Below are positions 1 through 64,000 of a stretch of DNA of 64,000 nt, piece after piece. Both the position numbers and the translations under genes were made by a program. Source of the stretch: a virus (lineage: Duplodnaviria; Caudoviricetes); IMG/VR virus record IMGVR_UViG_3300029705_006902, positions 10,709 to 74,708 of that record; one strand, given 5' to 3'. Position 1 is the stretch's first letter. Every line of letters begins with the position of its first letter. The notes under the pieces were generated by a model, which saw only the letters and a list, made by a program, of their open reading frames with translations, had not been told where the DNA came from and ran no database searches.

Positions 1-295
1 ATCAGAACACCTGCCGGAACGGTATAGGTTTCGTCTGCCTTTCTTACAGGATACATAACAAGCTCAGTTTTATCGGCATTGAAAAGAACACCGTCAATAA
101 GAGCGTAGGTGGAATTTCCTTCCGCGAGCTTAAACTCGGCAAAATAGTTATTGCCATAAGCATCCATCTCATTCACAGTTGAAGGGATTGACAGAGAAAC
201 AGCATTGGACAAATCATAAAAAGATCCCTGTCGAATATTCGTTATACCTTCCTCAATTACAACATCTTTAATGCTGCTTTCATAAGCCAGCCAGG
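1..295 (-). pseudogene. Displaced downstream part of a BspA-like leucine-rich-repeat surface protein (runs off the left edge)
   Basis: Manual translation of the minus strand gives an open frame (P)WLAYESSIKDVVIEEGITNIRQGSFYDLSNAVSLSIPSTV...IDGVLFNADKTELVMYPVRKADETYTVPAGVL, typical of LRR_5/BspA repeats. It has no start of its own and joins ORF 877..1536 in frame if 292..1535 is inverted. Confidence 0.85.
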
Positions 296-1535
296 TGTGC
301 CGAAAACAAAAATTCTTTATGAAATGAACAGCAAAGAAGAAATCCTTGTTCACCTCGTGACGAGATTTCTTGACGGTGTTACGGCGGCATCGGATGCGGT
401 TTCAAAAAAGCTTACGGATGACCTCGTTCTGATCTTTTTGGCCAATGAGGTTTTACAGCTTTATATGGCAGAGATGAACGAGGATATGCGAAACCTGTAT
501 CTTGCAGGCTATTCAATGCCGAAAACCAGCGAAGCGGTTCTGAAAAGAAGAGCCGAAATGATGTATGCGCATTTCAGTTTCAGATTTCCCGAGCAGGAAT
601 TAAAGGACTTTTACGAAATCGAAATTGCTTCAATGGGAATAATGAGGGCATATATGACCGTTCCCTGCGATATGTATTTTACTATTGAGGCAAAAGCAGA
701 AAGGCTTGTAACAATGCTGCTGCGTATTTACGAGGCAGAAGAGAAAATAATCAACGAAGCGCTTGAATTTATTCAAAAAATTGACTTTGAAGCAGTGGCC
801 GTAAAAGCTGTTGAAAGTGTATTCAATGAGCTTGAAATAAAAACTAATAAATGATTTTCGAAAGGAGAATAAACAAATGAAAAAACTTTTATCAATCATC
901 CTCACAATCTTAATGATTGTGACGAGCGTACCCTTTGCCTTTGCGGCAGATGTCAGTCTTGTAATCAATATGACCGACAGCTACGGTGACGGCTGGAACG
1001 GCAATGCAATTCAAGTGGGCACTGTTTCCGGCGGTGAATTCACAAAAATTGCAGATGTGACATTTGACGAAGGCGCAACTGCCACCTATGAGGCAGCTAT
1101 ATCCGACGAAAATGTTTATGCTTTCAGATGGACCAAGGGTTCTTATGCCGAAGAATGCAGCTTCAGCATCGTTATAGGCGGTAAAACTGTTTTAGAGGCA
1201 TCTGATTGCAATGCTTATGCACCGGATGGTATTATTTATACCACTTGCAATCACAGCTTCAGCGACAGCATCTGCTCAATATGCGAACTTGAATGCGGTG
1301 TCGATTTTGCACACACTATGAACAGTGACAGTGAATGTACCGCTTGCGGTTTTATATGCAGCCATAGCTATACTAACCATTATTGCAAAACCTGCAAAAC
1401 TACAGAGAACGGATATTATGCCGGTGTCTGCGGTGCAGAAAACATGAACGATGCAATCTGGTCACTTGATTCACAGGGAACTCTTACTATCAGCGGTACA
1501 GGTAAGTACGATGTAGAATATCTTAACGCTCCCTG
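292..1535. other. Inverted 1.24-kb segment bounded by CAGG (292-295) and CCTG (1532-1535)
   Basis: Re-inverting gives in-frame junctions AAA ATG TCA GGT GTG CCG (KMSGVP, TetR HTH) and AAC GCT CCC TGG CTG (NAPWL, LRR protein). Confidence 0.9.
297..854 (+). pseudogene. TetR/AcrR-family regulator, C-terminal part (from HTH recognition helix onward)
   Basis: Starts mid-HTH (VPKTKILYEMNSKEEIL) with no RBS. The missing N-terminus is at 1532..1659 on the minus strand. Confidence 0.85.
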
Positions 1536-1536
1536 A
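877..1536 (+). pseudogene. Secreted surface protein, N-terminal part (signal peptide, Cys/His-rich repeats, start of BspA-like LRR), truncated by the inversion
   Basis: RBS AAGGAG; signal peptide MKKLLSIILTILMIV...AFA; ends WSLDSQGTLTISGTGKYDVEYLNAP-stop exactly at the junction. Confidence 0.85.
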
Positions 1537-1659
1537 CATTTTTGCGATGTCCGTTATTGTGGTGCGCTCAAAGCCTTTCTGAATAAACTGTGCCGTTGCA
1601 GCTGTGAGAATTTTTCTGTGTAATTCTCTGCTTTCTGCTTCACTTCTTACATTCGCCAA
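1532..1659 (-). pseudogene. TetR-family regulator, N-terminal HTH part
   Basis: RBS GAAAGGA then TTG at 1659; LANVRSEAESRELHRKILTAATAQFIQKGFERTTITDIAKMSG is a TetR helix 1-2 signature. Confidence 0.85.
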
Positions 1660-1829
1660 ATCATCACATCCTTTCTGAAACACACTTCAAAGTAAACCGT
1701 GGTTCAATTTCCGAAGTAATATTATCACAATGTTAAAATATTGTCAATATGTTTGATGTAAAAAAATTTAATTTTTTTACGGTTTTACGACAGCATAAAA
1801 ATGTTACTTTTATTTGTATGCAAAAAAAA

Positions 1830-2018
1830 GGTTCCTCACGGAAAGTTGTGGGATTTTTGATTAAGGGAAATGCAAATTACGGTTTATCGGGGTCTTTGCA
1901 AAGTGAATTTCCCTCTCAAACACTTGCCGCCCCTGAAAGGGGGATTGATGAGCAACAAAGAAAGAGAGCGATAAACCGTAATTTGTTTTCTTCATCCCAC
2001 AACTTTCCGTGAAGAACC
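1830..2018. repeat. Fold-back element (MITE-like or structured RNA)
   Basis: Terminal IR 1830-1854 / 1994-2018 matches at 24/25 positions; nested perfect 17-bp IR 1873-1889 / 1969-1985. Confidence 0.7.
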
Positions 2019-2026
2019 AAAAAAAT

Positions 2027-2063
2027 AATCCTACGCTCATTGTATCAAAACAAGCGTAGGATT
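2027..2063 (-). terminator. Intrinsic terminator downstream of the tRNA 3' remnant
   Basis: 11-bp stem AATCCTACGCT/AGCGTAGGATT with flanking A/T runs. Confidence 0.65.
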
Positions 2064-2064
2064 T

Positions 2065-2086
2065 TGGTGCCGGTGACCGGGCTCGA
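2065..2086 (-). tRNA. tRNA 3'-end remnant (22 nt, tRNA-Leu-like); not a complete tRNA
   Basis: Minus strand TCGA-GC-CCGGT-CACCGGC-A-CCA fits T-loop, T-stem 3' strand, acceptor 3' strand, A73 and CCA. There is no 5' half. Confidence 0.7.
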
Positions 2087-2169
2087 CTCTCGCGTTGCGA
2101 CGCTTAGGTCACTGCGCGGCTCTGAACATTCACTGAATGTTCATTCACTCCCGCGCCGCTTCGAGCCCG
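2078..2169. repeat. Nested palindromic element fused to the tRNA remnant
   Basis: Stems CGGGCTCGA/TCGAGCCCG, GCGCGG/CCGCGC and GAACATTCA/TGAATGTTC. Confidence 0.65.
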
Positions 2170-2181
2170 TTTCATGGAAAT

Positions 2182-2221
2182 AAAAAAACACACGCAACCG
2201 CAAGGGCGCGCGTGTTTTTTT
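2182..2221. terminator. Bidirectional terminator-like hairpin
   Basis: AAAAAAACAC...GTGTTTTTTT around a GC-rich core. Confidence 0.5.
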
Positions 2222-2257
2222 GTAGTTCCACGCATATTTTAATACAAAGTTTGAAAT

Positions 2258-2308
2258 TTTGCAACCCCCTATTTTAGGGGTTTCAATTTTTATTTAGGGG
2301 GTTGCAAA
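2258..2308. other. Inverted repeat, candidate serine-recombinase att/end site
   Basis: 14-bp perfect IR TTTGCAACCCCCTA / TAGGGGGTTGCAAA with a third degenerate copy (TAGGGGTTTCAA) between them. It lies directly after the last island gene. Confidence 0.45.
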
Positions 2309-2332
2309 TTGGTTTCAGAGGGTTTCAATGGT

Positions 2333-2665
2333 TCAATCGCACTCATTTGCGATGAAATCATACAGTGCCCCAGGCTCTTTCAAACACCATTTCTTATCCC
2401 CATTAGGAATAGACACCTCATAGTTATCAGTTGCATCGTAAAGCCACCAGGAAATGTACTCGTACTTGTCGTTCATCGCTTCAGCCAATACGAGCAGCAG
2501 AGCCTCCTGGTATTTGTTTTTCACACCGAATACAAAGCACCCGTCTCCGACTTTCTGTAGCGCCTTACTGAAATCAATATCGGTTGATTCTTGTTCCCGT
2601 ATCAATTCCAAAGCTTTACAAAAAGTGTCTTTTGAAATCATAGGTTTTTCTTTCATCTGTTTCAC
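2333..2665 (-). CDS. Hypothetical protein
   Basis: 110-aa ORF overlapping the upstream ORF by 4 bp (operon). Confidence 0.6.
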   Translation of the reverse strand: MKQMKEKPMISKDTFCKALELIREQESTDIDFSKALQKVGDGCFVFGVKNKYQEALLLVLAEAMNDKYEYISWWLYDATDNYEVSIPNGDKKWCLKEPGALYDFIANECD

Positions 2666-3138
2666 CCAAGCAATGACTCATCTGCATCTGCCACAGAGTT
2701 TAGAAACAGATTTTTTTCAATGCAATCAAACAGAAAGTTTACTACTTCGAAATTACACTCTTCCTCCGGCTTCGCAAATTCCCAATGGATTATCTCCATT
2801 ATTTCAGCTTTTGTGAAGTACAAACCCGTGGCATAAAGATTCTTGATTTCTTCCAAAGTATATTCAGGAGGTGTAAAATACATATCAAGATATTTTGCTA
2901 AATAGATTTCAGCAACTAAATCTTTCTGCCATTCAGGTAATCTCTTTTTCATTTTCTTTATGGCTTTTAACTCATCAGCAGATAACTGTTCTGGGGCCAT
3001 TTGTTGCAACAATAAAGCATTAAGAATTGTTTCTCCCGTTTCAATCATTTTCTGCCGTTCTTCAATTGAATCTATGCCACACAAAGAGGGGCTGTATGAA
3101 ATTAACTCATCTAATTTGCATCTATTCATTGCTTTCAT
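2662..3138 (-). CDS. Hypothetical protein
   Basis: 158-aa ORF with RBS GGAAGGA. Confidence 0.6.
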   Translation of the reverse strand: MKAMNRCKLDELISYSPSLCGIDSIEERQKMIETGETILNALLLQQMAPEQLSADELKAIKKMKKRLPEWQKDLVAEIYLAKYLDMYFTPPEYTLEEIKNLYATGLYFTKAEIMEIIHWEFAKPEEECNFEVVNFLFDCIEKNLFLNSVADADESLLG

Positions 3139-3187
3139 CCTTCCATCTCGTTATGGTTAATTGTGGCTTTTTCGCCATAATTAGGTT

Positions 3188-3379
3188 TTAGTAAGTGAAG
3201 GGTATTCTTCCCGTTCTAATTATCTCCTTGAACAACCCATTAATTAGTTCTTGAAATGAAATGTTTTGTTCAACAAGAATTTGATTAAGCTGCAAGTATT
3301 CTTCTTCGGGCATTGACACAATTAGCTGAAAAGAACCATCCTTGTTCCTCTCAAATCTTATGTTCTCATCCATTTTCAT
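3188..3379 (-). CDS. Small hypothetical protein (possible ribbon-helix-helix/RelB-like)
   Basis: 63 aa; C-terminal ...LFKEIIRTGRIPF resembles RelB-like tails (weak). Confidence 0.45.
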   Translation of the reverse strand: MKMDENIRFERNKDGSFQLIVSMPEEEYLQLNQILVEQNISFQELINGLFKEIIRTGRIPFTY

Positions 3380-3440
3380 TCACCCTTCGTAATATAAGTG
3401 TCGGAAACAAGAAAAAGTAACAAAACTTTTCATAAAATAT

Positions 3441-3683
3441 TTATGCTTCATCGTAGAAACACGAAAACCGGAAAAATTCCGCTATAATTCGTATAGTGTT
3501 TGACAACTCATAACACACATTTTTTAATTCCTCGTTGTTCAATACATCGAGGTATTTTTTCTGTTCTTCTCGGCTCAAGTCCGAAAAGCACCTCTCAACG
3601 GTTTTTCCATTTCTTTCAACTTCGCTGTAAAGCCTATCCAAACCCCTGGGTTCAGGAATTTGGCTTTCGTCTTTGATATCCAT
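3441..3683 (-). CDS. Hypothetical protein
   Basis: RBS GGAGG upstream of ATG 3683. Confidence 0.55.
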   Translation of the reverse strand: MDIKDESQIPEPRGLDRLYSEVERNGKTVERCFSDLSREEQKKYLDVLNNEELKNVCYELSNTIRIIAEFFRFSCFYDEA

Positions 3684-3771
3684 ATTTCTCTGCAACCTCC
3701 ATTTTTAGTTCAGTATCTGTAAAAAACTATTTGCTTTGTTTGAGGATTTCCTCAATGGTTTTAGAACAGAT

Positions 3772-4473
3772 TTAAACACCAGAGTAAAATTCCTCCATAT
3801 CATCAAGGCGCAAGCAAGAAAGCCGTCCTATGTCGCCATAAGCACAGCCACAATCTATTCCTATACGGTCATCCCATTTGCAGATTTTCATTATTTCATC
3901 ATCTTGATACTGCCAAGTAGGGGTATGACCGAAAATCATAGTTTTGCCTTCCGGCACAGATGCCGTTTCCGAATCGCGAGTCCAAACGGCATATTGTTTG
4001 ACGCTGTCGTATTTACTTAATCTGTCGATGTAATTATCAGTAATACCTGCGTGTACAAGAATATAGTTTTTATCATTTACTGTGACCTCGATATTTAACG
4101 GCAACGAATCAAGATATTCAAAGATTTCTTTTCGGACTTCTTTCCTCGTATGTTTTATGCTGTTATGGGTAACTGCTCCGCCATTGCTATACCAATTGTT
4201 CAACCGGGCAAATGATTTGAAATTTTTTGAAAATTTATCCACATCATCAATTGGATAGTACAAAACATTTAACATCATAAGCTCGTGATTGCCGAGCAGC
4301 ATTTTTATATTTGGAGTTTTCATTATGTATCGCAGTATTCTTATACCGCCATCGCCTCGGTCAACCACATCGCCTAAAATATATAAAGTGTCCTTTTCGC
4401 TGAATTTTATTTGCTTTAACATATCACGGAAACGGGCTTCATTGCCGTGAATATCTGACATTACATAAACCAC
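3772..4473 (-). CDS. Metallophosphoesterase, PPP-family Ser/Thr protein phosphatase (lambda phosphatase-like)
   Basis: Motifs DIHG, GDVVDRG, GNHE, HAG, GHTP, IDCGC. Confidence 0.9.
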   Translation of the reverse strand: MVYVMSDIHGNEARFRDMLKQIKFSEKDTLYILGDVVDRGDGGIRILRYIMKTPNIKMLLGNHELMMLNVLYYPIDDVDKFSKNFKSFARLNNWYSNGGAVTHNSIKHTRKEVRKEIFEYLDSLPLNIEVTVNDKNYILVHAGITDNYIDRLSKYDSVKQYAVWTRDSETASVPEGKTMIFGHTPTWQYQDDEIMKICKWDDRIGIDCGCAYGDIGRLSCLRLDDMEEFYSGV

Positions 4474-4510
4474 TTTATTCTCCTTTCAATTATTAGGGGT
4501 TCCATACATT

Positions 4511-5248
4511 TCATTCTTCTCGTTGTCGGTAATACCATTCCTTTTTTCTTTCGAGTTCTTTTTTTATTTCGGTTACATCGTAGTCACTATATTTTTCAAC
4601 AGCCTCAATAAAATCTACAATTATTCCACCTGACAAACAATGCTCATAGCCTTCAAACCAGGAAAAATTGTTGTCTGATTTCACTGGAATAATCGGCTCA
4701 TCGTAAGAAACAAAAAGGTAATCGTATTTAAGATAATGGTTGTCGATGAGGTAATTAGGTTTATACCATAAATGCTTTACCCCTTTTGCAGAAATATAGC
4801 CGTGTCTTTTATACAAATATCCAAACACATACCAAGGTGGTAAATCAGAAGCATATATCTTCGTTGGGTATTTGCCTTGCGACAACAAATAACGGTTCGG
4901 TTGGGCTGTAGGGTCAAAACTATGCCTACCCAACCTTGCCCCCATATATAAAGTTGAATTGATTTTTTTCTTTGTTTTCTTTTTTCCGTAATCGAGCTCC
5001 TCGAAAACGATTGTGCCGTCATTCGTTTTTATGGTGTGTATACCCGTTGTTTCATCAAGACTATGCTCGTTTACTACAACATTTACGAACAAGCTATATT
5101 TATAGAGTATGTGTCGAAATTTGAGTATTTCACCAATTACTATATCATCAACATTCGCATACAAACCGGTAAATCCTTCATATGGGCTACCTTCACAATC
5201 TAAATCTTTACCCTCATCTGACATTGCAGAGATTATCACAATATTCAT
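4511..5248 (-). CDS. Hypothetical protein
   Basis: 245-aa ORF in the operon, with 4-bp overlap. Confidence 0.6.
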   Translation of the reverse strand: MNIVIISAMSDEGKDLDCEGSPYEGFTGLYANVDDIVIGEILKFRHILYKYSLFVNVVVNEHSLDETTGIHTIKTNDGTIVFEELDYGKKKTKKKINSTLYMGARLGRHSFDPTAQPNRYLLSQGKYPTKIYASDLPPWYVFGYLYKRHGYISAKGVKHLWYKPNYLIDNHYLKYDYLFVSYDEPIIPVKSDNNFSWFEGYEHCLSGGIIVDFIEAVEKYSDYDVTEIKKELERKKEWYYRQREE

Positions 5249-5547
5249 TTCTTAACCTGCTTTCTTTTACACGGGATTTTAATCACAAAGCCGAAACGCT
5301 TCATACCTTCAGTAGCTTCAGGATGATTACTTAAATCCTCAACTTCTGCAACATTACGAAAATCAGTAGCAAGAGTTTTGCACAGTTTAATGAGTTCCTC
5401 ACGAGAGGCACCATCTAAAATTGCATTTTGCTCTTTTTCAGAAAGGTCTGTAAAGCAAAGTTCAAGTTCTGTGCCATTGCGAACTGTGTTATAAATCGTG
5501 TTGTCCAAATAGCGTACTAATGGATAATTTTCTGTCTTAATATTCAT
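5245..5547 (-). CDS. Hypothetical protein
   Basis: Likely start MNIKTENY at 5547, after an RBS and the stop of the upstream gene. Confidence 0.55.
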   Translation of the reverse strand: MNIKTENYPLVRYLDNTIYNTVRNGTELELCFTDLSEKEQNAILDGASREELIKLCKTLATDFRNVAEVEDLSNHPEATEGMKRFGFVIKIPCKRKQVKK

Positions 5548-5560
5548 GTTTTTTACCTTC

Positions 5561-6193
5561 TCAACCATCACCGAAAATATCGTTACAAAATTCTGTAAAG
5601 TTAATATCGATTCCGGGTTCAAAATTTTCATCGTCATTTTGCAATTCGTCAATTGATCTGAATACTTTTTCTTGAACTGCAAGTTGGGTACGTGTGTGTG
5701 GTGGCTCATTAATGATAATGTTTGGGAACCCCCAATAATCATCGTCACGATTCAGCCATTCTCCACGTGTGTTTTTATATTGCAAACCAACAACATCGGT
5801 GCTTAAGCAACGGAAGTAGTTATTCTCTGCTTGAAACCAGTAATGTTTTACTTTAGCTGATTTGAAACGCATATAATAAGGAAAGCCATAAATATTTTTA
5901 TGCTCCCAAGTATAATCTCTCATTTCGTGTTCAAATGTAGCTATGAGATTTACCGGTTGCAAAAGCCTATGCTGATTGTATGCAACATAATGTGTTACTT
6001 CCGTATCGCCAGAACAAAATTTATCAAAGGCATCAATTAAACAGCCATGGTCTTTTGATAGTTTTTCATCAGCCTTCAATGAATTAATTAATGATGCGAT
6101 TTCACCTAATGTTCCGAAGTATTGTTTATCACCACTTGCGATACCAGGAAGTGCGTAGTCATCCAAGGTTAATGCGTAATACTGTTCTTTCAT
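5561..6193 (-). CDS. Hypothetical protein
   Basis: 210-aa ORF with RBS GGAGG and ATGA overlap. Confidence 0.6.
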   Translation of the reverse strand: MKEQYYALTLDDYALPGIASGDKQYFGTLGEIASLINSLKADEKLSKDHGCLIDAFDKFCSGDTEVTHYVAYNQHRLLQPVNLIATFEHEMRDYTWEHKNIYGFPYYMRFKSAKVKHYWFQAENNYFRCLSTDVVGLQYKNTRGEWLNRDDDYWGFPNIIINEPPHTRTQLAVQEKVFRSIDELQNDDENFEPGIDINFTEFCNDIFGDG

Positions 6194-6888
6194 TCCATCC
6201 CTCCCACAAAGCCTTTAAATAAAAAGACCATATTATCAATTTTTTTGTCTATATGCCAATGACCGCAAAACCACTTTTTATATTCAAGTTTGTCCTCAAT
6301 AAAGTCGAGCCAAGTTTCAGTGCTTTTATCAATCAATTCTTGATTCAATCCGGGAAGAAAGGCTTCCTTGGGTTCGTACTTCAAAGGACATGTATGGCTT
6401 AAGACCTGGTCAATTTTCCAATCAATACTTTCAAGTTTTGTTTCTACGCGGGCCTTTGTTTCTTCTGAAGGCTGTTCGTCTGGAAACCAAGATAAACCAT
6501 GTTTTAGCCGATAAGGTTTATCTACCGAATAGGCTCCTCCGATAACAAGAGTTGAACAACCGTCAAGGTCGTATATTTCACCATCTTTAGCAAATTTTAT
6601 GTAGGGGTATTGCTCTTCTGTATATACTACGCCACCATTCCATATACTTTCTTTATAAGTTGATATGGTTTCTGGGCGCATTTCGTGATTGCCGTGAATA
6701 CAGAAAATATTTACCCCCATATAATTAAGCCGATATTTGTTCCTTCTCTCTCCGAGCGTGTTTCCATAATAATTAAGACCAACATCACCAAGTATTACAA
6801 TGGTATCTTTTTCGGTTAAATTAAATCTGCGTATGAAATTTTGTATTGGGAGTACATTCCCGTGAATATCACCTGTATAATAAATCAT
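6190..6888 (-). CDS. Calcineurin-like metallophosphoesterase
   Basis: Motifs GDIHG, GDVG, HGNHE, SHT, GHWH. Confidence 0.9.
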   Translation of the reverse strand: MIYYTGDIHGNVLPIQNFIRRFNLTEKDTIVILGDVGLNYYGNTLGERRNKYRLNYMGVNIFCIHGNHEMRPETISTYKESIWNGGVVYTEEQYPYIKFAKDGEIYDLDGCSTLVIGGAYSVDKPYRLKHGLSWFPDEQPSEETKARVETKLESIDWKIDQVLSHTCPLKYEPKEAFLPGLNQELIDKSTETWLDFIEDKLEYKKWFCGHWHIDKKIDNMVFLFKGFVGGME

Positions 6889-6904
6889 TATTTTTCCTCT
6901 CTTT

Positions 6905-7132
6905 CTACTTTGTGTTTTCAGTATCAGGAATTATTTCCATAATGTCCCCAAGCTTACAATTGAGTACCAGGCATATTTTTTCTAATACATCGGTTCGCAT
7001 GTTTCCGCCTTTACCCATTTTGGTTAATGAAAAATTACTAATGCCAGCGGCTTTTGCCAGATCTCCTTTTTTCATTTCTTTATCAATCAGTAGTTTCCAT
7101 AGCTTTTTATAACTTACTTTCATTTTGAACAC
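6905..7132 (-). CDS. Small Xre/Cro-type HTH protein
   Basis: SYKKLWKLLIDKEMKKGDLAKAAGIS...LEKICLVLNCKLGDIME. Confidence 0.85.
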   Translation of the reverse strand: MFKMKVSYKKLWKLLIDKEMKKGDLAKAAGISNFSLTKMGKGGNMRTDVLEKICLVLNCKLGDIMEIIPDTENTK

Positions 7133-7273
7133 TCCTTAAAGATAAATCTTTAATTACAACGATTGTACCTTTGCCGAAAAATATGGTCAATAATTTTGGC
7201 GTTTTCATATCAGATATGATTTCAAAGAGACTCCAAGTATTATCTCGGAGCCTCTTTTTTGTGCATAAGCACA

Positions 7274-7651
7274 TTAGTAATAAAACGAAGTCGGCTCTTG
7301 ATTTGTCTTCATCCATTCATTACCGCGCAAGCTCTCTTTTACAGCGAGTGCAACATCATAAATAATACGTTTTTCACAGGTGTTGCAATCCTTGACAAGT
7401 TCGGTCAGCTCATTACAGTATTGCTTTTTGTCACTAACCTGGTTGCCATAAAGAAGTTGGTCAACAGTAATGCCGAGAACATTTGAAATGCGAACCAAAC
7501 TTTCGAGACTTGCTTTCTTGAGACCCGTTTCAATATGACTTATGTACGAAACGGAAAGGTCTGTAAATTCAGCCAAGTCCGCTTGAGACAATTGCTTCAA
7601 AATACGAACCTCCTTTACCCGTACACCTATCATTTTGTGGTTCAAAACCAT
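7274..7651 (-). CDS. Xre-family HTH regulator
   Basis: RBS AGGAGGT before ATG 7651; IGVRVKEVR...SQADLAE...SYISHIETG. Confidence 0.9.
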   Translation of the reverse strand: MVLNHKMIGVRVKEVRILKQLSQADLAEFTDLSVSYISHIETGLKKASLESLVRISNVLGITVDQLLYGNQVSDKKQYCNELTELVKDCNTCEKRIIYDVALAVKESLRGNEWMKTNQEPTSFYY

Positions 7652-7787
7652 ACTTTTTTCACCTCCTATCGTAAAATTATGATGCATTATAACTACGATA
7701 GTGGAAGATATCCAGTATAGTTTATTCTTTTTGTCGACTATACACGATATAATCTTGTATAGTGATAGTTTTTTAGGTGGTAATATT

Positions 7788-8132
7788 ATGGTAACTGATA
7801 GGAAAACATTAGGCAAACGAATACATGACGCCCGTAAGTCCAAAAAAATGAGTCAATTTGAACTTGCTGAAAAGGTTGACATCTCTATTTCACATTTAAG
7901 TAGTATTGAAAACGGGCGCACAAGTTTTGGGGTTGAAATATTTATGAAAATAGTTGAAGCCCTTGATATTTCTTCTGATGAATTGCTTCTCATCAAGACC
8001 CCCGCTGTAAAAGATATGTTGAACACTGAATTTGAAGAAATAATTTCTGATTGCAGTCCCGCAGAAGTAATTAGCATTTTGAAAATGGCAAAGGAAATGC
8101 GAGAAGCAATCAGGACGGCAAAATCAGAATAA
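7788..8132 (+). CDS. Xre-family HTH regulator (divergent paralogue)
   Basis: RBS AGGTGG before ATG 7788; LGKRIHDARK...SQFELAE...HLSSIENG. Confidence 0.9.
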   Translation: MVTDRKTLGKRIHDARKSKKMSQFELAEKVDISISHLSSIENGRTSFGVEIFMKIVEALDISSDELLLIKTPAVKDMLNTEFEEIISDCSPAEVISILKMAKEMREAIRTAKSE

Positions 8133-8251
8133 AACTTAATAAATGTATTTTGTTTAATAACCATAGGTATAGGAATGTACCTGTGGTTATTTTTCTTTTC
8201 TTCTTAACTAATGTACACTTTGATACATAAAAGTAAAACGGAGTGACTTAA

Positions 8252-10150
8252 ATGTTAAACAGTTCAAAACGGCTGCTCAAAGCCGAGCAGAAAGAAAAAA
8301 TCAGGCAGAGATATAGGGGCATGGACACATCCAATATGGAAGTAATTCCGGCTGAAGCTGCTCCCGATTTTTATGATGAAAAATTTAAACGAGTGGCAGT
8401 ATATGTTCGTGTTTCGACAGATAATATCCAACAAACCACCTCATTTGAAATTCAAAAGAATTACTATGAAGACATGGTTGACAAGCACGATAACTGGGCC
8501 TTGGTAGACATCTATGCCGATGAAGGTATTTCAGGTACTTCTTTGATGCATCGAGAGGCTTTTAATCAGATGATTGATGACTGCAAAGCTGGAAAAATCG
8601 ATTTGATAATTACAAAGAGCGTGTCCCGTTTCGCGAGAAATATCGTTGATTGCATTAGAATTGTAAGAGAGCTGTCCGAGATGAGAGACCCGGTTGGCGT
8701 TTTCTTTGAGACGGAGCACATATTTACTTTAAAAGAAGACACCGAAATGACGCTCTCGTTTCAAGCGGCTATGGCACAGGAGGAGTCTCATGCAAAGAGC
8801 CGCATAATGAACTCCTCATTAGAGATGCGATTTAGCCATGGTATTTTGTTGACCCCCGAACTTTATGGTTACCGCCATAACGAAGAAGGCAAATTGATAA
8901 TTTGTGAGGAAGAGGCACCCGTTGTACGATTAATTTTCTTTATGTATCTTTATGGTTATACGAGTCAGCAGATAGCTGATACACTAACTAAACTTGAAAT
9001 ATTAACCCCAAAAGGAAAAAGTGAATGGGCGTCAGGAACTGTTCTTGGAATTCTCCGCAATGAAAGACATTGTGGCGATGTTTTAACAAGAAAAACATAT
9101 ACACCTAATTATCTAAATCATAAATCTGTCAAAAACAGAGGAAATAAGACGCAGCATCTATGGAGAGAGCAACACGAGGGCATCGTTTCTCGTGACGATT
9201 TTATTGCCGTGCAGCACTTAATTAATAATGCTAAATACGGAAACAAAGGAATTCTGCCCGAATTAAAAGTAATCTCAAGCGGTGCATTAAAAGGATTTGT
9301 ATCCATTAATCCCCGATGGGGAGGTTTCACACGGGACGATTATTACGAGGCATCTGCGAGCGTTGTTCCGGATACCCCTACGCAAGATGAACCAATACAG
9401 GTAACTGCTAAATCAGGTGAGTTTGATTTGCGTGGTTTTGAAATTGCTCGGTCGCAGTTTTTCGATACCCAAGATAAAATGTGCATATCATTTTTCTGCG
9501 ACCATGTCACATTTTCTACATCGTGTATTAAAAAGTTCGACAAAAAAATGTATGTAGAAATCCTTGTCAATCCGGTTCAACATTTACTTGCAGTTCGACC
9601 TTGCGATAAAACTGTGAGGAATGCTCTCAAGTGGTCACGCCTTACCCCCGATGGTGATTATGTTCCGAAAGTAATCAGCGGAGCAGCTTTTATAAAAACC
9701 ATGTATGATTTGTTTGAATGGATCCCGGAATACCGATATCGAATAAGAGGTATAAAGAGAACAAAAGGAGATGAATCTATACTTATATTCGATTTAAAAG
9801 AAACAGAACTTTTCATCCCCAAAGCCGTGCTTGATGCCGAAACCCAAGATGCCGAACATAGCGATGTTACTCCGGTAATGCCTGATGTTCGTGAAAAAGT
9901 CGTAGCATATCCAAATGATTGGGCGGACAGCTTTGGTAGTGATTATTATTTGCACGCCCAAACAAATGAAACCCCTATGTGTATGGATGGCGAGGAAAAA
10001 TGGGAAAAAGCGGATGCAAAAAGCATACCTTTCATGCCAGAATTACAAGTTACGGCACCGAACGATATTGCAAACAATATTCAACAAATAATTAGTGATA
10101 TTAAAAACACAGCTTCCAAAGACGGAGCAGATTTAGGAGGAAATGAATAA
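8252..10150 (+). CDS. Large serine recombinase with atypical C-terminal domain
   Basis: YVRVST catalytic motif, YADEGISGT, SVSRFARN, recombinase domain. No CxxC zinc ribbon; about 250 extra C-terminal aa. Confidence 0.92.
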   Translation: MLNSSKRLLKAEQKEKIRQRYRGMDTSNMEVIPAEAAPDFYDEKFKRVAVYVRVSTDNIQQTTSFEIQKNYYEDMVDKHDNWALVDIYADEGISGTSLMHREAFNQMIDDCKAGKIDLIITKSVSRFARNIVDCIRIVRELSEMRDPVGVFFETEHIFTLKEDTEMTLSFQAAMAQEESHAKSRIMNSSLEMRFSHGILLTPELYGYRHNEEGKLIICEEEAPVVRLIFFMYLYGYTSQQIADTLTKLEILTPKGKSEWASGTVLGILRNERHCGDVLTRKTYTPNYLNHKSVKNRGNKTQHLWREQHEGIVSRDDFIAVQHLINNAKYGNKGILPELKVISSGALKGFVSINPRWGGFTRDDYYEASASVVPDTPTQDEPIQVTAKSGEFDLRGFEIARSQFFDTQDKMCISFFCDHVTFSTSCIKKFDKKMYVEILVNPVQHLLAVRPCDKTVRNALKWSRLTPDGDYVPKVISGAAFIKTMYDLFEWIPEYRYRIRGIKRTKGDESILIFDLKETELFIPKAVLDAETQDAEHSDVTPVMPDVREKVVAYPNDWADSFGSDYYLHAQTNETPMCMDGEEKWEKADAKSIPFMPELQVTAPNDIANNIQQIISDIKNTASKDGADLGGNE

Positions 10151-10857
10151 TGGATACATATATTAATGACCCTGTAGCTTTAGCCTTAAATGAAGAAAAA
10201 GCATCTGATACAAGAATTGAGATTATTGAAGACCCGGATTTTTCATATGAGGGATTCCAAGTTGTTCGTGGCGAGTTTTTTGCTCATATGTATGAGCCAT
10301 CTATAACATTTAATAACTGCAAGGTTTCTTTAAATACTGCGTGTATAAAGAAACTACCTGAGGTTGAGTATGTGCAGATACTTGTAAATCCCGAAACAAT
10401 GAAACTTGCAGTACGCCCCTGTAATGAGGATGATAAAGACTCATTTTTGTGGTGCAACAATAAGAATGGAAAACGCAAACCCAAGCAGATTACTTGCCGT
10501 TTGTTTTTTGCAAAGCTTGTAAGTTTGATGGGTTGGAATCCTAACTACAGATATAAGATGCTCGGCAAAATTATAAAAAGCGGAGATGATTTTCTTATCC
10601 TCTTCGACTTAAATGCAACCGAAATGTATCAGCGAACAGTAAAGGATGATGGTAAAATCAGAACCTCACGCACACCAATTTTTCCTGCTGAATGGCAAGA
10701 TCAGTTCGGTCTTCCGGTTGAAGAGCATCAAAAACTGTTGCAAGTTAATATATTTGATGGTTATACCGTTTTTGGAGTTCAGGAGAAAAAAGAAAACAAC
10801 GCACCCACTGCCGAACTTACAATAGAAAGTATTCCTGAAGGAGGGGAAAATGTATGA
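10150..10857 (+). CDS. Stand-alone paralogue of the recombinase C-terminal domain
   Basis: Alignable by eye to residues ~379-575 of the upstream recombinase (see findings). Confidence 0.75.
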   Translation: MDTYINDPVALALNEEKASDTRIEIIEDPDFSYEGFQVVRGEFFAHMYEPSITFNNCKVSLNTACIKKLPEVEYVQILVNPETMKLAVRPCNEDDKDSFLWCNNKNGKRKPKQITCRLFFAKLVSLMGWNPNYRYKMLGKIIKSGDDFLILFDLNATEMYQRTVKDDGKIRTSRTPIFPAEWQDQFGLPVEEHQKLLQVNIFDGYTVFGVQEKKENNAPTAELTIESIPEGGENV

Positions 10858-11243
10858 CAGCAGGATTACCGGCTTCATTGCTTGTGGATTTTTCAAAATT
10901 CAGAGTTTGCATACATACCAGGGTTCTGTCTGCTTTAGGCAATCCCGATTACATATTGCTTATGGTAAACCCAAACGAAAAGAGTATCGCAATTATGCGA
11001 GGCTCTGAAAAGTTTGCAGACACACATAGAGTTTCGTATAACAAATTGAAAGATGGTCGATGTTGCGAAATTTATAGTCGTTCTTTTGTAAAAAAATTAT
11101 TAGAGGTTTGTCCCGAATGGAGAGTAAAAAGCACCTACAGATTAAGTGGCGATGTGATTCAAGGAAAATCAATAGCTGTATTTTCAATGACAGGTGCGGA
11201 GGAATTACGAGTTAGCAAGGAGGCTGATATTGATGGTCAATGA
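10854..11243 (+). CDS. Shorter paralogue of the same domain
   Basis: Y-I-L-L-M-V-N-P...IAI and W...YRLSG motifs shared; ATGA overlap. Confidence 0.65.
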   Translation: MTAGLPASLLVDFSKFRVCIHTRVLSALGNPDYILLMVNPNEKSIAIMRGSEKFADTHRVSYNKLKDGRCCEIYSRSFVKKLLEVCPEWRVKSTYRLSGDVIQGKSIAVFSMTGAEELRVSKEADIDGQ

Positions 11244-12183
11244 GAGCCTCTATCTTAAAACCAACCCGGAATGGGAGCATTACATTTACCCGCTAACACC
11301 AAAAGAGGTAAAAGACCTACATAAAGAATTGGATGAAAAAGGTTATCAAGGAACTATTAAAGTTTGGAATCTTTATGTCTTAACCGACCATGAGGCCTTT
11401 GAATATTGCAAGAAAAATGATATATCATACCGCATCGAACACATAAAAGCCAAAAATATGGAAGAGGCACTTTTGTGGATTTGCAAATATGAACTTGCAA
11501 ATCGCAAATGGCTCCCTGAAGAAATGAAAAAATATTTGATTGGAAAAAGGTATATTTTTGAAAGGGTTCTTGGTGCTCACTCTCATATGGAAGCGAGAAA
11601 ACTTGCAAATAGGAATCCTAAATATAAACAGCAAATCGGGGGTACAAAGTATGATGAAACTGCAACCAGTACCAGACAAAGAATAGGTGCTGACTACCAC
11701 ATTTCATATGTTACGGTACGAAAATATGGAATTTACGCAGAAATGGTAGATACCATTATGGAAGTTTCGCCTGATTTGGCAAAAGGCATCATCAGCGGAA
11801 ATATTCGCATTTCACACGAAAATATGGAAGCTATCGTTTCTCTGCCCCCCAATGAAATAAGGACAGCAGCGGAAAAAATATTAACCGAGCATAAGAATAA
11901 TAAAAACTATTCAGCACCCCGTGAAATATTATTGCAAACCCCCGGATTTGAGAGTAAAACAATGCCTACAGTTGGCTTGATAAAAAATATGCCAGAATAT
12001 GACCCGGATGCAGAGGTTTCAAGCCTTACTCTGACAATTCCGATGTGGATAAGTTCTGTTAATAGAACTAAGGCAGCAACGGATATGACAAAGGTAAGCG
12101 CCCTGGCAAAAACACGATTAAAAAAAGCATTAAGAGAACTTAATAGTGCTATTCAATCAATGTATTCAGAAATAAAGGAGTAA
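11233..12183 (+). CDS. Degenerate ParB/Srx-like domain protein with HTH
   Basis: RBS AAGGAGG before ATG 11233; PLTPKE...KVWN..VLTDHEAFEYC...EEALLWICKYEL...KKYLIGKRY resembles phage ParB-N proteins, with DGHxR decayed. Confidence 0.6.
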   Translation: MVNESLYLKTNPEWEHYIYPLTPKEVKDLHKELDEKGYQGTIKVWNLYVLTDHEAFEYCKKNDISYRIEHIKAKNMEEALLWICKYELANRKWLPEEMKKYLIGKRYIFERVLGAHSHMEARKLANRNPKYKQQIGGTKYDETATSTRQRIGADYHISYVTVRKYGIYAEMVDTIMEVSPDLAKGIISGNIRISHENMEAIVSLPPNEIRTAAEKILTEHKNNKNYSAPREILLQTPGFESKTMPTVGLIKNMPEYDPDAEVSSLTLTIPMWISSVNRTKAATDMTKVSALAKTRLKKALRELNSAIQSMYSEIKE

Positions 12184-12188
12184 AAACA

Positions 12189-13130
12189 ATGGAAGATAAT
12201 ATCCAAGATTTATTTGAAAATACCGAACCGAGTGAAGATATTCTTGACTTGAGTTTGTTTATTCCCAATGTAAAATTTGAACTTATTCCAATTAAAAATC
12301 TTGTATCAAACCAGGATTATCAAAGAAATCTTTCTACCTCACATATCAGAAGAACCGTTGAGAGTTTTGATATTTATCAAGTAAATCCGGTAAAAGTTAG
12401 TAGGCGTGATGGTATAAATTATGTTTTCAATGGACAGCACACCATCGAAATAATCGCAGCGGTATCAAACTCCCGTGAGACCCCTGTATGGTGTATGGTT
12501 TACGATGATATGGATTACACAATGGAAGCCGATGTTTTTGCAAATCAGCAAAAATGCGTAAAGCCTCTCGTACCATATGAAATCTTTATGGCAAACCTTG
12601 AAGCGGGCAACGATATGCAGCTTATAATAAAAGACCTTGTTGAGTCCTATCAGTTGGTTATTGGGGCTACCAGGGGCATAAATACTATTTGTGCTGTTTC
12701 TTCATTAGAATACATTTATGAAAAATTCGGGTTTCATGTTCTTGACCGTACCCTTCGTCTTACCGTCAGCACTTGGGAAGGTGAACCGTACTCCTTGTCT
12801 TCAAATATGCTTAAAGGCATAGCTCGCCTTATTGTAGCTTTCGGTGACAAGTTGAGAGATGACCTTTTCAAGGATAAAGTTGGTATATATTCAGCGAAGG
12901 ACATTACTCGAACAGCAAAAGAAAGAGCATCCGGCTCTATGGGATATGCCGAGGCTATGCTTTTAGCTTATAATAAAAAGATGCGTTATCCATTGCGTTG
13001 GGCAAACCTATACTCCAACAAAAAGGCACATCTTCAAGAAACCTTTGAGTTTTCTTCTGCAAGTGATGATTATCAAGAAGCAGATGAAGTATCACTTGAT
13101 GACGCAGTTGAGGAGACTTTTGAAGATTGA
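12189..13130 (+). CDS. ParB/Sulfiredoxin-like protein (DUF6551-like)
   Basis: YQRNLS...VKVSRRDGINYVFNGQHT motif. Confidence 0.7.
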   Translation: MEDNIQDLFENTEPSEDILDLSLFIPNVKFELIPIKNLVSNQDYQRNLSTSHIRRTVESFDIYQVNPVKVSRRDGINYVFNGQHTIEIIAAVSNSRETPVWCMVYDDMDYTMEADVFANQQKCVKPLVPYEIFMANLEAGNDMQLIIKDLVESYQLVIGATRGINTICAVSSLEYIYEKFGFHVLDRTLRLTVSTWEGEPYSLSSNMLKGIARLIVAFGDKLRDDLFKDKVGIYSAKDITRTAKERASGSMGYAEAMLLAYNKKMRYPLRWANLYSNKKAHLQETFEFSSASDDYQEADEVSLDDAVEETFED

Positions 13131-13306
13131 AAATAAAGGTTATATTGCCAGTATCAGAGGAGGGAAAAGAAAAACTTTCACGAGCTATATGTAAAGCTCA
13201 TCTTGATATGGTAGTAAAAAACATTAACAAACTAAATATATCTTACGAGCTAAAGCTGAAACTGTTTGATGCCGTTTGTGAAGAAATACAAAGCCGAAAC
13301 AAGTAA
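13127..13306 (+). CDS. Small hypothetical protein (59 aa, not in the ORF track)
   Basis: TTG start overlapping the upstream TGA, AGGAG upstream; MKIKVILPVSEEGKEKLSRAICKAHLDMVV... Confidence 0.5.
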   Translation: MKIKVILPVSEEGKEKLSRAICKAHLDMVVKNINKLNISYELKLKLFDAVCEEIQSRNK

Positions 13307-13441
13307 ATAGCGTTAATACAATGCTATTTGCTTGTTTTATTTCATAAAATATGTTAATCTGTATGTATTAGAACTATAAAGCCATTCCAAGACCTTTTTA
13401 TAGGACAGAGGCTATTATTAAATACTTTCGGAGGTGTTTTT

Positions 13442-13852
13442 ATGAAACTAATTTTTTGTATTGATGACAAGAACGGCTTGATGTTTAATGGCCGCCGACA
13501 GAGCCAAGACCGAGTGTTGCGTGAACGAATTCTTAATTTAGCCACAAACTCACGCCTTTGGATGAGTGATTATTCATCAAGGCAATTTACCGAAGGCGGT
13601 AACATAACAATTGATAATGATTACGTTAATAAGGCAGAAAAAGACGACTACTGTTTTATCGAAGATGGTGGATACAACTTTGAAAACTGTACGGAAATAG
13701 TCCTTTATAACTGGAACCGTCATTATCCTTCTGACATACAGTTTGATTTCGATTTAAAGGCAAATGGATACAAGCGTGTATCTAAAACTGATTTTGCCGG
13801 ATCATCACACAAGAAAATCACAGAAGAAATCTATGTCAGAAAGGATGGTTAA
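13442..13852 (+). CDS. DHFR-fold-like small protein, function unknown
   Basis: RBS GGAGGTG; MKLIFCIDDKNGLMFNGRRQ resembles a DHFR/RibD N-terminal strand-loop. Confidence 0.55.
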   Translation: MKLIFCIDDKNGLMFNGRRQSQDRVLRERILNLATNSRLWMSDYSSRQFTEGGNITIDNDYVNKAEKDDYCFIEDGGYNFENCTEIVLYNWNRHYPSDIQFDFDLKANGYKRVSKTDFAGSSHKKITEEIYVRKDG

Positions 13853-13854
13853 TA

Positions 13855-15171
13855 ATGAAAAAGATAAGTAACACCCTTTCTTCTGCCTTGCAGTGGGCAT
13901 TTGCAGTATTGTGTTTTTTAGGTGTTTTAGTCTATGGTTTTACCTTTGGTAGCTTTTTGATTTTGCTTGCGGGACTTATAGCAATGCCGATTAAGCCTGT
14001 TAGAAAATTCTTGAGAGAAAAACTGAAGGTAAAAACACTCGTTGCTGTTCTTTTATCAATAGTTTTATTCGTTGGTGGCTGTATGGTTATGCCACAGCTT
14101 GAGACGGATGTTCCAATAGATGAAACAACAGTTACTACAACCGAAGAAGAAGAGCCAGCCACCACTGTTGCTCAAACAACCGAAGAGCTAACTTCTGAAG
14201 TTGCAACCACGGAAGAACCAACTACCGAACCAACTACCAAACCAACTACCGAACCAACTACCGAACCAACTACCGAAACAGCAACCTCCTCAATCGTAGC
14301 TAATAAAGAGAACTTAAGTTCAAATAAGGTTTCTGTTGCGGACATCCCCAATTTTTCTGGCAAAGCATATATAGCTGTAAATGGCAACAAACCATATTTC
14401 ACCGAGTCTGAAATAACCTCAAAAGCCTTTGAGACTTATACATCTCTTGACAGTAATGGAAGATGCGGTGTTGCGATGGCTTGCTGTGGTGCAGAAATAA
14501 TGCCGGGGCCCGGTGAAGAAAGAGGTAGCATAAGCAGCATAAAACCGTCCGGTTGGGTTCAAGCTCAATACGATTGTGTAAGTGGTAAATACTTATATAA
14601 CCGCTGTCATCTTATTGGTTGGCAGCTCTCCGCAGAAAATGCAAACAGAAGAAATCTTATAACCGGAACAAAATATCTGAATATTGAGGGTATGCTGCCT
14701 TTTGAAAATATGGTAGCCGACTACATAAACGAAACCGGAAACCACGTTATGTATCGAATAACCCCAATTTTCAAGGGTAACAATCTTGTAGCAAGTGGTG
14801 TGCAAATGGAAGCATACTCTGTCGAAGACGGCGGAGATGGTATTTGCTTTAATGTTTATTGTTATAATGTTCAGCCCGGAGTTGTGATAAACTATGCTAC
14901 GGGCAGTAGCTATCTTGAAGGTGGTTCTTCTGAAACCTCAACAAAAAAAGAAACAACCACTAAGGAAACAACGACAAAGGCCCCCACTACTACAAATAGC
15001 GGTAGCCATAATGTTTCAGCTTCATACATTCTTAATACGAATACGAAAAAAGTTCATTACCCCGGTTGTAGGTCCGTAAAACAAATGGCGGATAAAAATA
15101 AGCAAGAATATAATGGTAGCCTCGATGACATCTTGTCTCGTGGATATACAACTTGTGGGAACTGTTTCTAA
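13855..15171 (+). CDS. Membrane-anchored DNA/RNA non-specific endonuclease (EndA/Sda-like) with C-terminal Zn-binding domain
   Basis: N-terminal TM helices, Thr/Glu linker, NRCHLIG...N catalytic motif, C-terminal NTNTKKVH..GC...CGNC. Confidence 0.88.
   Translation: MKKISNTLSSALQWAFAVLCFLGVLVYGFTFGSFLILLAGLIAMPIKPVRKFLREKLKVKTLVAVLLSIVLFVGGCMVMPQLETDVPIDETTVTTTEEEEPATTVAQTTEELTSEVATTEEPTTEPTTKPTTEPTTEPTTETATSSIVANKENLSSNKVSVADIPNFSGKAYIAVNGNKPYFTESEITSKAFETYTSLDSNGRCGVAMACCGAEIMPGPGEERGSISSIKPSGWVQAQYDCVSGKYLYNRCHLIGWQLSAENANRRNLITGTKYLNIEGMLPFENMVADYINETGNHVMYRITPIFKGNNLVASGVQMEAYSVEDGGDGICFNVYCYNVQPGVVINYATGSSYLEGGSSETSTKKETTTKETTTKAPTTTNSGSHNVSASYILNTNTKKVHYPGCRSVKQMADKNKQEYNGSLDDILSRGYTTCGNCF
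14218..14277 (+). repeat. 12-bp tandem repeat x5 encoding a PTTE linker
   Basis: CCAACTACC(G/A)AA x5. Confidence 0.9.
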
Positions 15172-15176
15172 AACAA

Positions 15177-15207
15177 AGGCTCGATGGTAGAAAATATCAA
15201 CGAGCCT
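15177..15207. terminator. Bidirectional terminator between converging genes
   Basis: AGGCTCG...CGAGCCT stem followed by a T-rich tail. Confidence 0.6.
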
Positions 15208-15215
15208 ATTATTTT

Positions 15216-16796
15216 TTATATAGTAACTTCCGTTCCTCCTTTGAAGAAAAACTGCATCTTCTCATCGTGATATATTACAACCCTGTCAATCATATGTAAC
15301 CACAGCCTTTCATCAAAATCTGTGAGGGGCTCATCGTTTTCTTTTAACTGGAACATAAATGCGCCTATAGCTTCAGCTTGTTCTTCTTTACGCTGCCTTT
15401 CCGCTTCAAGGGATTTAAGGCTTTTTACGGCTTTGGAATGCCTTGTTTCAAGTTTAGAATACTTGTGGGAAAACTCCTCCTGGTCTTGCGCCTTCATAGT
15501 ATTTTCTATTATTGCTTTTTTTATAAGTTCTTCTATTATTTCTATGTCCGAATACAACTCCTCGATTTTTTCATCAATTTCAGTTGTATCGGTTAGTACT
15601 TCTTGCATAATTCTGCAGTTTTCAAGCAGCTCATCACGCTGTGAAAGGAGTTTATTAAAAGCTGTAATAAAGGCAGTACGTATTGCTTCTTCATCCAGGT
15701 GCGATGTGCTGCAATGCTCACCATTTTTGAATTTATTATTACATTGCCATATTGTTCTTCGGTATTTACTGTTAGAGTGCCATACCTTTGAACCATAGTA
15801 ACCACCACAATCACCGCAAACTATGCGAGTTGAAAAAATGCTGTTACCACTGTAACTTTTTCCCATTTCTTTTCTTCTCTTTAATTCCAGTTGAACTGCT
15901 TCGAAGATTTCAGGGGAAACAATAGCTTCGTGGCTGTGTTCAATATAGTACTGCGGAACTTCGCCTTCATTCTTTTTCATTTTTTTCGTAAGGAAATCCA
16001 AGGTATATTCCTTTTGCAATATTGCCGAACCTTTGTATTTTTCATTCTGCAAAATGCTTGAAATTGTGGAAGGACGCCATTTGGTTTTTCCCGCCGGTGT
16101 AGGTATCCCTTCTTGGGTTAAAATATTTGCTATCATACAAGGAGTTTTTCCATTCAAGAATTCCTTGTATATTCTTCTCACAATTACTGCCTGGCTTTCG
16201 TTAACTATTGGAAAATCACCATTACCTTTTTCAAACCCAAGGAAGTGGCTATACGGAAGTGTAACCTTACCATCGGCGAATCGCTTTCTTTGGCCCCAAG
16301 TAATATTCTCGGAAATTGACCTGCTTTCTTCCTGTGCAATTGAGGACATAATTGTTATAAGAAGTTCACCGCTTGTGTCGAGGGTATGGATGTTTTCTTT
16401 TTCAAAAAACACCTCAACACCGATTTCCTTAAGCGTTCTAACGGTTGTAAGAGTATCAACGGTATTTCTTGCGAATCTACTAATTGATTTGGTTACAATG
16501 AGGTCGATTTTGCCTGCTTCAGCATCATCTATCATTTCTTGAAATCCGTATCTCTTTTTAATGTTCGTTCCTGAAATACCCTCATCGGTGTATACTTTTA
16601 CGAAATCCCAGTCTTCATGGGAATTAATATAGTTAGTGTAATAATCTATTTGGGCAACATAACTCGTTTTTTGTTCCTCGCTGTCAGTTGAAACACGAGC
16701 GTAAGCTGCAACCTTTCTTCGTTTGTTTTCAGCTAATAATCTTCTTGTTTTTGGGTCTTTTATGGCTGGTATTATCTGAACTATTCTTTCTTTCAT
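15216..16796 (-). CDS. Large serine recombinase (integrase)
   Basis: YARVST, SISRFARN, recombinase domain, CGDCG zinc ribbon, coiled coil. Confidence 0.95.
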   Translation of the reverse strand: MKERIVQIIPAIKDPKTRRLLAENKRRKVAAYARVSTDSEEQKTSYVAQIDYYTNYINSHEDWDFVKVYTDEGISGTNIKKRYGFQEMIDDAEAGKIDLIVTKSISRFARNTVDTLTTVRTLKEIGVEVFFEKENIHTLDTSGELLITIMSSIAQEESRSISENITWGQRKRFADGKVTLPYSHFLGFEKGNGDFPIVNESQAVIVRRIYKEFLNGKTPCMIANILTQEGIPTPAGKTKWRPSTISSILQNEKYKGSAILQKEYTLDFLTKKMKKNEGEVPQYYIEHSHEAIVSPEIFEAVQLELKRRKEMGKSYSGNSIFSTRIVCGDCGGYYGSKVWHSNSKYRRTIWQCNNKFKNGEHCSTSHLDEEAIRTAFITAFNKLLSQRDELLENCRIMQEVLTDTTEIDEKIEELYSDIEIIEELIKKAIIENTMKAQDQEEFSHKYSKLETRHSKAVKSLKSLEAERQRKEEQAEAIGAFMFQLKENDEPLTDFDERLWLHMIDRVVIYHDEKMQFFFKGGTEVTI

Positions 16797-18097
16797 CTGT
16801 GTGCTCCTTTTCTCATCAATTCAGCTTGTCTTGCTCTTTCTTTCATTTCAGGTGTCCAACTGTCTTTTCGTGAAATAGGGACCCAGGTTTTCGTGACCGC
16901 ATCTCCGTTTTTTAAGAAAAAAACTACTTTATAGTTATTTTCAATTTTAATTTGCTTAATCTGTGCCTTGATGTATTCTTCGTCGAAAAAATCTATACCC
17001 AGGATATCCAAGGTTAAGGTTTTCAGCGTCTCTTCCGGGATAGCCTTTGAAGCACAGATGCTTTTTCCTTTGGTGTTATAAGTGTTGCAAATATAAACTA
17101 CTCTTTTGCTCGTCACTTTTCTTCTATAGGTGTCACCGCAGTTGCCACAAACAAGCAATCCCGAAAAAGTATAAAGGTTCTTTTTTCTTCCCTTTGGTGA
17201 ATGCTTGTCAGCTCTCCGTATTAATTCTGCTTGAACCAGGTCAAATTCTTCCTGGCTGACAATAGCCGGATGACTGTTTTCAACATAATATTGCTGCTTT
17301 TCACCATTGTTATATACTTTTTTCTTTGTGATGTGGTTTTCTATGTATGTTGTCTGCAACATCAAATTTCCGGTATAAGAAAGGTTTTGAAGAATGCACC
17401 TTACGCTTGATTTACCCCAGGGTTTCTCATGTCTTGTTTTTGCTCCTTGTAAATTCAGCGTTTGGGCTATAGCTTCAAGCCCCATACCATCAAGGAAAGA
17501 AGTGAAAATAAACCTTACTGTTTCAGCTTCTTTTGGTTCAATTTCAAATTCACCATTTTTACATCTGTAGCCGAGCATTGTGCAGTTCCAGGGCAGTCCT
17601 TTTTCAAAATTCTGCTTCACCCTCCATTTTTGGTTTTGGCTCACAGAAAGACTCTCTTCCTGGGCAAACGATGCAAGGATGGTGAGGAGCAATTCTCCAG
17701 CACCACTCATTGTATGAATGTTCTGTTCTTCAAAAAACACATCAACACCGAGTTCTTTTAGCTCTCGAACCGTCTGCAATAAGGTCAGCGTATTGCGAGC
17801 AAATCGTGATATGGACTTGGTTACTATCATATCAATTTTTCCTTTTCGGCAGTCATCAATCATCCTCTGAAACCCTTCACGATTAACCTTTGTACCGCTG
17901 ATTGCTTCATCGGTATAAATTCCGGCAAAAGACCATTCGGGGTTGGACTGTATGAAACTGTTATAATAACTGATTTGTGCTGCCAAAGAATGAAGCATTG
18001 CATCTTTACCAGAAGACACCCTGGTATACGCAGCAACTTTCTTTAGCCTTGCAATGCTCAATGTATCAAACGCTACCCGTTCAATTACTCTTTCCAT
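16793..18097 (-). CDS. Large serine recombinase
   Basis: YTRVSS, SISRFARN, CGNCG zinc ribbon; RBS AGGAGGT. Confidence 0.95.
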   Translation of the reverse strand: MERVIERVAFDTLSIARLKKVAAYTRVSSGKDAMLHSLAAQISYYNSFIQSNPEWSFAGIYTDEAISGTKVNREGFQRMIDDCRKGKIDMIVTKSISRFARNTLTLLQTVRELKELGVDVFFEEQNIHTMSGAGELLLTILASFAQEESLSVSQNQKWRVKQNFEKGLPWNCTMLGYRCKNGEFEIEPKEAETVRFIFTSFLDGMGLEAIAQTLNLQGAKTRHEKPWGKSSVRCILQNLSYTGNLMLQTTYIENHITKKKVYNNGEKQQYYVENSHPAIVSQEEFDLVQAELIRRADKHSPKGRKKNLYTFSGLLVCGNCGDTYRRKVTSKRVVYICNTYNTKGKSICASKAIPEETLKTLTLDILGIDFFDEEYIKAQIKQIKIENNYKVVFFLKNGDAVTKTWVPISRKDSWTPEMKERARQAELMRKGAHR

Positions 18098-18122
18098 CAA
18101 AAATCACCTCCTTGGTATGACA

Positions 18123-18154
18123 CATATTACCTCTGTTATCTATTATTATCCAGT
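18123..18154 (-). promoter_or_regulatory. Sigma-A-like promoter of the recombinase pair (same family as the 42.9-46.9 kb repeats)
   Basis: TGGATA-N17-TAATAT on the minus strand. Confidence 0.55.
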
Positions 18155-18157
18155 AAA

Positions 18158-18316
18158 TTACAAACATAAAGTACACGAATTTAAGCCGTATTTTTTGAGC
18201 ATAATTGTATCAATTTTGTCGTACTCTTCTTCGTTTATTATGCCTTTTTCAAGCATAGATTTAGCCAAAGACATCGTAACAATGTACGCATTTTTCTTCT
18301 CATTCAGATCTAACAT
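18158..18316 (-). CDS. Small SHOCT-like protein of the recombinase cassette (52 aa, not in track)
   Basis: MLDLNEKKNAYIVTMSLAKSMLEKGIINEEEYDKIDTIMLKKY; the 'KGII.EEEY' SHOCT pattern. Confidence 0.65.
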   Translation of the reverse strand: MLDLNEKKNAYIVTMSLAKSMLEKGIINEEEYDKIDTIMLKKYGLNSCTLCL

Positions 18317-18689
18317 CGTTTTCACCCTTTCTTATGTGGTCAAGGTAGCAGTCACGGCTGCAATATTTTTGTGAGGGACGTTTAATCGGCAAAAAACTCT
18401 GTCCGCAATGTTCACAGAACTTAGGTTTAATAAATCGATGCTTTATTATTTTTCTATTTCGATTCCACCATTTTGTTTTGCACTCCTCTGAACAGTATTT
18501 TTTCGACTTTCTGCCTGGTGTTTGAACGATAGGTTCACCACAATATCTGCATTTGCCACTGCCGACCTTATTTCGGGTACAATATGATTTTATGGTTCCG
18601 GTAGGAAGATTAAGCTCAATTGCGATTGCTTTATAGCCTTTACCCTTGGAGCGTAAATCCCATATCTTTTTTTCTTCAAGTTCGGTCAT
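18300..18689 (-). CDS. HTH (sigma region-4-like) plus Cys-rich zinc-finger protein
   Basis: GKGYKAIAIEL...TIKSYC; CRYCG, YCSEEC, CEHCG, YCSRDC. Confidence 0.75.
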   Translation of the reverse strand: MTELEEKKIWDLRSKGKGYKAIAIELNLPTGTIKSYCTRNKVGSGKCRYCGEPIVQTPGRKSKKYCSEECKTKWWNRNRKIIKHRFIKPKFCEHCGQSFLPIKRPSQKYCSRDCYLDHIRKGENDVRSE

Positions 18690-18702
18690 AACAGCACCTC
18701 CT

Positions 18703-18743
18703 TCACCATATGGAGAAAAAGAGAGTTTTTGTCAGGGTGTTTT
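18703..18743 (-). promoter_or_regulatory. Repeated promoter-like element, copy 1
   Basis: TCACCATATGGAGAAAAA-N6-TTTTGTCAGGGTGTTTT, identical at 61990-62030. Confidence 0.7.
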
Positions 18744-18834
18744 ATAGCTGTTTTCAGAATTTTTTTATAAAAATGGGTAAAAAAATATACCCATCGAGGT
18801 TTTTACACCTTAATGGGTATCCGAATCGGTATTA

Positions 18835-18959
18835 TCAGAACAATTTCCCGACAATCCATAAAATACATATAATAGCAACTATCCAAACTAAAAGGTTCGC
18901 ATTCTCACCACTACCATTTCCACCGCTTTTATTACTGCCTCCGTTATTGGAAGATGTCA
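18835..18959 (-). CDS. Small Gly/Asn-rich single-TM protein (start uncertain)
   Basis: MTSSNNGGSNKSGGNGSGENANLLVWIVAIICILWIVGKLF. Confidence 0.4.
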
Positions 18960-18985
18960 TCTTAAAAGCATAAAAATCGTTTAGA

Positions 18986-20938
18986 TCAGGCATTGGTTTC
19001 CTCTGTGCAATCTTCAACCATCGCTTCAAGAATTGTTTCACCCGAAGGTAAGGCGAAGGGTTCTCTCTCACTTATAACGGAGTCAAAGTAAGGGGTAAGA
19101 AAAACACGGATGGTTTCTTCTTGTTTCTCTGCTTTTAATATTTTACCAAACAACGGCTTGAATTCTTTTTGTGGAATTTCATCGAGCTTTTCGATGAGCT
19201 TATCCATTTCAGTGGCATCGAGCAAATATTCACCAATTAAGCACGATACTACTGCATTGAAAAGTCTGCCGATTATTTCAGCATCATCTTCTCGTAGCGC
19301 ATCGCCCACGAGGTCTATGGCTTTCGAGCTTACCATACCACCAACAAAACCACCAACGATTCCGACTGCTGTTCCTACACCGGGAGCAACAGCTGTTCCG
19401 GCTGCCCCCGCAACTTTGGCGGCAACAACCCCGGCGGCTAAAGCACCACCAGCTCCACCTGCGATAGAGCCAATAAGTACAGACATATTTTTGGCATATT
19501 GCGCCACAGAAATTTTTCTTGAAGCAACCTTATATGTTTCAGGAATTGAAAAAACGGCAAAAGAAAGAGCCGAGGTTACAGCATTGCTTCGAAGAATTTT
19601 TGCTAAATGTTTTGATGCGGCAATACCATAAATTGCACTTTTACCGGACAGCGCCCTTATGCCATTTACGATAGTAGCTGATGCCTGGAAACCTAACTTT
19701 TGAACAACAAACTGACTTGGGGCCATTAATGCGTTGGCAAGTCCCGTTCTTGCAATCTGCGAAACAACCATATGTTGAACGAAAGAAATACCGAACACTT
19801 GAAGACCGGCAGAAACACCTGCCTTAACAGCCTCCTTAATATCCCCGGTTCTGCGCCAGGTAAGAAAAACTGTAGCAACGAAGGTTATACCAAAAGCACA
19901 GCTACAAATAACGGCTCCGGTTGCAGCATCATAAGCAATAGATTCAACCGTGCCAGGCTTTGTGAGATTTACAGCCTGTTTATATGTTAATCGTCCTTTG
20001 CGAACAATCTTTTTTGCATCAGCAGGGTCAGTAACACCTGGAACCTTTCCTTGCTTGATTTTCATTTCAAACCTATTAAGGACAGCCTCGTATTGGTCTT
20101 TGGGAACTTCAAGCTGCATAGGCTTATTACCATTCATATAACGATACATTCCTGTTTCGCTACTGAAACAAGCCTCGCAAGAGCCTGTTGCTGATTTGTA
20201 GTATTTTGTCTGTATAAAAGCTCTGTCTACCCAACGGTCAGCACCATCTTTTGCATTATCTCTACCTATAACAAAAGCCTCATGCCCCAACATTTTATCC
20301 ATTATTGTAATTGCTTCTTCCGCCATTTCACCATGTCCGGCAGGAGAATTGATAGCAGACTTCTGTTCAACAAAAACTGCTGAATCTGCTGATTGCCACG
20401 CAGCGACATCAAGAGGTACAACTTTAGCAAGTAATTCTTCGATGTCTCGGTCTTCCATAAGGAAATCAAAAGCGTCGGGCTCATCGGTTGCTTTGCTTGA
20501 TTCGGCTAAAGATTTACATCCATTTATAAAATGTTCTGTACATTGGGGTTCAACCATCAAGGCTCTGTTTTCTTCAGCGTCATCACTAACGAACCAAGAT
20601 GGCTCAAAATCCTCCCAACGATAGTAGAAAAGGTGCGATTTTGCTTTTTCCTTTTTACCATCTTTGTTTTTTACCTTTTTGGCTATAACATCAACATTGG
20701 TTTTTATGAAAACGCCCTCATCGGTGCAGACTATACCACTTGGGCGCAAATCAAACTCTGCATCTGCCCACAATATCTGTTGCTCTCTTGGAATGGGAAA
20801 AATCTCTTTTATTTTTGACTTTTTTCCTTTGTTAAGTTCAACGGGTGATTTACCAAGGGCATCAACAACTATTTGAGCCATTGGGTGTAACTCTGCAGAA
20901 ATTTCTGTTGCATTGTCAGGAGTTTCTTTCGTAGCCAT
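18986..20938 (-). CDS. Moron: 650-aa membrane protein with possible PD-(D/E)xK-like motif and glycine-zipper hairpin
   Basis: DGADRWVD..FIQTKYY; hydrophobic segments; GGAGGALAAG...GTAVGIVGGFVGG; own TTGATT-N16-TATAAT promoter. Confidence 0.7.
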   Translation of the reverse strand: MATKETPDNATEISAELHPMAQIVVDALGKSPVELNKGKKSKIKEIFPIPREQQILWADAEFDLRPSGIVCTDEGVFIKTNVDVIAKKVKNKDGKKEKAKSHLFYYRWEDFEPSWFVSDDAEENRALMVEPQCTEHFINGCKSLAESSKATDEPDAFDFLMEDRDIEELLAKVVPLDVAAWQSADSAVFVEQKSAINSPAGHGEMAEEAITIMDKMLGHEAFVIGRDNAKDGADRWVDRAFIQTKYYKSATGSCEACFSSETGMYRYMNGNKPMQLEVPKDQYEAVLNRFEMKIKQGKVPGVTDPADAKKIVRKGRLTYKQAVNLTKPGTVESIAYDAATGAVICSCAFGITFVATVFLTWRRTGDIKEAVKAGVSAGLQVFGISFVQHMVVSQIARTGLANALMAPSQFVVQKLGFQASATIVNGIRALSGKSAIYGIAASKHLAKILRSNAVTSALSFAVFSIPETYKVASRKISVAQYAKNMSVLIGSIAGGAGGALAAGVVAAKVAGAAGTAVAPGVGTAVGIVGGFVGGMVSSKAIDLVGDALREDDAEIIGRLFNAVVSCLIGEYLLDATEMDKLIEKLDEIPQKEFKPLFGKILKAEKQEETIRVFLTPYFDSVISEREPFALPSGETILEAMVEDCTEETNA

Positions 20939-20967
20939 AATAAGCCTCCGTTTTCTTTGATACTTTA

Positions 20968-20995
20968 ATTATATAATTTTTTTCAGCGAAATCAA
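20968..20995 (-). promoter_or_regulatory. Sigma-A-like promoter of the moron
   Basis: TTGATT-N16-TATAAT, followed by RBS GGAGG. Confidence 0.55.
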
Positions 20996-21093
20996 TAGGT
21001 GTGTGCGTTAGTAGATAGTCAAGTCCTATAAAACGGACTCACAAAACAAAAAAAACGCCCACCGAACCGGTTAAGGCACGATGGGCGTAATGG

Positions 21094-22167
21094 TTAGTTG
21101 GGGATTTTAAGTTTCTGACCCTCATAAATTGTATCGTTCTTGAGATTGTTGAGCTTTACAATTTCGGTATATCTTAAACCGCTGCCGAGCTTGGCTTTGG
21201 CAATATCCCAAAGGGTATCATTTTCTTTCACTGTGTAAGTAGTATACGCAGGAGTGGTTGTAGTTGTGGTTGTAGTCTTACCCACAAGCGTGAGATTTTC
21301 AATAGCTACCCAGGTGTTAATACCATCCTCGGTCTTTCCGGTCTTTTTATTAACCTTTTCACCAAGAAGAACACAAGTCTTGCCGCCCTTCTTCACAGCC
21401 TTGCCATTCGACTTGGTCTGTGTAACGATGTGGTAATAATCATCCTTTACCCATTCGGGAATAGTAGAAGAAGAAGGATTGTACTTCTTTGCAGATTCCT
21501 TAAATGCGACCTTTGTGCCTTCCTTGAATGTAGCCTTCGAGGTGGTGGTTGTTCCCGTTGTAGGTGTCGCAGGCTTTGTTGTAGTTGATGTTTCGGTCTT
21601 TTTATCTGCATCAAGAGCTTTCTTGACGTCTGCTCTGAAGGTATCCATAGACTTACCATGTTTGGGAAACCAATGCATAACATCACCGTGGTTAGTAGCG
21701 ATACCTTTCTTATAACCTTCGCTGTGGCAGATAATGTTATCAGCTGTAAGACCGTAGAGTTTGCAGAGATATACACAGAGTTCAACAGCTTCTTTGTAAA
21801 CCTTATTGAAGTAGGTCTTATCGGTAAGACCATCCTCGCAGATTTCAAAGCCGATGTGTGTGTTGTTGGCAGCCCCACCTGCGTGCCAGCCTCTGTGGTC
21901 CCAAGGCAATGTTTGGTACGTCGCAATGCTGCCATCCTTGAGTTTACCGATAAAAGCGTGACAGCAAATCTGTCTGCCACCGGGGGTATAAGTATTCCAG
22001 TGGTTACCATAGGTGTTTACACCAAGGTAACCATCATCAGGACCGACATAACGCTTCAACCAGGGGTTATTAGCCCCGGTTGAATGAACCATTATGCCTT
22101 TGACCTTGATTTTCTGATTCGCCTTGTAACAGGCGTTGTTAGTGAGAATCTGTTTCTTCAGTTCCAT
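21094..22167 (-). CDS. Endolysin: N-acetylmuramoyl-L-alanine amidase with C-terminal LysM
   Basis: IMVHSTG, HAFIG, GFEICE, ICHSEG...NHGD; YTVKENDTLWDIA LysM; start MELKK at 22167. Confidence 0.93.
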   Translation of the reverse strand: MELKKQILTNNACYKANQKIKVKGIMVHSTGANNPWLKRYVGPDDGYLGVNTYGNHWNTYTPGGRQICCHAFIGKLKDGSIATYQTLPWDHRGWHAGGAANNTHIGFEICEDGLTDKTYFNKVYKEAVELCVYLCKLYGLTADNIICHSEGYKKGIATNHGDVMHWFPKHGKSMDTFRADVKKALDADKKTETSTTTKPATPTTGTTTTSKATFKEGTKVAFKESAKKYNPSSSTIPEWVKDDYYHIVTQTKSNGKAVKKGGKTCVLLGEKVNKKTGKTEDGINTWVAIENLTLVGKTTTTTTTTPAYTTYTVKENDTLWDIAKAKLGSGLRYTEIVKLNNLKNDTIYEGQKLKIPN

Positions 22168-22582
22168 TGCTGTTTTCCTCGTCTTTCTCTTCTTCGTTAA
22201 TCTGTTCGAGAATTTCCTTGAGCTTCTTGGGGTAAGGCATACCGAGAGTTGCCGTGTTCTCAAGAATTGAAATACCTTCATTCGACAGATAGAAGAAGAT
22301 AACTGCCGAGCGAAGAACCCCTGCATCACCGAGAATGTAAACATCAAGGATATTGCCTACACCCACGAGTAGGAAAATAAGCACCTTTTTGAAGATGCCC
22401 GTAAAACCTACTCTGCTTGAGAGGGTTTTGTTGCTGATGGCTACCATAATGCCACTCACATAATCGATTACCACAAAGGCAATGAGGGCATAAAGGAAAC
22501 CATCAAAGCCTCCGAGGAACCAACCTACGACTCCACCGAAAGCTGTGAATGCTGCTTGAATTACTGTCCAGATGTTTTTCAT
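22139..22582 (-). CDS. Holin (Phage_holin_4/Cph1-like)
   Basis: GGFDGFLYALIAFVVIDYVSG...NEGISILEN..LG.P.P..LK..L. Confidence 0.92.
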   Translation of the reverse strand: MKNIWTVIQAAFTAFGGVVGWFLGGFDGFLYALIAFVVIDYVSGIMVAISNKTLSSRVGFTGIFKKVLIFLLVGVGNILDVYILGDAGVLRSAVIFFYLSNEGISILENTATLGMPYPKKLKEILEQINEEEKDEENSNGTEETDSH

Positions 22583-22652
22583 AGTTTTTTGCCTCCTTTG
22601 ACAAAAATTTTTTATATTAAAAAAAGGCACCCTGGACGAGTACCTAATTTCC

Positions 22653-23021
22653 TTATGTTAGCCAACCGGGTCTTTCCGGTATTAGCAAGGTTTCTGTAAC
22701 ATCAAGCCAGGCTTGATACCACAATTGAAGTTCTGCAACTTGCGTTTCTGAAAGCATCTCATACCATAGTTGGCCTCTGTTAATAATTGGAAAGCACTGC
22801 TGTTCTCTCTCAAAACGAAGGTCATCAAGGATATGCTGATTGTCAAGTTGTAAGCGTTTATCTTCATCAAAAATAAGAACACCATCTTTTACTTGATAGG
22901 CTTCGAAGTTCACTTCAAAGTGTTCAAGGTCAGAAGGTGCTTCAATTTCTATTCCGTTTGTTAGATTCCCTATTTCGGCATAGCTTTGAACATAGCCGTT
23001 TTCATTGATGCGTATTTGCAT
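22653..23021 (-). CDS. Tail-associated small protein (possible tail-fibre chaperone)
   Basis: Follows the fibre gene; C-terminal WYQAWLDVTE...PERP. Confidence 0.55.
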   Translation of the reverse strand: MQIRINENGYVQSYAEIGNLTNGIEIEAPSDLEHFEVNFEAYQVKDGVLIFDEDKRLQLDNQHILDDLRFEREQQCFPIINRGQLWYEMLSETQVAELQLWYQAWLDVTETLLIPERPGWLT

Positions 23022-23034
23022 TATTTATTTCACC

Positions 23035-25545
23035 TCAATTCACACCGAATACTCTTGATATATAACCATCAGAACTTCGTGTTGAAATTGTAACTGTTCC
23101 GGTTGTACCAGAATAAGACAACGTAAATGCTACATAATTCACTTCATCGGCAAATTGATATTTAAGTCCCGATGTTGTAATCATAGATTTCGGAGTTATC
23201 ATAGTGCAAACCGCAGAGCCATCTTTCGGTCGCCCCATGATGATGTATGCCTTGTGACTACCATAAGTAAAAGTAGCGGACCCCTCCGTAAGCGTTCCTT
23301 TATACAAACTCGTACAAGCAAGGCCGAGGTTGCTTCGTGCATCTGCCGCCGATGTCGCACCTGTACCGCCTTTACCCAAAGGAATGGTAGCTCCACCCGA
23401 ATGATAAACTTGGTAGCGTGTTCCGGGATGGGTCTGGTGTTCAACGTTCGGAGCATAGTATAATGTACCAGAAGCAGAATAAAGTCTGTCCCAGGTTGTT
23501 GCACTTCTGTAAAAGTTTATACCTTCACCTTGAGAGTCTACAGCATCTTTGAAATATAAGCCGTTAATATTTATGATATCAGAGTTCTGCATATCTATGC
23601 CGTAAGCATCATCTACCCAATACTGACCTCCCGTTACTTTTATAATTTTAGGGGCTATGGTTTGTCCATTTATTATGTTAGCAATAGCATTTGCAACTGT
23701 TGTAGCCCCTGTACCGCCTTTCGCAATAGGAACCGCAGAGGATAATGATGAAGGTGCAACAGAACCGGAAAAAGAAGTTGCTGTAACCGCACCGGATATT
23801 TTTGTATCACCCACAACGTGGAGAGCTGCAGTGGGATTTGGGGTATTGATACCTACTTTTTGTTTTCTCAAGGCTACAAGAGGTGTACCTTGCGGAACAA
23901 CATAATAAAGATCAAGCGAGGACGAGGAGCCTAAACTATCTCGTATTTGTATGTGAAAGTCATAAGAGCTTCCCGCATCGAGAGAACAAAGCTCAAGATT
24001 TGAAAATGAGAAAGACGAACCACTCTTGGTAACCGATGAAAGAATGCTCACATATGAGCCATAGCTACTTGCATTGGTTTTCTTGTACCTATACCTTACA
24101 TAGGTTAAACTATTTTTCTGCGTACTGCTTACGGTCACGGGGGAAATTGTACCGCTGAAAGTAAGTTGCATTTCGGCTTCAATTTCATTGGTTCGTCTTA
24201 ATGATAAAGATGAAACTTTCGGCTTTGCATAAGCAATAACCGTAATATCCATACTTTTACTTACCGTGTAACCTCTTGAGTCGGTCGCTGTTACAACGAC
24301 ACTTAAAGTACCGGATTTTGAAATAGCACCAACGGTTAAAGCAGCACCTGTTGTATTCGATTTCGTCACTCCGTTACAAGTAGCAGAATATTTTACAATG
24401 CTTGCTCCGTTTTTTGCTGTAGCGGTAGCCGGGGTTACTTGTAAAGTAGAATAACCTTGTATAAAAAGTTGGTTATTTCCCGTAACTCCTGTGGTAGTTG
24501 TGTTCGTATCAGCCACTGTAAAGGCCCCTATCGTGGGTGAGGAATTACCCGATGAAGTTTGAACAGTAGCTGTTTTTGACGATGCCGAACCAATCTGTGT
24601 TGAGCCGTTCAATGTTGTAAGCACGAATGTTCCCGTGAAAGATTTGATGCTCGCCATCGCATTGAGAAGGGTTGTTCTTTGTGCAGAGGTCAAGGTTATC
24701 GTATTATCCGTTGTTCCCTTTGTAAGGGTAATACCGGTAATTGTAAGATAAGTTGTGCTGCCGTTTTTAATAGCCAAGGTGTGGCTATATGACGCTTCAT
24801 AAACCGTTGTTTTCAGAGTTATTTTTACTGTGGATGCATCAGCCGTTACCGTACCGACCGAAGATAAAACCGAACCGCCGAGGGTTTTGGCAGTTGTTGC
24901 TGACGAAGTACCATACACATGGTTACTTTGTTTTCTTGCTTTTACCTTTACCGAATAAGAAGTGTTCGGCGTAAGACCGGAAAGAGATATACTTGCACTC
25001 GTTCCGGCAGTCGTTGAAAACTGCGTCCAAGAAGAACCTCCGTTTGTGCTGTACTGCCATATATCGGCTTTAGCGGATGATGTGGCTGAAATCTTAAAGC
25101 CGTTAGCTGTTATTGAACCTACAGTACATTTAATGGTGGGTGCAGTACGGTCGATTGCATCGAGGCTTATTGTTGCCGATGCGGTAATTGTACCTATTGA
25201 AGTTCCGGCATAAGTACCATCGAAACGCCAAGAGGCAGACAGTTTGACCCCAGTCTTTGTACCATCGCTGTTATGATTTACTCGTACTTTTTTTGTTTTT
25301 AACAGCTTCGAATGAGCCGTTGATGAATCATCCTCCGAAACGGCGGGACTTGAGAACGTTTCGCTTGTTCCGTTAATTGAAACCGTGCAGTCATCTCTTG
25401 CACCTACATAAAGGGATGCATATTTCAGATAGACCTTTAAGGTAACATCAGAATAGTTTCCCGTAACGCTTTGTGTGGCTGACCAGGTACAGTACAAGCC
25501 AAGATATGTAGACGGATATTTTGAAAAATTACCACTCAATGCCAT
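23035..25545 (-). CDS. Tail fibre/receptor-binding protein (DUF859-like N-terminus, FN3-like domain)
   Basis: Ser/Thr-rich beta protein; two IxKGGTGAT motifs; position after the Tal-like gene. Confidence 0.75.
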   Translation of the reverse strand: MALSGNFSKYPSTYLGLYCTWSATQSVTGNYSDVTLKVYLKYASLYVGARDDCTVSINGTSETFSSPAVSEDDSSTAHSKLLKTKKVRVNHNSDGTKTGVKLSASWRFDGTYAGTSIGTITASATISLDAIDRTAPTIKCTVGSITANGFKISATSSAKADIWQYSTNGGSSWTQFSTTAGTSASISLSGLTPNTSYSVKVKARKQSNHVYGTSSATTAKTLGGSVLSSVGTVTADASTVKITLKTTVYEASYSHTLAIKNGSTTYLTITGITLTKGTTDNTITLTSAQRTTLLNAMASIKSFTGTFVLTTLNGSTQIGSASSKTATVQTSSGNSSPTIGAFTVADTNTTTTGVTGNNQLFIQGYSTLQVTPATATAKNGASIVKYSATCNGVTKSNTTGAALTVGAISKSGTLSVVVTATDSRGYTVSKSMDITVIAYAKPKVSSLSLRRTNEIEAEMQLTFSGTISPVTVSSTQKNSLTYVRYRYKKTNASSYGSYVSILSSVTKSGSSFSFSNLELCSLDAGSSYDFHIQIRDSLGSSSSLDLYYVVPQGTPLVALRKQKVGINTPNPTAALHVVGDTKISGAVTATSFSGSVAPSSLSSAVPIAKGGTGATTVANAIANIINGQTIAPKIIKVTGGQYWVDDAYGIDMQNSDIININGLYFKDAVDSQGEGINFYRSATTWDRLYSASGTLYYAPNVEHQTHPGTRYQVYHSGGATIPLGKGGTGATSAADARSNLGLACTSLYKGTLTEGSATFTYGSHKAYIIMGRPKDGSAVCTMITPKSMITTSGLKYQFADEVNYVAFTLSYSGTTGTVTISTRSSDGYISRVFGVN

Positions 25546-25559
25546 AGCTTTTTACCTCC

Positions 25560-28007
25560 TTAGTCAAGAATTACAATATTAAGTCCGTCAGAAGCTGTGG
25601 GCATCGGAACGAACTTTGTTTTACCAACGGTAAGCTCACCGTCAACAGTGGTTTTCTTTGTTATGGTTTCATCCTTATTTAGGGTGAATATTTTCTCATC
25701 GTTGTAATAACCGGAAAACTCCGTGTTGTTAATAACCGTTCTTTGTGGTGAATCGGCATTGGAAACTTCAATACCTCTTCGGTCGATTTTCACCTCGGTG
25801 GTGTATATCTCGTTGGGTGCGGGAGTCCATTTCTGAACTATAGAACCCTCGGTAATCATAATGTCACCTATATACAAAGAGGCAGCTCTGCTGTATGCGT
25901 AAATGGTTATGGTACCGTCTTGCACATCATCGATTACTGCAGTAAAATCCTGCCAATCAAATGCAGAAGAAGTATTGAATAAATCCACATACTTATCACC
26001 GTTATATGTCACACGGAAATAACCTGAGTATGTGCTTGTCTTTTTTGCTCTCAATGACACCACATAGGAAGTTCCGGTAACAACGCCCGTTATAACCTGG
26101 GTAAGGTCAGAATAAGCACCGAGAACGAAGCAAGAATCGGCTGTCGTGTTATTCTGCGTGTCAGTGGCGCTATTTGAGGATACTGTTCCGCTGTAAGTCC
26201 AGTCATCGGATAATCCGTTAAGACCCGATGAGTTTTTCACCAGGTTTATACCACCGATGAAACGCTCCGATACTTTGACACCCAAACCTTCAACCGTGTG
26301 TTCAAGTTCGGAGATTTTCTCTTGAGCAACAATAAGTTCATCGCTTTGATTACCAAGTTCATCGGTTACTGTTTTCACTGTTTCCGTAAGGTCTGATACA
26401 TAGCTTGTAAGACCTTCGGCTGTTGTTTGAAGTTCAGATGTTTTCTCGTTTGTTTTTACGATGTCTTCTTGTATACCCTCTATTGAAAGATTTGTCTCTT
26501 CAAGGGAAGAGGTTGTTGCATAAGCATTTAAATGCACTTCGCCCGTTTCCAAGTCCCAATAGGAAGAACCATCTTGTGACTGAAGGACACCCGCTTTGAT
26601 GATATTGGCAACAAGAGTACCGGAAGTAATAAAATCAGCTACGATTTCACCACCGGAGGTTATTGCCGTTGTATAGGGTCCGTTATAACCATTACTGCTG
26701 AAACCGAGACCACCCACATTCCAACGCCACACATTTACGGCAGTGTTAATATCGGGGTTGTCAAGAATAAGCAGTTCATACGGCTGTCCGTTCTCGGAAT
26801 AGGTATTGATAACCACGTATCCACCGCTTTGACCGGTAATAAGACCGGTAGCTCTTTCGATAGCTGCGTTCATCAATTTTGGAAAACGCTCTACTTTTGC
26901 CACGGCTTTATCGGTGTTTTCCTGTACCTCGGAAATGGTGTGCAGCAAGTTCGCACCGGACGCGCCGAGGGTTATGGATACATATTTTTCGGAAAGCGTA
27001 TCGTAGACCGTGGTTATTACTTTTGCTTTTGCCTTTAAACCGAGCTTTGAGTGTCTCACCAACAAAGTATCGCATAAAGAAACTCGTTCCAATACAGTGG
27101 CATATTCGGGGTATTTCCATAAAGGTTCAAAGGAAACTTTGATGTTCGGAATTACAGTGCCGAGAGCATTGTTCTCTATGTATGTGTTTGCTTTTGACCT
27201 CAGAGCGGACTCCGTCAACTCTTCTCCTTCAGAGAAAGAATCGGAGAAATCCTTGATGAGGGTTTTTCTTGTAGTAAGAGATGTGTCAACCACCGGAAGC
27301 AGAACTTCTGAAAGAGTAACAACGGTTTCGTTACCGTCCATGTCGCTTGAAACAGCAAAGGGCAAAATATCTGTATATAAAGCGGTGTTGTCATTTTCAT
27401 GTTCAAGAGCCGTTAGGTTCTTTCCGTATTCAATAACAACACCGGTCTTTGTGCCTCTGCCTTGATGATGAATAATGTGGAAATTATCCCATTCAAATTC
27501 GCCACCCCATAAAGACAACATCGAACCTTCAGCACCACCGAGACAAGCTCTTACGCTTTGGGGCCTGGAAACAGAGAAAGGCTTTGATGAAGAATAGTCT
27601 GTACTGCAAATAAAATTATGGGTTGTTGCCGTATTGGAAAAGATTTTATTCATTACAAGCGGTGCAGACATATTTTCATCCGACCATATTAGCTCTGCAA
27701 TATTGCAAAGGTCATAAGAGATGTGCTGTGCGTAAACAGTTATGATGTTTTCAATGGGAGTAGTTATTCTGTAAATTCGGAACAACTGATTATCGGAGGT
27801 ATCATTCGGTTTAGCTTTTATAAGCCTTTCCGTTTGTATCTCTGTGTATAAGGGTCCGTTGGTAGGATACTTCAGCACGAGTTCATAGGAGCCGTTTCTT
27901 TCCTCAGTAACTTCACAAAAGGTGCAATCCGTAAGAGTTCCTATGCCGTAGGTTTTGAAGTTGGTAGCGTTTGCCTTGTATAAAACAGGAATCATAATGT
28001 CACCCAC
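25560..28007 (-). CDS. Tail spike/Tal-like minor structural protein (prophage endopeptidase-tail family)
   Basis: CEVTEERNGSYELVLKYP, GGEFEWDN, YGKNL, coiled coil, carbohydrate-binding-like C-terminus. Confidence 0.85.
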   Translation of the reverse strand: MGDIMIPVLYKANATNFKTYGIGTLTDCTFCEVTEERNGSYELVLKYPTNGPLYTEIQTERLIKAKPNDTSDNQLFRIYRITTPIENIITVYAQHISYDLCNIAELIWSDENMSAPLVMNKIFSNTATTHNFICSTDYSSSKPFSVSRPQSVRACLGGAEGSMLSLWGGEFEWDNFHIIHHQGRGTKTGVVIEYGKNLTALEHENDNTALYTDILPFAVSSDMDGNETVVTLSEVLLPVVDTSLTTRKTLIKDFSDSFSEGEELTESALRSKANTYIENNALGTVIPNIKVSFEPLWKYPEYATVLERVSLCDTLLVRHSKLGLKAKAKVITTVYDTLSEKYVSITLGASGANLLHTISEVQENTDKAVAKVERFPKLMNAAIERATGLITGQSGGYVVINTYSENGQPYELLILDNPDINTAVNVWRWNVGGLGFSSNGYNGPYTTAITSGGEIVADFITSGTLVANIIKAGVLQSQDGSSYWDLETGEVHLNAYATTSSLEETNLSIEGIQEDIVKTNEKTSELQTTAEGLTSYVSDLTETVKTVTDELGNQSDELIVAQEKISELEHTVEGLGVKVSERFIGGINLVKNSSGLNGLSDDWTYSGTVSSNSATDTQNNTTADSCFVLGAYSDLTQVITGVVTGTSYVVSLRAKKTSTYSGYFRVTYNGDKYVDLFNTSSAFDWQDFTAVIDDVQDGTITIYAYSRAASLYIGDIMITEGSIVQKWTPAPNEIYTTEVKIDRRGIEVSNADSPQRTVINNTEFSGYYNDEKIFTLNKDETITKKTTVDGELTVGKTKFVPMPTASDGLNIVILD

Positions 28008-28720
28008 CTCGGCATTACATACGCACCGGTTATCCCACCGGAAAAAGTGAATGTATTTCCGCCGGGATAAAGGATCGGGAAACCTTCACCCTCAACAGCA
28101 TCGTTTTCCGGTGTCGAACCTTTATAAAAGTTCATAAGGTCGCTGTCTATTTCGATATACTGCTGAATATTGGAAAAGGTCCAGCTCTTTTTTGAGCCGG
28201 GAGAGGTTATTGTAAGAGTTCCGCTACCATTGCCCGTAAGCATAATATATGGTTTTGCTTCAAAGGCTGTGGGATTTTCAATGACGGTACCGGAAGACAC
28301 GCTGATTTCATTAAAACCATCTACTGCATATCTGAAAGGCAAACAAGAAAAGCTGATAGTGAAAACGCCTATTCGATTAAGCTCATCTTCAATATCAAGC
28401 TTGCTTGCAAACACAGCCTTTCTGAAATACTTCTCATCGTAAGTATCACGCAGTTCGTGATAAACATTCGGTTCTGCGTAAAGCCAGGCTTTAACGGCTG
28501 AAATCTTATCTGCAAGTTCTTCTTTCGATTTTGCGGGTAAGAAAACAGAATAGACCACTTGCACATTTCCATATCTGCCATTCGGTGATATTAAATCTCC
28601 GTTTCTTCCCGGAATAGCGGTAAATTCAGTTTCATATTTCGGCGCAGAAAAAACATCCTTCTTTTCGATGCGAAGACCCATATAATCTGAATTCACGCCT
28701 GCATATTCAAAGTAGTTCAC
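27992..28720 (-). CDS. Distal tail protein (Dit)
   Basis: F.YAGVNS...IPGRNGDLI...FSCLPFRY...FP.LYPG.N; position after TMP. Confidence 0.85.
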   Translation of the reverse strand: MNYFEYAGVNSDYMGLRIEKKDVFSAPKYETEFTAIPGRNGDLISPNGRYGNVQVVYSVFLPAKSKEELADKISAVKAWLYAEPNVYHELRDTYDEKYFRKAVFASKLDIEDELNRIGVFTISFSCLPFRYAVDGFNEISVSSGTVIENPTAFEAKPYIMLTGNGSGTLTITSPGSKKSWTFSNIQQYIEIDSDLMNFYKGSTPENDAVEGEGFPILYPGGNTFTFSGGITGAYVMPRWVTL

Positions 28721-31329
28721 GCAAAGACCACTCCTTTCCTTTGAGCAAACTGTCCGGCTGTTACAAGAATTTCATTTGTAAGGTCACGGACATCTTCACT
28801 CGAATAATTATTGAATTTATCGATGTTAAGCTGAAGAGTAAGACCACTCGTTTTTGAATGCCCCGTCGGAGCATAGAGCTCGTCTCCAAGACTGCTATCA
28901 ACAGAAAAATTCGTGGGAAGAGCTGTTGACATATCCTCTGCGAGAGAATGCATAACATCATTAATGTCTCCGCTCATCTTTTCTGCTGCTTTTACAGCTT
29001 CACCACCGTTGCTGTCAATTGAACCGGAGAGACCCTTTACAAGCATCTCACCGATCCAAGCCATCTCACGAGAAGGTGATCTGATACCGAAGAAATCACA
29101 AATGCCGTCCCAGATGCTGTTTATCCAGGCACTGACCTTGTTCCATAACCAGGATTTTAAGGTTTGAATACCTGACCATAAACCCTGAACGATATTTTTA
29201 CCGACATTGGTAATTTTGTAGATTTGTCCGGTTAAGGTATTTACAATGCCTGTGATGATTTGAGGTACGGCCTTTACAATACTTGCAATTACAGACGGCA
29301 GATTTTTAATGAGTGATACAAGCAAGGTAACACCGACTTTCGCAATCTTACCTACATTGTTCGTAAAGAGCGTCACAATAGAAGTAACAATCTGTGGAAG
29401 AGCTGCTACGATTGTTGTAATAATCTGCGGTAATGAACTTATCAAAGAAACAAGTAATCTGACACCAGCCTCAATGATGAGAGGTATATTGCTTAAAATT
29501 GCATTGATAACACTTGTAATAATCTGCGGAATAGCAGTAAGTATTGTTTGAATGATGGTCGGTAGATTTGTAATCAGTGAAGTTAAGAGCTGTATACCTG
29601 CGTCAATGATAAGGGGTATCGATTCAAGTAAGAAATTTACTATCGCACCGATTACCTCGGGCAGAGCTTCAACCAACACAGGTATTGCTGCGAGAATACC
29701 CTCAACCAAGCCAAGCACCAACTGCAAGGCCGCATTGAGAATGAGAGGCAGGTTTTCTACCAAGGTAGTACAAATCTGTACAACCATACTGATAATCGAT
29801 GGTATAAGGGTCGGCAATGCAGTACCTATTCCCATAGCCAAAGTTGCTACAACTTGTAAAGCTGTCTCAAGTATCATCGGCAAGTTTGCGATTATACCCT
29901 CCAGCAGCGTAACTACAAGCAATAAAGCCGCCTCACCGATTTGCGGTAACGCTTCGGTAAGACCCGTCAAAATAGTAAAAATAATCTGTGAAGTACTTTC
30001 TACTATTTGAGGTAGGTTATCGACAATAGCACCGCCCAATGCAGAAATAATCTCACCGACTATTTCAATCATTTCAGGTACGAACTCCATCATAAGGTCA
30101 AGAGCTTTCGGTAAAATCCCACCGATTACATCTGACATTGCTCCTATGTCACCATTTGCATCAAGTATTCCGTTGGTGAACTCACCGAGAAGACCTACGC
30201 CTTCTCCGGCAAGCTGTGTCAGGATGGGAAGAAGAACAGTGCCGAGAGCATTTTTGGCAGCATCAGCGCCGACTGCCAAATACTGAAGTTGGTCATCGAA
30301 AGCACCATAAGCATTGAGCATATCATCGCTGATGACATATCCGGCAGCTTGTGCTTGTTCACCAAGTTCATTCATTCTTTCAGCTCCGGCTTCAATTAAT
30401 GGGTTTAATTCCTGCGCGGATTTACCGAGAATTTGCATTGCAAGAGCATCACGCTCGGTTTCATTTTCCATTTTGCCGAGTGCATCGATAACTTCCCAAT
30501 ATACGGTATCCGAATCACGCATGGTACCGTCAGCATTGAGAACAGACACACCAAGTGCATCGTAGGCTTCAACGGAGAGTTTGGTACCGTCTTGCACAGC
30601 CTTCATCGATTTGATTTGTTTTGCCATCGACTTGGTGAGAGTTTCGGTAGAAACATCCACAAGTTCAGCGGCATACATATATTCCTGGAGCTTATCTGTG
30701 GCAATGCCTGTCTGCGTTGATGTAGTTAAAACATCATCGGCATAAGCTGCACCTTCTTTTGACATGTCAATAAGAGCCTTGCCGGCGGCAACAGCAGCTG
30801 TGCCTACGGCAGCGAAAGCTGTAGCCATTGCTGCACCTACTGCCTTACATACACTGCCGAGCTTTTCGAACTTGCCACTGGCATCTTCACTTTCCTTGCC
30901 GGCATCTTCGATTTCCTCTCCGAAATCATCTGCATTCTTTTCTGCATCATCGAGTCCATCGGAAGCCTTTTCGAGTTGGCTATTGTTTTCCTTAAGCTCA
31001 CTTTCAAGGCCATTAAGGGCTGCCTCAGCGTTGTTTAATTGTATCTGCCAGTTTTGTGTTCTTCGGTCATTTTCACCAAAAGAAGTGGCGGCATTTTCCA
31101 GTGCCGCCTTAAGAGTTTCAATTTTCTGTTTTTGTGCTTCAATTTCTTTATTTAAAACCTGGTTACGAGCAGTGAGAGCTTCGACAGAGTTATCATTTTT
31201 ACCGAACTGCGACTGAACGAGCTTCATTTCAGAACCGAGAACCTTAAAACTCTGATTAATTTCAGATAAGGCTTTCTTGAACTCTTTTTCACCTTCAAGT
31301 CCGATTTTTAAACCGAAATCATCTGCCAT
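28717..31329 (-). CDS. Tape measure protein
   Basis: MADDFGLKIGLEGEKEFKKAL; coiled coil; 11-residue amphipathic LPxII repeats; FGIRSPSR. Confidence 0.93.
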   Translation of the reverse strand: MADDFGLKIGLEGEKEFKKALSEINQSFKVLGSEMKLVQSQFGKNDNSVEALTARNQVLNKEIEAQKQKIETLKAALENAATSFGENDRRTQNWQIQLNNAEAALNGLESELKENNSQLEKASDGLDDAEKNADDFGEEIEDAGKESEDASGKFEKLGSVCKAVGAAMATAFAAVGTAAVAAGKALIDMSKEGAAYADDVLTTSTQTGIATDKLQEYMYAAELVDVSTETLTKSMAKQIKSMKAVQDGTKLSVEAYDALGVSVLNADGTMRDSDTVYWEVIDALGKMENETERDALAMQILGKSAQELNPLIEAGAERMNELGEQAQAAGYVISDDMLNAYGAFDDQLQYLAVGADAAKNALGTVLLPILTQLAGEGVGLLGEFTNGILDANGDIGAMSDVIGGILPKALDLMMEFVPEMIEIVGEIISALGGAIVDNLPQIVESTSQIIFTILTGLTEALPQIGEAALLLVVTLLEGIIANLPMILETALQVVATLAMGIGTALPTLIPSIISMVVQICTTLVENLPLILNAALQLVLGLVEGILAAIPVLVEALPEVIGAIVNFLLESIPLIIDAGIQLLTSLITNLPTIIQTILTAIPQIITSVINAILSNIPLIIEAGVRLLVSLISSLPQIITTIVAALPQIVTSIVTLFTNNVGKIAKVGVTLLVSLIKNLPSVIASIVKAVPQIITGIVNTLTGQIYKITNVGKNIVQGLWSGIQTLKSWLWNKVSAWINSIWDGICDFFGIRSPSREMAWIGEMLVKGLSGSIDSNGGEAVKAAEKMSGDINDVMHSLAEDMSTALPTNFSVDSSLGDELYAPTGHSKTSGLTLQLNIDKFNNYSSEDVRDLTNEILVTAGQFAQRKGVVFA

Positions 31330-31340
31330 GCTAACACCTC

Positions 31341-32138
31341 CTAATCAGTAATTTTTACGGCAACAACTATGCCTTGTCCCGTAGTTGCCGGGTTTGGAGT
31401 AATGGCAACGGAAACTATAGTAGGCGGAGTTGTGTCCGGTATCTTTTCAAATGTTGCTGTGTATGATTTTGATGTTGTGAAAGCGTTTATAAGATTTGCA
31501 TCTACACTAAAAGTGCGCGATGCATTTGTGTTGCCATCAGACCAGGAAACGAATCTGTACCCGGCAGAGGGTGTAGCTTTTATCGTATAAGAAGTTCCGA
31601 ATTTATATGTCCCTGCTCCGCTGACAGTGCCACCGCCATTTGAGTTCACGCTGACAACACAAGACGGTTCCGTATAGTCGATGGCAAAGGATGAGCTTTT
31701 CCAATACCACTTTCGGGTGATGGTTGCCGAAAACCATATACACAAGTTTTTTGTTCCTGAATAAACTCCGGCTTTTGATGTCATTGAATTAAACATATCC
31801 GTCAAACGTTTTGACGTACCATCAATAACACTGTTTTTGTTAATCGCAGCAGTTAAGTAATCTTTACCCGTTTGAAACAAAGGATCTATTTTGTAGCCAC
31901 CGGCTGAAAAATATGAATCCGTTTCTGCTTCAAGGTTGTAACGACAGTCACCTTTGGTAGAAAGACTGGTTTTAAATTGTAATGTAACTCTTACATCATC
32001 AATTCTTGAATATGCTGGAATGTACATCTGCATCTGACTAACAGAGGATGAGGCGTTTGTTACAAGTAAACAGTGGGTCATTTTAAGACCGGTGCCCTCT
32101 GTATTATCACTACAGAAAGACACAGAACGTGTAGGCAT
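31341..32138 (-). CDS. Putative virion protein with InlB-B/bacterial-repeat domain
   Basis: GGTVSGAGTY..G....IKATPSAGYRFVSWSDG; C-terminal PPTIVSVAITPNP motif. Confidence 0.6.
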   Translation of the reverse strand: MPTRSVSFCSDNTEGTGLKMTHCLLVTNASSSVSQMQMYIPAYSRIDDVRVTLQFKTSLSTKGDCRYNLEAETDSYFSAGGYKIDPLFQTGKDYLTAAINKNSVIDGTSKRLTDMFNSMTSKAGVYSGTKNLCIWFSATITRKWYWKSSSFAIDYTEPSCVVSVNSNGGGTVSGAGTYKFGTSYTIKATPSAGYRFVSWSDGNTNASRTFSVDANLINAFTTSKSYTATFEKIPDTTPPTIVSVAITPNPATTGQGIVVAVKITD

Positions 32139-32139
32139 A

Positions 32140-32436
32140 TTAATCACGCTCCTTAACAACAATATCTATATATGCTTTCAACTTTTCAGGTGGAATTTCA
32201 ACATTCACCACGAGATGATATAAGCCTTTATGCGAGGGGGATAAAAATACACGAAGGCATCTGCCGTCAATTTGGCAGACACCCTCGCTTTCAATTGATT
32301 CAGTTTTATGCTCAATCAGTTTATATTTTGCATCAGTGATAACAATCGTTTCATCAGCATCTTTGCTGCAAACCATAAAGTCGATATACTTTTCTTCACC
32401 GAGCAAAAATGTGCGTGATTCAATCACAGTTACCAC
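32140..32436 (-). CDS. Small Ig-like/beta-sandwich protein
   Basis: 98 aa, all-beta pattern, coupled in the cluster. Confidence 0.5.
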   Translation of the reverse strand: MVTVIESRTFLLGEEKYIDFMVCSKDADETIVITDAKYKLIEHKTESIESEGVCQIDGRCLRVFLSPSHKGLYHLVVNVEIPPEKLKAYIDIVVKERD

Positions 32437-32719
32437 CGTCCTTTATAATAACAAGTTCGAGTTTTTGAGGTAGGAGCTGAATTTTATATTTGCTTTCTTT
32501 TAAACAAAGATGAACCCTGCCTTTAAGCATATATAGAATTCCCGTCCAATAAGCAAAATAGCCCTCACTGTCGAGGGCGTAAATCTCTGTAGCGTATTGA
32601 CCATCAGTCATATCGGGAGGTACGGTGCATTCCCACTCATTACCTCCCGTTGGTGTAAACTCAAGGTCAAAGTTATCAGCCTTGCCGTAAACTCGAACTA
32701 TCTGTCTGTCAGTTCTCAT
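32420..32719 (-). CDS. Small Ig-like (Big_3-type) protein
   Basis: WECTVPPDMTDGQYATEIYALDSEG. Confidence 0.6.
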   Translation of the reverse strand: MRTDRQIVRVYGKADNFDLEFTPTGGNEWECTVPPDMTDGQYATEIYALDSEGYFAYWTGILYMLKGRVHLCLKESKYKIQLLPQKLELVIIKDGGNCD

Positions 32720-33629
32720 CGACTACTACCGAAATGGTATAAGTCTTACCTGCATCGGCAGGATTAGGCTCGATGACAACGGAACGGATAACGGGAGCGT
32801 TGGTTTTTACTGTAACAGTCCTTGTAACAGTTGTAGTCTTGCCGGCAGAGTCTGTTGCGGTAACTTTGATTTCGTTAACGCCTTCATCAAGGGTTATATC
32901 CTTGGTAAACGAACCATCACCGCTTACAGTAACCGTACCTTGGTCCTTTGTACCTACAGAAATCTTAACCGTTACAGGTGTTGAAATACTGTCGGAGGTT
33001 GTACCGGAAACAGTGATAGTTTTCTTATTGGTGATTGAACCCTGGGTAGGACTTGTAACATTAAGAGAAGGAGCAACTGTGTCAACTGTAAACGAAACGG
33101 ATTTTGTTACTGCGGCGTTACCATCGTTATCCGATACATCGATTGATATGTTGTTTTCTCCATCGGGAAGAACGGATGAAGGTGTGTAGGTGCAGTTGTA
33201 TCCACCCGTGACAGGACTTGAGGAAATCTTCGATACATCGACTTTTGCACCGTTAACTTTAAGCACAAGGCTTGAAAGATTAATACCGGAGAAGCCTGAT
33301 GTCTGTGATACATTATCAAGAATAGTAAATGCAATTGCGGGTTTGCCATCCGTATTAAGAGCACCATCTGTAGGTGAAATAATACTGATAACAGGAACAA
33401 CTTTCTCTTTAACAACAAGACGAAGGCTCGAACCGAGGGTAGAATGGTTACTGTCTGCTGTCGCTGTGTTTCCGGCATCATCAGTAGCCGAAACCGACAC
33501 AGGATAATAGCCGCCATCAAGATTAAACGATGAACCCTGGGGAGCATTGAGCGTTGCTTCATAAGCACCCGTTGAAGAGTTATATGTCAAAGTATATGTT
33601 TGACCATTTATGGTTGTTGTTACTTGCAT
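32709..33629 (-). CDS. Ig-like domain repeat protein
   Basis: Three Ig-like units (VSATDDAGN, DVSDNDGN, TATDSAGK; DTVAPSL); C-terminal APVIRSVVIEPNP motif. Confidence 0.75.
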   Translation of the reverse strand: MQVTTTINGQTYTLTYNSSTGAYEATLNAPQGSSFNLDGGYYPVSVSATDDAGNTATADSNHSTLGSSLRLVVKEKVVPVISIISPTDGALNTDGKPAIAFTILDNVSQTSGFSGINLSSLVLKVNGAKVDVSKISSSPVTGGYNCTYTPSSVLPDGENNISIDVSDNDGNAAVTKSVSFTVDTVAPSLNVTSPTQGSITNKKTITVSGTTSDSISTPVTVKISVGTKDQGTVTVSGDGSFTKDITLDEGVNEIKVTATDSAGKTTTVTRTVTVKTNAPVIRSVVIEPNPADAGKTYTISVVVDEN

Positions 33630-33646
33630 ATTCTTTTATCCTTTCG

Positions 33647-33856
33647 TTAGATTCCGTCGGGGATAATATCATCAATGAAATTTTCCCTTTTCGGTTTGGA
33701 TATGCCTGTGAATTGTTTGTGGCACTCCCACAGGTCAAGGAGTAATCCGAAAGGCATCAGCATGGTTTCATCCATTGTAAGATTGAGCTGTGCCATTCCG
33801 TAATAAAGAAGTCGAGTAAACAACTCTTCGTCACTTACTCGACCACTGCGTTTTTT
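33647..33856 (-). CDS. Tail assembly chaperone GT extension (-1 frameshift product)
   Basis: -1 frame after A AAA AAC: RSGRVSDEELFTRLLYYGMAQL...PFGLLLDLWECHKQF...IIPDGI. Confidence 0.75.
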   Translation of the reverse strand, partial: KKRSGRVSDEELFTRLLYYGMAQLNLTMDETMLMPFGLLLDLWECHKQFTGISKPKRENFIDDIIPDGI

Positions 33857-34218
33857 GGCTCGTTTTCGCTTTCGATATTACGCTTCGTTCCTTTATACAG
33901 AGCCTCTGTAATTGCTGTCTTGTATTCGGCAAATTCAAAGGGTGTGGTGAGGATTTCAACCTCTTCTTCCGTTAAGAGAGGTTTTGGGGTTTCCTTATTC
34001 TTAAGATTGAAAATAAGGATAGACTGATTTGCGAGAAGAGTAACAAGCCACACAATTTCGGCTATTGCCATTTCAAAGTTTTCACTTTTCATCAGCTTAT
34101 CACCGAGATTTTCAAGACCGCCGTAACGACTTGCTATTTCCTTGGTGGCTCTTGTCGAAAGCACAAGTTCGTACTCTTCACCACCGATGGTGATTTTAGC
34201 ACTGCGTTCGTCAATCAT
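33835..34218 (-). CDS. Tail assembly chaperone (gpG-like)
   Basis: Downstream of MTP; ends PKNAVVE with slippery heptamer at 33850-33856. Confidence 0.85.
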   Translation of the reverse strand: MIDERSAKITIGGEEYELVLSTRATKEIASRYGGLENLGDKLMKSENFEMAIAEIVWLVTLLANQSILIFNLKNKETPKPLLTEEEVEILTTPFEFAEYKTAITEALYKGTKRNIESENEPKNAVVE

Positions 34219-34221
34219 TTA

Positions 34222-34824
34222 TTAACCCTCCTCACTTGCTGCTGAAGCCTGGGAAGGCTCATAAACTTCATCATACCAACCTTTGATGATTGCTGTGTTT
34301 ACAGAACTGTCACCTTCGGTAACTTCTGCTTTCCAGGGGTGTTTCCCGTTTGCGGAGGGTTTGTTTCTGCGAAGAATAGTACCCTCAATGGTAGGTGTTG
34401 AGAAAGTGATTGAATCGCCCTTGGTAGCAAGGTTAGTAGCAGGAATGCCGAACTTAACTCTATACAGCCAGTAGTATTTATACTTTCCGTTTGATTTCTT
34501 TGCTCTGAAACCGACTGCAACGGGGTCAGCACTGTCCTCAGTAGAAGAAACAAGTACATAGTTGTCATCAATCGTTGCGCCTGTAAGGTCAGAAGCAACG
34601 GAAGCACCGATATCATCGATGCCGAGTGAGAGTGTACCTGACTTGAATTCCTTAACGATTTCAGCAGCACCATCATCAGCATAGAGAGTTGCCTCTGCAA
34701 GTTCAACCGAAAGTTCTGCTGTCATTGCTTTTGCAAGGGGTACAGGCTTTGCATAGGTTTCATTGCCGTCTTTGTCTTCGGTAATTTTTGAATAATAAAG
34801 TTTATCAAGACCAATGGTAGCCAT
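34222..34824 (-). CDS. Major tail protein (phi13 family)
   Basis: MATIGLDKLYYSKITED...LYADDG...FSTPTIEG. Confidence 0.92.
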   Translation of the reverse strand: MATIGLDKLYYSKITEDKDGNETYAKPVPLAKAMTAELSVELAEATLYADDGAAEIVKEFKSGTLSLGIDDIGASVASDLTGATIDDNYVLVSSTEDSADPVAVGFRAKKSNGKYKYYWLYRVKFGIPATNLATKGDSITFSTPTIEGTILRRNKPSANGKHPWKAEVTEGDSSVNTAIIKGWYDEVYEPSQASAASEEG

Positions 34825-35168
34825 TAGATTTCCTCCATTTCATAATTTTTTGCCACGTCAATGGCATAATGGTGATATCCGGTACTATCCTCATGGGTGA
34901 TGTACCTTCTATCCGTTATGGTTATATCCGCCTGTAACAACAACCGGACTATTTGATTTTTCTTCTTCGTGTAATTTCCCTTGTCAAAAAGAGAAATCCG
35001 AACTTCTTGTATTTCGTTTATCGGAAAGTTGTCAGCCGATAAAGGAAAAGTATCCACCGTTGGTGTAAGCACGACATAACTTTCCGGGGCAGTATCTGAA
35101 AAAACACCCGTTTCGACAGCAATACCGATACTTTCAATAATGCTTTTAAGTTCCGATAAAAGGCTCAC
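34824..35168 (-). CDS. Tail terminator/completion protein
   Basis: VETGVFSDTAP...GYHHYAIDV; GTG start at 35168. Confidence 0.75.
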   Translation of the reverse strand: MSLLSELKSIIESIGIAVETGVFSDTAPESYVVLTPTVDTFPLSADNFPINEIQEVRISLFDKGNYTKKKNQIVRLLLQADITITDRRYITHEDSTGYHHYAIDVAKNYEMEEI

Positions 35169-35596
35169 AAACCGCCCACCTCGCTTTCGAGGACTTCTTT
35201 CATCCGTGCAATACAAGCGGATTTAGAGGAGGTTTTCGCGGGTTTCAGAAAGGGTTTAGCAGGTTGTCCGTGCCTTCCATATTCGATGATGTTCGCAATT
35301 TTTGCATTGCTTTCACCGTCTGTACGAGGTTCAGAGAAACCTATCTTAATATTGTGGTTGCCGTTTCGGTCGAGCTTCACAGAGGAGAGACCTAAACTTC
35401 GTTCAAGTTCGCCTGTGGAGCGTGACTCATATTTTGTTCCGCTGCCTATAACGGAAGAAAGATTACTTTTTACCTTGGCAAGAACAACCTCACCACCGGC
35501 TTCAAGAACTCTTTCAGCAACCGCATCACTTTTTTCTGCTAATTTCGAGAACTTTGTGAGTAAGTCTTCGGGCAATTTTACTGTAACTTTAGCCAC
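35165..35596 (-). CDS. HK97 gp10-family neck protein
   Basis: STGELERS...ANIIEYG...PAKPFLKPA. Confidence 0.88.
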   Translation of the reverse strand: MAKVTVKLPEDLLTKFSKLAEKSDAVAERVLEAGGEVVLAKVKSNLSSVIGSGTKYESRSTGELERSLGLSSVKLDRNGNHNIKIGFSEPRTDGESNAKIANIIEYGRHGQPAKPFLKPAKTSSKSACIARMKEVLESEVGGL

Positions 35597-35921
35597 TTTC
35601 TTTTACCTCCTTTGCAAGAACTTCAACATACATTCCTCTTCCTTTTACATCCTCAACGGAGATTATTTCAAACACTCTGCCATCGCAGTGTATTTGCATT
35701 TCGGTTGTTACCGTCAAATGTGGGATTGAACGAAAGCGGAAAAGTTCTGTGGCATCAGAGAACACAGCTCTGTTTGCCCATCTTTCACTTCCGTGTCTGC
35801 CTTCACGATAAGCTCTCACAGAAACAATCACATCGTGGCCTATGGTTTTGAAGCCTTCGTTATCTATGGATATTCTCTTGCCCGTAATGTAAATGGGAGT
35901 ATTCATTTTTCCGAAAGACAT
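35589..35921 (-). CDS. Head-tail adaptor/head closure protein
   Basis: FGKMNTPI...F.FRSIP...EIISVEDVKGRGMY. Confidence 0.85.
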   Translation of the reverse strand: MSFGKMNTPIYITGKRISIDNEGFKTIGHDVIVSVRAYREGRHGSERWANRAVFSDATELFRFRSIPHLTVTTEMQIHCDGRVFEIISVEDVKGRGMYVEVLAKEVKESG

Positions 35922-35926
35922 AAGGC

Positions 35927-36238
35927 TCACACCTTCCAATCTCTATCGAGTCGTAAAAGAAGATTTACTGTATTCCACACCTGGCTTGATGCCTGGGTGT
36001 TGTCCGCAAAGAAACCGCCCGTAGAGCCATCTCTACTTTCATAGAAATGGCTTACGAGCATAATTACCGCTTGTTCTGTAGTTGGAGGCATTTTGTTTTC
36101 CTTATAGAACCCCTCTTGAATATGTTGATAGCTTTCGGCGTAGGAAACCGCAGCCGTTATATATTGTAAGAGAAGTGCATCATCGGCTGAATGCTCAAGT
36201 ATAAGGTTTTGCTTAACTTTCGTTAATAAATGCTCCAT
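35927..36238 (-). CDS. Head-tail connector (gp6-like)
   Basis: VKQNLILEHSADDALL...AVIMLVSHFYESR. Confidence 0.9.
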   Translation of the reverse strand: MEHLLTKVKQNLILEHSADDALLLQYITAAVSYAESYQHIQEGFYKENKMPPTTEQAVIMLVSHFYESRDGSTGGFFADNTQASSQVWNTVNLLLRLDRDWKV

Positions 36239-36253
36239 AGTAGGTCACCTTTA

Positions 36254-37450
36254 TCAAGCACCCATCTGAAGAACCTTAACAGCTTCGGGTACGATAAGTC
36301 TCGCATCCACACGCTTGGTGGCAAGGAAACCTACCTGGCCTGTTGCTGCATAAAGCTCGTTGAGACGCTTGAATGTAACGCCCTGGCGGTCACCAATCCA
36401 GTAATATGAAAGGTCACCGAATGCGATAGTCTTCGCGCTTGCTTCAATACCAGGAACGGAAACAGAAGTATAAACAGGCTTACCAAGGAGAGTATCGGGC
36501 TGACCTTCCTTGAGAGCTGCCTGCCAAATATACTGGCCGTTGTTATCCTTGAGCTTGCGAATTGCAGCGATGGTTGAATCGTTAAGAAGCCATACAGCTT
36601 TCTTTCTGTAAGGCGCACGAAGTGAGTAATAAAGGTTGATGATTTCATCAGCTGTGATTTCAGTTGCGGATGCAGCTGTTACACCGACTTCAGCACCCTC
36701 TGCATCAGTAAAGAGACCGAGAGGCTTACCATTACCGTTACCGATAAGGAATGCTTCCTCTTCGGCACTGCTCATACGCTTGGTGAATTCATCACGGAAA
36801 TATCCTTCAAGGTCAAATGCAGAGTCATTAAGAAGCTCTTCGGAAACCTTAATAAGAGCTGTGAGCTTGTGAGCGCCGATTGACTTCTGACCGAATGTAT
36901 CATCACTTTCGGGAATAGCACCTGCTTCTTCAACCCAAGAAGCAACGCCACGGGATGCAACAACAGGAATTCTGTGAACACCTGTTGAGGTTGTAAATGT
37001 GTGTGCAAGTTTACGGAAGATAAGATCATCGTGAAGAGCTGTGATGAGGTTCTTCTCAAAGGTTTCAGGAACAAGGAAACCGCCCTCGGTATCCACACCT
37101 TCGCTCAAAGCGTTACGCACTTCAATAGAAGAACGGTCACGCATCTGATTCCAGAACGCATTCTTGTATGTATCGGAAGCTCTGCCGGTCTTGTCATCGG
37201 TTTTCTTTGCTTCGGGTTTTTCTGTGATGGGTGTGCTTGTAGGAGCACTAAGCTGACGCTCAAGAGCATCGGCTCTCTGCTGACGTTCGATTTCACGAGT
37301 AAGGTCAGCAATTTCCTTTTCCATCTTGTCGTAGGTTTCGGTATCTTCAGCTGAAAGAATACCCTTGTCGTTTCTGTGCGAATCAAGGAATGCTTTTGCA
37401 TCTTCCCAGGCCTTTGCACGTGTTGTCATTAATTCGTTAATTTTACTCAT
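36254..37450 (-). CDS. Major capsid protein (HK97 fold)
   Basis: Coiled-coil delta domain; EGGFLVPE; LLGKPV; FGDLSYY; start MSKINEL. Confidence 0.95.
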   Translation of the reverse strand: MSKINELMTTRAKAWEDAKAFLDSHRNDKGILSAEDTETYDKMEKEIADLTREIERQQRADALERQLSAPTSTPITEKPEAKKTDDKTGRASDTYKNAFWNQMRDRSSIEVRNALSEGVDTEGGFLVPETFEKNLITALHDDLIFRKLAHTFTTSTGVHRIPVVASRGVASWVEEAGAIPESDDTFGQKSIGAHKLTALIKVSEELLNDSAFDLEGYFRDEFTKRMSSAEEEAFLIGNGNGKPLGLFTDAEGAEVGVTAASATEITADEIINLYYSLRAPYRKKAVWLLNDSTIAAIRKLKDNNGQYIWQAALKEGQPDTLLGKPVYTSVSVPGIEASAKTIAFGDLSYYWIGDRQGVTFKRLNELYAATGQVGFLATKRVDARLIVPEAVKVLQMGA

Positions 37451-37466
37451 AGTAATTTTTCTCCCT

Positions 37467-38189
37467 TCAAGGTTTAATAAGTTCGAGTCTTTTAATAAGC
37501 TCGTCATAGGATGTACCGGGTTTAACCGGTTCTTTCGCTGCTTCGGTTTCTCTTTTTCGAGAGAGTCTTGACATCAGTGAATTTGTCACTGCTTTACGGC
37601 TGAAGGTGAAGCTATCTTCAACCTTGAGTGTTTCTTCATCTTCTGAATCCTTTTTGAAAAGCAAGTCATCGGCAAAACCGAGTTCGATTGCTTTCTTTGC
37701 ATTCATCCAGGTTTCAGCATCCATGAAGTGGGACAGCTTTGCACGGGACAGACCCGTTTTGATTTCATAAGCGTTGATGATGCTTTCCTTTACTTCAGCA
37801 AGCATATCCATAGCTTTCTTCATCTCATCGCTGTCTCCAATGGCTACGGTCAAGGGATTGTGAATCATCATAAGTGCTGTGGGTGACATCAGTACTTTCG
37901 TACCTGCCATAGCAATTACTGAAGCGGCGGATGCAGCAATACCGTCAATCTTCACGGTTACATTTCCCTTGTAATCCATAAGCATGTTATAAATCTGTGC
38001 GGCAGCAACGCAGTCACCACCGGGTGAGTTAATCCAAACAACAATGTCACCCTGACCGGCTTCCAACTCAGCTCTGAACGCCTTGGGGGTGACATCGTCG
38101 TCGAACCAACTTTCATCTGCGATAGAACCGCAAAGGTAAAGGGTGCGAGTTCCATCGTTTTCTGTTTTGAAATTCCAGAATTTATTCAT
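37467..38189 (-). CDS. ClpP-type head maturation protease
   Basis: INSPGGD, GIAASAASVI, MIHNP, ETWM.A..A...GFAD. Confidence 0.95.
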   Translation of the reverse strand: MNKFWNFKTENDGTRTLYLCGSIADESWFDDDVTPKAFRAELEAGQGDIVVWINSPGGDCVAAAQIYNMLMDYKGNVTVKIDGIAASAASVIAMAGTKVLMSPTALMMIHNPLTVAIGDSDEMKKAMDMLAEVKESIINAYEIKTGLSRAKLSHFMDAETWMNAKKAIELGFADDLLFKKDSEDEETLKVEDSFTFSRKAVTNSLMSRLSRKRETEAAKEPVKPGTSYDELIKRLELIKP

Positions 38190-39447
38190 CTGTGGGTTCT
38201 TCCTCCTTTTCAGGTATTTGTCCCGCGAATATTCCGGCGTCGGACATTTTACACATGTTGCCGTTTATAAGGTAAAGGTCGCCACCTTCATCCGCAGGGA
38301 TTCTGTTAAGATTTTCAAGTTCCCTGATGTCATTAGCGGAAAGCCAACCGTTCTGTCTGCCGATTGCATAGCCGGACATACGGCTTGCATAGTCGCCACG
38401 CAGAAGACCATCTACATTAAACTTGAAGAAAAGCTCACCTTTTTCTTTTTCGTTTAACAGCACACGGAACAAGGCTTGCTCCCAACGAATCAACCAGGGT
38501 TGCAAGGTATAGGTCACGAATTCCAAACTCTGCTGCTCGATGTTTGAAAAGCTTGACTTTTCGAGGTCTCCAACCATATGGGGAGGGACTCGGAATATGC
38601 GAGCAATTTCATTAATTTGAAATTTCCTCGTTTCAAGAAACTGTGCCTGTTCAGGTGAAATACCTATAGGAGTGTATTTCATACCTTCTTCAAGCACGGC
38701 TATCTTGTTAGCATTATGGCTACCACCGAAAGTGGACTGCCAACTTTCACGCACTCGCTGTGGGTCCTTAATTGTTCCGGGGTGTTCAAGCACCCCACCG
38801 GGGGCAGCACCGTTAGCAAAGAACTTAGCTCCGTATTCCTCGCAGGCTATTGCCATACCAATTGCGTTTTTTGCCATAGCGATAGGGCTATAACCGACAA
38901 GACCATCGAATCCAAGTCCGGGAATATGCAGAACATCGGAAGGTGTCAAATATACATTTGAACCCTCCATGGTGTTTGCCTCTTCCTTTGAGTGCGAATA
39001 GGTGTAGTAAAGCTGACCTTTATCATCACGGTCAACTGTCATTTTGTTTGGCATTAAGGGATACAAGGCAATAACCTCGCCCTTGCCATTTCTTATTATC
39101 TGTGCATAAGCATTACCCCAAAGGAGCAAGTGTGTCATCAGGGTTTCTCTGAAAACGAATGAGCTCATTTCAGGGTTCGGTTCATCGTGAAGAAGTCTGT
39201 AAAGCGGATGGTCGATGGCTTTATCCTTACTACCACTCTCACCGTAACGATAAAGATGCAACGGCAAACCCGCCAAGGCTTCAGCGAGGATTCGAACACA
39301 AGAGTACACAGCCGTCATCTGCATAGCTGAACGCTCTGTTACAGATTTTCCCGATGTACTGTTTCCGAAGAAGAAACTGTATCCACTACCCGCTGTACTG
39401 TTCGAAGGCTTATCTCTGGAACGAAACAAGCCTGAAAAGATGTTCAT
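38182..39447 (-). CDS. Portal protein (HK97 family)
   Basis: LLLWGNAY, LHIPGLGFDGLVGYSPI, IARIFRVPPH. Confidence 0.95.
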   Translation of the reverse strand: MNIFSGLFRSRDKPSNSTAGSGYSFFFGNSTSGKSVTERSAMQMTAVYSCVRILAEALAGLPLHLYRYGESGSKDKAIDHPLYRLLHDEPNPEMSSFVFRETLMTHLLLWGNAYAQIIRNGKGEVIALYPLMPNKMTVDRDDKGQLYYTYSHSKEEANTMEGSNVYLTPSDVLHIPGLGFDGLVGYSPIAMAKNAIGMAIACEEYGAKFFANGAAPGGVLEHPGTIKDPQRVRESWQSTFGGSHNANKIAVLEEGMKYTPIGISPEQAQFLETRKFQINEIARIFRVPPHMVGDLEKSSFSNIEQQSLEFVTYTLQPWLIRWEQALFRVLLNEKEKGELFFKFNVDGLLRGDYASRMSGYAIGRQNGWLSANDIRELENLNRIPADEGGDLYLINGNMCKMSDAGIFAGQIPEKEEEPTDE

Positions 39448-39514
39448 AAAATCAACTCCTGTTTGTAAATTTTGGTATATAAAAAGCACCTACCTAAAAA
39501 ACGATAGATGCCTT

Positions 39515-39607
39515 TTATGCTATTCCGAGGATTTCCAACAGCTTAATAATCTGCACAAGGAAAGCTGTGATGTACAGCCCAGGCAGTACTAAAAGTCCGT
39601 GAATCAT
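39515..39607 (-). CDS. 30-aa hydrophobic peptide (not in track)
   Basis: Strong RBS GAAAGGAG; MIHGLLVLPGLYITAFLVQIIKLLEILGIA; followed by an imperfect hairpin. Confidence 0.45.
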   Translation of the reverse strand: MIHGLLVLPGLYITAFLVQIIKLLEILGIA

Positions 39608-39611
39608 ATGA

Positions 39612-40394
39612 CTACTCCTTTCCATTAAAATCATCAAGCCTTTTCCTTAATTCAGAAAAGAACACTTTTCCTTTAATTGGCAATCCCTGGGCAGTTCTTT
39701 CTTCTTCAAAACTGAAGCGTATTTCAAGTTCTTCTGCCGAGTAGTTCTTTAAGAACTTACGCCAAGTGTGCTTATCCATATATCTCAACTTTTCCCATAG
39801 TTCGGGAAAGTGAGTGCGAAGTTTGCGTAATTCATCAAAAGACTGAAGAGGACAGCACCAACAGGATACGCGATGGAAGATATCATAAAGACCTTCCCAA
39901 TCGAAACCTCTCTCTTTGCAGTATTGAAGGCAGTCCTTTTCGGTCATACCCCAATCAATGAGGGGGTAATTAAACTCGTGTACTCTCTGAGGCTCATCTG
40001 CTGCAATGCCGATGTACTGCTCGATTTCATAATCTTTAGAAAGACCACGGAGATAGTGATTTATTACCCTTGTTTTCAAGGTTGCCGTACACCAACGATT
40101 CCTCGGCCCCGCCCAACTGAATCCTTTTCTACCTTGAAGTTCGGGGTTTCTTCGTTTAGGTTCGTGTTCAAAGAAAAGGTATTCAAAGCTGTCTTTTCCT
40201 TTTAGTCTTGTTATAGGTCTGTCAATGTACTTTTCAAGTTTATCAATGTGTCTGTACATCGCATCAAACTCAAGCCCGGTATCGCAGAACAAAATAATAT
40301 CCACGGGCATCCCTTCTTCAAGCATTCGAAGAAGCATAGCCGTGGAGTCTTTGCCACCGGACAGCGATACAATATGTAATTTTGGTTTACTCAA
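39612..40394 (-). CDS. PAPS-reductase-family (PP-loop) protein
   Basis: SLSGGKDS, DTGLEF, RWCT..LK, YPL.DW, RVSCWCCP. Confidence 0.88.
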   Translation of the reverse strand: MSKPKLHIVSLSGGKDSTAMLLRMLEEGMPVDIILFCDTGLEFDAMYRHIDKLEKYIDRPITRLKGKDSFEYLFFEHEPKRRNPELQGRKGFSWAGPRNRWCTATLKTRVINHYLRGLSKDYEIEQYIGIAADEPQRVHEFNYPLIDWGMTEKDCLQYCKERGFDWEGLYDIFHRVSCWCCPLQSFDELRKLRTHFPELWEKLRYMDKHTWRKFLKNYSAEELEIRFSFEEERTAQGLPIKGKVFFSELRKRLDDFNGKE

Positions 40395-40406
40395 TGTAAG
40401 ACCTCC

Positions 40407-42008
40407 TTATATAAATAGAATACCTCGGTCGTCATAAACCGAAGCACCAGATTCTCCACCACAGCGGATTGCTCGGTCAAGTGCCATTATGAGGGCAACG
40501 GCACCGTCAATCTTCTCTGTAGATTTTTCCTTGTCAGGCTTGATATTTCCCGCCGGATCTGTTCGTATAAAAATGTTATCCATCATCCATCGGAGAACCG
40601 GGTGTCCGCTGTGTGCCATTTTTTCTTCAAGGGTAAGCTTCATCAATTCTTTTGTCGGAGGACTCATGTCCTTAAACCCTTGCCCGAAAGGTACAACAGT
40701 GAATCCCATACCCTCAAGGTTCTGAACCATTTGCACCGCACCCCAGCGGTCAAATGCTATTTCTTTTATGTTATATTTCTTACCGAGTTCTTCTATGAAG
40801 TTCTCGATGAAGCCATAGTGAACAACATTTCCTTCGGTAGTCTTAAGATAACCTTGGCGTTCCCATACATCATACGGTACATGGTCTCTTCGAACACGAA
40901 GGTCAAGGTTGTCTTCCGGTATCCAAAAGAACGGCAGTACAGAGTATTTATCATCTTCATCTTCTGGTGGGAAGACAAGAACAAAGGCAGTGATATCTGT
41001 AGTGGATGAAAGGTCAAGACCACCATAACATACACGCCCTTCAAGTGAATCGGGGTTTGTAGGGAACGAGCATTTATCCCATTTGTCCATTGGCATCCAT
41101 CGTACTGCTTGTTTTACCCATTGATTTAAGCGAAGCTGTCTAAAACTGTTCTCCTCGGCAGGGTTTTGTTTTGCCGATTCACAGGCTGCCTCTACTTTAT
41201 CAATGCCTACTGTTATGCCGAGTGAAGGGTTCGCTTTTGCCCACACCTTCGGGTCAGTCCAATCATCGTTCTCATCTGCTCCATATATAACAGGATAGAA
41301 TGTAGGGTCGATTTTTCTACCTTCCATTATGTCTTTAGCTTTTTGGTGAGTTTCATAACAAATACTGTTAGTGTCTGTTCCTGCTGTAGTAATCAGAAAG
41401 TATAATGGTTGCATACGAGCATCACCGGAACCCTTTGTCATGACATCAAAGAGTTTTCTGTTTGGCTGTGTATGAAGCTCATCAAACAGCACTCCGTGGA
41501 TGTTGAAGCCGTGCTTTGAATAGGCTTCGGCTGAAAGAACCTGGTAGAAACTGTTTGTAGGTTCGTATACAATTCTTTTCTGCGACGCAAGTATTTTTAC
41601 TCGTTTATTCAGAGCCGGACACATTCTTACCATATCAGCTGCAACCTCAAAAACGATTGACGCCTGCTGTCGGTCAGCCGCACAACCATAGACCTCGGCT
41701 CGTTCTTCACCATCACCGCAAGTGAGCAAAAGAGCAATGGCGGCTGCAAGTTCCGATTTGCCCATTTTCTTTGGTATTTCTACATATGCATAATTGAACT
41801 GTCTATACCCGTTAGGTTTCATTGTACCGAAAAGGTCTCGGATAATCTGTTCTTGCCAATCAATTAACTCGAAAGGCTTACCCGCCCAGGAACCTTTTGT
41901 ATGGCAAAGGCACTGCACAAAGTCAACAGCATAATCAGCAGCATCTTTATCGTAGTAAGAGTCTTTTGACATAAACTTTGTCGGTTTATATTTTTTCAGC
42001 TTTCTCAC
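40407..42008 (-). CDS. terL: Terminase large subunit
   Basis: IPKKMGKSE Walker A, LFDELH Walker B, GGLDLS and KIDGAVA nuclease motifs. Confidence 0.96.
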   Translation of the reverse strand: MRKLKKYKPTKFMSKDSYYDKDAADYAVDFVQCLCHTKGSWAGKPFELIDWQEQIIRDLFGTMKPNGYRQFNYAYVEIPKKMGKSELAAAIALLLTCGDGEERAEVYGCAADRQQASIVFEVAADMVRMCPALNKRVKILASQKRIVYEPTNSFYQVLSAEAYSKHGFNIHGVLFDELHTQPNRKLFDVMTKGSGDARMQPLYFLITTAGTDTNSICYETHQKAKDIMEGRKIDPTFYPVIYGADENDDWTDPKVWAKANPSLGITVGIDKVEAACESAKQNPAEENSFRQLRLNQWVKQAVRWMPMDKWDKCSFPTNPDSLEGRVCYGGLDLSSTTDITAFVLVFPPEDEDDKYSVLPFFWIPEDNLDLRVRRDHVPYDVWERQGYLKTTEGNVVHYGFIENFIEELGKKYNIKEIAFDRWGAVQMVQNLEGMGFTVVPFGQGFKDMSPPTKELMKLTLEEKMAHSGHPVLRWMMDNIFIRTDPAGNIKPDKEKSTEKIDGAVALIMALDRAIRCGGESGASVYDDRGILFI

Positions 42009-42103
42009 GCTGTTACCTCCTTTATGAGTAATAAAAAAACAGCCCTGTAGGCTGCTACGAGAGAAAGAGCCGAACGGCTCCTTCAGTTATATGTGATTAA
42101 AAC

Positions 42104-42358
42104 TTACTTGCTAAAATAATGGGTTGAGGAATAACAGTCTGAACCATCCTCTTCGTTGACCACTTCATCAACAAGGTTGAGGTTGAAGTTATTCTTAATT
42201 AGCACATTAAGAAATGCGTGGTCGTGCTTCCAATCACCCCAGGAAATGTCAATTGCTATCGTTCCATCCGCTGTAAGTTCGACATTGTAATATCTTCCGT
42301 TTTCTTCGAGCTTGTTGCCGATGTCTCTTATAAGCTTCATCTTATCTTTTCTTGTCAT
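42104..42358 (-). CDS. Hypothetical protein
   Basis: Small ORF in the accessory array (start MTRKDK). Confidence 0.55.
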   Translation of the reverse strand: MTRKDKMKLIRDIGNKLEENGRYYNVELTADGTIAIDISWGDWKHDHAFLNVLIKNNFNLNLVDEVVNEEDGSDCYSSTHYFSK

Positions 42359-42376
42359 TGCTTTTCCCTCCATTTC

Positions 42377-42643
42377 TTATTTTGCCATTTGCTGAATGCA
42401 CCAGGCAATTGCGTGTCCGTTGTCTTCAAACGAAACTTCAGAGGTTTTTATAAGGGAAATTCTGCATTCGCAATCTGCAAGTCCGGTTTCTTCAGGGGTT
42501 TCAATGAACTCCCAAATCTCTGCGATAAATCCGCCTCTCCAATTTACATCTGTTACGAAAACCTTGTCTCCGTACTGTAAAACGGCTCCGTAGCTTGCTG
42601 AAACATTGCACTGTAATTTTTCCATTGTTGTAAAGCCTGCCAT
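42377..42643 (-). CDS. Hypothetical protein
   Basis: 88 aa with RBS GGAGG. Confidence 0.6.
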   Translation of the reverse strand: MAGFTTMEKLQCNVSASYGAVLQYGDKVFVTDVNWRGGFIAEIWEFIETPEETGLADCECRISLIKTSEVSFEDNGHAIAWCIQQMAK

Positions 42644-42656
42644 TGTTTTGTCCTCC

Positions 42657-42863
42657 TTAATCGTTGATTACCACTGCTTTGTAGTATCCGAAAGCGTCTC
42701 TTGCAATTCCGTAGTTGCATTCAACCCCGTACTTGCGGTCAAAGGCTTTTGCTTTCTTCGCAAGGTTTGTAGCTGCGTTTCTGCTTTCTTCTCTTGTCAT
42801 TCCTTCGAAGCGGTATTCTCCGGTCTTCTGAAGGGTGCGAATCTGTTCGTTAAGGTTTGTCAT
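42657..42863 (-). CDS. Hypothetical protein
   Basis: First gene after promoter repeat 1; RBS GGAGG. Confidence 0.6.
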   Translation of the reverse strand: MTNLNEQIRTLQKTGEYRFEGMTREESRNAATNLAKKAKAFDRKYGVECNYGIARDAFGYYKAVVIND

Positions 42864-43017
42864 TGTTGTGTCCTCCGTTCTTTATTGTGTACTCATATTA
42901 ACTCTAAAAGCACATAATATCCAGTCATTTCGGAGATATATATTACACAAACATTAGGCTTAAATACTGTGTATATTTGTACGAGAGAAAGAGCCTATAA
43001 AAGACTCCTTCCTGTTA

Positions 43018-43449
43018 TTATTTTATGCCGTTGTCGAACCTTTCTTTAAGGTAGCAATAGCAATAGATGTTATATTCGCCTTTGTTCGGATTCAAGCGAA
43101 AGAGGTATGTGTGTTTCTCTGTATCCGCTCTGAACCCGTAATGGTTTCTGTCATCGTTAAAAGCACTGTTCGGGTTCGCATTACAGTATGCTTTAAGACG
43201 CTCTCTGCAAAAGAGCACTTTTCCGTATTCGGCTGCGAAACGAAGGGTGTTTATAACAATGTCGAATTCCTGGGTAAAGGCAGCCGTTTTAAATTCGGTC
43301 ATCAATTCATTCCAGGTTGAATAAAACTCTTTCCCGGTACTGCCGAAATCGGCTCGTAGGTAACCGATGCAACCGAGTTCTTCATACCCGTTGGGGGATT
43401 GCTTAAAAGTATAAGGCCTTTCAATTGCTGTTAATGCTCTGAATGTCAT
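43018..43449 (-). CDS. Hypothetical protein of a type seen in Clostridial mobile elements
   Basis: GCIGYLRADFGSTGKEFYSTW motif. Confidence 0.6.
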   Translation of the reverse strand: MTFRALTAIERPYTFKQSPNGYEELGCIGYLRADFGSTGKEFYSTWNELMTEFKTAAFTQEFDIVINTLRFAAEYGKVLFCRERLKAYCNANPNSAFNDDRNHYGFRADTEKHTYLFRLNPNKGEYNIYCYCYLKERFDNGIK

Positions 43450-43463
43450 TTTCTTGCCCCTCC

Positions 43464-43754
43464 TTAACCTTCTACAATCTTGTATCCGTTGTATTTGAAA
43501 TTCTTAACCATCTCAATGGCTGTTTGAAGAGCTATAACAAAGTCCTCTGTTTGCTCAATAGTTTTTGTTCCGCAAGCTGACCAGTTGAGTCCGAGCTGAA
43601 TGGTTGCATTAGGGTCTCCCCAGGTGGGCAACTCGTATGCTTCGATTCTGTCATCGGAAAGGCGCCTGATTTCCTTTGTAAGGGCTCTGTATTCGTTTCT
43701 GAATTCTTCGTAAGCAACTGTCTTTACCATTTTAAAAGCCTCCTTAACGCTCAA
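43464..43754 (-). CDS. Hypothetical protein
   Basis: 96 aa, coupled ORF. Confidence 0.55.
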   Translation of the reverse strand: MSVKEAFKMVKTVAYEEFRNEYRALTKEIRRLSDDRIEAYELPTWGDPNATIQLGLNWSACGTKTIEQTEDFVIALQTAIEMVKNFKYNGYKIVEG

Positions 43755-43932
43755 TTCTGAAAAGGAAATCGCCGTCGTTGGAAACTGCGAAATCGGTTAC
43801 AATGCAATCATCAAATGTGTCGGGGATAGACTTCATCGAGCCTTCGAAGTAAGTCTTGTCCAGGCTTGTGTTTGCAAGGGTTACTGTTGCGTTTCGGTTA
43901 ATCAGTTCGTAAAATTTGTAAAGCTTAATCAT
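43744..43932 (-). CDS. Hypothetical protein
   Basis: First gene after promoter repeat 2. Confidence 0.55.
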   Translation of the reverse strand: MIKLYKFYELINRNATVTLANTSLDKTYFEGSMKSIPDTFDDCIVTDFAVSNDGDFLFRIER

Positions 43933-44044
43933 TGGAATGTTCTCCGTTCTTTATTGTGTACCCATATTAACTCTAAAAGCCTGATATATCCAGTCATTTC
44001 GGAGATATATATTACACAATCATTTGCACAGAAAACTGTGTATT

Positions 44045-44254
44045 TTATTGCACCATTTCCGCTGTGTGCTTATGGATGACATCAAGGATTTTGTCCTGTT
44101 CGGAAACGGGTAGACCGAGAGTTTCAAGAGACTCACGGATTCCGCAATCAGGGCATATCATAGTTTCGTTGTCTGTTCTTGAAAGAGCAGGAACACCGTT
44201 ATATTCTTTTCCGCATTTGGGGCATATACCCCTGCGTGTATTATTGGTTTTCAT
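44045..44254 (-). CDS. Small zinc-finger protein
   Basis: CPKCG...PALSRTDN...CPDCG. Confidence 0.7.
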   Translation of the reverse strand: MKTNNTRRGICPKCGKEYNGVPALSRTDNETMICPDCGIRESLETLGLPVSEQDKILDVIHKHTAEMVQ

Positions 44255-44717
44255 AGTGAACCTCCTTATAACTTTCAGCATAGGCTTTCATAAGATAAAG
44301 CTGTTCGAACCTGAAATTTCTGTAACCCTCACTGCAAACGGAAATGTATCCGGTGGAGGGTAAACCCAAAGGTCGGTCTTCGTGCATAATGTAAATGAAA
44401 CAATCACGCTCTCTGACCTTGTCGGTTATAATACCTTTGATTTTCAAGCGGAGTTCCTTTTTATAATAGAAGTCCGGATAGCCTTCATATCGGTCGAGTC
44501 TTAACTCATCCCTTTCATCGACTTCCCAAACCCCCAAAGGTACTCTCGAACCCTTTTTCGGTTCGACTGTAAGGTAAGAACCTGTCTTACTGCCTTTGAA
44601 AAGCAATTGATAATCTTCAAGCCAGGCCGTGCCTATGACTTTTGCATTGGGGCAGCGGTAACGCATTTGAGCAACATTCAGGTTGCTACCATAAGCTACA
44701 TAGTATCGTTTGTTCAT
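44241..44717 (-). CDS. Gamma-glutamylcyclotransferase (AIG2-like)
   Basis: YVAYGSNL, LDRYEGYP. Confidence 0.9.
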   Translation of the reverse strand: MNKRYYVAYGSNLNVAQMRYRCPNAKVIGTAWLEDYQLLFKGSKTGSYLTVEPKKGSRVPLGVWEVDERDELRLDRYEGYPDFYYKKELRLKIKGIITDKVRERDCFIYIMHEDRPLGLPSTGYISVCSEGYRNFRFEQLYLMKAYAESYKEVHYENQ

Positions 44718-44832
44718 TTTTTATCATCCTTTCCGAAAGGGTATCCCTTTCACCACCATAAGGACGGTCAAGCCGTCCGAGGTGTTTATAGGGTCTGTCC
44801 CTTCGGTCAATTTTTGGTTAACCGCTGTTCCT

Positions 44833-45783
44833 TCAAGCTGCGTCTCTTCCGTTACGGAAGGCTGCATCTCCTGTAAGGTTTTTTGTAAGGAAATCTCTTG
44901 CTGTTTCAAACTCCTCACCGATGAAACCCAAGCGGAGTAACCAGGTTCTCATTGCGTATTTTGGGTTTTCGTTCTGCTGTGGTTTCGAACTTGCTGTTCT
45001 TACTTCCTTTGCCATTTGACTGAGGGCAAGGCAAAGCTGAATGTAACTTTTAAGCTGTCCTGCGTGGATGCCGTTTCTTCTTTCGGCAGTCGGTGCATCG
45101 AATTGGAAAAGCCTGAACTCAACTGTACCCTTTGTGAAGGTTGCGTGGAGGTTAAGCATATGGTATCTGCTGTCGTTGTAGTGTCCGCTTCTGTTCCAAG
45201 AAGCTCCTTGTGTACCGTACCAAATGTCTGCAAGGTCGGACATTGTTTTCGGCTTCTTTTGGTTGAGTTTTGAAAGAAATCTTGCATCAACTGTTCGACA
45301 GTATCTTTCCATTCTGTAGCTGTCCAGTTTAAGGGATTGTGCAAGAAGGTCTTCGTGGCTTGCCATGATGTTTGCCAGGTTGCGAAGTGTCTGCGGTGTG
45401 TGGCCTTTTGCTCCGATGTGAATGTGAACTCCGCATCCTCTTGTTGCATCGCTCTTTGCTCCGGCTTTGCGAAGCTTTCTGCAAAGTTCCTGTAAAAGTT
45501 CAATGTCCGTGTATTTAAGAATCGGTGTAACAAGTTCGCATTTTTGTTCGTCGGGTCCGTTGATGCTGACATCCTTTGAGAATTTCCATTCTCTGCCTTC
45601 GCTATCCCAAGCTGACCAGGTTTCGTAGCCGTTTCGTGAGGCTGTGTATTCGTAGCGGTCTGTGCCGAAAAGCTCGGCTGCAAGGCGGGCTGCATTCTTT
45701 CTGGTGATGTTGTTCATTTCAACCTCAACCCCTATGGTCTGCTTCTTCATTTCCTCAATCTGTCTTTGTGTTTTTGTATTCAT
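44833..45783 (-). CDS. Putative amidoligase (COOH-NH2 ligase, Amidoligase_2)
   Basis: IGVEVEM, CELVTP, CGVHIHIG, RYHMLNL, TVEFRLF. Confidence 0.9.
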   Translation of the reverse strand: MNTKTQRQIEEMKKQTIGVEVEMNNITRKNAARLAAELFGTDRYEYTASRNGYETWSAWDSEGREWKFSKDVSINGPDEQKCELVTPILKYTDIELLQELCRKLRKAGAKSDATRGCGVHIHIGAKGHTPQTLRNLANIMASHEDLLAQSLKLDSYRMERYCRTVDARFLSKLNQKKPKTMSDLADIWYGTQGASWNRSGHYNDSRYHMLNLHATFTKGTVEFRLFQFDAPTAERRNGIHAGQLKSYIQLCLALSQMAKEVRTASSKPQQNENPKYAMRTWLLRLGFIGEEFETARDFLTKNLTGDAAFRNGRDAA

Positions 45784-45910
45784 TTTTGTGTCCTCCGTGT
45801 TTCTTAATGTGTCTGTATATTACCGTCAATTCCCTGATATATCCAGTCATTTCGGAGATATATATTACACAATCATTTGCACAGAAAACTGTGTATTTTA
45901 TGGTGGATTT

Positions 45911-46141
45911 TTACTCTTCGATTATCTTACAGGAGTCCTCTCCGTAGGCTACGCCGAGAGACGAACCACAATCCCAACGCACATGGATTGTACCCATATC
46001 ATCAACAAATCGAACTGTGCCACGACAACCGGGTACAAGCTTTGTATTATAAGGGTCATCCATTTTTACAAGTTCGACCCTGGTACCCTCCGTATACTTT
46101 TCCTTAAGTGATTTTACAACCGCTTCACTTGGGATAATCAT
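45911..46141 (-). CDS. DUF4314-like protein
   Basis: GTRVELVKMDDPY...GTVRFVDDMGTIHVRWD.GSSLG. Confidence 0.85.
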   Translation of the reverse strand: MIIPSEAVVKSLKEKYTEGTRVELVKMDDPYNTKLVPGCRGTVRFVDDMGTIHVRWDCGSSLGVAYGEDSCKIIEE

Positions 46142-46878
46142 TATTCTTCCTCCTTTTCTTTCTTGTGTCCGTTCTTGAATGCTGCCGAACCCGTAAAGTT
46201 CTGAAGCAGAATTTTTCTTTCGGTCTTATATTCCGCACCGATGAAACCGAGCCTTAAAAGGAAACAGCGGAAAGCGTACTTTTCATTTTCAACTGTTTTC
46301 TCACCTTTGTTAATGCGAGTGAGCTTCTTTGCCATTTCGCAAAGTGCCGTTACAAAATGCATATAGGCTTTGACTTCATCCGGGTTCGATGTTTCTTTGA
46401 ACCAGGGAAAATCTATTTTTTCACCGAATGTATGAATGGTAAGGTTATCTGTACCGAGTGCTTTTTTTATAAGGTCGGCTTTTGAATCAATCAGGTCTTT
46501 AAGGTTCTGCAGAGCCTTTTCATCGAAGTGTTCTTTAGGCATCTGAATGATGATTCCCATTTCTTCCTGCTCTTCAAGCCTCTGTTCGATGAGCATTTCT
46601 TCGATGTCTTCTTCGCTGTAGGCCTCGCTTGTGGTTTCGTTGCTGAAATCCTCAAGTTCGAACCCCTCATTGTGAAGGTGTTCGAGAAGTCTTTCAACAA
46701 CCTCTCCGCCGAGTCCGCTGTCGAATGTAAGGGTGCCGTTTTTGTCAATTGTGAAGCAACCGACCTGGTAAGCAAAGGTAGGGGCTCCGAGATAGTTTAC
46801 TTCGTGGCCTGCCCATTTTGCTATGGTCAATGCGAGCTGCTTTCTTTTGTTACCGGGTACATTGTAATTTACTGTCAT
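46141..46878 (-). CDS. Conserved prophage protein ('virulence-related protein' family)
   Basis: YLGAPTFAY; FPWF; ENEKYAFRCFLLRLGFIG...RK.LL.N.TG.AAF (C-terminus resembles that of the amidoligase). Confidence 0.75.
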   Translation of the reverse strand: MTVNYNVPGNKRKQLALTIAKWAGHEVNYLGAPTFAYQVGCFTIDKNGTLTFDSGLGGEVVERLLEHLHNEGFELEDFSNETTSEAYSEEDIEEMLIEQRLEEQEEMGIIIQMPKEHFDEKALQNLKDLIDSKADLIKKALGTDNLTIHTFGEKIDFPWFKETSNPDEVKAYMHFVTALCEMAKKLTRINKGEKTVENEKYAFRCFLLRLGFIGAEYKTERKILLQNFTGSAAFKNGHKKEKEEE

Positions 46879-47142
46879 TGGTATGACCTCCTTTAAATTT
46901 GGTAGTCACATATTACCGTCAGGTGTGAGATATATCCAGTCATTTCTGCATATTCGGATGTAGAATAAAAGCCTCAATTTTATGTGCTTTATTGTGTACT
47001 ATACACACCCCAAAAAAGAACTGTTAGGAAATTCCGAATTGTTCAAAAGGAGGTCAGAGGCATACCGAAAAAGGAGCAAAATCGGTATGCCTCTGTTTTG
47101 GAGGACACATACGCCGAAAGTGCGTAAAATGGAGTTGGTTAT

Positions 47143-49449
47143 TTAATCAGAGAAAGCATAATAAGCAATGCCGGCAAGAACAAAGAAAACACACGGCAGA
47201 GCTACTCCGTTGCCCCACATCTTATACTCTGCAGCATCGGAGTAGGGGTCGGTTAACCATTTCCTTATTTGCTTTTCTGTTTTCGGCTTTGAAGAGCCGT
47301 TTGTTATGATTCTATAAGATTCAAAGACTTCACTCCAGAATTGCACATCTTCTTCAGTGGGGTCGCTATTAAGATTTGAACACCACCAATCAGGAAAGCC
47401 CTGTAGCCTGGCACATTCTGTGGGTGTAAGTCTTCGAACTGCATAATGGGGATCTATAATGCCGTTTTGATAACCGGGGTTCGTACCATTCACAAGGGTG
47501 TTTGATACATTAGTTCTCGGTGATTGGCATTCCGCTTTCATCTGCGGATAAAATGACACCGGTTGTGCTACAGCACCGGGGCCACGGGAAGTGAGCGTAG
47601 GTTGTTTGTCTTTTTCAATGCCCGGTTTATACTGTGCGTTCTGACCTTGATTAAAGGCTGCACGGTCTATTCCGTAGCAAGGTTCATTTACGATTGCAGC
47701 ATCTTTATAATCTCTTGAAAGAAGAGTTGGAGATTTTTCTTTTATCGGCTGTGCATAATATCCGGTGGTCATCGAGTAAACCGCGTGTCGGTCAACAGTA
47801 TTGAGAGTATACATAACATCGGATTCTTTGAAACCATCACCTTGGTGAGAGGGTCGAGAACCATTACCTTCAATAACAATAGTTTTATCCTTGACGCAAA
47901 CAGCGGGTTCACCACCATGAGTACAGGCAAGAGTAGGAGCAACCTCCTCACTTACACTGCACGAGCTTTTACCCCCACCTTGGTCTACACACACCACAGC
48001 AATACCGCCTTGATTGCAACCGGGATTTCCTCCGTTGGCATCAAGGGTTCTGCTTGTATCTGCTTCATAAATACCGCTGTGAGGGTTATCGGACAGCATC
48101 GCATTTGATTTATCGGCACTAATACCGAAAGGTTGAAGAACGCAATTGAAATGGTTTTTGTCAGGCATTCGCTGACTACCACCGGCATTATGAGCTGTAA
48201 GGGTTCCGGCTGTTTGTTCACCATCCCAATTACACGGCTCAAAAAGAGTCTGATCATTGTTGCAAGCGAGGGTTGCCGATTTGTTTTCCTGTATCAAAGG
48301 ACCCTTCCCACCGCCTTCACAGCCACTGCGTATTTTCATAACGAGAGGGACATTCCCTCCACCTGTTCCCATTCGGGAAGTTAGGGTTTGTATTGTTTCA
48401 CTCTCGTCAAGTTTAACTCTGCTGTCTGCCGGATGATTCTCAAGAGCGATTGCGGCCGGAACAACCCCTGCACGGAGTGTAGGTGAGCGTTCCTCTTCAT
48501 ATCCTATGGTTCGGCTTTTGGCTGAATGCTCTGTACAAAAACCTGCGGACTCCATTACACACGGAGGATGATGTGCTTCGGCTCTTAATGTAGCCGTAAC
48601 ATCTTCTGTTACATCCATTCGGCTTCCGCCTTGGTCATTCAGAATAATTCCGTTCCTACCTGTGGACATCCCACAGTTCACTCCAAGAGTTGAAGAAACC
48701 TCATCGGTTACGACTCCGTTATAGCCATCGAAGCCTGACGCTCCAACGCAAGTCGAAGAACCTCCGGTAGCTCTTTGCCACGCACGGAAGCTCTCCGCAG
48801 AATACCTTGACAGGCCTTCTGACTCAAATAGTATTTTTCCGGCACTCCTACTTGCAAAATCTGCGACAAGATAGATGCGTTTTCTTCGTTGGGGTACTCC
48901 GAAATATTGTGCGTCAAGAACGCGGTAAGCAATGCTCCATCCGTCTCCCATGATAAGGTCGGCGTAAGCCCATCTTCCTTTTTCAGGCATAGGCACCTGG
49001 GCATTCGGTTCGATGACACCAATGAACGCTTCGAGTACGGCACGGAAATCTTCGCCTTTGTTTGAGGAGAAGGCTCCGGGGACATTTTCCCAGACTGCGT
49101 ATCTTGGGTATTTGCCATTTGTGGCACACCTCATTTCTTTTATAATTCTGATTGCTTCATAAAACAAAACCGACTGTGTTCCATCAAGTCCGGCTCTCTT
49201 ACCCGCAACTGACATATCCGTGCAAGGAGAACCAAATGAGATTATATCGACGGGTTCAACTTCTGCACCATTGATTTTTGAAACATCTCCGTAGTGTTTC
49301 ATGAAAGGAAGTCGCTTTGTTGTTACCCTTATAGGGAACGGCTCAATCTCCGATGCCCACACAGGAGTAATTCCTGCAAGCAAACCACCTAAAGGAAACC
49401 CACCAGACCCATCAAAGAGACTGGCGAGCGTTAATGTATTATCTTTCAT
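47143..49449 (-). CDS. DNA (cytosine-5)-methyltransferase with ~400-aa repetitive variable region
   Basis: SLFDGSGG (I), GSPC (IV), ENV (VI), PQRRKR (VIII), RRLTPTECARLQGFPD (IX), GNGV (X). Confidence 0.95.
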   Translation of the reverse strand: MKDNTLTLASLFDGSGGFPLGGLLAGITPVWASEIEPFPIRVTTKRLPFMKHYGDVSKINGAEVEPVDIISFGSPCTDMSVAGKRAGLDGTQSVLFYEAIRIIKEMRCATNGKYPRYAVWENVPGAFSSNKGEDFRAVLEAFIGVIEPNAQVPMPEKGRWAYADLIMGDGWSIAYRVLDAQYFGVPQRRKRIYLVADFASRSAGKILFESEGLSRYSAESFRAWQRATGGSSTCVGASGFDGYNGVVTDEVSSTLGVNCGMSTGRNGIILNDQGGSRMDVTEDVTATLRAEAHHPPCVMESAGFCTEHSAKSRTIGYEEERSPTLRAGVVPAAIALENHPADSRVKLDESETIQTLTSRMGTGGGNVPLVMKIRSGCEGGGKGPLIQENKSATLACNNDQTLFEPCNWDGEQTAGTLTAHNAGGSQRMPDKNHFNCVLQPFGISADKSNAMLSDNPHSGIYEADTSRTLDANGGNPGCNQGGIAVVCVDQGGGKSSCSVSEEVAPTLACTHGGEPAVCVKDKTIVIEGNGSRPSHQGDGFKESDVMYTLNTVDRHAVYSMTTGYYAQPIKEKSPTLLSRDYKDAAIVNEPCYGIDRAAFNQGQNAQYKPGIEKDKQPTLTSRGPGAVAQPVSFYPQMKAECQSPRTNVSNTLVNGTNPGYQNGIIDPHYAVRRLTPTECARLQGFPDWWCSNLNSDPTEEDVQFWSEVFESYRIITNGSSKPKTEKQIRKWLTDPYSDAAEYKMWGNGVALPCVFFVLAGIAYYAFSD
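48708..49118 (-). CDS. Nested same-strand alternative-frame ORF, M.EcoHK31I-beta-like
   Basis: RBS GAGGTG 8 nt before ATG 49118; EYPNEENASILSQILQVGVPEKYYLSQKACQGILRRASVRGKELP. Confidence 0.6.
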   Translation of the reverse strand: MANTQDTQSGKMSPEPSPQTKAKISVPYSKRSLVSSNRMPRCLCLKKEDGLTPTLSWETDGALLTAFLTHNISEYPNEENASILSQILQVGVPEKYYLSQKACQGILRRASVRGKELPEVLRLALERQASMAITES

Positions 49450-49462
49450 ATATTAACCCTCC

Positions 49463-50713
49463 TTAAAAAAGAGGAATAACATCGTCTTCACCGGAAACCT
49501 CGTCAAAACTGTATGTTAAGCCGTCACGCTGCACGGAAACTTCTGCCGAAGAGCCGACCTGCTCAATATACCTTTTTACGATTACATCGCAGAACTTCTC
49601 ATCAAGCTCTACAGTGTAGCAAATTCGGTCGGTCTGTTCACAGGCAATAAGGGTACTGCCCGAACCACCGAAGGGGTCAAGGACGATTGAGTTTGACATA
49701 CTTGAATTCATAATGGGATAGGCAAGAAGCGGTATAGGTTTCATTGTAGGATGTTCACCGTTTTTCTTCGGCTTATCGAATTCCCAAATGGTCGATTCTT
49801 TTCTTCCTGTGTACCACAAATGCTTACCCTTTTTCTTCCATCCGAAAAGGCAAGGCTCGTGCTGCCACTGATAAGGACTCCTGCCAAGCACTAATGACTG
49901 TTTTTTCCAAATGCAACAACCTGAAAGATTGAAGCCAGCGTCGTTGAATGCTTTTCTGAAATTCAAACCCTCTGTGTCTGCATGGAAAACATAAATGGAA
50001 GCATCATCTGCCATAGCACTTTCAGTGCATTTGAAAGCATCAAGAAGGAAATTATAAAATGAATCGTTATCCATATTATCGTTTTTGATTTTACCAGCCG
50101 AACCTTCGTAGTTTACATTGTAGGGAGGGTCGGTAATAACGAGGTTTGCTTTCTTACCACACATGAGCAGTTCAAAAGTTTCTGCTTTAGTGCTGTCACC
50201 GCAGACGAGTCTATGTCTGCCAAGTGTCCACACGTCACCGGGTTTAGAAAAAGACGGGTTTTGGAGTTCGGCTTCAACATCGAAGTCATCTTCCTTTATC
50301 CCGTCCTTAACGCTATCTTTAAATAAATCATCAAGCTCTGCTGTTTCAAAGCCTGTGAGGCTTACATCAAAATCCGCAGCCTGGAGATCAGTGATAAGAA
50401 GAGCAAGTTTATCTTTATCCCACTCACCGCTGATTTTATTAAGAGCGATGTTGAGAGCCTTTTCTTTTTCTTCTGAAAGTTCGACTACAACGCAGTCAAC
50501 TTCGGTGTAGCCCATATCCATAAGAACCTTGAGTCGCTGATGACCGCCAACAACTTTTCCGGTGGTCTTGTTCCATATGACGGGTTCTACATAACCGAAC
50601 TGTTCAATTGAACGCTTCAGCTTTTCATACTCGGCATCACCGGGTTTGAGGTCTTTTCGAGGATTATATTCCGCTGGCAGAAGTTCTGCTACTTTCTTTT
50701 TCTCAATAATCAT
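49463..50713 (-). CDS. ParB-N domain plus N6/N4 DNA methyltransferase
   Basis: YNPRK...GGHQR ParB domain; DPPY; HPTMKP; DPFGGSGST. Confidence 0.93.
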   Translation of the reverse strand: MIIEKKKVAELLPAEYNPRKDLKPGDAEYEKLKRSIEQFGYVEPVIWNKTTGKVVGGHQRLKVLMDMGYTEVDCVVVELSEEKEKALNIALNKISGEWDKDKLALLITDLQAADFDVSLTGFETAELDDLFKDSVKDGIKEDDFDVEAELQNPSFSKPGDVWTLGRHRLVCGDSTKAETFELLMCGKKANLVITDPPYNVNYEGSAGKIKNDNMDNDSFYNFLLDAFKCTESAMADDASIYVFHADTEGLNFRKAFNDAGFNLSGCCIWKKQSLVLGRSPYQWQHEPCLFGWKKKGKHLWYTGRKESTIWEFDKPKKNGEHPTMKPIPLLAYPIMNSSMSNSIVLDPFGGSGSTLIACEQTDRICYTVELDEKFCDVIVKRYIEQVGSSAEVSVQRDGLTYSFDEVSGEDDVIPLF

Positions 50714-51492
50714 ACGAGACCCCACTCGGCAAATTTCTCAAAGCCACCAATGTCGCTTATGTATTTTCTTGCCGTTTCTACAATTTCAGAATAAGGAACA
50801 CCGTTTACTTTCTCATCACCGATTGAACAGCAAAACTCAACAGGCTTACCCGTTTTCTGTGCTTCAAGGAAAGCATAAATATTTACGCTCACATCAGCCT
50901 TTGATAAGTCCTTACCGTGAAGGCCACCACCGGTTACTCCATCGGCCATATCAGAACCGAGCTTTCTGTTTGTAGCACCCGTGTCAACATTAATACCACC
51001 GGTCCAGTCACCGAGAGGATTTACCTTTGCGCCGGGATACAGTCTTTCAAGAATGCGAGAAGAAACATTGCTCTGACAAATGGTGAGTTCGATGCCGTTG
51101 ATTATGAACTTACCATCATAAGGGCAGAGACTATATAAATCTCTTGCAATATGTGACAGTTCTTTTTGTTCGGGTGTTAAAGGCATACCTTTAAAGATGC
51201 CGTTATCACCACAGCGGATTGTATTCTTCTGATTGTTTGCGAGATGCTTATCCTGGGGTACGATATGAATATCGAAACCGACATTACCTGCAATTCTTGC
51301 TATAACCTTGGCTACATCAATTTCATCAATGTCAGCAGAGGTTTCAACAATCACCGTGCAGTTTCCGTGACCGATAAGAACCTCAACTGCAATCTTGGGG
51401 TCTTTTTCTTTTCTGTATGCCAGGTCAACAATACCCCCGGCAATTCTGTCCGCTATCTTATCAGGATGCGAAGGGTTTACTTTTTCAAACAT
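50710..51492 (-). CDS. metK: Miniature S-adenosylmethionine synthetase (MetK-like, 260 aa)
   Basis: SHPDK, GDNG, DGK, GG..DTGATNRK, GGGLHGKDLSKAD motifs. Confidence 0.85.
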   Translation of the reverse strand: MFEKVNPSHPDKIADRIAGGIVDLAYRKEKDPKIAVEVLIGHGNCTVIVETSADIDEIDVAKVIARIAGNVGFDIHIVPQDKHLANNQKNTIRCGDNGIFKGMPLTPEQKELSHIARDLYSLCPYDGKFIINGIELTICQSNVSSRILERLYPGAKVNPLGDWTGGINVDTGATNRKLGSDMADGVTGGGLHGKDLSKADVSVNIYAFLEAQKTGKPVEFCCSIGDEKVNGVPYSEIVETARKYISDIGGFEKFAEWGLV

Positions 51493-51526
51493 AATGTTAA
51501 TCCTTTCCGAGCTGTATGCTCTTTGT

Positions 51527-52084
51527 TTATTTTCTTCCCTTGCGAGCTTGCAGCAAACGCTCCATAGCATCGTCCTGGGGTGTTGCACCTCCATACTCTC
51601 CGGTGCAGTTTTCTTTGACAATCTGGAAAATCTCCATCCACAGTCTGTTGGTCTGTGACATGAAGTTTTGAGCCATAGCTACATAGGGACTCTGAATCGC
51701 ATTACCCGTCGTTGGGTGTTTCGCAAGGAAACCGAACTCGGTAATTGCCGTTTCGCATTGAATCCATCTTGCTACGCTCATCGCATATCTTTCCAGGAGC
51801 TGCGGTGAAACCAAGGCGGTACATTTTCTTTCCGCCAACCACTGCCAGGTTGTTTCATACACATCGGCAGCTATCAGTTTCTTACCGTCTTTTTGGGTTG
51901 CAGATAACATCTCGGAAGGTTTCGGCATCGGTTGACCTTCTAAATCGACTGAATCATTATTAAAGTCGATGACAGTCAGCTTTCTTTTTCCGGGGTTTCC
52001 TTCAGCAATTTTATCTGCAAGAGGCTTCTTTTTAGCACCCGAGCCAACACGAGCGCCGCCTCTATTGGTGCCGTCTTTTGCCAC
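51527..52084 (-). CDS. terS: Terminase small subunit (P27 family)
   Basis: RGGARVGSG.K, GNPGKR, QSPYV; upstream of the packaging block. Confidence 0.85.
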   Translation of the reverse strand: MAKDGTNRGGARVGSGAKKKPLADKIAEGNPGKRKLTVIDFNNDSVDLEGQPMPKPSEMLSATQKDGKKLIAADVYETTWQWLAERKCTALVSPQLLERYAMSVARWIQCETAITEFGFLAKHPTTGNAIQSPYVAMAQNFMSQTNRLWMEIFQIVKENCTGEYGGATPQDDAMERLLQARKGRK

Positions 52085-52099
52085 TTTTTTACCTCCTTT

Positions 52100-52205
52100 T
52101 TAGTATTTAGGGGTTAATACCCCCTTTGAAATCGCGGTTTTGTGCGTGATACCCCACGCCCGTTGCACAAAAAATTAGTCGTGGAGATTTTGACCGCCCC
52201 TACCA
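52100..52205. other. Probable cos region
   Basis: GC-rich intergenic stretch (GGGGCGGTCAAAATCTC...GCAACGGGCGTGGGGT) between HNH and terS, the usual cos location. The cut site was not determined. Confidence 0.4.
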
Positions 52206-52565
52206 TCAGGAGTTGTGCCATCTGTCACCACGCTCTGCATGAATTTTTGCGTGACAACTCTTACAAAGAGCTATGAGGTTATCTCGGCTGTGTGTTCCAC
52301 CTTCTGACAACGGTTTCTTATGATGAACCTCTTGTGTCGGTACGAGTTTGCCATCAGCTTGACACCTCTCACACAGTGGGTGTTCTTCAACATACTTGTC
52401 TCTGATTCGTTTCCAGGCTCTACCATACCTACGACGTACAGCAGGGTCTCTGTCATACTTCTCGTAGCGTTTGGCTTCAGCCTTGGTGTGTTCTTCGCAA
52501 AACCTACCATCCGTAAGGTTAGGACATCCAGGATGAGAGCAAGGTCTCTTCGGTTTCTTTGGCAT
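52206..52565 (-). CDS. HNH endonuclease (packaging-associated)
   Basis: CSHPGCP, CERC...EVHH...NLIALCKSCH. Confidence 0.92.
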   Translation of the reverse strand: MPKKPKRPCSHPGCPNLTDGRFCEEHTKAEAKRYEKYDRDPAVRRRYGRAWKRIRDKYVEEHPLCERCQADGKLVPTQEVHHKKPLSEGGTHSRDNLIALCKSCHAKIHAERGDRWHNS

Positions 52566-52733
52566 TGGGTTCACCTTCTTTCCGGGCAAAACGAAAACCA
52601 TCGAAAGTTGGTGTGAACTCTCGATGGCTTTCATTCGCAGTTTCAAACAGGGTACTAAAACAAAAACTTTAGAAAGGAACTAATAGTTTTATTTTCAAAC
52701 TCCCTATTATAATAATAACATATGGTGGCAGTC

Positions 52734-53165
52734 TCATTCCATCTCTTTTTCTCTCATTGCAAGGAGCTTATCAATTTCTGCTATTGCTTTATCGTGGAGT
52801 CGATGAATATGCTGTATACTGTAGTACATTTCTACAGCTACTTGTTCCCAGGTTTTGTAGCAAACGTATCTTAGTTCAAGTAACATTTGCAACTCGGGTT
52901 CTTTAACAGCTCCGATTAATTTAATAATATCTCTTTTAAGGTCAACAAGCCTATCAATGTCATCATTGATACTGTGTTCAAGGTCAATGATTTTTACAAT
53001 AGTATCTTCCATTCTTGACGAGCCACGGTTAGGATTTCGAGGCATATCAGAGTATGTGGCTGTACATTTAGTAGAAAGGTCGTTCAAGTTAGAAAGAGCT
53101 TCAAGCTTGCTGTTAATTCTTTGGTCGAGTTTATAGCCTTGATTTAAATATTCTCTTGCGTCCAT
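52734..53165 (-). CDS. Late transcriptional activator (ArpU/RinA/DUF1492-like)
   Basis: LLELRYVCYKTWEQVAVEMYYSIQHIHRLH. Confidence 0.8.
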   Translation of the reverse strand: MDAREYLNQGYKLDQRINSKLEALSNLNDLSTKCTATYSDMPRNPNRGSSRMEDTIVKIIDLEHSINDDIDRLVDLKRDIIKLIGAVKEPELQMLLELRYVCYKTWEQVAVEMYYSIQHIHRLHDKAIAEIDKLLAMREKEME

Positions 53166-53167
53166 AT

Positions 53168-54532
53168 TTATACCTCCAATGTCGCTTTTACTGCATCGAT
53201 GAGAGCAGTTTGTATTTTTTCTTTTCGGTTTAAGGCTTTCATAATATTTTCATCGATTGTGCCTTTTGTAATAATGTGGTGAATGACTACGGTTTTGTCT
53301 TTCTGCCCCTGTCTCCACAGGCGAGCGTTAGTCTGTTGGTAGAGTTCCAAGCTCCAAGTAAGACCGAACCATATCAAGGTTGAACCTCCGCTTTGTAAAT
53401 TCAAGCCGTGTCCTGCAGATGCAGGATGTATGAGGGCAACTGGAAGCTCACCTCTGTTCCAACGAATAATGCTATCGGAACTGTCCAAAAGAGAAAAAGG
53501 GATGTGCTTGGCTGACAGTCGTTCTTTTATTCTCTCAAGGTCGTGTTTGAACCAATAGGCTATGAGAACTGGTTTTCCGTTTGCGGCTTCAATAAGGTCT
53601 TCAAGGGCATCCAACTTTTTATCGTGAATGGCAAGAACCTTTTTACTTTCGTTGTACACGGCACCGTTAGCCATTTGGCAGAGTTTGTTTGAAAGCACTG
53701 CAGCCGTTGAAGCATCAATCTCTTCATCGCCAAGAGAAACAACGAGTTCTCTCTTGAAAGTTTCGTATACTTTCTTTTCCTTTTCTGAAAGAGTAACTGA
53801 CACTTCGTTCATAACACAATCGGGCATATTCAAGAAGTCCTTTGCCCTCATAGAAATCGTTATATCGGCTATTTGCTTATGTATGCTTTCTTCTGAACCG
53901 GGAAGAGGTTTGTACGAGAAAATCACCTGTCCATTTCTCTTATCCGGCTGAAAATAATTGTTGCGGTAATGGGTTATGAATTTACCGAGACGCTTTCCCA
54001 TATCAAGCAGTCTGAACTCTGCCCATAAATCCATAAGTCCGTTACTGCTCGGTGTACCGGTTAAACCTACAATCCTTTTTATATGGGGTCTTACTTTCAT
54101 AAGAGAACGGAAGCGTTTTGTTTGATATGATTTGAAGGATGACAGCTCATCTATTACAACCATATCGTAATCAAAGGCAGTTCCGCTTTCTTCAATAAGC
54201 CACTGAACATTTTCTCGGTTTATGAGGTACACACTTGCTTTTTTATTGAGAGCTTCTTTTCTTTCAGCCTCTGTGCCTATTGCTACGGCATAGGTTAATC
54301 CTTTGAGGTGGTCCCACTTTTTTATTTCGGCAGCCCATGTATCTCTTGCTACTCTTAAAGGCGCAATGACGAGTACTTTTGAAATTTCAAAGCGGTCAAA
54401 AAGCAGCTCATAAATTGCTGTTAAAGTTATCACCGTTTTACCAAGTCCCATGTCGAGGAAGACAGCCGCTATAGGATTGTCCACAATGAACTGTGTTGCA
54501 TAGGCTTGGTAGTTATGAGGCTTGTATTGCAT
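53168..54532 (-). CDS. SNF2-family helicase
   Basis: DMGLGKT, VIDELS, LTGTP, SAGHGLNLQ, RLWRQGQ. Confidence 0.93.
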   Translation of the reverse strand: MQYKPHNYQAYATQFIVDNPIAAVFLDMGLGKTVITLTAIYELLFDRFEISKVLVIAPLRVARDTWAAEIKKWDHLKGLTYAVAIGTEAERKEALNKKASVYLINRENVQWLIEESGTAFDYDMVVIDELSSFKSYQTKRFRSLMKVRPHIKRIVGLTGTPSSNGLMDLWAEFRLLDMGKRLGKFITHYRNNYFQPDKRNGQVIFSYKPLPGSEESIHKQIADITISMRAKDFLNMPDCVMNEVSVTLSEKEKKVYETFKRELVVSLGDEEIDASTAAVLSNKLCQMANGAVYNESKKVLAIHDKKLDALEDLIEAANGKPVLIAYWFKHDLERIKERLSAKHIPFSLLDSSDSIIRWNRGELPVALIHPASAGHGLNLQSGGSTLIWFGLTWSLELYQQTNARLWRQGQKDKTVVIHHIITKGTIDENIMKALNRKEKIQTALIDAVKATLEV

Positions 54533-54794
54533 TTATCGTCACTCCAATCTGCTCGGCACTGTCTATGCAGTAAACTAAAAAGCCGAGTGATTCTAACTGT
54601 CTTTTTCGCTTTACTTGTAGAGGTCTCATTGTTTCACCAGGTGCTTTCAACTCAATAAAAGCTATCTTGCCCTTTGGGAGGAGTACCAGTCTGTCTGGCA
54701 CTCCATTTAACCCTGGGCATATAAACTTAAGAGCGAGACCACCTTTGGCTTTGACAGCCTTTACAAGTTTTGCTTCGATGGTTTTTTCTCTCAT
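54513..54794 (-). CDS. VRR-NUC domain nuclease
   Basis: GVPDRLVLL...FIELKAPG. Confidence 0.92.
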   Translation of the reverse strand: MREKTIEAKLVKAVKAKGGLALKFICPGLNGVPDRLVLLPKGKIAFIELKAPGETMRPLQVKRKRQLESLGFLVYCIDSAEQIGVTINAIQAS

Positions 54795-55026
54795 AAAACC
54801 TCCGTGTTTCTCATTGCTGTTGCCCTTGGTGTTTAAAACATTTTGTGTATATATGCCTATACGCATTGCCTATGTGTCCTTTTTTCTATACTTATAAACT
54901 TTAAGTAGTTAATGGGAAACATAGGCAACAAAGCAGACAACTTGCCTAACGGTGTACCCTTGGAGTGTTTACCATTGCCGTTGACAACACCCCTTTAAGG
55001 CAACAAATGGAAACGGATTAGATTTG

Positions 55027-57390
55027 TTACTGTTGCTCATCGGCAACACGCATATATGTTTTCTGAACCCCATATCCGGGAACTCTTGTTTTACCCGTAC
55101 CGTTGCCATCGTAGCGTTTCCAACTACCGAGTTTAAAAAGAATGCCTTCAATTTCATAGGAGTCAGATTTCTTGATATTTTCACGTGGCTTACCGAAACA
55201 CTCGCACCAAATCTCCATAACGCATACACGGGTGCGTTTAATACTGCCTTCAGCTTTTGATTCACCGAAGTCGGAGCCCTCAAGATAAGAACGGCGCTGG
55301 TAAAGGTCGAGGGAATCCCAGTTTTCAGGCAATAAACGGTCAAGATACTCCTGTACGATACCTTCACGGTCATCAGTTTCCATAGCATCTCTCTGCTGAA
55401 TATATGCCTCTGCTGCAATTTCATCTTTAAGGAAGAGTTCTTCACCATCGTTGTAATACTGAAGAGCTTCTGCCCAAATCTGATCTACATCGTTAAGTTC
55501 CCAAGGCTTGTGTTTGGAATTACCTGTAACTTTGAGTGGCCAGAAACGACGATTTCCGCTGATATCACGGAGAAATCCGCCATCACTGTTAGTCGTACCA
55601 ACGATGACACAAGACCTGGGATGGCTTTCAACTGTTGTGCCGTAAGCCTGGCGGTATTTATCATCAAGGCGTGTAACAAATGATTTAACAACCTCCACAT
55701 CCATTTTCTTCATACCATTAAGTTCACTGATTTCAAGTATCCAGTAACCTTGGAGTTTTTCTGGTGCAGTTTTATCTTTCATGTCAGAAATGGAAAGGGA
55801 GTCTGAAAACCACTTCTTGCCGAGCCTTGCGAAAAAGGTACTCTTGCCTATACCCTGACCGCCGACAAGAACGAGTATGGAGTCGAATTTTATACCAGGC
55901 TGATAAATACGGGCTACAGCTGCAACAAGCGTTTTTCTCGTTACAGCCCTCACATAGGGTGTATCGGCTGCACCAAGATAATCTATAAGCAAAGTATCAA
56001 GTCTGCGTACACCATCCCATTTAAGCGTTGAAAAATACTCTTTTATAGGGTGATAGAGTCGCTCTGCTGAAGTTACTGCCAGCAGAGCATCTTTGAATTT
56101 TGTGGGAGACCACACGCCATAGGTGCGTTCAAAGTAGAGCTTTGCACAAGCGAGGTCGGTGTCATTCCAACCTGGTTTCACCTGATGCCACGGCAAAGGA
56201 GAAATAACATCAATTGTACTTTTGAACTGATTGAATACGATGCCCTTAAGATTTGTATCGTGACGAAGAATTGTGCAGATATTACTCATAGTATCTTTGA
56301 CGTTACCGAACTTATCGAGAGTGAGCTGTGCCTGCCAATCCTCATCGGAAAACTCTTCTTGAGCCTGCTCTTTTCTTTCCTCTGCAAACACCATTTTTAC
56401 ACGGCTATCATCAAGAGCTATTTCGCACATAGCCTTATATGAGGGCAGTTTTGTAACGGGTGCATCGAGAGGTGCATTTTCATCACTGCTACCAAAAAGG
56501 TGTAAACGAACCAAGTCAAAGGCGTTCAAGAGTTTTCCGCATACAGGGTCAGTAGCATGATGGCTGTATGCGAACTTGTTATCATAAACTACAAGTCCCG
56601 CACTGCTGTCCGCGGGTATGTAATCATATCTTCCTTGCATTGCCGAGGGTTCGTAAATTTCTGCAAGGTAGGTGTCAATGGCGTCTTCAATCGTATAAGC
56701 ACGGCAAAATGCTCCGACAATACCTGGTTTTGAGAGAGGGTCTTGCTGTTCAGAAATGGTGCGTTTCATTGCCGCTGACTGTCTTGAAGATACAGGCCAG
56801 GTTGAAGCATCGTGCCAATCGGCATATCTGTTAAGGTAAGCATCGGGGTCGAGCAGTTCACCGTCACGGCTGTCAAAGAAGAAGTCACCGTTAATCGAGG
56901 TTGAAGGCCAATACATAAGACGACAGGCTTCGTATGTGGTATCATCGAAAAGGTCTATGCCGATGTCTTTTGCAACCATTCTTGCAACTGCAGGATACTC
57001 CTCTTCGGATATATCGCGGGACAGCGGAATAACAAGACGGAGTCGAGGCTGTTCGGGTGTGTGTTTATGTGTGGAATAGACGCAACATCTGAAGGTGAAG
57101 AGCATCAGAATTTTCTGCCAAGTATCGGGAAGTGCGTAGTCCATGTCAAGAGTCAACGCACTACGGCTGTTAACCATTCCGTTCTTTCTTCTGCCTTCCT
57201 TAAGTTCGCCCGCAACGAAACCACCACAGTCTTTAATATCAGCCTGTGCAGCTCTGCCCATTTTTCGATACTCCTCGACAGTTTCGGGCGTGCGTTTCGT
57301 TTGGCTTAATAAGGCAAGGAGGTCTTCCCAGTTGATTTCTTTATTCTTAAGTTTCTTTTCGAGCCTTTTACCGGCTACAGCGATTTTCAT
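55027..57390 (-). CDS. Primase-helicase (VapE/virulence-associated E family)
   Basis: N-terminal prim-pol-like STHKH..RLR..MYWPS; GGQGIGKST Walker A; GNRRFWP. Confidence 0.9.
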   Translation of the reverse strand: MKIAVAGKRLEKKLKNKEINWEDLLALLSQTKRTPETVEEYRKMGRAAQADIKDCGGFVAGELKEGRRKNGMVNSRSALTLDMDYALPDTWQKILMLFTFRCCVYSTHKHTPEQPRLRLVIPLSRDISEEEYPAVARMVAKDIGIDLFDDTTYEACRLMYWPSTSINGDFFFDSRDGELLDPDAYLNRYADWHDASTWPVSSRQSAAMKRTISEQQDPLSKPGIVGAFCRAYTIEDAIDTYLAEIYEPSAMQGRYDYIPADSSAGLVVYDNKFAYSHHATDPVCGKLLNAFDLVRLHLFGSSDENAPLDAPVTKLPSYKAMCEIALDDSRVKMVFAEERKEQAQEEFSDEDWQAQLTLDKFGNVKDTMSNICTILRHDTNLKGIVFNQFKSTIDVISPLPWHQVKPGWNDTDLACAKLYFERTYGVWSPTKFKDALLAVTSAERLYHPIKEYFSTLKWDGVRRLDTLLIDYLGAADTPYVRAVTRKTLVAAVARIYQPGIKFDSILVLVGGQGIGKSTFFARLGKKWFSDSLSISDMKDKTAPEKLQGYWILEISELNGMKKMDVEVVKSFVTRLDDKYRQAYGTTVESHPRSCVIVGTTNSDGGFLRDISGNRRFWPLKVTGNSKHKPWELNDVDQIWAEALQYYNDGEELFLKDEIAAEAYIQQRDAMETDDREGIVQEYLDRLLPENWDSLDLYQRRSYLEGSDFGESKAEGSIKRTRVCVMEIWCECFGKPRENIKKSDSYEIEGILFKLGSWKRYDGNGTGKTRVPGYGVQKTYMRVADEQQ

Positions 57391-57734
57391 CTTTTTTTCA
57401 CCTCACAGTTGTTATTAAAATAGCGAATAGGAATATTCGTTTCTTTTGCGTGTTTCATTTCAATGCTCATTCCGTTAGAAATTCTGTCACCGAACACCCA
57501 AAGTTCAGAGCAAAGAGAAAGGAGGGAAATATCCATCTCCATAGCTGTTCTTCTTTCCTCTATATCGTCATCATCCATAAACTGCGGAAATAACAGATGC
57601 GGTGCAATTGGTGTGTAGCCTTTTTTTACAGCAAAACGGCTGTAACGGCGAGCATTGGTTAAGTTCATTTCAACCTCTCCTGAAAAGGGAGAGCAAATAT
57701 ATACAAGGGGTCTTTCTTTTTTCATAAATATCAA
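57387..57734 (-). CDS. DUF4406/nucleoside deoxyribosyltransferase-like protein
   Basis: VYICSPFSG...PIAPHL...SNGM..E. Confidence 0.75.
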   Translation of the reverse strand: MIFMKKERPLVYICSPFSGEVEMNLTNARRYSRFAVKKGYTPIAPHLLFPQFMDDDDIEERRTAMEMDISLLSLCSELWVFGDRISNGMSIEMKHAKETNIPIRYFNNNCEVKKR

Positions 57735-59671
57735 TCCTTTTTATAGAAGTCACAGACATATCCGTCTGCGCGAAGGAGGAGTCCTTTTGCCCATTCTGGG
57801 GTTTGTCCCATAACGGAACAAATATCTTCAAGAGATGCATCTTTCGGTGCTTCAATGACGGCTTCATCGTGAACATGCATTACGATGTTATATCCGTGGT
57901 CATTCAGCCTTATCATTGATTCAGCAAGTATGTCACGGGCTGTGCCTTGTACGATGTTTTCTACGAGCTTAGGTCCGTAACTTTCAAGTCTGCACCACTT
58001 CTTCTGTTCACCGATGCCCTCATAGGTGATGCTTTCACTCCCGAAAATGTTAGTACCAAGTTTCGGCTTTACATAGCAGAGATTTCTGCCAGATGGTAAG
58101 GTTACAAAAAGGATGCCACTTTGGTAGGTAAAGACAACTCCATGGGTCCTGGTTGTCTTTTTTGTAGAGATACACTCCTTTGCTGCCCGGTCAACATCCC
58201 ACCACATCTTTACAATATGAGGGTTGGAGTTGCGCCAAGCTGTTACCAGGGGCTGCAGCTCTTCTTCTTTCAAACCCATATTTAACGCTCCCATAGCCTT
58301 CAATGCTCCTACGGAGCCACCATAACCAAGAGCAAGTTCAGCAATCTTACCTTTCTGTCGGAGATGCCCATTAATGCCATTCTTCTGAACAGGAACATTA
58401 AACATCTCGGACGCTGAAGCACAGTAAATATCACCGCCTTCAGCAAATACATTCTGTCGCCAGTCTTCACCTGCCATCCAAGCAATTACACGCGCCTCTA
58501 TAGCAGAGAAGTCAGCAACGAAGAAACGGTTGTTTCTTTTTGGAATAAAGGCTGTACGAATAAGTTCTGACAACACATTAGGTACCGAAGGAAACAGCAG
58601 TTCAACCATATCGAAGTTATCACTACGAACAAGCTCTCTTGCCAGTTCCAGATCTGGCAGATGGTTCTGTGGTAAGTTCTGTACTTGAACCAATCTACCC
58701 GCGTATCTGCCGGTCCGATTTGCACCATAAAACTGAATTAAGCCTCTTGCTCTGTTGTCAGAACATACAACCGTTTCCATAGCAACGAACTTTTTCACAG
58801 AACTTTTTGCAAGTTCCTGGCGCAAGGTAAGGGCATCTTTTACATCACCCTCGCTTTCATCTATCAAGTCTTTAACCGCTGCTTTCGAGAGGGATTCAAC
58901 CTCTACGCCTTGTTCTGAAAGCCAATCCTTAAGTTGTGTTGGAGAGTTTGGGTTTTCAAGGTTTGTCAACAGTCGAGCTTTTTGCATATGTGTGTCTCTG
59001 AACTGCTCGTCACAGTCAATGGCTCGCCGCACAAAATGAATATCAATCATAATGCCCCTGTCGTTAATTTTCTGGTCGAGGTGGTAATTTACCCATTCGC
59101 TGTCACTAACAGGAAATTTATGAAGCTTCTCATGAATGCCGATTTCAGTCTCAACATCACGCTTGTTGTATGCTTTGAATAAATTCCATTTATCGGGGGC
59201 ATCACTGTAATAATGCCGCTTATATGTTCCGTCTTTTTGTTTTACTGGTGTGCAGAAATATCGGATGAGGTCTTTGCCTTCTTTGAGTTTCTGCTTTTCA
59301 AGACCTAAAACTGCACCTACAGTTTCAAGTGATAAAGGTAAGCCTAATGTTGCACCCCAAACCATAGTGCAGTACCAGGAAGAGGGGTCAAGATAAATAC
59401 CCGTGGGGAGTCCGAGATGCTTTGAGAGACATACACGCTCAAACTGTGCATTGAACGCCCACTTGCGAACATTAGGATCGGTAAGAGCTGTTATAACAGC
59501 CGTCGGTATTTGTTCGCCCATAGCAAGGTCAACGACCTCTACGGGAGCGGAGTCAATAGAGTAACCAAAAAGCAAAACTTCGAAGTCGGCAGAGTCGACA
59601 TACTTATAAACACCGCTTTTTGTAAGGTTAACTGAAGAGTAGGTTTCAAGGTCGATGTAAATATCGTTCAT
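57731..59671 (-). CDS. Family A DNA polymerase
   Basis: DLETYS exonuclease; ADFSAIEAR (A); RQKGKIAELALGYG (B); HVHDE (C). Confidence 0.95.
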   Translation of the reverse strand: MNDIYIDLETYSSVNLTKSGVYKYVDSADFEVLLFGYSIDSAPVEVVDLAMGEQIPTAVITALTDPNVRKWAFNAQFERVCLSKHLGLPTGIYLDPSSWYCTMVWGATLGLPLSLETVGAVLGLEKQKLKEGKDLIRYFCTPVKQKDGTYKRHYYSDAPDKWNLFKAYNKRDVETEIGIHEKLHKFPVSDSEWVNYHLDQKINDRGIMIDIHFVRRAIDCDEQFRDTHMQKARLLTNLENPNSPTQLKDWLSEQGVEVESLSKAAVKDLIDESEGDVKDALTLRQELAKSSVKKFVAMETVVCSDNRARGLIQFYGANRTGRYAGRLVQVQNLPQNHLPDLELARELVRSDNFDMVELLFPSVPNVLSELIRTAFIPKRNNRFFVADFSAIEARVIAWMAGEDWRQNVFAEGGDIYCASASEMFNVPVQKNGINGHLRQKGKIAELALGYGGSVGALKAMGALNMGLKEEELQPLVTAWRNSNPHIVKMWWDVDRAAKECISTKKTTRTHGVVFTYQSGILFVTLPSGRNLCYVKPKLGTNIFGSESITYEGIGEQKKWCRLESYGPKLVENIVQGTARDILAESMIRLNDHGYNIVMHVHDEAVIEAPKDASLEDICSVMGQTPEWAKGLLLRADGYVCDFYKKD

Positions 59672-59736
59672 AACAACATCCTTTCAAGTGGGTGTAGGGC
59701 AGCAGAGGTTTCCCTCCGCCACCCAACGATTTATAT

Positions 59737-60288
59737 TTATGAAAGGAAGTCTTCTGTATCATCAGCTGTGAAATCCTGTGCAGCAGTTGTTTTGCCACCA
59801 AGATGCTCACCGTCACGAACCTTCTGAATGTTGCCGAGACCACAAGCAATACCCTTATTACCATTGCTGTTGAATGCATAGAAGTTAAGGCTTACACGAA
59901 CATAGCAACCGGAATAAACTTCACTGCGGTCAAGAATAGGCTGTACTGAACGGTCAACAATCTGGGGAGGAGTTGTGCTGTTAGCGTTTACGAAATAAGC
60001 ATTCTTGTATGCTTCATCATCACGCTCGGTGTCGCCATCACGAAGAGGAAGTTTAAGAGCGCCATCGGGAGGAATTTTACCTCCGAACTTACCGATGCCG
60101 AGCTGCTTTGCAGCTTCAACGGCGGCTCTGATTTTTTCGATGGTTTCGGTATCTTTCTTGTCGATGATGAAAGATGCACCGTATTTGGGGGTGCCTCCAT
60201 TAACGGACTGCGGTTCCCACACATGTTCATAAGAGATACGAACGGGACCAGTTACTACTTTTGTTGATATGATTTTCTTATTAGTCAT
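59737..60288 (-). CDS. DUF2815 ssDNA-binding protein (T7 gp2.5-like)
   Basis: LPLRDGD, YSGCY, LGNIQK..DG..LGG, acidic C-terminal tail. Confidence 0.9.
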   Translation of the reverse strand: MTNKKIISTKVVTGPVRISYEHVWEPQSVNGGTPKYGASFIIDKKDTETIEKIRAAVEAAKQLGIGKFGGKIPPDGALKLPLRDGDTERDDEAYKNAYFVNANSTTPPQIVDRSVQPILDRSEVYSGCYVRVSLNFYAFNSNGNKGIACGLGNIQKVRDGEHLGGKTTAAQDFTADDTEDFLS

Positions 60289-61432
60289 TATTAATTACCT
60301 CGATTTCTGTAAAGTCATTTTTAGCATCTGTAGTCATTATTTCAGGGCGCTTGTCCGATACTGAAACAAGCGTTGGTTTGCCTTGGGGTTTATGTACCAA
60401 CGAACCAAGGATTTCTTTGAACGTGGTTTTTCCCATGAGCTTTTCCATCTCCGTTATCGAGATGAGGCTCTTCTTGTAAATGTCACGATATCCAGCGGCA
60501 TAGGCTTTTTCAGCAACAGCCTCTTCATCGGTATATTTCCTTACGGAACGGCTTTCAACGAGCTTGAATCCATTCCACCTTTTGCCGTGATTAATAGCTG
60601 CATCCTGGGCATAAGCCTGAATTTCGTTTGCCCACTTGGTGAGGTCGTCAAGGTGAAGAAGAATATCTTCAATCTCCTCATCTGAAAGAAGAGGTGGGAG
60701 TTTAAATTCATACTCTGCAAGCTTCATTTTTGCTTCAGCCCTTGCACGACATTTAACAGCAGCTTTACAAAAAGTGCAGTGAGAACCAGGAATGAATTCT
60801 CCTTCTCCTTTTGCCGCCAAAGCTGCTCTTGGAATAAGGAACTCCTCTGCCCAAGACATCAAGTCATCGTATGTGATAGTCCAGGTTGAGATATTCTCTC
60901 TTCGCGGCTGATAAATGCTCATAGATACATTCTCAATTTCATAAAGGTGGTCATACATCTTTATGGCTCCCAGTGCATAAAGCATCATCTGAGGATTATT
61001 AACAGCATCTACGAGAACACCTTGTCCGTACTTGAAGTCGATAATATGAACCAGGTTATCGGCTATAATAACGCAGTCACCTGTACCGAACCCTTCAGGA
61101 ACGAAACAGGAGTAGTCAAGTTTCTGTTCAATGAGGATAAGGGGGTCAGCACTTTTTTCTTTGGCTTCTGCAATCTTCTCAAGTACGAATTCCACATAGC
61201 CGTCGGTGTACATATCCATTTCATCGGAGTCGTACTGTGATGTCGGTTTTCGGGAACGCATCTTAAGTGCCTTGCGAAGTTTGTGTTCACATAAAGCGTG
61301 TGCAGCTGTTCCTTCGGCTGCCGCTTCACTTTCTCGGTCATCAAACTCTCTTTCAAGAACAGCTGATGGTGTGCAATTCAGCCATCTGTGAGAAGATGAT
61401 GCACCGAGCAAGGCGTGTTTATTTGGGGGCAT
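60281..61432 (-). CDS. DUF2800 Cas4-like exonuclease
   Basis: HRWLNC, EGT.AH, GTGD, IDFKYG, QMMLYALG, C.FC....C. Confidence 0.9.
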   Translation of the reverse strand: MPPNKHALLGASSSHRWLNCTPSAVLEREFDDRESEAAAEGTAAHALCEHKLRKALKMRSRKPTSQYDSDEMDMYTDGYVEFVLEKIAEAKEKSADPLILIEQKLDYSCFVPEGFGTGDCVIIADNLVHIIDFKYGQGVLVDAVNNPQMMLYALGAIKMYDHLYEIENVSMSIYQPRRENISTWTITYDDLMSWAEEFLIPRAALAAKGEGEFIPGSHCTFCKAAVKCRARAEAKMKLAEYEFKLPPLLSDEEIEDILLHLDDLTKWANEIQAYAQDAAINHGKRWNGFKLVESRSVRKYTDEEAVAEKAYAAGYRDIYKKSLISITEMEKLMGKTTFKEILGSLVHKPQGKPTLVSVSDKRPEIMTTDAKNDFTEIEVINND

Positions 61433-61757
61433 CTGTGAGCTCCTTCGCTTTAGAAATAAGGTCTTCGAAACTTGCAATGTCGACCTTGCTTAAATTCTGC
61501 ACACCGTAGGAGCGAATAAGTTCTTGAGCTTCAGCTGTAACCTTTGTTCCGAGAATTGCCCTTGCTTCAAGAATCAACTTCTCTTTTTTCTTTTTAAGGT
61601 CCTCATCGGTTTCAACTTTCACAGATTCTGTAGGTTCTTCTTTGATGTTTTCATCACAAGGGGGAGTAGCAATAACTGCGTCCACATAAGCCATTAAACT
61701 GTCCGAAAGTTTACGAAGGTTCAGAGCTACATCAAGAAGGAGTTTGTCCTTATCCAT
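61419..61757 (-). CDS. Hypothetical phage protein
   Basis: Acidic helical protein typical upstream of DUF2800. Confidence 0.7.
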   Translation of the reverse strand: MDKDKLLLDVALNLRKLSDSLMAYVDAVIATPPCDENIKEEPTESVKVETDEDLKKKKEKLILEARAILGTKVTAEAQELIRSYGVQNLSKVDIASFEDLISKAKELTDAPK

Positions 61758-61950
61758 CACACACACCTCCTTCCTTAACTTCACTGATTGACAGCTTTGA
61801 TACGCTGTCGCCCGGTACGAGAATTGTTACTTTTCTGCAGTCACCGAGTAGGAAGCGAAGAATACGTTCACGCATCTTTATGGTTTTACAGAAGACAATG
61901 CTGTCCGGGGTTGGCTTTTTGGAAACATTGATTTTAAGATTATGTTCCAT
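61750..61950 (-). CDS. Hypothetical phage protein
   Basis: ERILRFLLG...VTILVPGDSV. Confidence 0.7.
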   Translation of the reverse strand: MEHNLKINVSKKPTPDSIVFCKTIKMRERILRFLLGDCRKVTILVPGDSVSKLSISEVKEGGVCDG

Positions 61951-61989
61951 AGCTTTCAGTCCTTTCCGAGAGGTGGTTATGTAGTCCTC

Positions 61990-62030
61990 TCACCATATGG
62001 AGAAAAAGGGGCATTTTGTCAGGGTGTTTT
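61990..62030 (-). promoter_or_regulatory. Repeated promoter-like element, copy 2 (upstream of the replication operon)
   Basis: Matches 18703-18743 (18 bp identical, 6 variable, 17 bp identical). Confidence 0.7.
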
Positions 62031-62051
62031 TAGGCTTTTTTCAGAAATTTT

Positions 62052-62510
62052 TTAAAAAAATTTTTTAAATCTTTTTTTCGCAGCCTCAATTGACTCGTGA
62101 ACAGACTGAAATGAGACTCCTTCTGTTTCAGCAATTTCCCTTAATGTCTTTCCCTCGGCAAGCTGTAAAAGGCGTCTCTGCTGAACCTCGGATAATTTTG
62201 AAAATGCATACTCGGTTCGTTTGCTTCGCTCTTCTACTTCAGCTTGTTTTTTTGCGGCTATTTCTCTTTTTTCATCTTCCGATGTTATGTAGAAATCCAC
62301 TGTGTGGTCAGCATATGCCATGCCCTCATACTTAGCTTCATCCGTTGAAACCGGGCAGTAGTATTTGTGGCGATGGTCACTCGCATCTTCTTTCTTGCGA
62401 CTTTCCTTAATGCTGATGCCTATGTCATCTTCAACCTCTACGGCTGTTCTTTTAATTTCGTAAGTACCTGTCTTTTCGTTGAATGCGTTATATCTGTATT
62501 CGATAATCAT
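62052..62510 (-). CDS. Sigma-70 region-4-like (ECF-type) protein
   Basis: LSEVQQRRL...GKTLREIAETEGVSFQSVHESI..AKKRFKK. Confidence 0.85.
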   Translation of the reverse strand: MIIEYRYNAFNEKTGTYEIKRTAVEVEDDIGISIKESRKKEDASDHRHKYYCPVSTDEAKYEGMAYADHTVDFYITSEDEKREIAAKKQAEVEERSKRTEYAFSKLSEVQQRRLLQLAEGKTLREIAETEGVSFQSVHESIEAAKKRFKKFF

Positions 62511-62539
62511 AAAAATTGCTCCTTTGGATTTTTCTTGAA

Positions 62540-62657
62540 ATCCGCCAGAGCCGCCGAAGATGTCCACCAAAAAGAAAAAGACGGCAGTGTGTGACACACT
62601 GATACCTATAATCGGTATTGATATGTCACTGCACGGCCGTCTTGCGTTCTGGCAGAT
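62540..62657 (-). ncRNA. Candidate structured 5' leader of the sigma-like gene
   Basis: Nested stems ATCTGCCAGA/TCTGGCGGAT, AAGACGGC/GCCGTCTT, GTGACA/TGTCAC, ATACC/GGTAT, with a U-run after the second stem. Confidence 0.4.
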
Positions 62658-62676
62658 AACTTTTAATATTCTGTTT

Positions 62677-62838
62677 TTATGCTGCGGTGGTTAAGATGTT
62701 TTCAATGTTAAGTGTGCCGTCGGGGTTTGCTGTGATGCGAGTTTTGCATCCTTTTACTACAATCTCCACAACCCTGCGGTCTTCACTTACATCACAGACG
62801 CGCTTATTATTAAGGTTGCGAACTTCACTCATAGGCAT
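62677..62838 (-). CDS. Small hypothetical protein (53 aa, not in track)
   Basis: RBS AAAGGAGG; MPMSEVRNLNNKRVCDVSEDRRVVEIVVKGCKTRITANPDGTLNI. Confidence 0.6.
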   Translation of the reverse strand: MPMSEVRNLNNKRVCDVSEDRRVVEIVVKGCKTRITANPDGTLNIENILTTAA

Positions 62839-62991
62839 TTCCTCCTTTCTTTATTTCTGTTGTAAAGCAAAAAGCCGACACAAAACATTCAAGGTATAAA
62901 CCTCTGAATGCTCGTGCCGGCTTGAACTCACTTGGTTCTGCTCGTCTTTGAGCTGTATATTTTATGCGAATCCCTCACTTGGGGTTTCTGC

Positions 62992-63186
62992 TTACTTTGT
63001 TGTTTCTGCTGCTTGAACAATTTGTGTCATCAGCATTCCTACAGAAATTGTTTCATAGGCGTTTTCTTTAGCTTTCTTTATTCTTAATGCGTATTCCCCG
63101 GTTTCAGTTTTTACTGCTTCTCCGAGAGGAATGTGTTCTTTAGGGGTGTAGACCATTTTGTTTTTTTTGGGGGTGTTCTCTTTCAT
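62992..63186 (-). CDS. Small hypothetical protein
   Basis: RBS AGGAGG; 64 aa. Confidence 0.55.
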   Translation of the reverse strand: MKENTPKKNKMVYTPKEHIPLGEAVKTETGEYALRIKKAKENAYETISVGMLMTQIVQAAETTK

Positions 63187-63211
63187 TCAACTTCCTCCTA
63201 TCGTTGCTTTA

Positions 63212-64000
63212 TTAATATTTTTCATTGAATTTATTTATAAAATCAAGAACTTTGTTATTTATATCCGGTGTTTCGATTCGACGTTCAACTGCGGCATACA
63301 ACTTGGGTAAGAATATATTAAAATCTAAATGTCGAGCCTTTTCCTCTGTACTTACATCACTATGATTTAATGTTGTACAACATATAGGGTTTGTGTTTTT
63401 AAAATCTTTTCCTAATAAATATAATTCGTACACGGTATCTATTGTAGAAGCATACGGGGCTGCAAGTTCTGATAAGTTACTCAAGACTAAAGCGATTTTT
63501 CCAACGCCATCGATAGAAGCAACATATATATTTTTACAGGGTGTTGCCGTGTATTTAGGATAGCATAACGATTTATATGTAAGTTCCTCCCAAAATGTTA
63601 CGCCTACAGTCAAAGGGGAATCTACCGTGCCTAAGCGTATTGGAGTTTTTTTAGAAGACTCTTCAAAAACATCTTTAAAATAGTAGTATGCTTTCCAGTC
63701 AATTTCTCCACCTTCTGTAAGTTTTAGTAATTTACAAATGAAATTTAATAGATAGGCATCACCTGGGTTGTGGCTTTCAAAATCAGCAAACAATAATGCA
63801 TCAACCGATACCTCAAATAAGTTTGCTATTTTTACCAGAGCCTCTATACTTAATGAAGCTTTGTATTGATTTTTTGAAACCCTCGAAAAGTAACCAGTAC
63901 TTACTCCTGCAGCTTTTTCTACATCACCAATTTTCATATTATTTCTTTTGGTAAGAACATAAATATTATGAAAGAGCTGTCCTTTACTTGTCGCTAACAA
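63212..64000 (-). CDS. Xre HTH protein with large uncharacterised C-terminal domain (start at or beyond the window edge)
   Basis: KIGDVEKAAGVSTGYFSRV...LVKIANLFEVSVDALL. Confidence 0.7.
   Translation of the reverse strand: MLATSKGQLFHNIYVLTKRNNMKIGDVEKAAGVSTGYFSRVSKNQYKASLSIEALVKIANLFEVSVDALLFADFESHNPGDAYLLNFICKLLKLTEGGEIDWKAYYYFKDVFEESSKKTPIRLGTVDSPLTVGVTFWEELTYKSLCYPKYTATPCKNIYVASIDGVGKIALVLSNLSELAAPYASTIDTVYELYLLGKDFKNTNPICCTTLNHSDVSTEEKARHLDFNIFLPKLYAAVERRIETPDINNKVLDFINKFNEKY

Follow-up and report, generated by a model that had tools for sequence, protein, structure and literature searches.

Organization and distribution of the module

The window (i.e., the whole 64-kb stretch of DNA analysed here) includes, next to the immunity region of a prophage of gut Clostridia, a run of genes led by a serine recombinase (REC) and, at higher coordinates, two additional serine recombinases. 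Re-checking the open reading frames (ORFs) placed them where the first-pass annotation had put them. The relevant features are:

7274..7843, minus strand: Cro/CI-type HTH regulator of the immunity region, divergent from the module (Pfam HTH_3, 1.9e-13)
7701..8132 as listed, plus strand: Cro/CI-type HTH regulator, the gene immediately 5' of the module (Pfam HTH_3, 1.9e-13; weak Phage_CI_repr match)
8156..8201, plus strand: hairpin (16-bp stem) with T-tract, located by a terminator scan in the gap separating the HTH and recombinase genes
8252..10150, plus strand: REC, serine recombinase of 632 aa; Resolvase and Recombinase domains are followed by a new C-terminal domain, with neither zinc ribbon nor coiled coil
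9419..10006, plus strand: C-terminal domain of REC (aa ~390-585), homologous to PA1 and PA2
10150..10857, plus strand: PA1, 235 aa, full-length free-standing copy of this domain
10854..11243, plus strand: PA2, 129 aa, core-only free-standing copy
11194/11233..12183, plus strand: P4, ParB-fold protein with a conserved C-terminal motif, open from GTG 11194
12189..13130, plus strand: ParBL, DUF6551 ParB/Srx-like protein with an NGQH motif
13127..13306, plus strand: 59-aa ORF outside the conserved module
15216..16796 and 16793..18100, minus strand: two overlapping canonical large serine recombinases (LSR2/LSR3; 526 and 435 aa), located after the lysis genes

The true start of the HTH gene at 7701..8132 is probably later than that of the listed ORF, the start of PA2 overlaps the stop of PA1 by 4 nt, and the probable start of P4 is the ATG at 11233 (the Atlas record of this protein begins at residue 14).

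Across approximately 100 loci fetched from viral and genome collections, the order recombinase, first paralogue, second paralogue, ParB-fold protein, DUF6551 protein is conserved, PA2 is present in every locus that reaches its position, and nearly every locus has an HTH gene next to the module; in the species-genome collection, 245 stretches were also confirmed to hold relatives. In the phage record PV036434.1, the equivalent of the 7701..8132 gene is annotated as 'transcriptional repressor'. Of the six-gene operon originally proposed, five genes keep their order widely, but the 59-aa ORF was found, among the 100 loci, only in a near-identical MAG copy (L021) and had no family matches; hence, the conserved unit is five genes. 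The carriers are temperate elements of Clostridia, namely Heliusvirales-type prophages and small integrative islands (50-60 kb for the phages, 18-22 kb for the islands). Literature searches returned no description of the module and no characterised system like it, consistent with the initial impression that none was known; the module is widespread and undescribed.

A recombinase without a zinc ribbon and its two free-standing relatives

REC matched the Pfam Resolvase (aa 48-187, 2.2e-24) and Recombinase (aa 219-325, 4e-22) domains, and the same search gave no Zn_ribbon_recom match for REC, whereas both other serine recombinases of the prophage (15216-16796 and 16793-18100) matched all three. 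Its catalytic serine is invariant in orthologues, and R53, S55, T56 and the SRFARN motif vary little or not at all across 48 to 73 of them, which bears out the initial description of an intact recombinase that lacks the zinc ribbon. Over ~300 aa, REC shares 41% identity with LSR2 and 38% with LSR3, indicating that the three recombinases are paralogues; the top NCBIfam matches of REC were CcrB, CcrC, and CcrA, all far under the cut-offs.

That the extra C-terminal domain of REC recurs as the two following genes was supported by both BLASTP and profile-profile comparison. REC 390-562 and PA1 30-187 share 32% identity (E 1e-27), PA1 and PA2 match at E 1e-7, and REC and PA2 at only E 0.06 in BLASTP, while HHalign comparison of the family alignments gave significant similarity for every pair (PA1/REC C-terminal domain, 99.9%, E 1e-35; PA1/PA2, 98.2%, E 3e-14; PA2/REC C-terminal domain, 98.1%, E 1e-13). 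PA1 is the most conserved protein of the module, with orthologues across Bacillota at 50-76% identity and with 2528 relatives when clustered at 90% and 2052 representatives when clustered at 50%.

In the AF2 model of PA1, residues 50-160 have a block-mean pLDDT of at least 90, and the domain is predicted to form a beta-beta-alpha-beta-beta x2 barrel with both halves in one chain; no sequence similarity was found between the two halves. An AbrB/MraZ-like barrel had been guessed from the sequence, and the strand/helix order and the top solved match of the model agree with this guess, but that match (MraZ 1n0e, 101 aligned residues) has a Z of 4.0, a value within the noise of the method, as are those of the plant B3 domains that follow (Z 2.5-3.0). 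Foldseek found no match to the barrel in the PDB, nor was there a sequence or profile match to solved structures. MraZ/AbrB/SpoVT swapped-hairpin barrels and B3/EcoRII-N pseudobarrels bind DNA. The predicted beta-beta-alpha-beta-beta unit, present twice per chain, resembles the swapped-hairpin barrels and the plant B3/EcoRII-N pseudobarrels, while the PA1-type family differs from them in its own conserved N- and C-terminal extensions. We consider the shared domain to be an uncharacterised barrel that sits where the zinc-ribbon DNA grip would be in REC; the modeled MraZ and B3 resemblance hints weakly at its fold and, these being DNA-binding folds, at a DNA-binding role.

Compared to known large serine recombinases (phiC31, Bxb1, TP901-1, A118, SPbeta SprA, and CcrA/CcrB of SCCmec), REC has the same Resolvase domain, RVST serine motif and Recombinase domain, but a ~200-aa barrel domain replaces the zinc ribbon and coiled coil, it comes with a fixed set of partners (two domain copies without a catalytic domain, two ParB-fold genes), and no separate small recombination directionality factor (RDF) is evident. 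The small serine resolvases (Tn3/gamma-delta res, Sin, beta recombinase) offer a different comparison: REC likewise joins a catalytic serine domain to a non-zinc, putatively DNA-binding domain, its gene is closely preceded by a single palindromic element, and the extra candidate DNA-binding subunits could build a synaptosome. Further, a PA1-like domain is found elsewhere fused straight to a Resolvase catalytic domain, at the position of the small-resolvase HTH, and the gene for this fusion adjoins a PA2-like gene. Unlike these resolvases, REC retains the 'Recombinase' domain of the large enzymes, and no res-like subsite array was found for it.

The ParB-like proteins

The first-pass annotation had placed two ParB-like genes 3' of the paralogues, and both assignments hold. 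The AF2 model of P4 (pLDDT 90.3) combines a ParB N-domain with a helical DNA-binding region and matched Spo0J 1vz0, pNOB8 ParB, Myxococcus ParB, KorB, and Noc at a Foldseek probability of 1.0. ParBL belongs to Pfam DUF6551 (1.1e-25; 90.9 bits vs. a cut-off of 26.8) and also matched PHROG 1033, 'ParB-like partition protein' (2e-11), together with a weak DGQHR match; P4 and ParBL showed no detectable similarity to each other at the profile level (E 0.46). In these respects, the two proteins resemble orphan ParB-CTPase-fold proteins (KorB, Noc, DndB/DGQHR, DUF6551 fusions), and a published screen (bioRxiv 10.1101/2025.10.10.680097) reported CTP or ATP binding for phage DUF6551 fusions. They differ in that the P4 copy of the window has lost the family's DGHNRYE box (it has TDHEAFE instead), and in that the module has no ParA and no identified parS-like site; the lack of ParA also sets it apart from the resolvase-plus-ParB maintenance logic of plasmids.

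The region upstream of the recombinase

A hairpin of at least -12 kcal/mol strength with a T-rich tail lies 5' of REC in 42 of 62 distinct loci, and an alignment of 30 loci showed compensatory changes at 12 of the 15 stem pairs, with some positions invariant. Judging from these sequence features, we regard the hairpin at 8156..8201 as a terminator/attenuator that might double as a protein-binding palindrome; it carries a U-tract, and its role may be confined to termination. Since this conserved terminator gates the module, the module is probably made only after read-through. The palindrome is single-copy, with no second site in the 64 kb, and it is intact in integrated elements, which rules it out as the att site of integration. 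The inverted repeat at 2258-2308, suggested earlier for use in excision/integration assays, belongs to a four-copy motif array ~40-110 bp inside the left end of the prophage, 6 kb from REC, and nothing ties it to REC.

Other recombinases and element ends

Every well-resolved element holds another recombination module, either a zinc-ribbon pair or a tyrosine trio. The prophage of the window has the LSR pair, likely its integrase pair, and no tyrosine recombinase was found on the 170-kb MAG contig; comEC-inserted prophages (Blautia-type relatives) also carry the pair, an Anaerocolumna prophage has it at its other end, and it is found at the prophage end in streptococcal phages as well. In islands inserted in the T2SS ATPase gene, three tyrosine recombinases adjoin the far junction in all 11 cases; these islands are 87-99% identical, one recent lineage, and hence count as one evolutionary observation. 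In one case, on a 450-kb contig, REC is the sole recombinase, but the element may be cut by the contig end.

In all cases, an element end is no more than 6 kb from the module. In the T2SS-ATPase islands and the Anaerocolumna/Herbinix prophages the junction is 0.1-0.5 kb past its last gene, whereas in the window and comEC prophages another operon intervenes and the junction lies 4-6 kb upstream of REC. At the island junctions the shared sequence is just 3-4 bp long, and attP as reconstructed is nearly palindromic, a pattern more typical of serine than tyrosine recombinases.

Among the closest known systems is the streptococcal prophage phi1207.3 / Tn1207.1 (and phi-m46.1-type phages). phi1207.3 carries three serine recombinases, i.e., the zinc-ribbon-less orf2 in the left arm (Resolvase and Recombinase domains only) and an overlapping zinc-ribbon pair, orf56/orf57, after the lysis genes, and is inserted in comEC (PMC4260502). 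The pair corresponds to 15216..18100 of the window, and the insertion site is that of the Blautia-type relatives, but orf2, at 370 aa, has no barrel domain; PA1, PA2 and the ParB genes were not found in cultured phages.

What the module may do

The element ends invite the hypothesis that the module itself is an integration/excision system, primary or alternative, in which REC would recombine a module-adjacent attP with a site in a conserved host gene, PA1/PA2 would replace the coiled-coil/RDF directionality logic and the ParB-like proteins would assist synapsis. In the islands (0.46 kb) and in prophages L052 and L040, the junction directly follows ParBL, where the attP of an integrase would sit; the 3-5 bp junction core and the dyad symmetry of attP fit, and so do the proximity to an element end, the conserved catalytic residues of REC, and the splitting of the T2SS ATPase and comEC targets at conserved coding motifs, typical of serine integrases. 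However, the complete second recombinase set in every well-resolved element makes it most likely that the REC reaction is not primary integration, the junction in the window and comEC prophages is not module-adjacent, and streptococcal relatives rely on just the zinc-ribbon pair, at the prophage end, to integrate. In large serine integrases, the zinc ribbon and coiled coil are the basis of att discrimination and synapsis control, and REC has neither. We consequently view this hypothesis as rather doubtful overall, and REC as the primary integrase of the prophage as unlikely.

It is also conceivable, but improbable, that the module is a regulatory or exclusion device of the lysogen, with the MraZ/AbrB-like and ParB/KorB-like proteins as silencers or superinfection-exclusion factors and REC acting on a switch or on incoming related DNA. 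MraZ, AbrB, KorB, and Noc are DNA-binding regulators; the fold resemblance of the module proteins to them is weak in the case of the barrel and clear in that of P4. The location in the immunity region, behind an HTH regulator, would fit, and the conservation of PA1 above the other module proteins suggests a constrained target. On the other hand, no known defence families were matched, contigs from four metagenomes had no inversion joints in the module region, the terminator hairpin speaks against the module being constitutively expressed in the lysogen, and pure regulation does not need a strictly conserved catalytic recombinase. Least probable, and by our estimate very much so, is a self-mobile cassette (the five genes, HTH gene, and hairpin) hopping as a passenger between phages and islands. 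Its presence in such unrelated carriers, and in some Heliusvirales records only, would fit, but no flanking terminal repeats or target duplications were found, the position relative to the immunity genes is constant, and the identity between the island and phage lineages compared (73% for REC, 51% for P4) argues against very recent transfer between them.

Hence, we tentatively favor, as the best of these explanations but short of an even chance, a conserved five-gene accessory module, a 'third recombinase' acting on a second DNA transaction of its element. This proposal builds on the domain homology, catalytic conservation, gene order, ParB folds, hairpin, and co-occurrence with other recombinases described above, from which we infer DNA binding by the barrel, subunit roles, and substrate. 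Transcription would start from the immunity region, gated by the hairpin. REC would be an active recombinase, paralogous to the zinc-ribbon integrase pair of the phage, with the barrel as its DNA-binding module in place of the zinc-ribbon/coiled-coil region. PA1 and PA2 may bind DNA sites like those of the REC barrel, or attach to the REC tail, and would then serve in DNA architecture or directionality, much as accessory subsites do in resolvase synaptosomes or as a directionality factor does. P4 and ParBL might bind DNA under NTP control, marking or condensing the substrate. The REC reaction would more likely be such a second transaction, e.g., resolution/segregation of the excised or replicating circle, or excision control; the ORFs scanned in the small island include no obvious replication genes, and a resolution/partition role is not self-evident there. 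In Heliusvirales, finally, the records without the module include ones with a shorter zinc-ribbon-less recombinase at the same place.

Gene organization and the recombinase

The region is made up of six plus-strand open reading frames (ORFs) of the window that touch or overlap; these are listed below together with two canonical serine recombinases of the same prophage.

Features of the region (window coordinates, strand, description)
8252-10150, plus: REC, 632-aa serine recombinase; Resolvase aa 48-187 and Recombinase aa 219-325 (Pfam)
10150-10857, plus: PA1, free-standing copy of the C-terminal domain of REC; one base in common with the REC stop
10854-11243, plus: PA2, second free-standing copy; 4-nt overlap with PA1
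Open from GTG 11194, probable start ATG 11233, plus: P4, ParB-fold protein; the Atlas record of P4 begins at 11233
12189-13130, plus: ParBL, ParB-like protein (Pfam DUF6551)
13127-13306, plus: 59-aa ORF; among 100 loci, present only in a near-identical copy from a metagenome-assembled genome (MAG)
15216-16796 and 16793-18100, minus: LSR2 (526 aa) and LSR3 (435 aa), the zinc-ribbon pair; both with zinc ribbon (Pfam)

The first-pass annotation had described REC as catalytically intact and devoid of a zinc ribbon, and our searches agree on both counts. The catalytic domain matches PF00239 (2.2e-24), with R53, V54, S55 and T56 of the nucleophilic-serine motif invariant across 48 orthologues, and the Recombinase domain (aa 219-325) matches PF07508 (4e-22). 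No PF13408 (zinc ribbon) match was found in REC at E up to 0.1 and no CxxC pairs are visible in aa 326-632, whereas PF13408 was found in both LSR2 and LSR3 of the same phage (4e-11 and 3e-12). REC shares 41% and 38% identity with the zinc-ribbon pair and is a paralogue of these enzymes that has lost the zinc-ribbon/coiled-coil part, on which att discrimination and direction depend in known large serine recombinases. Since its catalytic motif is invariant, REC should be able to cut and rejoin DNA.

In small serine resolvases and invertases the catalytic domain is followed directly by a C-terminal HTH, whereas no HTH was found in REC, which contains a Recombinase domain; the sites of such enzymes also adjoin their own gene, whereas upstream of REC there is a single palindrome, with no subsite array and no inverted partner. 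REC scores below the NCBIfam equivalog cut-offs for CcrB (90.8 vs. 900 bits) and CcrA (53.3 vs. 700 bits). The serine-recombinase triplets of streptococcal and clostridial ICEs consist of three adjacent, co-oriented genes at the element end (PMC4701971), unlike REC, which is opposite in strand to LSR2/LSR3 and 5 kb away from them, with seven genes in between.

The palindrome, a hairpin with a 16-bp stem followed by a T-tract (8156-8201), is located between REC and the HTH gene upstream of it. Of 62 distinct loci, 42 have a similar hairpin ahead of REC, and an alignment of 30 loci gives a consensus stem of 15 pairs, 12 of them with compensatory changes, with several invariant positions and a partly conserved sequence (RAACCAY..GG / CC..RTGGTTY). 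We read this element as an intrinsic terminator or attenuator that would gate the downstream genes, and it may be a protein-binding palindrome as well. The hairpin is intact in integrated elements and has no second copy in the window, which rules it out as the att site for integration.

A domain shared by three consecutive genes

That a C-terminal domain of REC (aa ~390-585, hereafter the REC tail) recurs in the next two genes, as originally proposed, is borne out by aligning family profiles. With BLASTP, REC 390-562 aligned to PA1 30-187 at 32% identity (E 1e-27) and PA1 to PA2 at E 1e-7, with REC vs. PA2 reaching only E 0.06. Profile-profile comparison of family alignments of about 70 orthologues per protein matched PA1 to the REC tail at 99.9% (E 1e-35, 189 columns), PA1 to PA2 at 98.2% and PA2 to the REC tail at 98.1%. 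PA2 corresponds to the bare core, and PA1 and the REC tail have further conserved N- and C-terminal extensions in common. PA1 is the best-conserved protein of the module (REC-PA1-PA2-P4-ParBL), with 50-76% identity over all orthologues, and the REC tail is far more variable than the catalytic half of REC.

An AlphaFold2 model of PA1, built with 61 sequences, has block-mean pLDDT of at least 90 for residues 50-160 and, by DSSP, a beta-beta-alpha-beta-beta order that occurs twice: E51-55, E58-61, H63-68, E74-80 and E85-91 in the first unit and E102-105, E108-111, H117-127, E134-144 and E147-160 in the second. The earlier guess of an AbrB/MraZ-like barrel is consistent with these two units and with MraZ (1n0e) ranking first among 48,161 chains, but its Z of 4.0 (rmsd 7.4 over 101 residues) is within the noise of the method, as are those of the next matches, plant B3 DNA-binding domains (Z 2.5-3.0). 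Foldseek returned no PDB match to the model at E up to 0.001, PDB sequences searched with a profile gave nothing, and the BFVD matches were uncharacterised phage proteins only. Sliding-clamp rows in the Foldseek PDB output were weak (TM about 0.1) and not credible, and an internal duplication of the barrel has no support from sequence, its halves having no similarity to each other at that level (hhalign E 0.35). Because Z lies in the noise range, the Foldseek and profile searches were empty and the halves are dissimilar, we treat a MraZ/AbrB-like fold of the shared domain as a lead, not a result.

A variant on one metagenomic contig (L113:1055-5462) provides an independent hint that the shared domain may be a DNA-binding module of serine recombinases. 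There, a 359-aa protein joins a Resolvase catalytic domain, with nothing in between, to a PA1-like domain, which occupies the position of the HTH of small resolvases; the gene order is a canonical zinc-ribbon recombinase, the overlapping 359-aa fusion, a PA2-like 137-aa gene and an unrelated 349-aa gene.

The ParB-like proteins

The next two genes were called ParB-like from the outset, and structure and profile searches concur. The P4 model (pLDDT 90.3) yields Foldseek matches of probability 1.0 (E 7e-4 to 1e-2) to Spo0J, pNOB8 ParB, Myxococcus and Caulobacter ParB, KorB and Noc, and P4 is accordingly modelled as a ParB N-terminal domain plus a helical domain predicted to bind DNA. ParBL matches DUF6551 at 90.9 bits against a cut-off of 26.8, over profile positions 4-234 of 242 (Pfam). 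The two proteins have no similarity to each other at the profile level, and neither has a PF02195 match in Pfam. Canonical ParABS ParB CTPases carry an arginine box (GERRxR box II) and work with a ParA partner; both are absent here, with no ParA gene in the module and with DGHNRYE (P4 family consensus) and NGQHT (ParBL) at the position of the box. The P4 of the window itself departs from its family and has TDHEAFE in place of DGHNRYE (window 11350-11400, aa ~52-60); the remainder of the protein is conserved, including a C-terminal motif that is strongly conserved in the family and lies in a disordered linker before a helical hairpin. According to a recent survey, phage DUF6551 fusions bind CTP or ATP (bioRxiv 10.1101/2025.10.10.680097).

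Distribution and novelty of the module

DNA similarity reached 24 phage records, nearly all of them 'Ca. Heliusvirales' gut phages. A back-translated pattern scan of a collection with one genome per species confirmed PA1 relatives in 245 stretches, carried mostly by Clostridia and other Bacillota, and 18 further viral contigs have PA1 relatives too. The family of the shared domain comprises 2528 clusters at 90% identity and 2052 representatives at 50% identity (E up to 1e-3). Across the 100 loci in which ORFs were called, the order REC-PA1-PA2-P4-ParBL is kept wherever the contig reaches, and an HTH regulator lies upstream in almost every locus. Hence, of the six-gene operon initially described, five genes are conserved in fixed order and the 59-aa ORF is not. 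None of the cultured phages carries PA1, and a DNA search of plasmids gave no match.

All module components fall in known superfamilies. No paper describing the five-gene module was found, and the paper on the order 'Ca. Heliusvirales' does not discuss it; the literature searches yielded Heliusvirales descriptions, which do not mention the module, the annotation of phage phi1207.3 and a ParB-fold survey that mentions DUF6551, in keeping with the initial statement that no characterised system of this kind is known.

Two variations in gene content were observed near the position of REC. Some lineages (L010-L020, L089 and L093) have an extra 190-230-aa gene directly upstream of REC that encodes a resolvase catalytic domain only, about 30% identical to REC aa 47-160. 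In the Heliusvirales phage PV036430.1 (L108:949-2578), which lacks the module, the corresponding position is taken by a 399-aa recombinase that has no zinc ribbon and 43% identity to REC aa 29-356, followed by a 145-aa gene; the arrangement is like that of phi1207.3 orf2.

Prophage context and element ends

The window belongs to a 74.7-kb virus record, and a goat-caecum Clostridia MAG has a near-identical prophage on a contig of 170 kb, where REC and the zinc-ribbon pair are the only recombinases. The module is the sole plus-strand block of the prophage, flanked on one side by two divergent Cro/CI-type HTH genes and on the other by the convergent zinc-ribbon pair, which is placed after the lysis and tail genes.

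In four independent metagenomes, the contigs break off or diverge at about window position 2215-2226, with different flanking letters in each, and we therefore place the left end of the element there, 6 kb upstream of REC. The same pattern led us to consider Mu-like transposition; this was not adopted, as relatives insert site-specifically (comEC, T2SS ATPase gene) and variable DNA may account for the breaks. Directly inside the left end, four TAGGGGGTTGCAA-like motifs spaced by 20-22 bp occupy 2259-2328; the array is restricted to this stretch, with counts at chance level elsewhere and none beyond the window, and exact-pattern scans of viral and metagenome contigs found nothing. These motifs may be end-binding or operator sites. 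The inverted repeat at 2258-2308 that had been suggested for use in recombination assays turns out to be part of this four-copy array, 6 kb from the recombinase, and nothing was found to connect it with REC.

The right end of the prophage lies beyond the window, and the DNA further right (HTH genes, Y-family polymerase, methylase) is still mobile-looking until an intact tRNA-Leu is reached. Left of the prophage, the 3' end of tRNA-Leu(TAA) and its downstream hairpin were observed as a 51-bp copy; the intact gene is about 77 kb rightward in the MAG contig, past further mobile-looking genes (HTH genes, Y-family polymerase, HIRAN, IrrE and C5 methylase; coordinates of the pair: window 2036-2086 and L103:17734-17849). 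The prophage may lie inside, or be part of, a larger tRNA-bounded island.

We mapped element junctions in three lineages. In the first, found in Coprococcus, Blautia, Dorea, Anaerostipes, Muricoprocola, Bilifractor, Faecalicatena and others, islands about 17.6-22.4 kb long interrupt a T2SS/ComGA-type ATPase gene at a single conserved motif. One island junction lies 0.46 kb from the end of the module, and three tandem tyrosine recombinases lie at the other in 11/11 genomes, all 11 islands being a single recent lineage; in Coprococcus comes, the sole annotated island, DUF6262 and TnpV genes follow the tyrosine recombinases. The reconstructed island attP is nearly palindromic and the junction cores are very short. 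A candidate end-like sequence inside the island, with 3 mismatches in 17 nt, may have arisen by chance and was left out of account. In the second lineage, Blautia-type Heliusvirales prophages split comEC at the G-L-H-I-S coding motif (core ATATG), where the junction precedes REC by 4.2 kb and the zinc-ribbon pair comes after the module. At the right end of a comEC-inserted prophage (L110:1629-1763), we observed a comEC-like fragment of roughly 135 bp with stop codons, which may represent attP mimicry or a captured piece of the target gene. In the third lineage, the mutual similarity of the Anaerocolumna and Herbinix prophages stops just after ParBL, and the zinc-ribbon pair of Anaerocolumna is about 53 kb away, near the opposite prophage end. 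Streptococcal relatives have the zinc-ribbon pair alone, at the prophage end.

The window prophage has the same three-recombinase layout as phi1207.3 of S. pyogenes, in which orf2, without a zinc ribbon, lies in the left arm and orf56/57 form the pair of the right end; phi1207.3 also inserts in comEC (PMC4260502); its authors tentatively assigned excision and integration to the orf56/57 pair (PMC4260502).

Possible function of the module

Every well-resolved element has a second complete recombination module; therefore, an accessory role of REC is favored. Our leading reading, held tentatively and at somewhat less than even chances as a whole, is that the barrel would be the DNA-binding domain of REC, that PA1 and PA2 would serve as architectural or directionality subunits by binding either sites of the same class or the REC tail, and that the ParB-fold proteins would bind and organise the substrate. 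The reaction would then be a second transaction on the element, for example resolving or segregating its circle after excision or during replication, or controlling excision, and not its primary integration. The main alternative, that the module itself is the integrase/excisionase system, draws on the junctions adjoining the module in both the islands and the Anaerocolumna/Herbinix prophages, on the very short cores and near-palindromic island attP (serine-type features), on the islands counting as one recent lineage (n=11), and on a 450-kb contig with no recombinase other than REC, although the contig end may truncate that element. Against these points stands the other complete recombination module, and we consider this alternative possible, if somewhat unlikely. 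A regulatory or exclusion role appears quite unlikely (PADLOC gave no meaningful anti-phage defence match for any of the six proteins), and a self-mobile cassette highly improbable.

A more far-reaching reading, which we consider unlikely, is that the module is a new multi-subunit serine recombination machine in which free DNA-binding-domain paralogues would set site and direction and two NTP-binding ParB-fold clamps would couple recombination to substrate loading or condensation. Large serine recombinases use the zinc-ribbon/coiled-coil part and a separate RDF, both of which would be replaced here by free-standing paralogues; if so, reversible, lysis-independent excision from competence genes (comEC, T2SS/ComGA-like ATPase) could follow.

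Large serine recombinases are major genome-engineering tools and, to our knowledge, the zinc-ribbon/coiled-coil architecture is the only one for which their site recognition and direction control are understood. The module would be a widespread natural alternative, with another putative DNA-binding domain, duplicates of which form separate subunits, and with two ParB-fold proteins as constant partners, and its hosts are very common gut prophages ('Ca. Heliusvirales') and islands interrupting competence genes. Its function thus bears on the maintenance and excision of these elements, on the role of orphan phage ParB-like proteins, and on whether recombinase specificity may be programmable via detachable subunits. 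Because it is so widespread and its architecture testable, we consider the module of solid interest.

Sequence variation around the module

Two further polymorphisms were observed in the window. A 1.2-kb host-flank segment (295-1531), which covers genes for a TetR protein and a giant surface protein, is inverted in a contig of metagenome X12, with four letters shared at the inversion joint, and is a real inversion polymorphism next to the prophage. A 438-aa non-specific-endonuclease-like gene (13855-15171) contains, at 14142-14298, a GAA run and a 12-nt tandem repeat that codes for a linker rich in Thr, Glu and Pro; the lengths of both vary between metagenomes (24- and 36-nt deletions; insertions of +3, +6 or +9 nt).

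Follow-up and report, generated by a model that had tools for sequence, protein, structure and literature searches.

A conserved second reading frame nested within phage C5 cytosine DNA methyltransferase genes

Results and Discussion

A +1-Frame ORF Resides Within a Phage Methyltransferase Gene

Can a phage gene for a C5 cytosine DNA methyltransferase also encode a second protein in another reading frame, and what might such a protein contribute to the enzyme? To our knowledge, tailed phages rarely carry overlapping genes that exceed 100 codons and show clear selection, and standard gene callers do not see such genes. The question is raised by a locus in the window (the whole 64,000-nucleotide stretch of viral DNA that was analyzed), where an earlier note had described a 136-codon ORF on the same strand as a large methylase gene and overlapping the portion that encodes motifs VI to VIII. 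The coordinates and frame of this ORF were reproduced (Table 1). Its frame is +1 relative to the methylase, such that each nested codon begins at the second base of a host codon. The ORF spans host motifs VI and VIII plus about 55 codons beyond. It had been described as ending exactly where the repeat region begins, which is approximately the case, but the end lies inside the first TL unit (host GFDGYNGVVT). The amino acid strings LSQIL, PEKYYLS, ILRRA, and RGKELP that were originally quoted are all found in the nested translation.

Table 1. Features of the methyltransferase locus, with coordinates given for the window
Feature	Position	Strand	Basis
Host gene: phage C5 cytosine DNA methyltransferase, 768 aa	47143..49449	-	PF00145, E 9e-41; TIGR00675, E 6.5e-38; translation
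Nested +1-frame gene, 136 codons plus stop (ATG 49118 to last sense codon 48711; TAA 48710-48708)	48708..49118	-	ORF scan; open in 80/80 homologues; selection signatures
In-frame TGA (49133-49131) overlapping Shine-Dalgarno-like GAGGTG (49132-49127)	49127..49133	-	Host codons ATG-AGG-TGT (Met-Arg-Cys) build both
Leader, nested residues 1-80, Ser/Thr/Pro/Lys-rich, overprinted on host motifs VI-VIII	48879..49118	-	Predicted disordered
Conserved module, nested residues 82-130 (LSQIL, KYYLS, ACQGILRRA, RGKELP, ALERQA)	48729..48875	-	Selection; pLDDT
Host-frame tail over the module, residues 196-236 (ILFESEGLS...WQRATGG)	48742..48864	-	Allele census, 70 homologues

The host gene encodes a methylase in which motifs I (residues 12-17), IV (Pro-Cys; 73-76), VI (ENV; 121-123), VIII (QRRKR, matching QxRxR; 187-191), IX (RRLTPTECARLQGFP; 672-686), and X (GNGVALP; 746-752) are all present and in canonical order. 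Thus, motif IX remains in the main chain, as had been noted previously, and motif X is there as well. Between motifs VIII and IX, the host chain carries a weakly constrained tail (about residues 196-236) followed by about 11 TL-centred units. Full-length homologues of this protein number in the thousands, with 6,673 member sequences in one 90%-identity cluster alone. Parts of the methylase gene were also seen as contigs in two RNA-library runs, which are uninformative on transcription start, strand, and translation.

The nested frame is closed upstream by the TGA listed in Table 1. The earlier note had assigned the ORF its own ribosome-binding site, GAGGTG, located 8 nt before the ATG, and this sequence was found there. 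A mechanical ORF call instead begins at GTG 49127 (139 codons), and that GTG sits within GAGGTG itself. The host Met-Arg pair ATG-AGG, which yields both the TGA and the GAGG, is retained in 68 of 70 non-redundant homologues, and the host Arg codon AGG is accompanied by ATG or GTG at the start position in the same 68 sequences. AGG is a rare Arg codon, and it is kept where it forms the nested Shine-Dalgarno sequence (68/70). In two homologues, L038 and L065, the Arg codon is AGA, and both the Shine-Dalgarno sequence and the nested start codon are missing. Judging from their sequences, a nested product in these two would have to begin about 12 codons downstream.

The Nested Frame Is Open and Under Selection in Homologues

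Homologues were gathered from 80 viral loci that carry full-length versions of the methylase (58-78% identical), of which 70 are non-redundant and were placed in a codon alignment. At every one of these loci, the +1 frame remains open from the same TGA, for 131 to 142 codons, and in 80 of 81 genes (the 80 loci plus the window) no other off-frame stretch stays open for longer. Stops interrupting the alternative frame in close homologues had been named in advance as evidence that would speak against a nested gene, and none were found at any of these loci. When synonymous codons are reshuffled with the methylase protein fixed, a sequence keeps the frame open in about 16% of trials on average, and the window's sequence does so in 1%, versus the 70 of 70 non-redundant sequences in which it is observed to be open.

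Stop avoidance is accompanied by suppressed synonymous change, which together constitute the dual-frame conservation that the earlier note had proposed to look for. Specifically, diversity at host third positions falls to 0.06-0.25 over the module (host residues 189-235), compared to 0.5-0.6 gene-wide, and reaches 0.31-0.44 over residues 105-185. The most variable host position over the module is the first (0.28-0.44), which corresponds to the third position of nested codons, whereas the third position is the most variable in the rest of the gene. Mean pairwise identity over the module among the 70 sequences is 0.83 for the nested frame versus 0.66 for the host frame. In control regions, the relationship is reversed, with values of 0.74-0.83 for the host frame and 0.41-0.45 for the +1 frame.

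A census of alleles over the module gives the same picture. Among alleles that change the host protein and are silent in the nested frame, 65 of the 83 possible are seen (78%), compared to 27-36% in controls. Among alleles that are silent in the host and change the nested protein, only 20 of the 84 possible are seen, compared to 96-97% in controls. The identity values, the periodicity, and the allele census over the module indicate strong purifying selection on nested residues 82-130. Selection is therefore inverted over the last ~50 nested codons, wherein the nested frame is constrained and the host frame is nearly free. The host-frame tail in this region is uninterrupted in all homologues despite near-free variation of the protein. 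Because it is kept open and yet is nearly free to vary, this tail appears to act as a linker.

The leader presents a less distinct pattern. Identity over nested residues 1-80 is 0.58 in the +1 frame versus 0.55 in the +2 frame, and frame-specific constraint is thus much weaker than that of the module. Even so, the leader is depleted in changes that leave the host protein intact but would introduce a stop in the nested frame (4 of 9 seen, versus 9 of 9 and 14 of 15 in controls). Judged by these sequence signatures, the nested ORF is more than a chance occurrence, and the methylase gene does contain a second gene read in a different frame.

Predicted Structure and Affinities of the Nested Product

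AlphaFold2 modeling of the nested protein alone predicts a helix-turn-helix hairpin at residues of about 95-130 (pLDDT 87-92), preceded by a leader that scores poorly (pLDDT 46-61). The overall pattern is repeated in a model of a relative of the ORF2 type described below, wherein the leader has pLDDT values of 33-42. The module is predicted to be a small, basic helical hairpin. Foldseek and VIA-align comparisons of both models with the PDB retrieved nothing more specific than helical hairpins of a generic kind (Z up to 5.2). Likewise, searches of Pfam and NCBIfam with the nested protein or the module alone gave no match, and a nested-protein profile compared to PDB sequences gave only a chance match (E 1.5). 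The nearest clusters in the ESM Atlas are mostly viral "hypothetical proteins" of 97-121 aa that carry no family assignment. PHROGs yielded one weak match, to a 139-position family labelled DNA methyltransferase.

It had been proposed that the nested protein resembles the "L.DIL...KYYLS" segment that ordinary C5 methyltransferases have after motif VIII and that is not evident in the main frame. The position of the module agrees with this proposal. The sole match between the nested profile and Escherichia coli Dcm in hhalign covers Dcm residues 277-336, directly after motif VIII, but the match is weak (E 0.009-0.012, probability 4-5%). This weak alignment places the module at the Dcm segment of about residues 305-340, has 24-28% identity over 53-54 columns, and includes the pattern T-L-x-Q-L/I-L ... 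K-Y-x-L-T/S ... R-x-A. Furthermore, the envelope of the dcm superfamily model TIGR00675 on ORF2-type proteins begins at the module. An hhalign comparison of the nested profile with the main-chain profile revealed no counterpart of the module in the main chain, which agrees with the proposal that the segment is missing there. A paralogous relationship of the module to motif IX was rejected on the strength of the same comparison. Taken together, its position, the Dcm alignment, and the TIGR00675 envelope suggest that the module is probably the counterpart of what canonical C5 methyltransferases carry after motif VIII, even though the sequence similarity is weak. In Dcm, that segment is in frame with motif VIII, whereas in this phage clade, including the window, the module is out of frame.

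Relatives Carry the Nested Domain in Fused, Split, and Permuted Enzymes

A full HMMER scan with the nested protein recovered 3,407 representative proteins at E <= 0.001. Many of these are calls of the small ORF alone, and the longer ones have the domain at or near the N-terminus, followed by methylase parts. Among the best 150 of the 3,407 representatives, from which our architecture counts are drawn, 24 have the nested domain located N-terminal to TRD, IX, and X.

Examination of DNA context reveals three gene arrangements. The window and its 80 homologues have a fused architecture, with a single methylase chain. In the split architecture at locus L082, ORF1 encodes motifs I-VIII, and ORF2, which is in the +1 frame, overlaps the last 390 nt or so of ORF1 and runs on through TL units and motifs IX and X. 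The enzyme of Mycobacterium phage Lucky2013 is likewise split, and this phage carries gene 113 (motifs I-VIII), a nested ORF of 157 codons, and gene 114 (motifs IX-X). At L084 and L086, the enzyme is both split and circularly permuted, wherein ORF1 carries motifs IV-VIII only and ORF2 carries the nested domain, TRD, IX, and X, and then motifs I-II. ORF2 of L081 has the same arrangement, and its ORF1 is cut by the end of the contig. In every architecture, the nested domain overlaps motifs VI-VIII of the catalytic ORF.

Because the same frame continues into TRD, IX, and X in the split and permuted relatives, the module in those enzymes forms the N-terminus of the second methylase subunit. This covalent fusion to methylase parts argues that the nested frame belongs to the enzyme.

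The Nested Frame Is Widespread and Overlooked in Phage Annotations

A tblastn search with the 57-residue module alone matched 137 GenBank phage records, whose bacterial hosts include Vibrio (26), Mycobacterium (19), and Escherichia (13, including P1 dmt), as well as Streptococcus, Pseudomonas, Pectobacterium, Caulobacter, and Akkermansia. The +1-frame module is also present in phages of Enterobacter. Eight phage records were opened (Javan261, BL94, NatCom_21982, P1, Lucky2013, CP-T1, Omega, and CobraSix), and in all eight the module is +1 to the annotated methylase CDS and the nested gene is unannotated. In the P1 record (NC_005856.1), the nested ORF occupies positions 66713-67201. This matches the earlier expectation that standard annotation would miss such a gene. 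The window's nested protein is likewise absent from the protein collection by exact look-up, which indicates that gene callers did not call this ORF. Literature searches turned up no description of such a nested gene, either for phage C5 methylases or for dmt of P1.

Comparison of the window with P1, CP-T1, BL94, Lucky2013, and Javan261 across the 55 codons that follow motif VIII gives 27-36 identities in the nested frame (scores 109-165). The host frame gives 16-26 identities (scores 48-101) in the same comparison, even though motif VIII is included.

Comparison With Two-Chain and Permuted C5 Methyltransferases

The nested protein had originally been likened to the beta chain of M.EcoHK31I, an alpha/beta C5 methyltransferase whose beta chain is nested in the alpha gene in another frame (PMC2836561). 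The two systems are alike in that a small chain with its own start lies wholly inside a C5 methyltransferase gene in a different frame. On our proposed reading, they would also be alike in that the nested chain gives the enzyme a piece in trans. However, the content of the two chains is different. Motif IX is carried by M.EcoHK31I beta and is missing from alpha (PMC2836561), whereas by motif content it is retained in the main chain here, and so the window does not have this defining feature of an EcoHK31I-type enzyme. Moreover, M.EcoHK31I is a single restriction-modification enzyme, whereas the window gene belongs to a large clade of orphan phage methylases. By analogy, we infer that the nested gene follows the alpha/beta logic of EcoHK31I but contributes another piece, and that it does so in a phage clade that is unrelated and very large.

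Natural splits, as in M.AquI, and permutations of the M.BssHII type are known at the junction that follows motif VIII, which is a permissive site (PMC5944983). Two of the relatives described above (L082 and Lucky2013 genes 113/114) are broken at the same junction as natural split enzymes such as M.AquI. In contrast, the main chain in the window is continuous, and only the short module is separate. Natural split enzymes are also arranged end to end, whereas the two frames in the window overlap by about 400 nt. The permuted relatives L081, L084, and L086 resemble type H permuted enzymes (M.BssHII, M.Alw26I, and others; PMC5944983) in that their long chain begins in the variable region and places motifs IX-X before motif I. 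They differ in that they are also split, with motifs IV-VIII on a second, overlapping ORF and motifs I-II closing the long chain at its C-terminus. No permutation is present in the window gene itself.

A Proposed Small Subunit and Its Alternatives

Given these findings, we favor the hypothesis that the ORF is a separately translated overlapping gene whose product binds the 768-aa chain non-covalently and either completes or tunes the enzyme. We infer its translation, its binding, and the need for it, and we assign this explanation a probability of roughly 0.6. Judged by sequence, the nested product is most likely a small subunit that gives the post-motif-VIII segment in trans. Persistence of strong selection in 70 diverged fused genes indicates that the nested protein still works, and the covalent link to methylase parts in relatives suggests that it works with the enzyme. 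The six catalytic motifs are all found in the main chain, which by itself looks like a complete methylase, and catalysis may therefore not depend on the small protein.

Several observations were counted against this explanation, including the weak match to Dcm, the module's lack of a Pfam, NCBIfam, or PDB family, the slight amino acid constraint on the leader, and the missing start signals in L038 and L065.

According to this hypothesis, ribosomes would start at the nested ATG by using an internal Shine-Dalgarno sequence made of methylase codons, and would then read the +1 frame for its full 136 codons. The product would consist of a disordered leader of about 80 residues joined to a helical module of about 50 residues, wherein the module would correspond to the piece with which the variable, target-recognition part of single-chain enzymes begins after motif VIII. 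We speculate that an ancestral frame change after motif VIII parted the catalytic half from a half composed of the module, TRD, IX, and X. The downstream half would have obtained its start by backward extension over motifs VI-VIII, resulting in an overprinted, disordered, and weakly constrained leader, and the upstream half would have run over the module in the new frame, resulting in a tail that is free to vary. In the subgroup that includes the window, a second frame change after the module may then have rejoined this tail to TRD, IX, and X, which would have left the module and leader as a 136-aa protein with its own start. This small protein would bind the 768-aa chain non-covalently.

Other explanations must be weighed against the small-subunit hypothesis. 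The nested gene might be real and yet encode no structural part of the methylase. Its product would then simply share the locus, and it might regulate the enzyme, act as an adaptor (such as a replisome tether), bind DNA, or serve in anti-defence. Such a role would be in keeping with a main chain that has every catalytic motif, with a module that is a small basic hairpin of no detectable family, and with the adaptor-like form of many relatives, in which a clamp-like Q-x-S/T-L/I-F motif precedes a disordered linker. We nonetheless regard this explanation as unlikely, though to be taken seriously. The domain is covalently joined to TRD, IX, and X in split and permuted relatives, which argues for membership in the enzyme, and the module's position matches a canonical methylase segment (by the weak Dcm match). 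An adaptor role is further disfavored by the window's own protein, which is without the clamp-like motif. Alternatively, it could be argued that no second protein is made at all, and that the conservation reflects nucleotide-level constraint (RNA structure or a binding site) or a functionless evolutionary relic. The weakness of frame-specific constraint in the leader would be compatible with this possibility, but the module varies with a three-base period that follows the nested frame, whose third position is freest. Moreover, the amino acid sequence persists in hosts that differ greatly in GC content and codon usage, even as the host frame diverges, and the nested frame is open at every one of the 80 loci. 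We therefore judge this possibility to be very improbable.

Programmed ribosomal frameshifting, an alternative also offered in the earlier note's description of a "frameshift-assembled" methylase, would use the nested frame without producing a separate protein. Three routes can be envisioned. A shift from the main frame to +1 after motif VIII would yield a truncated isoform, a -1 shift from the end of the nested frame into the main frame would yield a chain of module, TRD, IX, and X, and both shifts together would yield the canonical single chain. Frameshifting would place the module where canonical enzymes have it, and the chain from the second route is exactly what split relatives make. However, a by-eye search of the 70 aligned homologues found no conserved slippery site at the 3' border, neither border has a conserved slippery heptamer, and the 3' border sequence and stop position vary between subgroups. 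Furthermore, the nested frame stays open over the 80 codons that precede any plausible shift site, and its Shine-Dalgarno sequence and start codon are conserved. A shift before the module would also remove the beta strand that follows motif VIII, and a double shift would not require the host frame to be open across the module, yet it is open in 80 of 80 loci. Based on the missing slip site, the variable border, the conserved start signals, and the openness of both the upstream nested codons and the host frame, we consider frameshifting improbable.

A Possible Role in Phage DNA Methylation

A broader interpretation is that the nested gene is an ancient, overlooked part of orphan phage C5 methyltransferases, ranging from phages of gut Clostridia to P1, Vibrio phage CP-T1, and cluster-J mycobacteriophages, and that its fuller form is a sliding-clamp tether of which the window's subgroup has kept only the docking module. 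Among the best 150 relatives, 63 have the Q-x-S/T-L/I-F motif near the N-terminus (a pattern match only), followed by a disordered linker. This motif resembles the bacterial sliding-clamp-binding peptide (QL[SD]LF-type). The nested protein of the window begins MANTQDTQSGKM, and a clamp-binding pentapeptide was not found in it. In a tether of this kind, an N-terminal clamp-binding peptide would be joined through a disordered linker over motifs VI-VIII to a module that either docks onto the methylase or completes it. Although we consider this broader interpretation doubtful, if it were true then phage DNA would be methylated during replication, in a bacterial-virus counterpart of the PCNA-Dnmt1 link.

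Protein engineers already split C5 methyltransferases at the junction after motif VIII. The fused, split, and split-and-permuted arrangements described above would form a natural series of two- or three-piece C5 methyltransferases around this one junction. In addition, the nested gene may explain the assembly or targeting of repeat-rich orphan methylases. The host methylase is among the commonest phage accessory genes, and if a nested gene resides in such common methylases and in textbook phage P1, then many genome annotations would be one gene short. The dmt gene of P1 contains a nested ORF of 162 codons, and this counterpart puts the question within reach of ordinary E. coli genetics.

Nested Reading Frames in Related Phages

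Phage P1 carries an unannotated +1-frame ORF within its dmt gene, and this ORF ends in the same module as the nested ORF of the window. P1 would be a convenient test system for the nested ORF. The enzyme of Mycobacterium phage Lucky2013 appears to be made as three pieces, namely gene 113 (motifs I to VIII), the nested ORF, and gene 114 (motifs IX and X). Gene 114 lies in the frame of the nested ORF, with a stop between the two. In the related phage Omega, the corresponding place is occupied by gene 127, whose sole label is “hypothetical protein.”

Two homologues, L038 and L065, have neither the AGG-derived Shine–Dalgarno (SD) sequence nor a start codon at the usual place of the nested ORF. Their earliest ATG is made by the codons of the ENV motif, approximately 12 codons downstream of the usual nested start. 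Because the SD sequence and start codon are lost together in these homologues, the sequences support the idea that the usual pair is functional.

Features of the window and of related phage loci
Feature	Location	Remarks
TL-centred repeat array, main chain	window 47432-48732	~11 units
DNA containing the module	window 48720-48962	
ParB-like/N6-or-N4 DNA methyltransferase gene	window 49463-50725	420 aa; same strand as the C5 methylase gene, directly upstream
Short MetK-like ORF	window 50710-51621	same strand, upstream of the C5 methylase gene
Unannotated +1-frame ORF, P1 dmt	L090:2174-2662 (NC_005856.1 66713-67201)	162 codons
Lucky2013 methylase region	L091:1511-2711	
Lucky2013 nested ORF	L091:1686-2159	157 codons
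Lucky2013 QLDLF	L091:1686-1720	
Circularly permuted C5 methyltransferase, phage contig	L084:1900-4201	two ORFs
Circularly permuted C5 methyltransferase, phage contig	L086:4823-6575	two ORFs
Circularly permuted C5 methyltransferase, phage contig	L081:1-1897	two ORFs, the short one cut by the contig end
Permuted methylase chain, 47-kb phage contig	L085:5001-6713	flag “with_TAG=Q”

Split and Circularly Permuted Relatives

In the two-ORF phage contigs L084 and L086, motifs IV to VIII stand alone on a short ORF. This is overlapped by a long ORF in the +1 frame that encodes the nested domain, target-recognition (TRD) units, and motifs IX and X, followed by motifs I and II at its C-terminus. The long ORF of contig L081 has the same arrangement, and its short ORF is interrupted by the contig end. 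The chain in this type is broken between motifs II and IV, and again after motif VIII. A published survey (PMC5944983), in its treatment of type H and of sequences scanned for motif X ahead of motif I, does not mention a form that is both split and permuted. Another contig, L085, yields its permuted chain only when TAG is translated as Gln, which suggests that this is a stop-codon-recoded phage.

A Clamp-Like Motif in Relatives of the Nested Protein

Among the best 150 relatives of the nested protein, a pattern scan of the first 45 residues (relatives P0128-P0270) located Q-[LMVI]-[ST]-[LI]-F-[DG] at the N-terminus of 63, with examples including QMSIFD and QLSLFG. By pattern match, this motif is similar to QL[SD]LF, the sliding-clamp-binding pentapeptide of bacteria, and QLDLF is present in Lucky2013. 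The disordered leader comes after the motif in these relatives. By the same pattern match, the motif has been lost in the subgroup to which the window belongs.

One protein, P0218, matches nested residues 79-108 (LLSELLAGAPERFMLN-like) and is composed of 14 near-identical repeats within 1,621 aa. This protein resembles a low-complexity tandem repeat and is probably unrelated to the nested protein.

Surroundings of the Module

The TL repeat array, with units such as SPTLRAG, ATLRAE, QTLTSR, and APTLAC in the main chain of the window, is where homologues usually differ in length, and their alignment contains gaps where whole units have been gained or lost. In public runs, contig pieces from several related but distinct phages pile up over the DNA containing the module (depth ≤31, with numerous loose ends), and this pattern is missing from the flanks. 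Such a pile-up is consistent with DNA conservation in the methylase gene being highest in this stretch.

The ParB-like/N6-or-N4 methyltransferase gene of the window has a parallel in Streptococcus phage Javan261, where an adenine methyltransferase gene directly precedes the C5 methylase gene and shares 8 nt with it.
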